From Candidatus Hydrogenedentota bacterium (GTDB taxonomy: Bacteria; Hydrogenedentota; Hydrogenedentia; Hydrogenedentales; SLHB01): 24,228 nucleotides of DNA. Of the stretch, positions 1-24,228 are shown piece after piece. The stretch lies in NCBI GenBank assembly GCA_034408725.1, contig JAWXCN010000085.1, forward strand, positions 1 to 24,228, written 5' to 3'. The notes under the pieces are model-generated. The model searched no databases. It was not told the DNA's origin and saw only the letters and a program-made list of their open reading frames with translations. A program made the position numbers and the translations under genes. Numbering within the stretch: the stretch's first letter is position 1; every line of letters begins with the position of its first letter.

Positions 1-20
1 CCTTTCCGTTGGCCCAAGTA

Positions 21-163
21 AAAGCGGCGCTGACACGCCGCACTCCAAGGCGCGGCCAACTGACGACTAAAATCCGCGCGGAGCGCCTTGGACTGCGGTT
101 GCGGGTAGCTACCGCTTTCCATTTCCTGGGCAAGGTCGCATCACAATTAAGCGCGATTGTCCT
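21..163. repeat. REP-like palindrome pair, cluster 1 (reverse unit 21-53, forward unit 83-118) plus a conserved 3' flank
   Basis: AAAGCGGCG...CGCCGCACTCCAAGGCGC (21-53) is an inverted copy of GCGCCTTGGACTGCGG...CCGCTTT (83-118). Positions 70-163 align ungapped with 24095-24188. Confidence 0.8.
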
Positions 164-185
164 CAGTTTCTGTCACTGGAATAAA

Positions 186-215
186 TTGACGATCTTACGT
201 CGCACGTGATATGAC
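186..215 (+). promoter_or_regulatory. Possible sigma70 promoter for the metalloprotease
   Basis: TTGACG (186-191), 18 bp spacer, TATGAC (210-215) preceded by TG-n. The -10 is weak. Confidence 0.3.
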
Positions 216-259
216 TACCATAGCGGAAGATGTGGGTCATTGGCACGGGTAGTTCATAA

Positions 260-3200
260 ATGACATTTACACGTTTCGCGCTGCTTCCAGTCCTCTTGGT
301 GGGTGTTTTGAACTGGCCGTTTGGCGTCCACTCATCATTACACAAAATCGGTTTCTGGACTACTTCCACCGCTATCGGCGCCACGGGGGAATCTAAGGGA
401 AGCCCCATCCCCGATATTCGTGTAGAACCCACGTCACTCACCTTTGATTGCGGCGGGAAAATGGCCGGAGGCGTAGCGCCAGCCGTATCGCTTTTCGCGC
501 TCTCCACCATCAAATCGTCCGGGCCGAATGCGCCGATAAACGTCCAGATTGCCCCGGAAGGCTTGCGCGCTGCCGCCGCGTTGAAATCCGCGGTTTTCAT
601 GGATGTGCCGTTGGCGGACGGTTCAATCGAAGATTTTGCGGTCACCCGGTTCGATGTGTTCACTGCGGACGCGAAGGTGGTCTCGACAGACGGCGCTACG
701 GAACGCGCGCTGCCTGTTCCCCAGGCGAGTTACTTCGACGGGCATGGCTTAAACGACCCGGACAAACACATTTTTCTGTCAATCGTCGAAGGCCGCGACG
801 TGTGGATGATGGTTTCCTCTTCGCTGATCGGCACATCGGCGCTCGGCCCGGATACAACTGAGGGCAAGAGCAGCGGCGAACATACCCTCGTGCGCGTGGA
901 GGATTTCGGAAGTTCTGGCTTCGAATGTTTCGCGGACGCGCTGCCCGAAAATGCCGCGAAGCTGGTGCGATTCGCCGAACCCTCCGCAAGCGCGGCAAAA
1001 TCGACAGACCTCCTTGAGACCGAAGTATTGGTCGACGTGGGCAACGGTCTATACAGGAACAGGTTTGGCTCAAGCTCTTCCTCCGCCACTACCTATGTTG
1101 GAAATCTTTTTGGCGCCGTCTCGTCCATCTACCGACGGGACACCAATATCAACGTCCGGATTAAACAGCTTGTCGTTTGGACAAGCGCGGACCCGTTTGG
1201 AGGCGGCGACTCTGACGAGCAACTCGATGCATATGTAACCTATAACAATAACAACCGGCCGATCGTGCAACGGGACCTTTGTCATCTGCTGGCCGATCTG
1301 GATTTCGCCGGCGGAATTGCCTACCTCGATGTCCTGTGCGACAAGGATTTTGGATACGCAGTGAGCAATATCGATACGGGCTACAGTTTCCCGCCCGTGG
1401 GATATGTATGGGACGTAGACGTGGTTGCGCATGAAACCGGCCACAATTTCGGCAGCCCGCACACCCATTGCTATTCACCGCCCATTGATTGTTGCTTTCA
1501 GCAATCAGGCTGCAGCGGTTGTCCAAACGCTGTTCCGCAGGTCGGCACTATCATGAGTTACTGCCATATCACGCCATTCCTGAGCCAACTGCGCTTCGAT
1601 ACGCGCGTCGCGACGCTCATACGCCAAAATGCCGAGGCGGCGTCTTGCATCACGCCAGTGTTAAGCGGCAACGAGTTCATCATCTACAACGAAGGCAGCG
1701 GCGCCTTGCAGGTCACATCGATGGCCCCGGTAGCCTCCGCGCCCTGGCTGACACTGTCGCCGCCGGTGCCATTTACGGTAGGAACGGGCGCGATACAAAT
1801 TGTTGAAGTAAACGTCAATTGCAACGGCGTCCCTTCCAGTGGCGCAACGGCCTTTGTGCGAATCAACTCCAACGATCCAAATGAGAGCCCATACCCCGGC
1901 GACGTGCAGATCACGGTAATTGGCGATTGCCTCCTCGAAGTATCACCCGCAGAAAACTCTTTCGACATCGAAGGAGGAACGGGAACGATAGACGTGATCG
2001 CGGAATGCGAATGGACGGCAGAATCGGACCAACCCTGGGCGCAAATCACTTCGGGAACCTCCGGGGACGGAGACGGCACGATCAATTATTCGGTCGCCGC
2101 GAATGGGACCACGGGCACGCGCACCGCGCACATCATCGTGCCGGGAAGCGCCCAGGTTCACACCATTACCCAGGAAGGCATTCCGTGTACCTATAGCATT
2201 GCCGCAACCAGCGGAACGAGTTTCCCCTCCAGCGGGGGATCCGGGACCATCGGAATGACAAGTCTCGACGGGTGCGCGTGGACCGCGCAAGCGGACAAAA
2301 CCTGGGTGAGTTTTCCCCTGGGCGCATCAGGCGTCGGCAGCGGGACCATCCACTACGACGTGAATTCAAACGGCACGTTGGCATCGCGCACCGCCAAGAT
2401 TACTGTTCCCGGAGCGGCGCAGGAAATTGTCATTACGCAGTCGGGACTTACCTGCACGTATCAATTCTCCTCGAGCAACGTCACCTATTCGGGTGCGGGT
2501 GGTTCAGGAACGGTCTCGTTACTTAGTTCTTCGCCATGTTTCTGGTCGCTGGAATCAGACCAGCCCTGGTTGCAAATCACTTCCAACGGTTCGGGAAGCG
2601 GGACCAAAGTCGTCGGGTACACCGTACTTCCGAATGAAACGCTTTCATCGAGAACGGCAAACCTCATCGTCGAAGGCACGTTGACGACATTTTTCGTGTT
2701 CCAGGGTCCAGTGGAATGCGGCTACGATTTCGATCCGAACAATGTCGTCATTTCCGCCTCGGGCGGAACCGGCGTAGTCAGCCTGGACACGCAGGCGCCT
2801 TGTGAATGGACTGCCGTATCGGACCAATCCTGGCTTACGCTCACCTCGGCGACCTCGGGGACGGGCGACGCCAACATTCAGTATTCCGTGGATGCGACAA
2901 CGTCCGGTTTCGCGCGTACCGCGCATATCTCGGTTGGAGACGTTGAATTCCTCGTAGCGCAGGAAGGGTTGTCCTGCAATTTCCAATTGTGGCCGCCGGC
3001 GACAAATTTCGGGTTCAACGGCGGCGCAGGCACGGTAAACGTTCAAGCTCTCGCCGTTTGTGATTGGACCGCTGAATCGAGCGCGGATTGGGTGACCATC
3101 ACCTCCGGCGCGAACGGCACCGGAAACGGCGCCCCTGCGTATTCGGTAGCGCCAAATCTGTCCATCGCATCGCGAATGGCGACAATCACCATTCCGGGCA

Positions 3201-3535
3201 CGGCGATCTCTCATACCATTTCGCAGGGCGGCTCGAACTGCCTCGAAGGCGTGAAATGGCCCGATGGCGGCGAGAGCTGGAAGCAGAATGCAAAACGCAA
3301 GGTTTCGTGGGAGCAGGGGTGTCTCCCGTGTTCCGAAATCGTGATCGAATTGTGGCGGAATGGCGCCAAGGTCAAATTGCTCAAGAAGGCCGGCCCGAAT
3401 GACGGCAAGCAAAAAGTCACAATGAAATCTTCGATCAAACCCGATAACGGGTACAAAATACGGATTCGCTGCGCCACCGATCCTTCCAAATTTGTCGAGA
3501 GCGATTCGAACTTCTCAGTAACTGCGGCGCGATGA
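260..3535 (+). CDS. Secreted M12B (reprolysin-like) zinc metalloprotease with an Ig-like domain, five BACON repeats and a C-terminal Kre9/KNH-like Ig domain
   Basis: 1091 aa ORF with a hydrophobic N-terminal signal. Metzincin motif HETGHNFGSPH (1430-1462) followed by a Met-turn GTIMSY. Five repeats of C..W...SDxxW...R.A.I.....I.Q at about 1928-3230. C-terminal WPDGGESW...YKIRI...SDSNFSV domain. Confidence 0.9.
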   Translation: MTFTRFALLPVLLVGVLNWPFGVHSSLHKIGFWTTSTAIGATGESKGSPIPDIRVEPTSLTFDCGGKMAGGVAPAVSLFALSTIKSSGPNAPINVQIAPEGLRAAAALKSAVFMDVPLADGSIEDFAVTRFDVFTADAKVVSTDGATERALPVPQASYFDGHGLNDPDKHIFLSIVEGRDVWMMVSSSLIGTSALGPDTTEGKSSGEHTLVRVEDFGSSGFECFADALPENAAKLVRFAEPSASAAKSTDLLETEVLVDVGNGLYRNRFGSSSSSATTYVGNLFGAVSSIYRRDTNINVRIKQLVVWTSADPFGGGDSDEQLDAYVTYNNNNRPIVQRDLCHLLADLDFAGGIAYLDVLCDKDFGYAVSNIDTGYSFPPVGYVWDVDVVAHETGHNFGSPHTHCYSPPIDCCFQQSGCSGCPNAVPQVGTIMSYCHITPFLSQLRFDTRVATLIRQNAEAASCITPVLSGNEFIIYNEGSGALQVTSMAPVASAPWLTLSPPVPFTVGTGAIQIVEVNVNCNGVPSSGATAFVRINSNDPNESPYPGDVQITVIGDCLLEVSPAENSFDIEGGTGTIDVIAECEWTAESDQPWAQITSGTSGDGDGTINYSVAANGTTGTRTAHIIVPGSAQVHTITQEGIPCTYSIAATSGTSFPSSGGSGTIGMTSLDGCAWTAQADKTWVSFPLGASGVGSGTIHYDVNSNGTLASRTAKITVPGAAQEIVITQSGLTCTYQFSSSNVTYSGAGGSGTVSLLSSSPCFWSLESDQPWLQITSNGSGSGTKVVGYTVLPNETLSSRTANLIVEGTLTTFFVFQGPVECGYDFDPNNVVISASGGTGVVSLDTQAPCEWTAVSDQSWLTLTSATSGTGDANIQYSVDATTSGFARTAHISVGDVEFLVAQEGLSCNFQLWPPATNFGFNGGAGTVNVQALAVCDWTAESSADWVTITSGANGTGNGAPAYSVAPNLSIASRMATITIPGTAISHTISQGGSNCLEGVKWPDGGESWKQNAKRKVSWEQGCLPCSEIVIELWRNGAKVKLLKKAGPNDGKQKVTMKSSIKPDNGYKIRIRCATDPSKFVESDSNFSVTAAR

Positions 3536-3702
3536 TTCCGGTTGCGAGTCCTCCCGCCACCTACTGTCTACCGGCAGTTCCTTACTGGATTCCTGCCCGG
3601 TGCGTTGTAATCTGGCGCTGAGTTTTCCCGGTACGAATTAAGCCATGTGTGTTTAGACGGATAGGTACGATAGGCGCCGCACTTCACGAAGTACGATGTT
3701 TT

Positions 3703-3943
3703 TAGGAAGAAGCCCATTTGGACTGCGGCGGCCCCCAAGGCGCCGCTTTGGCTATTTATCACAGTCGACCTACCCCCTTACCCTGCGCGCACGACGTCCT
3801 CTCCCATAAACAGCCAAAGCGGTGTCTACGCTACCCGCTCCGCCACCGCAGTCCAAATAGTCCATCTCCCAGCATGGTCCTCCTCCCAAAACGACGTTAT
3901 AGGAAGAAGCCCATTTGGACTGCGGCGGCCCCCAAGGCGCCGC
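3703..3943. repeat. REP/REPIN (BIME-like) cluster 2: forward unit 3716-3759, reverse unit 3806-3858, truncated forward unit 3913-3943
   Basis: ATTTGGACTGCGGCGGCCCCCAAGGCGCCGC occurs twice here, with an inverted unit ATAAACAGCCAAAGCGG...CCGCAGTCCAAAT between them. A closely similar block lies at 12781-13122. Confidence 0.88.
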
Positions 3944-3966
3944 GAGTTTTTCTTGGTTTCCCGCGC

Positions 3967-3995
3967 TGGACATTCCTGCACACAAGGTCTATCGT
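3967..3995 (+). promoter_or_regulatory. Putative sigma70 promoter of the TPR membrane gene
   Basis: TGGACA, 17 bp spacer, TATCGT, ending 46 nt before the ATG at 4042. Confidence 0.45.
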
Positions 3996-4041
3996 AAAGC
4001 TGTATCGGGGTGTACGACGGGGGTTGCCTGACTGGCTTGGC

Positions 4042-4782
4042 ATGGTAGGCTTCGATCTGACATGGGTCCTTTCGGGCCTTTTTTTGATCCCATATCTGCT
4101 GTGGGGCATCTACCTGTTGCGGCAGCAATTGGTTCATGATGTCGAGTTGGACAGGGCCGTCGAGACGTTTACTTTCGTATTTCTGGTCCTGTTTTTTATC
4201 TTCGAGTTTACCCTCATTAAAATATGGCTCGACGATTCCCCTGTTGCGCTGGTCTTTGCGACGCTGGCGCTGGTCATTTCCGCGTTTGCGTTGTATGGGC
4301 CCCTGTTGATGTCTTTCGGATCGCACCTGCTCGTTGACCTCCTCATGCCCGCCGGCAAACACCATGACGACGTGCCACGCTATGGTTCCGCCGAAAGCTT
4401 CGAGACCCGCGGCGATTACGAGGGGGCTGCGCGGGAATACATTTCCATCGCGAGGCAATTCCCAGAGGAACGCCGGGCCGCGCTCAGCGCGGCGGACAAT
4501 CTCGCCAAAATCGGGCAGGCCCAGGTTGCGGCACCCTGGTTCGAGTCGGCCCTCGAACTCACGAAAGATGCCGACGAGGCGCTTCGCATCGTCAACCGCC
4601 TGTCAGACATTTATGTAGACGAACTGAACCAGCCCCAGGAAGCTCGGGAGGTCCTGGAAGAATTTATCGAGCGCTTTCCCGAATCCGAGTACGCAGACTC
4701 CGTGCGGCGGCGCATCGACCGCCCGGCGGAAGAATCCTCAATCCCCTCTGCCCGGCGAATTGGTGACACGCTGCCCGGTTGA
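4042..4782 (+). CDS. Membrane protein with about 3 N-terminal TM helices and a C-terminal tetratricopeptide-repeat region
   Basis: Three hydrophobic segments are followed by TPR-like helices (GDYEGAAREY, AAPWFESAL, EAREVLEEFIERFPESEYA). The start was moved from 3718 because the upstream part only translates the REP cluster. Confidence 0.8.
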   Translation: MVGFDLTWVLSGLFLIPYLLWGIYLLRQQLVHDVELDRAVETFTFVFLVLFFIFEFTLIKIWLDDSPVALVFATLALVISAFALYGPLLMSFGSHLLVDLLMPAGKHHDDVPRYGSAESFETRGDYEGAAREYISIARQFPEERRAALSAADNLAKIGQAQVAAPWFESALELTKDADEALRIVNRLSDIYVDELNQPQEAREVLEEFIERFPESEYADSVRRRIDRPAEESSIPSARRIGDTLPG

Positions 4783-4827
4783 GCTTCGCTCGCCTCTCAG
4801 AATTATCGATATTATTGTCTCTTTCAT

Positions 4828-4856
4828 TTGCCAAACTCGCGAATCTGCGGTACACT
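4828..4856 (+). promoter_or_regulatory. Sigma70-type promoter
   Basis: TTGCCA (4828-4833), 17 bp spacer, TACACT (4851-4856), with AT-rich upstream sequence. Confidence 0.65.
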
Positions 4857-4916
4857 TAAGTGGAACTGTTCGGGTGCAACTCATAAGAGCCCGAAAACTG
4901 TGAAAAAGGGGTAATT

Positions 4917-5855
4917 GTGCAGTCCTATCGCGTTTGTGTTGCGGATGATCACGAAGACGCCGCATGCGTCCTTGTAGAAGGGTTAAAGCGCAACCACTAT
5001 AACGCCTTTTCCGTCCATACGGGGGCGGAAGCCATTGAAGCCTGTTCCAAAGGCGGTGTTGACCTAATCCTTCTCGACATTTGTTTTCCCGACATCGACG
5101 GGTATGAGGTGTGCCAGCGAATCAAGGAAATGCCCGCCGCGAATGACACTGTGGTGATTTTCGTCAGTGTGAAAGGCGCGCACGAGGATATTCTGCGTGG
5201 CTACCAGGCCGGCGCGGTCGATTACATCACCAAACCTTATAATCTGCCGATGGTTATGGTCCGTGTCGATGGCGCCATGCGCACGAAAAACATGCAGGAA
5301 CGCCTGCGGGAACAGGAAGAACTCGTCGATTCCGTTTACACCGACCACCTAACGGGCCTGCGCAATCGCCGATTCCTGCTCGAACGCCTGCAAGAGGAGG
5401 TCGAGGAAGCTTTCCGCCACGATTATCCTGTGTCGTGTGTCGTATTTGACGTGCACGAAATCAAGGCCATTGACGACGAACTGGGCCCTGTTTCACTCGA
5501 TGATTTGCTGGTTGAACTCGGTATGGCCCTGCGTAACTATTCGCGCACGTATGACGTGTTGGCGCGGTTCGATGGCACCATGTTCGCCGCAGTGCTCCCC
5601 CACACCCCGCTCGATCAGGCCACGAGCTATGCCAACAAAATCATGCGGGAGATCGACAGCACGACCTTCTCCGATCCGAGTTTCCCGACAGAGGTCCGCC
5701 TGACGGCGGGTGTGGTTTCCTGCAAAAATGGAAAACAGTTTGGCGCGGATTTCGTGCTCGGCGAAGCGATGCGCGGCCTGTTGCGCGCGAAGGGAAATTG
5801 CAATGGCGATGATCGCGTGTACGCCTTGAACCTCGCGGAAACTACTGTGACATAA
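4917..5855 (+). CDS. Response regulator with REC and degenerate GGDEF domains (PleD/WspR-like architecture, probably inactive as a cyclase)
   Basis: REC motifs ADD, LILLD, FVS and YITKP are present. GGDEF-fold start DHLTGLRNRR. The A-site reads DGTMF while the I-site RTYD is intact. GTG start follows AAAAGGGG. Confidence 0.88.
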   Translation: MQSYRVCVADDHEDAACVLVEGLKRNHYNAFSVHTGAEAIEACSKGGVDLILLDICFPDIDGYEVCQRIKEMPAANDTVVIFVSVKGAHEDILRGYQAGAVDYITKPYNLPMVMVRVDGAMRTKNMQERLREQEELVDSVYTDHLTGLRNRRFLLERLQEEVEEAFRHDYPVSCVVFDVHEIKAIDDELGPVSLDDLLVELGMALRNYSRTYDVLARFDGTMFAAVLPHTPLDQATSYANKIMREIDSTTFSDPSFPTEVRLTAGVVSCKNGKQFGADFVLGEAMRGLLRAKGNCNGDDRVYALNLAETTVT

Positions 5856-5880
5856 ACGAAATTTCTTCCGTCTGAAAAGC

Positions 5881-5922
5881 AAAAACGCGCGCAGGACCCA
5901 ATGGGTTCTGCGCGCGTTTTTT
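5881..5922. terminator. Bidirectional rho-independent terminator
   Basis: AAAAACGCGCGCAGGACCCA-A-TGGGTTCTGCGCGCGTTTTTT lies between convergent genes and has A/T tails on both sides. Confidence 0.9.
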
Positions 5923-5929
5923 GTATCAA

Positions 5930-7489
<1,560 letters not shown>

Positions 7490-7618
7490 TGATGTCCCTT
7501 TCATCCGTTGGAAATCCCGCGCGACTATTACGCCATGATGGGGCGGCGCGATCAAGTAATGGCTGCTGGCGCCAGGAAGTTCCGAAAGAGGAAAAATCTA
7601 CCGACCCGTAAATAGGAC

Positions 7619-7648
7619 TTGCGTTTCCCATTCTACCCTTCTCATAAT
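7619..7648 (+). promoter_or_regulatory. Putative sigma70 promoter of the acyl-CoA dehydrogenase operon
   Basis: TTGCGT, 18 bp spacer, CATAAT. Confidence 0.5.
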
Positions 7649-7696
7649 AGTTCCCCGGGTATTCGTTGCATCCCCTACACCCGAGAGAGGATCGCC

Positions 7697-9589
7697 ATGA
7701 GCCAACACACCAGTGAACTCGAATCCCGCAAGGTCGCGGAAGAATCACGGCAGACGGAGTGGCAGCAAAGTTTTCTGCGGGAACTGTTCCTCGGCAACTT
7801 CCGTCCCGATCTATTGCCGGAGTATCCCATTGATGGCACGCGCCCGGAGTTCAAACCGCTGTACGAAAAACTGCGGCACTTCTTTGGGCATGAGGTTGAC
7901 CCCGTCGAGATCGATGAAACCGGAGAGTATCCGCAGCATGTGCTGGATGCGCTGACTGATATGGGCGCGTTCGGGTTGCTGGTCCCGAAGGAATACGGTG
8001 GTCACGGCTTGAACAAGATCGAATGGTGCCGGTTGATGGAGATGCTCGCGAGTTTCGAGGGCAACCTGCTGGGCCTTCTTTCGCCGCACCAGTCCGTCGG
8101 CGTTCCGGAGACCATCAAGCAGTTCGGCACGCCGGAGCAGAAACAGAAATATCTCACGCGCTGCGCCGCGGGCGATATTTCCGCGTTCGCTTTGACCGAG
8201 CCGGATGTCGGCTCCGATCCCGCGCGCCTCGCTACCACCGCCACGCTCACACCCGAGGGCGATGCCTACATTCTCAATGGCGTGAAACTCTGGTGTACAA
8301 ACGGCACGCTGGCGAAACTACTCATCGTCATGGCGAAACATTCAGACACGAAGAAGATCAGCGCGTTCGTCGTCGAGACCGATTGGCCAGGGGTCGAAGT
8401 GATCCACCGTTGCCGGTTCATGGGCCTGCGCGCGCTGGCAAATGGCGTCATGGAATTCAAGAACGTGCGCGTGCCGAAAGACTGCCTTGTCGGTGGTGAA
8501 GGCAAGGGATTGAAGATAGCCCTGACCGTGCTGAATGTGGGCCGGTTGTCCGTACCCGCGGGCGCGGTGGGCACCGCGAAAAAATGCATCGAGATTTGCC
8601 GGAAGTGGGCGAATGAACGCGTGCAGTGGGGACGTCCCATCGGCAAGCACGAAGCCATCTCACACATGATCTCCGACATGACCGCGAACGCGTTCGCAAT
8701 GGACGCCATTGCGTATCTCGCGGCGGAAATGGCCGTGCGCGGTAACTACGATATCCGGTTGGAGGCCGCGGCCGCGAAAGAATGGAACACGTGCCGCGCA
8801 TGGGAAATCGTCGACAACACATTCCAGATTCGCGGTGGACGCGGCTACGAAACCGAGCGGTCGCTTGCAGCGCGGGGCGAACAGCCTATCGGCGTCGAAC
8901 GGATGATGCGCGACACGCGCATCACCAAGGTGTTCGAGGGCGCGAGTGAGATTATGCACCTGTTCATGGCGCGAGAGGCCGTGGACAAACATTTACAGGT
9001 CGCAGGCGACATGGTTGACCCGGAAGCGCCGTCGAGCAAGAAGATGTCCGCGCTTCCGAAAGCCGCGGCGTTTTATGCGCTGTGGTATCCCACGCGCTGG
9101 ATTCCGCGCGCGCGATGGCAACGGCTGGATACGCACCAACAAGACTTCGGAGCGCTGGCCACGCACATGCGGTTTATCGAGCGCAATTCCCGAAAGCTCG
9201 CGCGCGAAATTTTCCATGGCATGCTAAGATACCAGGCGAAGCTGCAAAACAAACAAGTGTTTCTGTTTCGCACCGTGGATATCGCGATGGAACTGTTCGC
9301 GATGGCCTGCGCCATCCGCCGCGCGCGCACGTTGGAGGCAAAGAAGCATGCCGACGCCGCGAACGCCCTCGAACTTGCCGATATGTTTTGCATGTCTGCG
9401 CGGCGCAAGGTGCTGCGCCTGTTCCATGATCTTTGGCATAACGACGACGACTCAAAATACCGCACAGCACTCGCGGTACTCGACGGGAAACATTCTTGGC
9501 TCGAACGCGGGATTCTCGCGGATGAAGATGTCGCGTTTCCCGCGTCGCTGGTGGATGCCGCGGAACACGAACATGTCTCGATCAAATAA
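7697..9589 (+). CDS. Acyl-CoA dehydrogenase, long ACAD9/VLCAD-like type
   Basis: Motifs AFALTEPDVGSD, LNGVKLWCTNG, RVQWGRPIG, GGRGY and VFEGASEI, plus a C-terminal extension. ATG 7697 follows GAGAGG. Confidence 0.93.
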   Translation: MSQHTSELESRKVAEESRQTEWQQSFLRELFLGNFRPDLLPEYPIDGTRPEFKPLYEKLRHFFGHEVDPVEIDETGEYPQHVLDALTDMGAFGLLVPKEYGGHGLNKIEWCRLMEMLASFEGNLLGLLSPHQSVGVPETIKQFGTPEQKQKYLTRCAAGDISAFALTEPDVGSDPARLATTATLTPEGDAYILNGVKLWCTNGTLAKLLIVMAKHSDTKKISAFVVETDWPGVEVIHRCRFMGLRALANGVMEFKNVRVPKDCLVGGEGKGLKIALTVLNVGRLSVPAGAVGTAKKCIEICRKWANERVQWGRPIGKHEAISHMISDMTANAFAMDAIAYLAAEMAVRGNYDIRLEAAAAKEWNTCRAWEIVDNTFQIRGGRGYETERSLAARGEQPIGVERMMRDTRITKVFEGASEIMHLFMAREAVDKHLQVAGDMVDPEAPSSKKMSALPKAAAFYALWYPTRWIPRARWQRLDTHQQDFGALATHMRFIERNSRKLAREIFHGMLRYQAKLQNKQVFLFRTVDIAMELFAMACAIRRARTLEAKKHADAANALELADMFCMSARRKVLRLFHDLWHNDDDSKYRTALAVLDGKHSWLERGILADEDVAFPASLVDAAEHEHVSIK

Positions 9590-10407
9590 CGTTCTGTCAC
9601 CAACTCGCGTAAGAAAGGCGCAATGGTGCATCGTGATTTTTCTTGTTGGACATAGCTGCTACTCATTTGCTCTGGAATCCGGTATCTATCAACTCTCCAA
9701 TGGCGTTCCAACTGAAATTATCGCGGATCCATTAGACCGCGCAAATTTGAAGTCATTGCGGAACGACAATTCACTGTATCAACTTACGCTCGAGCGGGAT
9801 GATGGTTTTTCCATTCAAAATGAAGCGGCCGCGCTCGTGATTGAAGATCGCGTTATTCGTTGCGGTTACCACGGCGGAAACGATAGTTCGCTTACCAAGT
9901 TGTACGCGGGTATTCACGGTGAAGATGTAGATCTGGTCGCAGCGCTTTTTCGAATCACGCCTCAAAACCGGGTGCACCCTGGTCACCAGTTAACCGCTAA
10001 GTTCGTCCCGGACAAGGAATCGTTTGCTCCTGGAGAGCGCGTGACGCGCCCGACTTGTTATTTCAAACGTGGGCCAGGAAGATTTTATTTTTGTGCAAGG
10101 CGGACGAAACCGTGGCGCCCGTGACAATCAGTTTTCATTTTCCGCGACACTATCCGGACAAACAAAACCTGGTCCGGTAACGGACATCGGTGATTCCATG
10201 CATATGGGAGGAATCGGTACTTGGGTAACCATTAAACCGGGCGAATACCACGAAATCCATGTAAATTTGTCACACTGGTTTGGTTTTAAAGTGCCGGGCT
10301 CTTACCAAATTCACGGGAGCTATTATATGAGCGTCTGCACTCCGGATACACACGAAACACTGTGGGAAGACTTTGTATGTGCGGAGTTCGAAGTCGTTGT
10401 TAAGTAA
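9573..10407 (+). pseudogene. Secreted hypothetical protein split by a single-base frameshift near 10045-10050 (pseudogene or sequencing error)
   Basis: Signal-like N-terminus MSRSNN...WCIVIFLVGHSCYSFA. The first frame reads DKESFAPGERVT, and removing one base continues ARLVISNVGQEDFIFVQGG to TAA 10407, giving 277 aa. Confidence 0.7.
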
Positions 10408-10416
10408 AATTCGCCC

Positions 10417-11589
10417 ATGAGCGGTCCCCTTTCCGGAATCAAAATTATTGATTGCAGCCGGTTGTTGCCCGGTGGTTTTTGCACGATGCTCATGGGCGAT
10501 CTCGGCGCGGATGTTATCAAAGTCGAAGAGCCAGGTCGCGGCGACTATGTGCGCGAGTTCCCTCCGTTTAAGGGCGATCAGAGCTACATGCACCTCGTGC
10601 TCAACCGCAACAAGCGCAGCATGACGCTGAACCTTAAATCACCTGAAGGCGTCGAGATTCTGAAAAAGCTCGTGCGCGACTCGGACGTGATAGTCGAAGG
10701 ATTCCGTCCCGGCGTAATGGACCGTCTTGGCGTTGGGTATGAAGCGTTGAAGCAGGAAAACCCGCGCCTTGTCTATTGCGCGATCACAGGCTACGGACAG
10801 ACCGGGCCTTATGCACAACGTCCTGGACACGATCTCAACTACGTCGGGATTGCAGGTGCATTGGAACAGTTCGGGCCGAAAGACGGACCGCCCACCGTCC
10901 CAGGTCTCACGGTTGCGGACATCGGCGGCGGCGCGCAGATGGCGATCATTGGCATTCTCGCGGCGATCATCGCACGCGGGAACTCCGGCAAAGGCCAGTT
11001 CATAGATATATCCATGACCGACGGCGTGGTGTACTGGCTCTCGCTCTTCGCGGGTTGGTATTTCGGGACCGGCATAAGTCCGAAACGCGGCGAGCACGTT
11101 CTGCTTGGCCAGTTTCCGTGCTATGCGGTATATCCTGCTAAAGACGGCTATATTACGGTCGGCTGTCTCGAAGCGCATTTCTGGGCAAATCTGTGCAGGG
11201 AAATCGGTCGCGAACAATACATTCCCGAACAACTGAACCTCGATGACGCGCCAAAAATCTTTGATGACCTCGCGAACCTTTTCCGCACAAAAACCCGCGC
11301 GGAATGGGACGCTTTCTTCGCGGACAAGAATGTGTGCGTTGGGCCGGTGAATCTTATCGAGGAAGCGATTCACGATCCTCAACTCAAACATCGCGGCATG
11401 TTCACCACACTCACGCACTCGATCGAAGGCGAGATCCAACAGCTTGGCATTCCAATCAAACTGTCCGCCACTCCGGGTTCGAGTAACGGCTCTCCGCCAA
11501 ACCTTGGCGACCACACCCGCGAAGTGCTTGGGGGTATTGGACTCACCGAAACAGAAATCTCCGGACTGATTGATCGGGGCATCGTCTAG
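10417..11589 (+). CDS. CaiB/BaiF family (class III) CoA-transferase, alpha-methylacyl-CoA racemase-like
   Basis: Motifs GPLSGIKIID, LGADVIKVE, NRNKRS, EGFRPGVMDRLG, ITGYGQTGP, GHDLNY, ADIGGG and PPNLGDHT. Confidence 0.93.
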   Translation: MSGPLSGIKIIDCSRLLPGGFCTMLMGDLGADVIKVEEPGRGDYVREFPPFKGDQSYMHLVLNRNKRSMTLNLKSPEGVEILKKLVRDSDVIVEGFRPGVMDRLGVGYEALKQENPRLVYCAITGYGQTGPYAQRPGHDLNYVGIAGALEQFGPKDGPPTVPGLTVADIGGGAQMAIIGILAAIIARGNSGKGQFIDISMTDGVVYWLSLFAGWYFGTGISPKRGEHVLLGQFPCYAVYPAKDGYITVGCLEAHFWANLCREIGREQYIPEQLNLDDAPKIFDDLANLFRTKTRAEWDAFFADKNVCVGPVNLIEEAIHDPQLKHRGMFTTLTHSIEGEIQQLGIPIKLSATPGSSNGSPPNLGDHTREVLGGIGLTETEISGLIDRGIV

Positions 11590-11624
11590 ACGTCAGATGA
11601 ATGGCAGGATGAATCGTTGCATTC

Positions 11625-11655
11625 AATCTGCGAGAATCTGCGTAATCTGCGGATA
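11625..11655. repeat. Triple tandem AATCTGCG repeat
   Basis: AATCTGCG at 11625, 11635 and 11644. An imperfect inverted partner GCAGGATGAAT lies at 11604-11614. Confidence 0.65.
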
Positions 11656-11668
11656 AAAGGTTGCAATT

Positions 11669-12745
11669 ATGAAAACATGGCGCATTGCCGGCATCAATTT
11701 CGATCATCTGCACATGGGCGACAATTTGCGGATGGCGTTCAACCATCCGCAGGTGGAAATCGCCGGGATTTGCGACGAACGGCCCGAACGCATGCAGTCG
11801 TCCATCGAAAATTTTTCCATACCCGCGGACCGCGTGTTTACCGATTATCGGGCCTGCATCGAGAAAACGAAGCCCGATATAGTGCTGTTGTGTCCCGCCA
11901 CCGCGAAGCACGGCGAGTGGACCGAAAAGGTAGCGCCGTTCGGCGTAAACGTCATCATGGAAAAACCGTTTGCGGCATCGCTGGCGGAAGCGGACCGCAT
12001 GGTTGCCGCAATGGCAAAAACCCGAAAAACGCTGGCGATTAACTGGCCGCTGGCGTGGGTGGCATCGCACCGCACCGCAAAACGCATTATTGATGAAGGC
12101 ATCATTGGCCACATTCTCGAAGTGCACTACTACGATGGAAATCGCGGGCCACTCTATCATGTCGCAGACAAACTGGAAACAACTGCGGAAGAAATGCAGC
12201 GGGAGAAACCGGGCAGTTGGTTCTACAAAAAAGATCACGGCGGCGGTTCGCTCCTCGATTATCTCGGCTATGGCACGACCCTCGGCACGTGGTTTCATGG
12301 CGGGAAAAAGCCAATTGAAGTCACTTGCGTCGTTGATGAGCCTGCTGGCCTTGAAGTTGACGAACACAGCATCACCGTCGCGCGATACGCAGACGGACTA
12401 TCAAAATTTGAAACGCGCTGGGGCACGTTCACCGATCCGTGGACGCACCAACCGCAACCGAAGTGCGGGTTTGTCATCAAGGGCGCCGAAGGCACAATCA
12501 GCAGCTACGATTACGAACGCACTGTGCGCGTGCAAACCAGAGAATGCGCGGAAGGCCGCGACGTTCCCGTGGACGTTCTCGAGCCGCCATTCGAGAACCC
12601 CGTGCAATACGTCATTCATCACCTCGAATCCGGCACTGCGGTTGAAGGTCCCCTCTCCCCCGAAGTTTCCCGTATCGGACAACAGATCGTCGATTCCGCC
12701 ATCCTCAGCGCGCGCGAAAAACGCACGGTGCCTTTGTTGGCATAA
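11669..12745 (+). CDS. Gfo/Idh/MocA family oxidoreductase
   Basis: Rossmann-like N-terminus, PDIVLLCPATAKHGEW, MEKPFA and GGGSLLDYLGY. Confidence 0.9.
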   Translation: MKTWRIAGINFDHLHMGDNLRMAFNHPQVEIAGICDERPERMQSSIENFSIPADRVFTDYRACIEKTKPDIVLLCPATAKHGEWTEKVAPFGVNVIMEKPFAASLAEADRMVAAMAKTRKTLAINWPLAWVASHRTAKRIIDEGIIGHILEVHYYDGNRGPLYHVADKLETTAEEMQREKPGSWFYKKDHGGGSLLDYLGYGTTLGTWFHGGKKPIEVTCVVDEPAGLEVDEHSITVARYADGLSKFETRWGTFTDPWTHQPQPKCGFVIKGAEGTISSYDYERTVRVQTRECAEGRDVPVDVLEPPFENPVQYVIHHLESGTAVEGPLSPEVSRIGQQIVDSAILSAREKRTVPLLA

Positions 12746-12780
12746 TTTTTCCTAATTGTCCCTTCTCCCAAATTGATCTC

Positions 12781-13122
12781 TCTCCCCAAACGACGTTTTT
12801 ACCCAAAAGCCTATTTGGACTGCGGCGGCCCCCAAGGCGCCGCTTTGGCTGTTTATCACAGTTGGTCTAGCCTTTGCCCTGCCCGCATGAAGTCATCGCC
12901 TATGAACAGCCCAAGCGGTGTCTGCGCTACCCGCTCCGCCACCGCAGTCCAAATAGTCCTCCACCAAAGCCACGTCCTAACAAGAAGTCTATTTGGACTG
13001 CGGCGGCCCCCAAAGGCGCCGCTTTGGCTATTTATCACAGATGGTCTACCCTTAACACGTGGCTTTGGCTGTTTATCACAGTCGACCTACCCTTGCCCCG
13101 CGCACAAAGCCCTCTCCCCTAA
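12781..13122. repeat. REP/REPIN cluster 3: forward 12813-12856, reverse 12902-12954, forward 12991-13035, partial 13062-13122
   Basis: Same units and linkers as 3703-3943 (GCTTTGGCT(A/G)TTTATCACAG; CCCAAAACGACGTT-like flank), with an extra partial duplication. Confidence 0.88.
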
Positions 13123-13368
13123 AGAGGGATACTCAAAAAAACGGACGCTGCGGATTCGGTTACCGGATTTCTCGACACACTGTTCACGATAGAGCCGGAG
13201 ATTCCGGAGTTTGCTTTGAAGCAAATCGTTGAGGGCGGTTACACCGGAACGTTGCGGTATCTGCGCGAAAACGAACCGTTCGGCAAAGCATTCGCATCGG
13301 ACGAATCGCATGTCGTGCGCCAGTTGAGAATTCGCGTTGGAGAGATTACTTTCCTGGACGAAGTGTAG
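13123..13368 (+). pseudogene. Headless open frame, possibly the 3' remnant of a gene
   Basis: 81 open codons (…TDAADSVTGFLDTLFTIEPEIPEFALKQIVEGGYTGTLRYLRENEPFGKAF…RIRVGEITFLDEV*) with protein-like composition and no ATG. It begins where the repeat cluster breaks off. Confidence 0.4.
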
Positions 13369-13383
13369 ATCAGTTCGCAAATC

Positions 13384-13411
13384 AAAAAAGCCCCCCGAAA
13401 CGTCGGGGGGC
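13384..13411 (-). terminator. Rho-independent terminator of the PKD lipoprotein gene
   Basis: Stem GCCCCCCGA/TCGGGGGGC with a 4-nt loop, followed by T6 on the minus strand, 20 nt after the stop. Confidence 0.88.
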
Positions 13412-13431
13412 CATAAAGCAATCGAATACTC

Positions 13432-14613
13432 TTAACGCGACGGCGACACAACGATGTAGTTGGTCCGAGTTTCCGAATCCGTACCCACCGCGGTCGTAAC
13501 GCTCAAATAAATCGTATACGCCCCGGCGGCGTTGTAAATATGGATCGGGCTTTGCGCCGTGCTCGAGCCGCCGTCCCCGAAGGTCCAAATCCAATTCAGA
13601 ATCGGCGATGTGCCTGGATCAGAGAGATCGTTGAACTGCACCAATTGACCTACTATCGGTTGGCGATCATCCGCAATGAAATTGGCGGTCGGCCCGACCG
13701 GCTGAACGTCAATGTAGTCGTTCTTCGTCTCGGTATCGCTGACGCCATCTTCCATGGTGATCGTCAACACGACTGTAAATTCGTTGACCGTCGTGTACGT
13801 GTGCGAAGGATTCTGGTCCGTGCTCGTGCCGCCATCCCCGAAGTTCCAGAACCATTGGTCAATATCACCAGTGCCAGGGTCCGACAAGTCCGTAAATTCG
13901 ACAGGCGTATTCGCGGGAGGATTCGTGGTCGACGCTATGAAGTCGGCATCAATATCGCCCGCGTCTTCCACGACGATAAAGTTCTGCTTGACCTGGGTAT
14001 CGCTCTGGGTGGACGTTTGCACGGTCAACGTGACGGAGTAGGTCCCGGGGTCTTTGTATTTGTGTGTCGGATTCTGCTGCGTGCTCTGTTTGCCGTCACC
14101 GAACGTCCATATCCAACTGACAATCGGCCCAGAGCCGGGCGCTATCGTAGACTCATCGGTAAATTGAACGTTTTCGTTGACACTCGCCAGCACGGGCGAC
14201 GCGGAAAACTCCGCGACCAGGGATGCATCGGCAGTAACGATCACTTCTTGATTCGCAACGCCAGGCGCGGAAACCGTTACGGCACCGGCATTGGAACCCG
14301 CGGCCATCCTGCTCCGGTTGATAGTTACGGTGATGACTTCTTTGTCTCCCGGACCGCTGCTGTTTCCACTACCTGGATTGACTTCTATCCATTCGTCGCC
14401 GCCTGTGCTCAGCGTGAATTCCGGCAGCGCCTGCGAGGTATAGTTTTTCGCAACGGTAAACTGCAACGTGTCAGTTTCCGATCCGAAATCAAGCGTCTTT
14501 GGGCTGATAATGTACGCGGGCAAATAACTGGGAGCGGGTGGGCAACCCATGCCCAAAATAAGGGCAAACCCCAGCATCGTAGGCCACGTCAAAAACTTCA
14601 ACGGCCGAAGCAT
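13432..14613 (-). CDS. Lipoprotein with a BACON/Ig-like domain and three PKD domains
   Basis: Lipobox LGMGC. Three W.W.FGDG..ST.Q.P.H.Y...G.Y.V.L repeats. ATG 14613 has TAAGGAG 8 nt upstream. Confidence 0.9.
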   Translation of the reverse strand: MLRPLKFLTWPTMLGFALILGMGCPPAPSYLPAYIISPKTLDFGSETDTLQFTVAKNYTSQALPEFTLSTGGDEWIEVNPGSGNSSGPGDKEVITVTINRSRMAAGSNAGAVTVSAPGVANQEVIVTADASLVAEFSASPVLASVNENVQFTDESTIAPGSGPIVSWIWTFGDGKQSTQQNPTHKYKDPGTYSVTLTVQTSTQSDTQVKQNFIVVEDAGDIDADFIASTTNPPANTPVEFTDLSDPGTGDIDQWFWNFGDGGTSTDQNPSHTYTTVNEFTVVLTITMEDGVSDTETKNDYIDVQPVGPTANFIADDRQPIVGQLVQFNDLSDPGTSPILNWIWTFGDGGSSTAQSPIHIYNAAGAYTIYLSVTTAVGTDSETRTNYIVVSPSR

Positions 14614-14682
14614 GCAATCCACTCCTTACTTGCGTGCGACACCTGGCTCGCGTGCTACCCCTAAGCCACCCTACATGCTACC

Positions 14683-14712
14683 ATCATGCCAGCAAGGCAA
14701 TACAATCGTCAA
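14683..14712 (-). promoter_or_regulatory. Putative sigma70 promoter of the PKD gene
   Basis: On the minus strand: TTGACG, 18 bp spacer, TG-n-CATGAT. Confidence 0.45.
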
Positions 14713-14749
14713 CTGTTTCCCGCGCGCCCTGGTAATTCGTTCAGGACCA

Positions 14750-16090
14750 TCACGCGGAAGTGCTTACCTCGATTGGGATTACTTCTGGAACGGCGCGGGG
14801 CTGGTAAACCGCCTTGAACACCAGTTCCGCCTTGCAGATATACCCGTGGTCAAGAATATCGTAGCCACGCGTCTCCAAGGCTTCCCGCAAGGACTTATAC
14901 GAATAGAAGGTGCAATGCTCGTCGGCATAAGCCCCCGGCGCCACTTTCCCGTATACCCATTCGATCAACGGCCACTGCCAACCGCCATAGTCGGGTGTGC
15001 CCAGAATCAGGGTGCCTCCCGGCCGAAGGATGCGCGTCAACTCGTCGATGAGTTTGCCGTCTTCATCCGGAATATGCTCGATAACCTCCGAGCAAATGAC
15101 GCAATCAAACTGTCCGGTGCGGAACGGTAAAATCATGCCGTTGGCCTGAAGCAGTTTCTTGTTTGTCCGGCGCATATACGCCAGCTTGTCGTGGCGCATA
15201 TCGACCCCAATGGAATGCGGAAGGTCTGCAAGGATATGGCTGCTTCCGCAACCCACGTCGCATGTCGATACAAAGGGCGGAGTGAAGCCCATGATGATGT
15301 CGTACCGCTTCCGCTGCCAGTACCGCTGGAACCAGATTCGGCTATTGTGCGCGCGCCAGTCGTAATCGGGAAACTGCACCGAATTACGGATGGTCCAGAT
15401 TCGGCGGAACAGGCGAAGGTAGTCTAGGCCAAATTTGAAAATGCGCGCGTGCGAACCGCCGGAACCGCGGGGTTCGTAGTGGAACGCGACTTCCTTGATG
15501 CGCAGGCCGCGCCCATAGGCGCGCAGCAGAATCTCGACGAGCACCACGAAATTCGTGAACTCGAGATCCATGCGCTCGAAAATGCGCTTGCGGTATAACC
15601 GGAAACCGCTGGAAAGGTCCTTCACCGGAATGGACAGACCTTTGCCAAAGAATCCGTTGAGCACCTTGCTGAGAAAATAACGGAACACTGGCTGGTCCGC
15701 GTGACCTCCGGGCACGTACCGCGACGCGATTACCACCTCGGCTTTATCCCGCGCCGCCCACAGATTCTTGATACAGTCCGTGGGGTGGGATTGATCGGCG
15801 TCCATTGTCAGGACGTAGGCGCCTCGGGCCTCGGATATGCCGCGCAGAATCGCGCGCCCATAACCGGCTTCTGATTCTCGCACATACTGGAATGGCTCCC
15901 CCATCTGAGCGACAATGGCCGGGGTGCCATCCTGGGATTCACCGTCCACCACGAGCACTTCCCACGCGATGGACATCGAGTCCAACACTTCGCGGAGGAG
16001 CGGCAGAATCCGGTAAAGATTGGGGCCTTCGTTAAGCGCCGGAATGACCACCGACAACGCGAGGGTATCCGCCTTTAATGCAGTTCTCAT
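14750..16090 (-). CDS. GT2 glycosyltransferase (polyprenol-phosphate/DPM1-like) fused to a class I SAM-dependent methyltransferase
   Basis: GT2 motifs VVIPALNE, VVDGESQDGT, MDADQSH, IASRY and DLSSGFRLY. Methyltransferase motifs DVGCGS, FDCVICSEVIEHI and LRPGG. Confidence 0.9.
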   Translation of the reverse strand: MRTALKADTLALSVVIPALNEGPNLYRILPLLREVLDSMSIAWEVLVVDGESQDGTPAIVAQMGEPFQYVRESEAGYGRAILRGISEARGAYVLTMDADQSHPTDCIKNLWAARDKAEVVIASRYVPGGHADQPVFRYFLSKVLNGFFGKGLSIPVKDLSSGFRLYRKRIFERMDLEFTNFVVLVEILLRAYGRGLRIKEVAFHYEPRGSGGSHARIFKFGLDYLRLFRRIWTIRNSVQFPDYDWRAHNSRIWFQRYWQRKRYDIIMGFTPPFVSTCDVGCGSSHILADLPHSIGVDMRHDKLAYMRRTNKKLLQANGMILPFRTGQFDCVICSEVIEHIPDEDGKLIDELTRILRPGGTLILGTPDYGGWQWPLIEWVYGKVAPGAYADEHCTFYSYKSLREALETRGYDILDHGYICKAELVFKAVYQPRAVPEVIPIEVSTSA

Positions 16091-16147
16091 GACGACTCAC
16101 CCAACTCCTGAAAACATCCCAACGCGCATAACCGGCCCCGCAACCGG

Positions 16148-16176
16148 TAGACAGGGCGATAATAATTCTTTACATT
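16148..16176 (+). promoter_or_regulatory. Putative sigma70 promoter of the second Gfo/Idh/MocA gene
   Basis: TAGACA, 17 bp spacer, TACATT. Confidence 0.5.
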
Positions 16177-16243
16177 ACCGCACAACGGGTCGCAAATCAA
16201 AACGTTATGCACGTGTTCCGCTAACAACGAGGAGAAGGCCGGG

Positions 16244-17344
16244 GTGTCTCAGGATCGGGAGTGCAGGGCGGATGTTGTGCCAACTGTAGACGCGCCCTGC
16301 TTGTCTTATTTACCACGAGTCCCCCACTCCTACAAACCGGCAATCGCGTTGATCGGATGCGGCGGAATTGCCCCGTATCATCTACGAGCATACAAACGCG
16401 CGGGGTACACCGTATCGGCATTGTGCGATCATACGATTGCAAAGGCGAGCGCCCTGCGTGACGAACTTTTTCCCGATGCCGCGGTCTTCATGGACTACCG
16501 GGACATTCTTCGGCGCGACCTCGCCGACGTCGTGGATGTCGCTACGCATCCCGCACAGCGGGTCGCGATTATTGGTGACTCCCTCGCCGCCGGGAAACAC
16601 GTGCTGAGCCAAAAGCCTTTTGTGTTGGACCTGGATGACGGCGCGCGGTTGGCGGATTTGGCGGATGCGAACGGCGTGTGTCTGGTGGTCAACCAGAACG
16701 GCCGGTGGGCCCCGCATTTCTCCTATATCCGGGAAGCTGTTTCCACGGGACTTCTCGGAGCCGTATCGAGCGCGCAGCTTGCCGTGCATTGGGACCATAA
16801 CTGGACGGCGGACACCGTATTCAACGAACTCCGCCACCTCGTCCTTTACGATTTCGCGGTGCATTGGTTCGATATAGTTGCGTGCATTTTCGGTGAAAGC
16901 CCGGCAAAACAGGTATTTGCGCGCGCGATGAGGTCACCGCGCCAACGCGCAAAGCCACCACTGCTCGCGGACATCATCATCGAATTTGAAACCGGACTGG
17001 CATCCATTTCCTTCAATGCCGACACGCGATTTGGCGCCCACGATCAGACAATCGCCGCCGGCAGCGATGGCACGATTATGAGCAATGGGCCCGATCTCAA
17101 TTCGCAAACTGTGACTTTGACTACGCAACAAGGCCGATCAAGTCCCGTCTTGCAAGGCGACTGGTTCAGCAATGGGTTTCACGGAGCTATGGCTGAGCTG
17201 CTTTGCGCAATCGAAGAAAAGCGTGAACCGTGTCATTCCGCGCGCAATAATCTGCGCACCCTGGCCCTGTGTTTCGCGGCAATCGAGTCGGCCGATTCAG
17301 GGCGGCCCGTTACGCCTGGCGTTATACGCCGAATCCACGTCTGA
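16244..17344 (+). CDS. Gfo/Idh/MocA family oxidoreductase
   Basis: Motifs IALIGCGGIA, AGKHVLSQKP, NQNGRW and YDFAVHWFD. GTG start follows GAGGAG. Confidence 0.9.
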   Translation: MSQDRECRADVVPTVDAPCLSYLPRVPHSYKPAIALIGCGGIAPYHLRAYKRAGYTVSALCDHTIAKASALRDELFPDAAVFMDYRDILRRDLADVVDVATHPAQRVAIIGDSLAAGKHVLSQKPFVLDLDDGARLADLADANGVCLVVNQNGRWAPHFSYIREAVSTGLLGAVSSAQLAVHWDHNWTADTVFNELRHLVLYDFAVHWFDIVACIFGESPAKQVFARAMRSPRQRAKPPLLADIIIEFETGLASISFNADTRFGAHDQTIAAGSDGTIMSNGPDLNSQTVTLTTQQGRSSPVLQGDWFSNGFHGAMAELLCAIEEKREPCHSARNNLRTLALCFAAIESADSGRPVTPGVIRRIHV

Positions 17345-17352
17345 CCCGCTCT

Positions 17353-17376
17353 CCCTTACACAGGGGTTTTTATTTT
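17353..17376 (+). terminator. Possible weak terminator
   Basis: Short stem CCCT-TACAC-AGGG followed by GTTTTTATTTT, just after the stop. Confidence 0.4.
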
Positions 17377-17511
17377 ACACGCAACTTTGATCCTCGCGCG
17401 TGGATTCATCCAATGCGGACGTAAGTTTCTCACGGAATAATGCCTTGATGCGAAACGTCTGGCCGGCCAAGGGCACGGATGAAATGGAACGGCCGGAAAG
17501 GGACAGCGGGG

Positions 17512-17598
17512 TTGCGGGGCGTGACAGTGAAACAAGTCCTCTTCTTCGTTGTACTGTTGGCGAGTTTAATTGCGGTGCAACATTGGCTGGGTCGATAG
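17512..17598 (+). CDS. Small hydrophobic protein A, 28 aa, MRGVTVKQVLFFVVLLASLIAVQHWLGR (an alternative in-frame ATG at 17479 would give 39 aa)
   Basis: TTG start after GAAAGGGA. Single TM-like segment. Paralogous to 17641-17724. Confidence 0.7.
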   Translation: MRGVTVKQVLFFVVLLASLIAVQHWLGR

Positions 17599-17640
17599 CA
17601 CCCCAAAGGTTGCAGACAGGGGCCGGAAAGGAGCGGGACA

Positions 17641-17724
17641 ATGAACGGATTCAGCGTTAAACACGTTCTGTTCTTTGTGGGATTGTTCGCACTACTATTT
17701 GCCGTCCAGGCGTTCGCACGTTAG
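17641..17724 (+). CDS. Small hydrophobic protein B, 27 aa, MNGFSVKHVLFFVGLFALLFAVQAFAR
   Basis: ATG with AAAGGAG 7 nt upstream. 15 of the first 23 residues are identical to protein A. Its stop overlaps the stop of the convergent YfhO gene (TTAG). Confidence 0.78.
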   Translation: MNGFSVKHVLFFVGLFALLFAVQAFAR

Positions 17725-20045
17725 CGAATCCGCCTCCGCAGCAACACAAGTGCGAACACGAGCATAGCCACCAGCGTCAGGCTCGACACCACCAGTCCAA
17801 TCCGAAATGACGCCGGATGGTACGTAAACTCTACGCGATGCGGGCCGCCTTCCAAGAACACGCCGCGGAATGCATGGTAAACCGGAAAGATGTTTGCAGG
17901 TTTTCCATCAATCGTGGCCTTCCATCCGGGATAGTACGCATCGGCCAACACCAACAACGAATCCCCGTTCGCTTGCACATCGAGCACGACGCGCGTGCTA
18001 GAGTACGCAGAAATTCTCGCATCGCCCTGCGGCGCGTCCTCGCTCAGCGCGGGAATTCCTTCCGGCAGGTCGGCTTGCAATGCGAGCGCCACTGAGTCCG
18101 GCGTGAACGATTCACTGCGCATGATTTCGAGCATTTTTTCAGTCGAGTCGAGAAGTTCGAGCCGGCCGACCAACCGGGCACGCGGCAATGCGCGAAGGTT
18201 TCGATAGACCGCAAGACCATCGCGCTCCGTCATATATTCGAACCATTCCGGATGCTCGTCCAATGGAAACAGTGGCGGATACCCCCTGTCGTGCAAATAA
18301 TATTCGTTGGAATAGAGCGGCTCCGCGGCTATCCAAACGTCCGTGGCCAGCTTTGTCTGAAATGTCTTTATCCGCGCGGGATAAAGCCCATCATATCCAA
18401 GCCACTCTTCGATGCCGTACGGCGAAAAGGTGCCGGACACCACGCCGCCTTCCCCGATTCCGAATCGGGTGGGTACGGGAAACTCCTGAAGATATTTCGT
18501 TAGCGCCGTATCGGGGAAGACGTCCTGCTTACGCATGGCCGGATTCATACCGAGGTTTGCGATGAGCAAATCAACGGAAAGCGCCGCGACCAGCAACGCC
18601 GCAACCAGCCCCGCCCTGCGCTCGAGGTTTCCCACGACAACAACCGCGAGCATCATGACCGCGAGCAGTATCGCAATGACAATCTGCCGGTTGACATAAT
18701 CAACGTGACCGCTCATCTCAATCACAGGCGCGTCGAAGGACATCAACGCAAGAATGAAAACAAGGGGGATGGCTAGCGCGGGTACGAGCGGCATCAGCCC
18801 GCGGACTGAACGCGGGGAAGTTAGCCACCGTTCAACGCCCCGAGCGCCGAACAGTATGGCCGCAAATACCGGAAATCCAACAAAATAGATTTTAAGGGTT
18901 GAACTAAACGGAGGAATCGCGTCGAAAAAGCGTAGTTCATCGATATCAATTGCGAGCAGCATGCAGGCAAGCGTCGCTCCGACCAGTGCCCAAAAATGCG
19001 CTCGGCCTTCCGTGGCCCGCAGCGGAAGCCCTCCGAACCATGCCATCGCCCATACGGGGAGGCCGGTGTAAAACATCATGATGATGTTTGAATTGAGAAG
19101 GCCGGCGCCCCAATACGTCGATTCAGGAAAGGTGCCATAGTACCTCGGTATCCAAAGCGCGCTCAGTGTGCTCGCGAGGATTGTCGGTTCGGAGATTCCC
19201 CCGTGGCGCACCGTATACGTCAGGCTCTGCCGGATGTATTCGACCAGCGGCAAAACCTGGACTGACGCGACGAGCAGCGCAACGACCCATGCGCACGCCA
19301 TTGTGCCGAGAGCCTTGGCCACCCGCTGCCGGTCCGACGCCAAGCCCGCAACACGAAGCAGAAAATACACGCCTACGCCGAACGCCATGGTGAACGCGGT
19401 TTCAGGATGACCCGCAAAAAGCATTAGCATGCCGGATACGGCTACGAGCGCTCCACCAACACGCCACCTCCCCTCCGCGACACGCTCCGTTCCGAGGAAC
19501 AACAACGGCAACCAGGCGGACACATCGGGCAAAGACCAATACGCCCAAACCATGTTGTAGCTGCACAACATCCACGCCACCGACGCAAAACGGGCCGCGT
19601 GCGTGCCCATGCGCAGGCCGCGCGCGCAAATGTACGCGGTTATTCCGCACAGCCACAATTTCAGGAGTATGTACAGCGATATCGCGGTTGAAAGATCGAA
19701 TACAGCATGCAGGAGCCGTGGCGGATAAAAGATCGCAGTCTGCGCGTTTGCAATCAGCGGCATGCCGGCGAGTTCATACCGGTTCCACAGCGGCCAGTTC
19801 CCCTCGTCGAATTCCATCTGCGTCAATGCGTAATAGGGATAAAATGCGGCGACAATATCGGGCATCAACCGATTGCTTGGCGCCTGCCAATCCTCCGGCA
19901 CATAGTTCGACCAAGGTTTGGATTGAAAAAGAATGTCCGCGGGCGACAGCACTTCGCCCCGGAGAAAGAAGCCCGGAAAGGCGAGCGCAAGCAACGCAAG
20001 CAACAGCAGACCCTGAATCGCGAATTCTCGTGCGTGCCGCTTCAT
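17721..20045 (-). CDS. YfhO-family multi-pass membrane protein (GT-C type glycosyltransferase)
   Basis: Motifs DIVAAFYPY, PLWNRYELAGMPLIANAQTAIFYP and AGHPE, many TM segments, and a C-terminal LVLADAYYPGWKATIDG...HRVEFTYHP. Confidence 0.88.
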   Translation of the reverse strand: MKRHAREFAIQGLLLLALLALAFPGFFLRGEVLSPADILFQSKPWSNYVPEDWQAPSNRLMPDIVAAFYPYYALTQMEFDEGNWPLWNRYELAGMPLIANAQTAIFYPPRLLHAVFDLSTAISLYILLKLWLCGITAYICARGLRMGTHAARFASVAWMLCSYNMVWAYWSLPDVSAWLPLLFLGTERVAEGRWRVGGALVAVSGMLMLFAGHPETAFTMAFGVGVYFLLRVAGLASDRQRVAKALGTMACAWVVALLVASVQVLPLVEYIRQSLTYTVRHGGISEPTILASTLSALWIPRYYGTFPESTYWGAGLLNSNIIMMFYTGLPVWAMAWFGGLPLRATEGRAHFWALVGATLACMLLAIDIDELRFFDAIPPFSSTLKIYFVGFPVFAAILFGARGVERWLTSPRSVRGLMPLVPALAIPLVFILALMSFDAPVIEMSGHVDYVNRQIVIAILLAVMMLAVVVVGNLERRAGLVAALLVAALSVDLLIANLGMNPAMRKQDVFPDTALTKYLQEFPVPTRFGIGEGGVVSGTFSPYGIEEWLGYDGLYPARIKTFQTKLATDVWIAAEPLYSNEYYLHDRGYPPLFPLDEHPEWFEYMTERDGLAVYRNLRALPRARLVGRLELLDSTEKMLEIMRSESFTPDSVALALQADLPEGIPALSEDAPQGDARISAYSSTRVVLDVQANGDSLLVLADAYYPGWKATIDGKPANIFPVYHAFRGVFLEGGPHRVEFTYHPASFRIGLVVSSLTLVAMLVFALVLLRRRIR

Positions 20046-20080
20046 GGTGTTGGGCGCCTACGTGCCGAAATCCGGCGCTA

Positions 20081-21388
20081 CTACTCCGGCAACGGTTTTC
20101 CGCGTGTTTCAGGCGCGAAGGGCAACACGATAAGACCCAGAAGGAACACAACGGACATGATTGTCGCGGACCACGCAATGCCGATCTGGGCGCTAAGAAT
20201 TCCAAATGTCCACGGACCTGAAATTGAAATGTAACGGGCAACGTTGTAGCAAAAGCCCGTGCCCGTCGCCCTGAGTCGCGTGGGGAACAACTCGGGGAAA
20301 TAGACGGCATATCCCCCGAAAAGTGAAGTGAGAAAGAAACCCATAACCGAGAGCATGACGAGCACAACCGTGGTCGAATCCGCCACGTTAAAGGTAAGCG
20401 GGACTATGATGGCGCAGGCCACAAAACTGATCGCGAACGTGGGCTTACGGCCAATGCGTTGCGCCAACCACGCCCACGCAAGGATTCCGAAAAATGCGCC
20501 GGCGTTCTGGACCATAATCGCGTAACTCGCGAATCTGTCCGCCTTGCCGCGCAACGCCTCGACCCCATCGGGATTTACGATGCCACGAAGAAAGTCGGAC
20601 GAGAAAGTGCCAATGCCCCAAAACCCAATAACGCCCACGGCGGCCAAACTCACGCCGACAATGGTATTTCGCCTCAACACCGGATCGGTGAACAGTCCCG
20701 TGATCGATCCAATCTTGATATCGGTATTTTTGGCTACTTCTTTCGCCGCATGCCACTGCTCCGGTTCTTTGACAAACAACCGGATGGCAAATACCAACAA
20801 GGCTGGGAAGAATCCCACGAAAAAGATGTACCGCCAACTGTCCGCGTCCGGCATGGCGGTGAACACCCACAAGCTGATAGCGCCCGCAAGAATGTTTCCA
20901 ATGGCCGAACACGCCTGCATGATGCCCAACGCAACGGGCCGCGCATGATCTGGAAACACTTCGGCCACCAGTGCCGCGCCCGCGGCGAATTCGCCGCCAA
21001 TGCCCAACCCGGTGAGAAAGCGGCACGCAGCAAACATTTCCCAAGTGGTCGACAATCCGCTCAACCCAGTAAATACGGCGTAAATCAGGACCGTGATCGC
21101 CATCGTTTTGGTACGGCCCAGTCGATCTCCGACCATGCCAAAGATAAAGCCGCCCGTCGCCCATCCGAAAATAAAAATGCCGTTGACTACGCCGCCGAGG
21201 AATTTTAGATGGTCTGGAGAAGCCGTTCCGCCGGCTAAATCCCTCAATGCCGGTTGCCGCGCGGCCACGTAGAGCCACTGGTCCATCGTATCGAACATCC
21301 ACCCGAGCGACACGACTGTGAGTACCAGCCAGTGGTACCCCGTCAACCCATCGGTCCATTTCTTCTTTCCGAATAGCACGTCTGTCAC
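20081..21388 (-). CDS. MFS transporter
   Basis: About 12 TM segments. Motif A GMVGDRLGRTK, RFLTGLGIGGEF, ELFPTRLRATG and PETRGK. GTG 21388 lies 8 nt after GAGGAG. Confidence 0.92.
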   Translation of the reverse strand: MTDVLFGKKKWTDGLTGYHWLVLTVVSLGWMFDTMDQWLYVAARQPALRDLAGGTASPDHLKFLGGVVNGIFIFGWATGGFIFGMVGDRLGRTKTMAITVLIYAVFTGLSGLSTTWEMFAACRFLTGLGIGGEFAAGAALVAEVFPDHARPVALGIMQACSAIGNILAGAISLWVFTAMPDADSWRYIFFVGFFPALLVFAIRLFVKEPEQWHAAKEVAKNTDIKIGSITGLFTDPVLRRNTIVGVSLAAVGVIGFWGIGTFSSDFLRGIVNPDGVEALRGKADRFASYAIMVQNAGAFFGILAWAWLAQRIGRKPTFAISFVACAIIVPLTFNVADSTTVVLVMLSVMGFFLTSLFGGYAVYFPELFPTRLRATGTGFCYNVARYISISGPWTFGILSAQIGIAWSATIMSVVFLLGLIVLPFAPETRGKPLPE

Positions 21389-21611
21389 TTCGCACACTCC
21401 TCGAGGGGATGATCTGGACCCCGTGGAAAATAAAGAATACGTTTGGCAGGTACAACGCCCAGCCCGGGCGACCCCCGTTTCCCCGCATGTCAGTGGTAAA
21501 GAGCCTAGTGTCTTTGCTCTGCGGATTCAAGGAAAACGAGCTTTTTATTTTTGCGAAATTGTGGGCAGCCAAATCGGTTACGATTGGCACGGCCGAAGGT
21601 CAACGGAGATC

Positions 21612-22172
21612 ATGGTGCGTTGTTTTATTGCGATTGAATTGCCAGAATCGATCCGGGCAGCCCTCGCTTGTTGGATTGAGCAACTGCGCACGACATCGAC
21701 TCGCGCGACCTGGGCCCGTGCGGAACATATGCACCTTACACTGCGTTTTTTGGGGAATGTGCCGGAGGATCAAATCTCTTCCATCGATGCGCAACTTCGC
21801 GCTAGCCTTATCACGGTTTCGCCATTCATGCTCTCGATCGGGGGCATCGGCGCGTTTCCCTCTCCCGCAAAGCCCAATGTTGTGTGGGCCGGCGTTCAGT
21901 CGCCGGATGGAACGCTGCTCAACTTGCAGTCTCTCTGCGAAAACGCTGCGCGTTCGGCCGGTTTGCCGCCCGAAACCCGCGCATTTCACCCTCACATTAC
22001 GCTGGCCCGCATCAAGGAGGCGGAACCGGCCACGCAATTGGCGTGCGCGATTGATGCCATGCGTGAACGCATGGTGGATGAATTCGAGGCAACAGCCGTG
22101 TCATTATTTGAAAGCAAACTTACCGCGCATGGACCTGTTCACACGCGGTTGCAGGAGTACCCATTCAAGTGA
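21612..22172 (+). CDS. thpR: RNA 2',3'-cyclic phosphodiesterase (2H phosphoesterase, LigT/ThpR)
   Basis: N-terminus MVRCFIAIELP and two HxT motifs (HLTLRFLG, FHPHITLAR). ATG follows GGAG. Confidence 0.92.
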   Translation: MVRCFIAIELPESIRAALACWIEQLRTTSTRATWARAEHMHLTLRFLGNVPEDQISSIDAQLRASLITVSPFMLSIGGIGAFPSPAKPNVVWAGVQSPDGTLLNLQSLCENAARSAGLPPETRAFHPHITLARIKEAEPATQLACAIDAMRERMVDEFEATAVSLFESKLTAHGPVHTRLQEYPFK

Positions 22173-22444
22173 ATCTTTCAGGACTCATCCTCGGCGCGGT
22201 TTACAGCGGCATCACCCTCTATATGTTGCTGGTGCTGCTGCGCTGGCTTGGACCCTATATTCAACTCGATTTTTATGATTCGCGCCTCCGCTGGATCGCT
22301 GCAATCGTGGACCCCTTGCTGCGCTTTATCCGGAAAATTGCCCCGGCCGTCGGTCCGGTAGACCTCGGCCCGCTGATCGCGCTGCTATTGCTATGGTTCG
22401 CCCGAACGGTCGCCGTGCGCGCGATTGCGGGCAGTCAGTTATAA
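22169..22444 (+). CDS. YggT family membrane protein
   Basis: 91 aa with Y..LVLLRWL, DPLLRFIRK and VDLGPLIA. GTGA overlap with the thpR stop. Confidence 0.85.
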   Translation: MNLSGLILGAVYSGITLYMLLVLLRWLGPYIQLDFYDSRLRWIAAIVDPLLRFIRKIAPAVGPVDLGPLIALLLLWFARTVAVRAIAGSQL

Positions 22445-22446
22445 CC

Positions 22447-23145
22447 ATGCCGCCATGGCCTGGCACAAGCGGCGGTGCAACGAATAGTGAGCCGGACGGG
22501 GAAGGAACCTATTCCACGGCTCGCAAACTCATGGTTGAAGGGCAATTGGCGGCCCGCAAAATTACCGATGACAGCGTATTGGCCGCAATGCGCGCCGTAC
22601 CACGCCACCGCTTCGTACCGCCCGCGCTATGGGAAGCCGCATACGAAGACCGGCCCCTCGATATCGGACAGGGCCAAACGATTTCCCAACCCTTCATGGT
22701 GGCGGCGATGACCCAGCTCCTCGAGTTGCAACCGGCGGACCGCGTGCTGGAAATCGGGACCGGCTCGGGCTACCAGACCGCCGTACTGGCAACCATCGCA
22801 CGGCACGTAACCACTATCGAGCGCATCGGCGCCCTGGCGCAATCCGCGGCCGAGACGTTGCATTCGCTTGGTTTCACAAACGTAAACTTTAGAATCGCCG
22901 ATGGTACGCTCGGCTTCGAGCCGGATGGGCCCTACGACGCAATCATCGTCACCGCGGCTGCCCCGTCCCTGCCCCTGGTGTTAAAACAACAACTGGCGGA
23001 CAGGGGACGTCTGGTTTGCCCGGTTGGCAACCGGAAGATACAACGTCTCGTGCGAGTCGTGCGCAACGGCAACTCTTTTCGCGAGCGGTTCGGCGTTGGA
23101 TGCGTTTTCGTGCCGCTGATCGGCGAGCATGGGTGGGGCGATTGA
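22447..23145 (+). CDS. pcm: Protein-L-isoaspartate(D-aspartate) O-methyltransferase
   Basis: Motifs VPRHRFV, AYEDRPLDIGQGQTISQP, VLEIGTGSGYQTAVL, PYDAIIVTAA and FVPLIG. Confidence 0.95.
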   Translation: MPPWPGTSGGATNSEPDGEGTYSTARKLMVEGQLAARKITDDSVLAAMRAVPRHRFVPPALWEAAYEDRPLDIGQGQTISQPFMVAAMTQLLELQPADRVLEIGTGSGYQTAVLATIARHVTTIERIGALAQSAAETLHSLGFTNVNFRIADGTLGFEPDGPYDAIIVTAAAPSLPLVLKQQLADRGRLVCPVGNRKIQRLVRVVRNGNSFRERFGVGCVFVPLIGEHGWGD

Positions 23146-23146
23146 C

Positions 23147-23968
23147 ATGACTCCGCACGCCGGAAGCGGGGATGCACCCCCCGTCCTCGCGCTCGAGAAC
23201 ATCCACTTCCTCAGAAACGGACGCCCAATATTACGCGACATTTCGTGGACGGTGCGACGCGGCGACCACTGGGCAGTGCTCGGCGCGAACGGCTCCGGAA
23301 AAACGACCCTCCTGAAAATCATCACCGGCTACGAATGGGCCAGCGAGGGTTCCGTCCGGGTCCTGGACCGGCAGTTTGGGCAAACAGACGTGCCCCGGCT
23401 GCGCAAGCTTATCGGCTGGGTGAGTTCATCGCTCGAACATCGGTTGCCGGGTCACGATCTGGGGATAAACGTGGTGATGTCCGGCGTAGATGCGTCACTT
23501 GGCGTGTATCGGCAATTCACGGACCACGAACGCGCCACCGCATACAGGGCTTTGGTCGCGGTCGGCGGCGACGGACTCGCCGAAAAACGCTACGGCGTGC
23601 TCTCGCAGGGCGAACAACAGCGCGTGTTGATAGCGCGCGCACTGGTGGCGCAACCGTCCCTCCTCATTCTCGATGAACCCTGCGCGGGCCTCGACCCCGC
23701 CGCGCGTTACCATTTCCTCTCTGACATGGCGCGCCTCGCCTCTTCACCTAACCCGCCAACCCTAATACTCGTCACCCACCATATTGAGGAAATTGGCCCC
23801 TGGATCAACCGAGTCCTTGTGCTGAAGCAAGGGCGGCTGCTCGCCCAAGGCAGTCCCGAATCCTGCTTGCGCGAAGACATCCTATCCGACGCTTTCTCGA
23901 TACCCTGCACGATCAAGAAGGATTCCGGCTTCTACCAACTACAAATACTGAATTCTAAGAGGCTCTAA
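23147..23968 (+). CDS. ABC transporter ATP-binding protein (YlmA/ModF-like orphan ATPase)
   Basis: Walker A GANGSGKT, signature LSQGEQQR, Walker B LLILDEP and H-loop VTHH. Confidence 0.92.
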   Translation: MTPHAGSGDAPPVLALENIHFLRNGRPILRDISWTVRRGDHWAVLGANGSGKTTLLKIITGYEWASEGSVRVLDRQFGQTDVPRLRKLIGWVSSSLEHRLPGHDLGINVVMSGVDASLGVYRQFTDHERATAYRALVAVGGDGLAEKRYGVLSQGEQQRVLIARALVAQPSLLILDEPCAGLDPAARYHFLSDMARLASSPNPPTLILVTHHIEEIGPWINRVLVLKQGRLLAQGSPESCLREDILSDAFSIPCTIKKDSGFYQLQILNSKRL

Positions 23969-24056
23969 CAAAACTTGCGCTTCTCTTTGCCCCGAAGGGG
24001 CATGGTCACCAGGGAAATCGCGTTTAAATCCCCAGGTAACTGGCGTAACGCCAAGA

Positions 24057-24188
24057 AAAGCGCTACTGTCGGGGAGTGTCCAAGGCGCTGTCCAAATTCC
24101 GCGCGCAGCGCCTTGGAGTGCGGCAGCGAGTAGCTGCCGCTTTCCATTTCCTGGGTGAGATAGCTTCGCAATTAAGCTCGGTTGCCCT
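24057..24188. repeat. REP-like cluster 4: degenerate reverse unit 24057-24090 and forward unit 24106-24143
   Basis: CAGCGCCTTGGAGTGCGGCAGC-GAGTA-GCTGCCGCTTT with an inverted TCCAAGGCGCTG upstream. Direct repeat of 70-163. Confidence 0.82.
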
Positions 24189-24228
24189 GCTTTCAGTTCG
24201 CGAGTCCTGAAGCCTTCAAATTTATTCG

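Follow-up and report, generated by a model that had tools for sequence, protein, structure and literature searches.

The 24,228-nucleotide stretch of Candidatus Hydrogenedentota DNA analysed here (the window) carries two short open reading frames, pep1 and pep2, in the gap between a Gfo/Idh/MocA oxidoreductase gene and a convergent YfhO gene (Table 1). The translation of pep1 reads M/L-RGVTVKQVLFFVVLLASLIAVQHWLGR and that of pep2 MNGFSVKHVLFFVGLFALLFAVQAFAR. Each frame is preceded by the same leader, GGCCGGAAAGG, which occurs exactly twice in the window when both strands are scanned, and whose copies end 10 nt (pep1) and 9 nt (pep2) before the start codons. At its 3' end, pep2 shares its last four bases with the stop end of the YfhO gene. 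Over their first 23 residues, with the start taken as M, the two peptides agree at 15 positions. Twelve of the 14 identical non-start residues are encoded by different codons, and only K7 (AAA) and F11 (TTC) share a codon. The preliminary description of this DNA had pointed out the two frames, the repeated leader, the 15 identities and the 12 synonymous codon changes, all of which we re-derived as described. A search of the organism's own genome returned no copies of the peptide besides pep1 and pep2.

Table 1. Features of the peptide locus and its neighbours, in window coordinates.
Feature	Position	Strand	Description
GT2-methyltransferase gene	14750-16090	-	window neighbour
Gfo/Idh/MocA oxidoreductase gene	16244-17344	+	directly upstream of the peptide unit
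Terminator-like hairpin and T-run	17352-17376	+	just past the stop of the Gfo/Idh/MocA gene
ECF-sigma-type promoter-like site	17381-17407	+	GCAACTTT-N13-GGATTC; -35 AAC with T-tract, -10 GGNAT
Second conserved bipartite motif	17435-17459	+	GAAT[AG]-N16/17-CGTC
Leader 1	17491-17501	+	GGCCGGAAAGG; holds the pep1 Shine-Dalgarno sequence
pep1	17512-17598 (with stop)	+	28 codons and TAG, TTG start; predicted single-helix micro-protein
Leader 2	17621-17631	+	GGCCGGAAAGG extended to AGGAG; holds the pep2 Shine-Dalgarno sequence
pep2	17641-17724 (with stop)	+	27 codons and TAG, ATG start; predicted single-helix micro-protein
YfhO gene	17721-20045	-	convergent with pep2

Conservation and coding evidence

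The same reading frames are found in 12 other genomes, with the start codon in a single alignment column and the stop position kept. The pair is present in ten genomes, nine of which supply pep1 orthologues besides the window's own, and a single copy is present in three more, so that 13 of 135 genomes of the phylum are carriers. They belong to the window's own genus (g1, 5/5 genomes) and to two others (g6, 5/6; g9, 3/3), and to no further genera; the same 13 are found at every rank (13/54 genomes of the family, 13/133 of the order). The phylum and order counts comprise convincing matches only, and the 13 carriers are kin rather than independent samples. In g6, the lone genome lacking a match has a completeness of 72% and gave none for the oxidoreductase either.

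Among the ten genomes with the pair, pep1 starts with TTG in one, GTG in four and ATG in five, while pep2 starts with ATG in all. Shine-Dalgarno sequences of the GAAAGG or AGGAG type precede 10/10 starts in g1, 3/3 in g9 and 7/10 in g6, where they are weak or missing before pep1 in three genomes (G009, G051 and G052). In the relatives, the distance from the GAAAGG-type sequence to the pep1 start is 8-10 nt. Across the pooled comparisons pN/pS comes to 0.24-0.35, synonymous sites are close to saturation, and differences fall most often at third, then first, then second codon positions. In every one of four ortholog sets, pN/pS is lower in the peptide frame than in any of the other five, and no frame but this one is free of stop codons throughout the sets. 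The search for homologues in related genomes with an estimate of dN/dS, which the preliminary description had proposed, has been run and yielded frame-preserving homologues. Its claim of a conserved, protein-coding pair is supported by pN/pS, the codon-position pattern and the six-frame test, and we take pep1 and pep2 to be genuine paralogous coding genes that, judged by these substitution patterns, evolve under purifying selection.

The G+C-rich region, with several overlapping frames open in the window, might also suggest a conserved but untranslated RNA or DNA element with incidental open frames, which is scarcely credible given that the codon-position pattern and the low pN/pS are confined to the peptide frame, that the other five frames are interrupted by stops in relatives, that TTG, GTG and ATG swap within one start column with Shine-Dalgarno sequences before most starts, and that neither an Rfam family nor an unusual fold was found.

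Other possible products of the region were considered and rejected. A 39-residue form beginning at the in-frame ATG at 17479, where the preliminary description placed the beginning of the locus, was discarded because its N-terminal extension is not conserved, relatives having no in-frame start there. Overlapping frames of 86 codons (17400-17660, plus strand) and 88 codons (17375-17641, minus strand) were discarded because the corresponding frames in relatives have stops or high pN/pS.

The duplication is old: at synonymous sites pep1 and pep2 have diverged to saturation, and in two genera each of them retains a length and C-terminal signature of its own. The spacer between the two cistrons measures 26-42 nt across genomes and 42 nt in the window. 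In the oxidoreductase tree, a single clade of peptide-bearing genomes is not resolved; one origin is allowed and appears in 16% of bootstrap trees. Past the oxidoreductase gene, synteny with the outgroup loci is lost, so that a non-coding ancestor of the peptide genes could not be traced.

The preliminary description did not recognise the family, and neither curated profiles nor protein collections do so. Pfam-A and NCBIfam gave nothing at E-values up to 10 for pep1, pep2 or the 39-residue form, Rfam matched no RNA family at the locus, and none of ten peptide sequences was present in an exact look-up against a collection of 15 billion proteins. The 49-residue stop-to-stop frame of pep1 had no homologue candidate among proteins of 26-86 residues. 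The matches from an Atlas feature search were all generic small membrane proteins, and their scores of 0.82-0.85 are no better than chance; in its calibration, shuffled proteins gave a first match of at least 0.8 a third of the time. Pattern scans built on the two-row alignment, which reach close relatives only, returned two loci among genome contigs, both from Candidatus Hydrogenedentota, and one metagenome contig that is 100% identical over pep2. Full-text searches of the literature turned up no article on small proteins or on sigma factors in Hydrogenedentota. Judging by these comparisons, pep1 and pep2 make up a genuine and previously undescribed small-protein family of a well-known type.

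Properties of the peptides

Both peptides are strongly hydrophobic (GRAVY 1.20 for pep1 and 1.40 for pep2), and the mean Kyte-Doolittle value over residues 9-22 is 3.0-3.2. A short, polar N-terminus of the form M-x-G-[VF]-[ST]-x-K-[HQ] is followed by an apolar run of about 14-18 residues with an A17-xxx-A21 small-residue motif, then by H or Q as a polar residue and by a C-terminal residue that is basic in most cases. Across the peptides, H or Q occupies position 8, and one of H, Q and Y position 23. The two paralogues differ in their endings. pep1 ends in HWLGR, HWLTR or HFVMR, whereas pep2 mostly ends in a small-x-small motif followed by one to three residues and the stop (AFA-R, ALA-Q, AFA-H, ALA-N, SLA-Y, SVA-EAY); the pep2 orthologues ending in SLV-R or SVT-H fit this rule poorly. 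These features predict single-pass micro-proteins of the cytoplasmic membrane. A structure prediction for the complex of pep1 and pep2 scored 0.06 against a mark of 0.32, with both chains below the 30-residue lower end of the calibration.

An ECF-type promoter-like site upstream of the peptide genes

A site resembling the promoters of extracytoplasmic function (ECF) sigma factors lies upstream of pep1. We scored it with a core matrix whose only input was the sites that precede 28 orthologues of a single ECF sigma gene. The window site reaches 19.5 bits, a value attained by only 9 of 10.3 million genome positions. An equivalent site lies 122-164 nt upstream of pep1 in 13/13 loci, with scores of 13.6-20.8 bits; 1000 random windows of 250 nt gave a 99th percentile of 7.5 and a maximum of 13.6 bits, so that the g9 sites, at only 13.6 bits, equal the best of the random windows. 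In all 13 loci the site has the form G[CGA]AAC[CT]TT, 15 nt and the AT of GGNAT, with identical spacing. The site escaped the preliminary description.

The sigma gene behind the matrix (C175) is of the ECF type (TIGR02937, 96 bits against a cut-off of 43). It was matched in 52 of the 54 family genomes and is single-copy except for one weak second match, and a putative anti-sigma gene lies downstream of it. The motif G[GCA]AAC[CT]TT-N15-AT precedes 28 of 30 sigma orthologues at fixed spacing, the other two having a spacing of 14 nt, and is found upstream of just one of the 29 sigma-70 region-2 genes in the window's genome. ECF promoters are described as typically combining AAC in the -35 element, in some cases with a T-tract behind it, with a -10 element specific to the group and 14-17 bp between the two (PMC5758882). 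The window site has this AAC -35, a group-specific -10 and a spacer in that range, and its -10 element, GGNAT, differs from the common CGT type. The same source states that many ECF sigma factors control their own synthesis (PMC5758882), and our promoter assignment combines sequence similarity with assumed autoregulation of the sigma gene. On this basis, a promoter-like site matching that of the family-wide ECF sigma gene precedes the peptides in every carrier genome. Only the matrix from the sigma orthologues was informative here: genome scans with regular expressions for either upstream motif stayed at noise level, and a scan for the sigma-70 consensus found no sites in 17250-17850.

The second motif lies 75-96 nt upstream of the pep1 start in 13/13 genomes, and has no counterpart upstream of any of the 29 sigma-70 region-2 genes in the genome. 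It may be a second ECF-like promoter, and could even be the actual promoter of the peptide genes, or else a 5'-UTR or operator element.

Elsewhere in the genome, top-scoring matrix sites are found upstream of genes for MotA/TolQ/ExbB-like, OmpA-family, S41 peptidase, DUF1501 and lipoprotein-like proteins, which gives the putative regulon an envelope character. The site is kept upstream of 17/30 TolQ-like orthologues and 9/29 orthologues of a lipoprotein-like protein. This list is the product of a matrix scan in which two of the nine best sites fall in apparent coding regions, with no gene to serve.

Genomic neighbourhood

The one constant neighbour is the Gfo/Idh/MocA oxidoreductase gene, which lies directly upstream on the same strand in 13/13 genomes; the genomes of g6 and g9 have another Gfo/Idh/MocA gene right before it. 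Downstream, the neighbour varies between genomes. The YfhO gene follows the peptides in 2/13 genomes only (the window's G000 and G003), and a GT2-methyltransferase gene lies near the locus in 4/13, all of them in g1 (4/5 of that genus). In g6 and g9, flanks of up to 9 kb per side were examined and neither gene was found there. The gene downstream converges on the peptide locus in the window, an arrangement clearly shared by at least six further genomes. Its orientation is ambiguous in G048 and G049, two g6 genomes in which open reading frames overlap on both strands, and g9 alone clearly has a same-strand downstream gene, at a distance of 57-112 nt. We also considered that the peptides might be leader peptides encoded upstream of the next gene, and rejected this because that gene is convergent in most genomes.

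Six orthologous oxidoreductase genes from other genera (54-58% identity) have no peptide frame downstream. For this reason we do not regard the place behind the oxidoreductase gene as a sign of functional partnership; it most likely marks the site where the peptide gene arose. A terminator-like hairpin between the two would part the oxidoreductase transcript from the peptide unit. The terminator scan found this one site against 0.8 expected in shuffles, which is weak, and the hairpin is not conserved in relatives.

Discussion

We propose that the gap between the oxidoreductase and the convergent YfhO genes holds a small independent transcription unit. Such a unit would begin with an ECF-sigma-type promoter, continue with a 5' leader of roughly 100 nt and end with the two cistrons, both of which have a Shine-Dalgarno sequence of their own. 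The ECF sigma factor would transcribe the peptides within an envelope-related regulon. Once in the inner membrane, pep1 and pep2 would probably join into a hetero-oligomer and, under envelope stress, bind and adjust either a larger membrane protein or the membrane as such. We hold this reading, in which an ECF-controlled bicistron encodes two single-pass membrane micro-proteins that modulate a larger membrane protein or the membrane under envelope stress, to be somewhat better than an even bet. Of the options listed in the preliminary description, that of small regulators of a membrane protein fits best, now framed by the ECF-type promoter.

The proposal has precedents in well-studied bacteria. 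MgrB, MgtS, AcrZ and PmrR are stress-induced single-pass small membrane proteins of enterobacteria, a class that is induced by a stress regulator and acts by binding a larger membrane protein. Like pep1 and pep2, its members have fewer than 50 residues and one hydrophobic helix, and were missed by annotation. Unlike them, the peptides described here are two paralogues, predicted to be co-transcribed, that occur in another phylum and have no sequence relationship to the enterobacterial proteins. A pair of adjacent genes for small single-helix products with polar residues near the membrane faces is also reminiscent of PsbE and PsbF, the heterodimeric small subunits of cytochrome b559. However, there is no photosystem context, and haem ligation by pep1 and pep2 is unlikely because their H/Q (position 8) and H/Q/Y (position 23) residues are not invariant histidines. 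A further comparison is offered by MzrA, which is far larger (~127 aa, with a periplasmic domain) and not a homologue; the ECF link of pep1 and pep2, for its part, is predicted from the promoter motif only. MzrA (formerly EcfM) is a sigma-E-linked inner-membrane modulator of EnvZ in E. coli (PMC2727453). It thus belongs with an ECF regulon for envelope stress and, from within the membrane, adjusts a second signalling protein located there.

The intergenic position and small size of the peptides pose the question whether they are toxins instead. In this scenario, pep1 and pep2 would be membrane-damaging peptides of the type I kind, arisen by tandem duplication, with their translation checked by an antisense or overlapping small RNA. 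With 27 and 28 residues, they fall well under the approximate limit of 60 for type I toxins such as the TisB, Ibs, Ldr, ShoB and Hok families, whose extreme hydrophobicity, basic C-terminal residue, narrow taxonomic range, tandem paralogy and location in seemingly intergenic gaps missed by annotation they share. Stress-induced promoters are common for such toxins, and in the window, read-through from YfhO would be antisense to pep2. This convergent layout is restricted to 2/13 genomes, however, and no conserved candidate antisense promoter is visible in the alignment outside the open reading frames, the Shine-Dalgarno sequences and the upstream motifs. Neither an antitoxin RNA nor a structured leader was detected: Rfam gave no RNA family, and for a 301-nt region neither strand gave a better fold than shuffled sequence (z -0.41; minus strand +1.20). 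Because the two frames lie 26-42 nt apart behind one conserved promoter-like site, they are bicistronic rather than separate, repeated toxin-antitoxin modules. Strong Shine-Dalgarno sequences are conserved before most starts, and the signature that each paralogue keeps across genera suggests two distinct roles. Taken together, we regard a toxin function as unlikely.

A second alternative casts the peptides as membrane anchors or accessory subunits that would tether a soluble dehydrogenase to the membrane, namely the Gfo/Idh/MocA oxidoreductase encoded upstream or the pair of such enzymes. The enzyme gene is their sole constant neighbour, a second copy precedes it in g6 and g9, and the junction has been retained through rearrangements that changed the downstream gene. 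In line with this, the N-terminus of the enzyme has no recognisable signal or membrane segment. Against this, the orthologues that occur elsewhere without a downstream peptide frame indicate that the enzyme does not need the peptides. Moreover, a separate promoter-like site lies between enzyme and peptides in 13/13 genomes, joined in the window by the terminator-like hairpin, and synteny in three related genera may reflect simple descent. We therefore consider an anchoring role for this enzyme quite unlikely.

The ECF-type promoter-like site and the shape of pep2 also allow a reading in which the peptides mimic signal peptides. By occupying signal peptidase, signal-peptide peptidase or the site-2 protease, they would exert feedback on the proteolytic cascade through which the ECF sigma factor is released. 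Like a Sec signal peptide, pep2 has n-, h- and c-regions, and it mostly ends in a small-x-small motif. The E. coli site-2 protease, RseP, is described as both activating sigma-E and clearing signal peptides (PMC8144685). pep1 has no such ending, though, the SLV-R and SVT-H orthologues of pep2 fit poorly, and any short single-pass peptide looks somewhat like a signal peptide; we judge mimicry very improbable. Actual Sec signal peptides of a secreted protein were rejected, since a conserved stop one to three residues past the small-x-small motif, in the pep2 orthologues and the single-copy form, leaves no mature protein. Two-peptide or leaderless bacteriocins were likewise rejected, the core being uniformly apolar and no transporter or immunity-like gene being a conserved neighbour.

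The preliminary description had also raised the possibility of anchor subunits for a glycosylation machinery of TM-less GT2 or YfhO proteins, by analogy with DPM2/DPM3. This idea draws on the window, in which the peptides lie between the GT2-methyltransferase and YfhO genes, but the linkage is not conserved, with YfhO nearby in 2/13 genomes, the GT2-methyltransferase in 4/13 and neither in g6 and g9, and YfhO is itself a large polytopic membrane protein that needs no anchor. We give it next to no credence.

The boldest reading considered would have an ECF-induced, signal-peptide-like peptide arise in the spacer behind the oxidoreductase gene, duplicate and, as a pair, become a lineage-specific feedback device of the envelope-stress pathway. 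We think this very improbable. If it were true, the peptides would occupy intramembrane or signal-peptide proteases, or the membrane-bound anti-sigma factor, and set the strength or duration of the ECF response.

Stress-induced single-pass micro-proteins are already an established class, and the locus brings no new principle to it. The host organism is known only from metagenome assemblies; here, the start column, the synonymous divergence and the shared promoter motif suffice to assign coding status and a likely regulator without culture. The matrix scan provides a first candidate regulon and promoter consensus for a core ECF sigma factor of this Hydrogenedentota family, and with the peptides, a phylum known from metagenomes alone gains a well-supported small-protein family that had not been called before.

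A conserved pair of micro-protein genes

Re-reading of the window bore out the two open reading frames of the preliminary description, pep1 and pep2, which lie in tandem in the gap between an oxidoreductase gene and a YfhO gene. Fifteen of the 23 N-terminal residues are identical, and different codons are used at 12 of the 14 identical non-start residues. The repeated leader that had been noticed is also present: across the 24 kb of the window, the 11-mer GGCCGGAAAGG has just two copies, one at 17491, 10 nt 5' of the pep1 start, and one at 17621, 9 nt 5' of the pep2 start. Both peptides are strongly apolar, with GRAVY values of 1.20 (pep1) and 1.40 (pep2) and a Kyte-Doolittle mean of 3.0-3.2 over residues 9-22 of each.

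Coordinates of the peptide genes, candidate promoter elements, sigma factor locus and neighbouring genes
Feature	Position	Strand	Description
Second Gfo/Idh/MocA gene	window, 11669-12745
PKD-domain gene	window, 13432-14622	-	between the two Gfo/Idh/MocA genes
GT2-methyltransferase fusion	window, 14750-16090	-	neighbour
Gfo/Idh/MocA oxidoreductase	window, 16244-17344	+	directly upstream of the peptides
First motif	window, 17381-17407		G[CGA]AAC(C)TT, 15 nt, AT within GGNAT
Second motif	window, 17435-17459		GAAT[AG]-N16/17-CGTC; between the ECF-type site and pep1
pep1	window, 17512 to 17596-17598	+	TTG to TAG, 28 codons
pep2	window, 17641 to 17722-17724	+	ATG to TAG, 27 codons
YfhO gene	window, 17721-20045	-	convergent, downstream of the peptides
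Sigma factor locus (L113)	contig C175, 1279-2705
Promoter site of sigma gene	contig C175, about 1279-1305
Sigma gene	contig C175, 1351/1456-2028
Next gene	contig C175, 2049-2705

Across relatives, the start column of pep1 holds TTG, GTG or ATG and that of pep2 ATG throughout, and the stop positions are in register. Most starts are preceded by a Shine-Dalgarno sequence of the GAAAGG or AGGAG type, which is weak or absent for pep1 in three genomes of g6, another genus of the same Hydrogenedentota family. A 39-residue pep1 from the in-frame ATG at 17479 was rejected, as relatives have no start at that site. Pooled pN/pS in four ortholog sets, from pairwise Nei-Gojobori comparisons in which synonymous differences are often saturated, was 0.34, 0.35, 0.24 and 0.30, with differences most frequent at third codon positions, then first, then second. 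In control readings, the other five frames of the same alignments show higher pN/pS and contain stops; no frame except that of the peptides stays open throughout all four sets. These values agree with the purifying selection proposed at the outset, and we conclude from the alignments that pep1 and pep2 should be translated genes under such selection. Longer overlapping frames of 86 aa (+) and 88 aa (-) at 17375-17660, which an ORF list would show, are spurious, because the matching frames in relatives have stops or high pN/pS.

Within genomes, the paralogues differ with a pS of 0.62-0.98, and the duplication is therefore old. In g1 (the genus of the window) and g6, pep1 has 27-28 residues and an aromatic-rich C-terminus, and pep2 has 27 residues and a small-x-small ending. 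A third genus, g9, carries one peptide copy of 30 residues.

A lineage-restricted family

A two-row profile retrieved the tandem pair from all four other genomes of g1 and from one of a second genus. With a wider profile, peptides were found in 13 of 54 family genomes (g1, 5/5; g6, 5/6; g9, 3/3); the remaining g6 genome, 72% complete, likewise lacks a match to the linked oxidoreductase. A profile search of the order gave 13 convincing matches in 133 genomes, two further marginal ones, both within long open frames, and one more at E 0.0015. At the level of the phylum, a homologue search of the kind suggested in the preliminary description yielded matches in 13 of 135 genomes (E up to 0.001).

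The family had not been recognised from the sequence, and neither Pfam nor NCBIfam matched the peptides at E up to 10, nor did Rfam match the locus. A protein-word search found no relatives of pep1 when queried with its 49-residue open frame, and a language-model Atlas returned generic small membrane proteins only, with scores at chance level. Ten peptide sequences from five genomes were all absent, by exact look-up, from a collection of 15 billion proteins, which means that gene callers have not called them. Full-text literature searches listed no work on either the small proteins or the sigma factors of Candidatus Hydrogenedentota. The peptides make up a real, previously uncalled and lineage-restricted small-protein family.

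A candidate ECF promoter

Alignment of the spacer revealed conservation islands upstream of pep1, including two bipartite motifs that each occur in 13/13 genomes. ECF promoters, in the portions of PMC5758882 that describe them, have a -35 element with AAC followed by a T-tract, a group-specific -10 element and a 14-17 bp spacer, and an ECF sigma gene may regulate its own synthesis; the form of the first motif agrees with that description. In the window's own genome, the first motif lies upstream of exactly one of 29 sigma-70 region-2 genes, which lies on contig C175, encodes an ECF sigma factor (TIGR02937, 96 bits) and is followed by a gene for a weakly anti-sigma-like membrane protein with a hydrophobic segment. 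This sigma gene was matched in 52 of 54 family genomes, in single copy bar one weak second match. Among 30 orthologues examined, 28 have the motif at the same distance and spacing, and the other two are spaced one base shorter.

A matrix of 13 informative positions, built solely from the promoter sites of these orthologues, scored the window site at 19.5 bits, a value matched by nine of 10.3 million genome positions. Sites at the 13 peptide loci reached 13.6-20.8 bits; in 1000 random 250-nt control windows the 99th percentile was 7.5 and the maximum 13.6. The peptide genes probably have an ECF promoter. Two of the nine best sites resemble chance matches within coding sequence. Other top sites precede genes for DUF1501, two lipoprotein-like, MotA/TolQ/ExbB-like, PilZ, S41 peptidase and OmpA-family proteins, and sites of at least 12 bits lie upstream of 17/30 TolQ-like orthologues and 9/29 orthologues of one lipoprotein-like protein. 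This suggests that the C175 sigma factor may govern an envelope-gene regulon, and we infer that the peptides may belong to it.

The second motif has the common CGTC -10 element, with GAAT, not AAC, at -35; in g9 no gap separates it from the first motif. It has no counterpart upstream of any of the 29 sigma genes, and may be an operator or serve as promoter for a different sigma factor.

Gene neighbourhood

The sole constant neighbour in the 13 genomes is the oxidoreductase, which immediately precedes the peptides in the same orientation. The gene that follows them varies in identity and is convergent in most, YfhO occupying this position only in the window's genome and that of a relative, G003. 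This removes both the earlier idea of a membrane anchor for the GT2/YfhO machinery and a role as leader peptides. In the window, the pep2 stop (TAG, +) and the YfhO stop (TAA, -) overlap at 17721-17724, with four terminal bases common to both, so that read-through of either gene would be antisense to the other; G003 has the same arrangement.

Single-copy orthologues of the oxidoreductase occur in 19 of 54 family genomes. The six outside the three peptide-bearing genera (54-58% identity) have no peptide ORF downstream, and hence the enzyme does not require the peptides. The backbone of the oxidoreductase tree is unresolved, which allows a single origin of the peptide-bearing set. In g6 and g9, another Gfo/Idh/MocA gene adjoins the oxidoreductase upstream; in the window, the PKD-domain gene and the GT2 fusion part the two, which points to insertion or rearrangement in g1. 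The fusion protein (446 aa) has a family-2 glycosyltransferase domain at residues 13-173 and a SAM-methyltransferase domain at about residues 275-413. Elsewhere in the window, a 289-aa ORF (21409-22278, +) matched nothing in Pfam (E up to 0.001). At two g9 loci (L093, L094), a same-strand gene lies 57-112 nt past the peptide gene, and its 852-aa product has a hydrophobic segment at the N-terminus; judging from gene order, co-transcription with a downstream gene could occur only in g9.

Proposed function

Most likely, the ECF sigma factor would switch on a bicistronic pep1-pep2 unit yielding two single-pass inner-membrane peptides, which may jointly act on a larger membrane component. Joint action is suggested indirectly, because the two paralogues, each with its own signature, have persisted from a time before two of the genera diverged, and because A17-xxx-A21 is common to both. 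Motifs of the A-xxx-A type are of the kind that packs helices. In a bolder reading that is compatible with these data, pep2, whose sequence resembles a signal peptide with a stop codon after it, might exert feedback on proteases that act in the ECF pathway. The odds of a type I toxin function are low; no antisense element was seen at the locus, no RNA fold stood out as unusual, and the layout is not one of repeated modules.

For this pair, the class of small protein is familiar and the function inferred; the coding evidence is strong, and the proposed link to an ECF regulator is testable.
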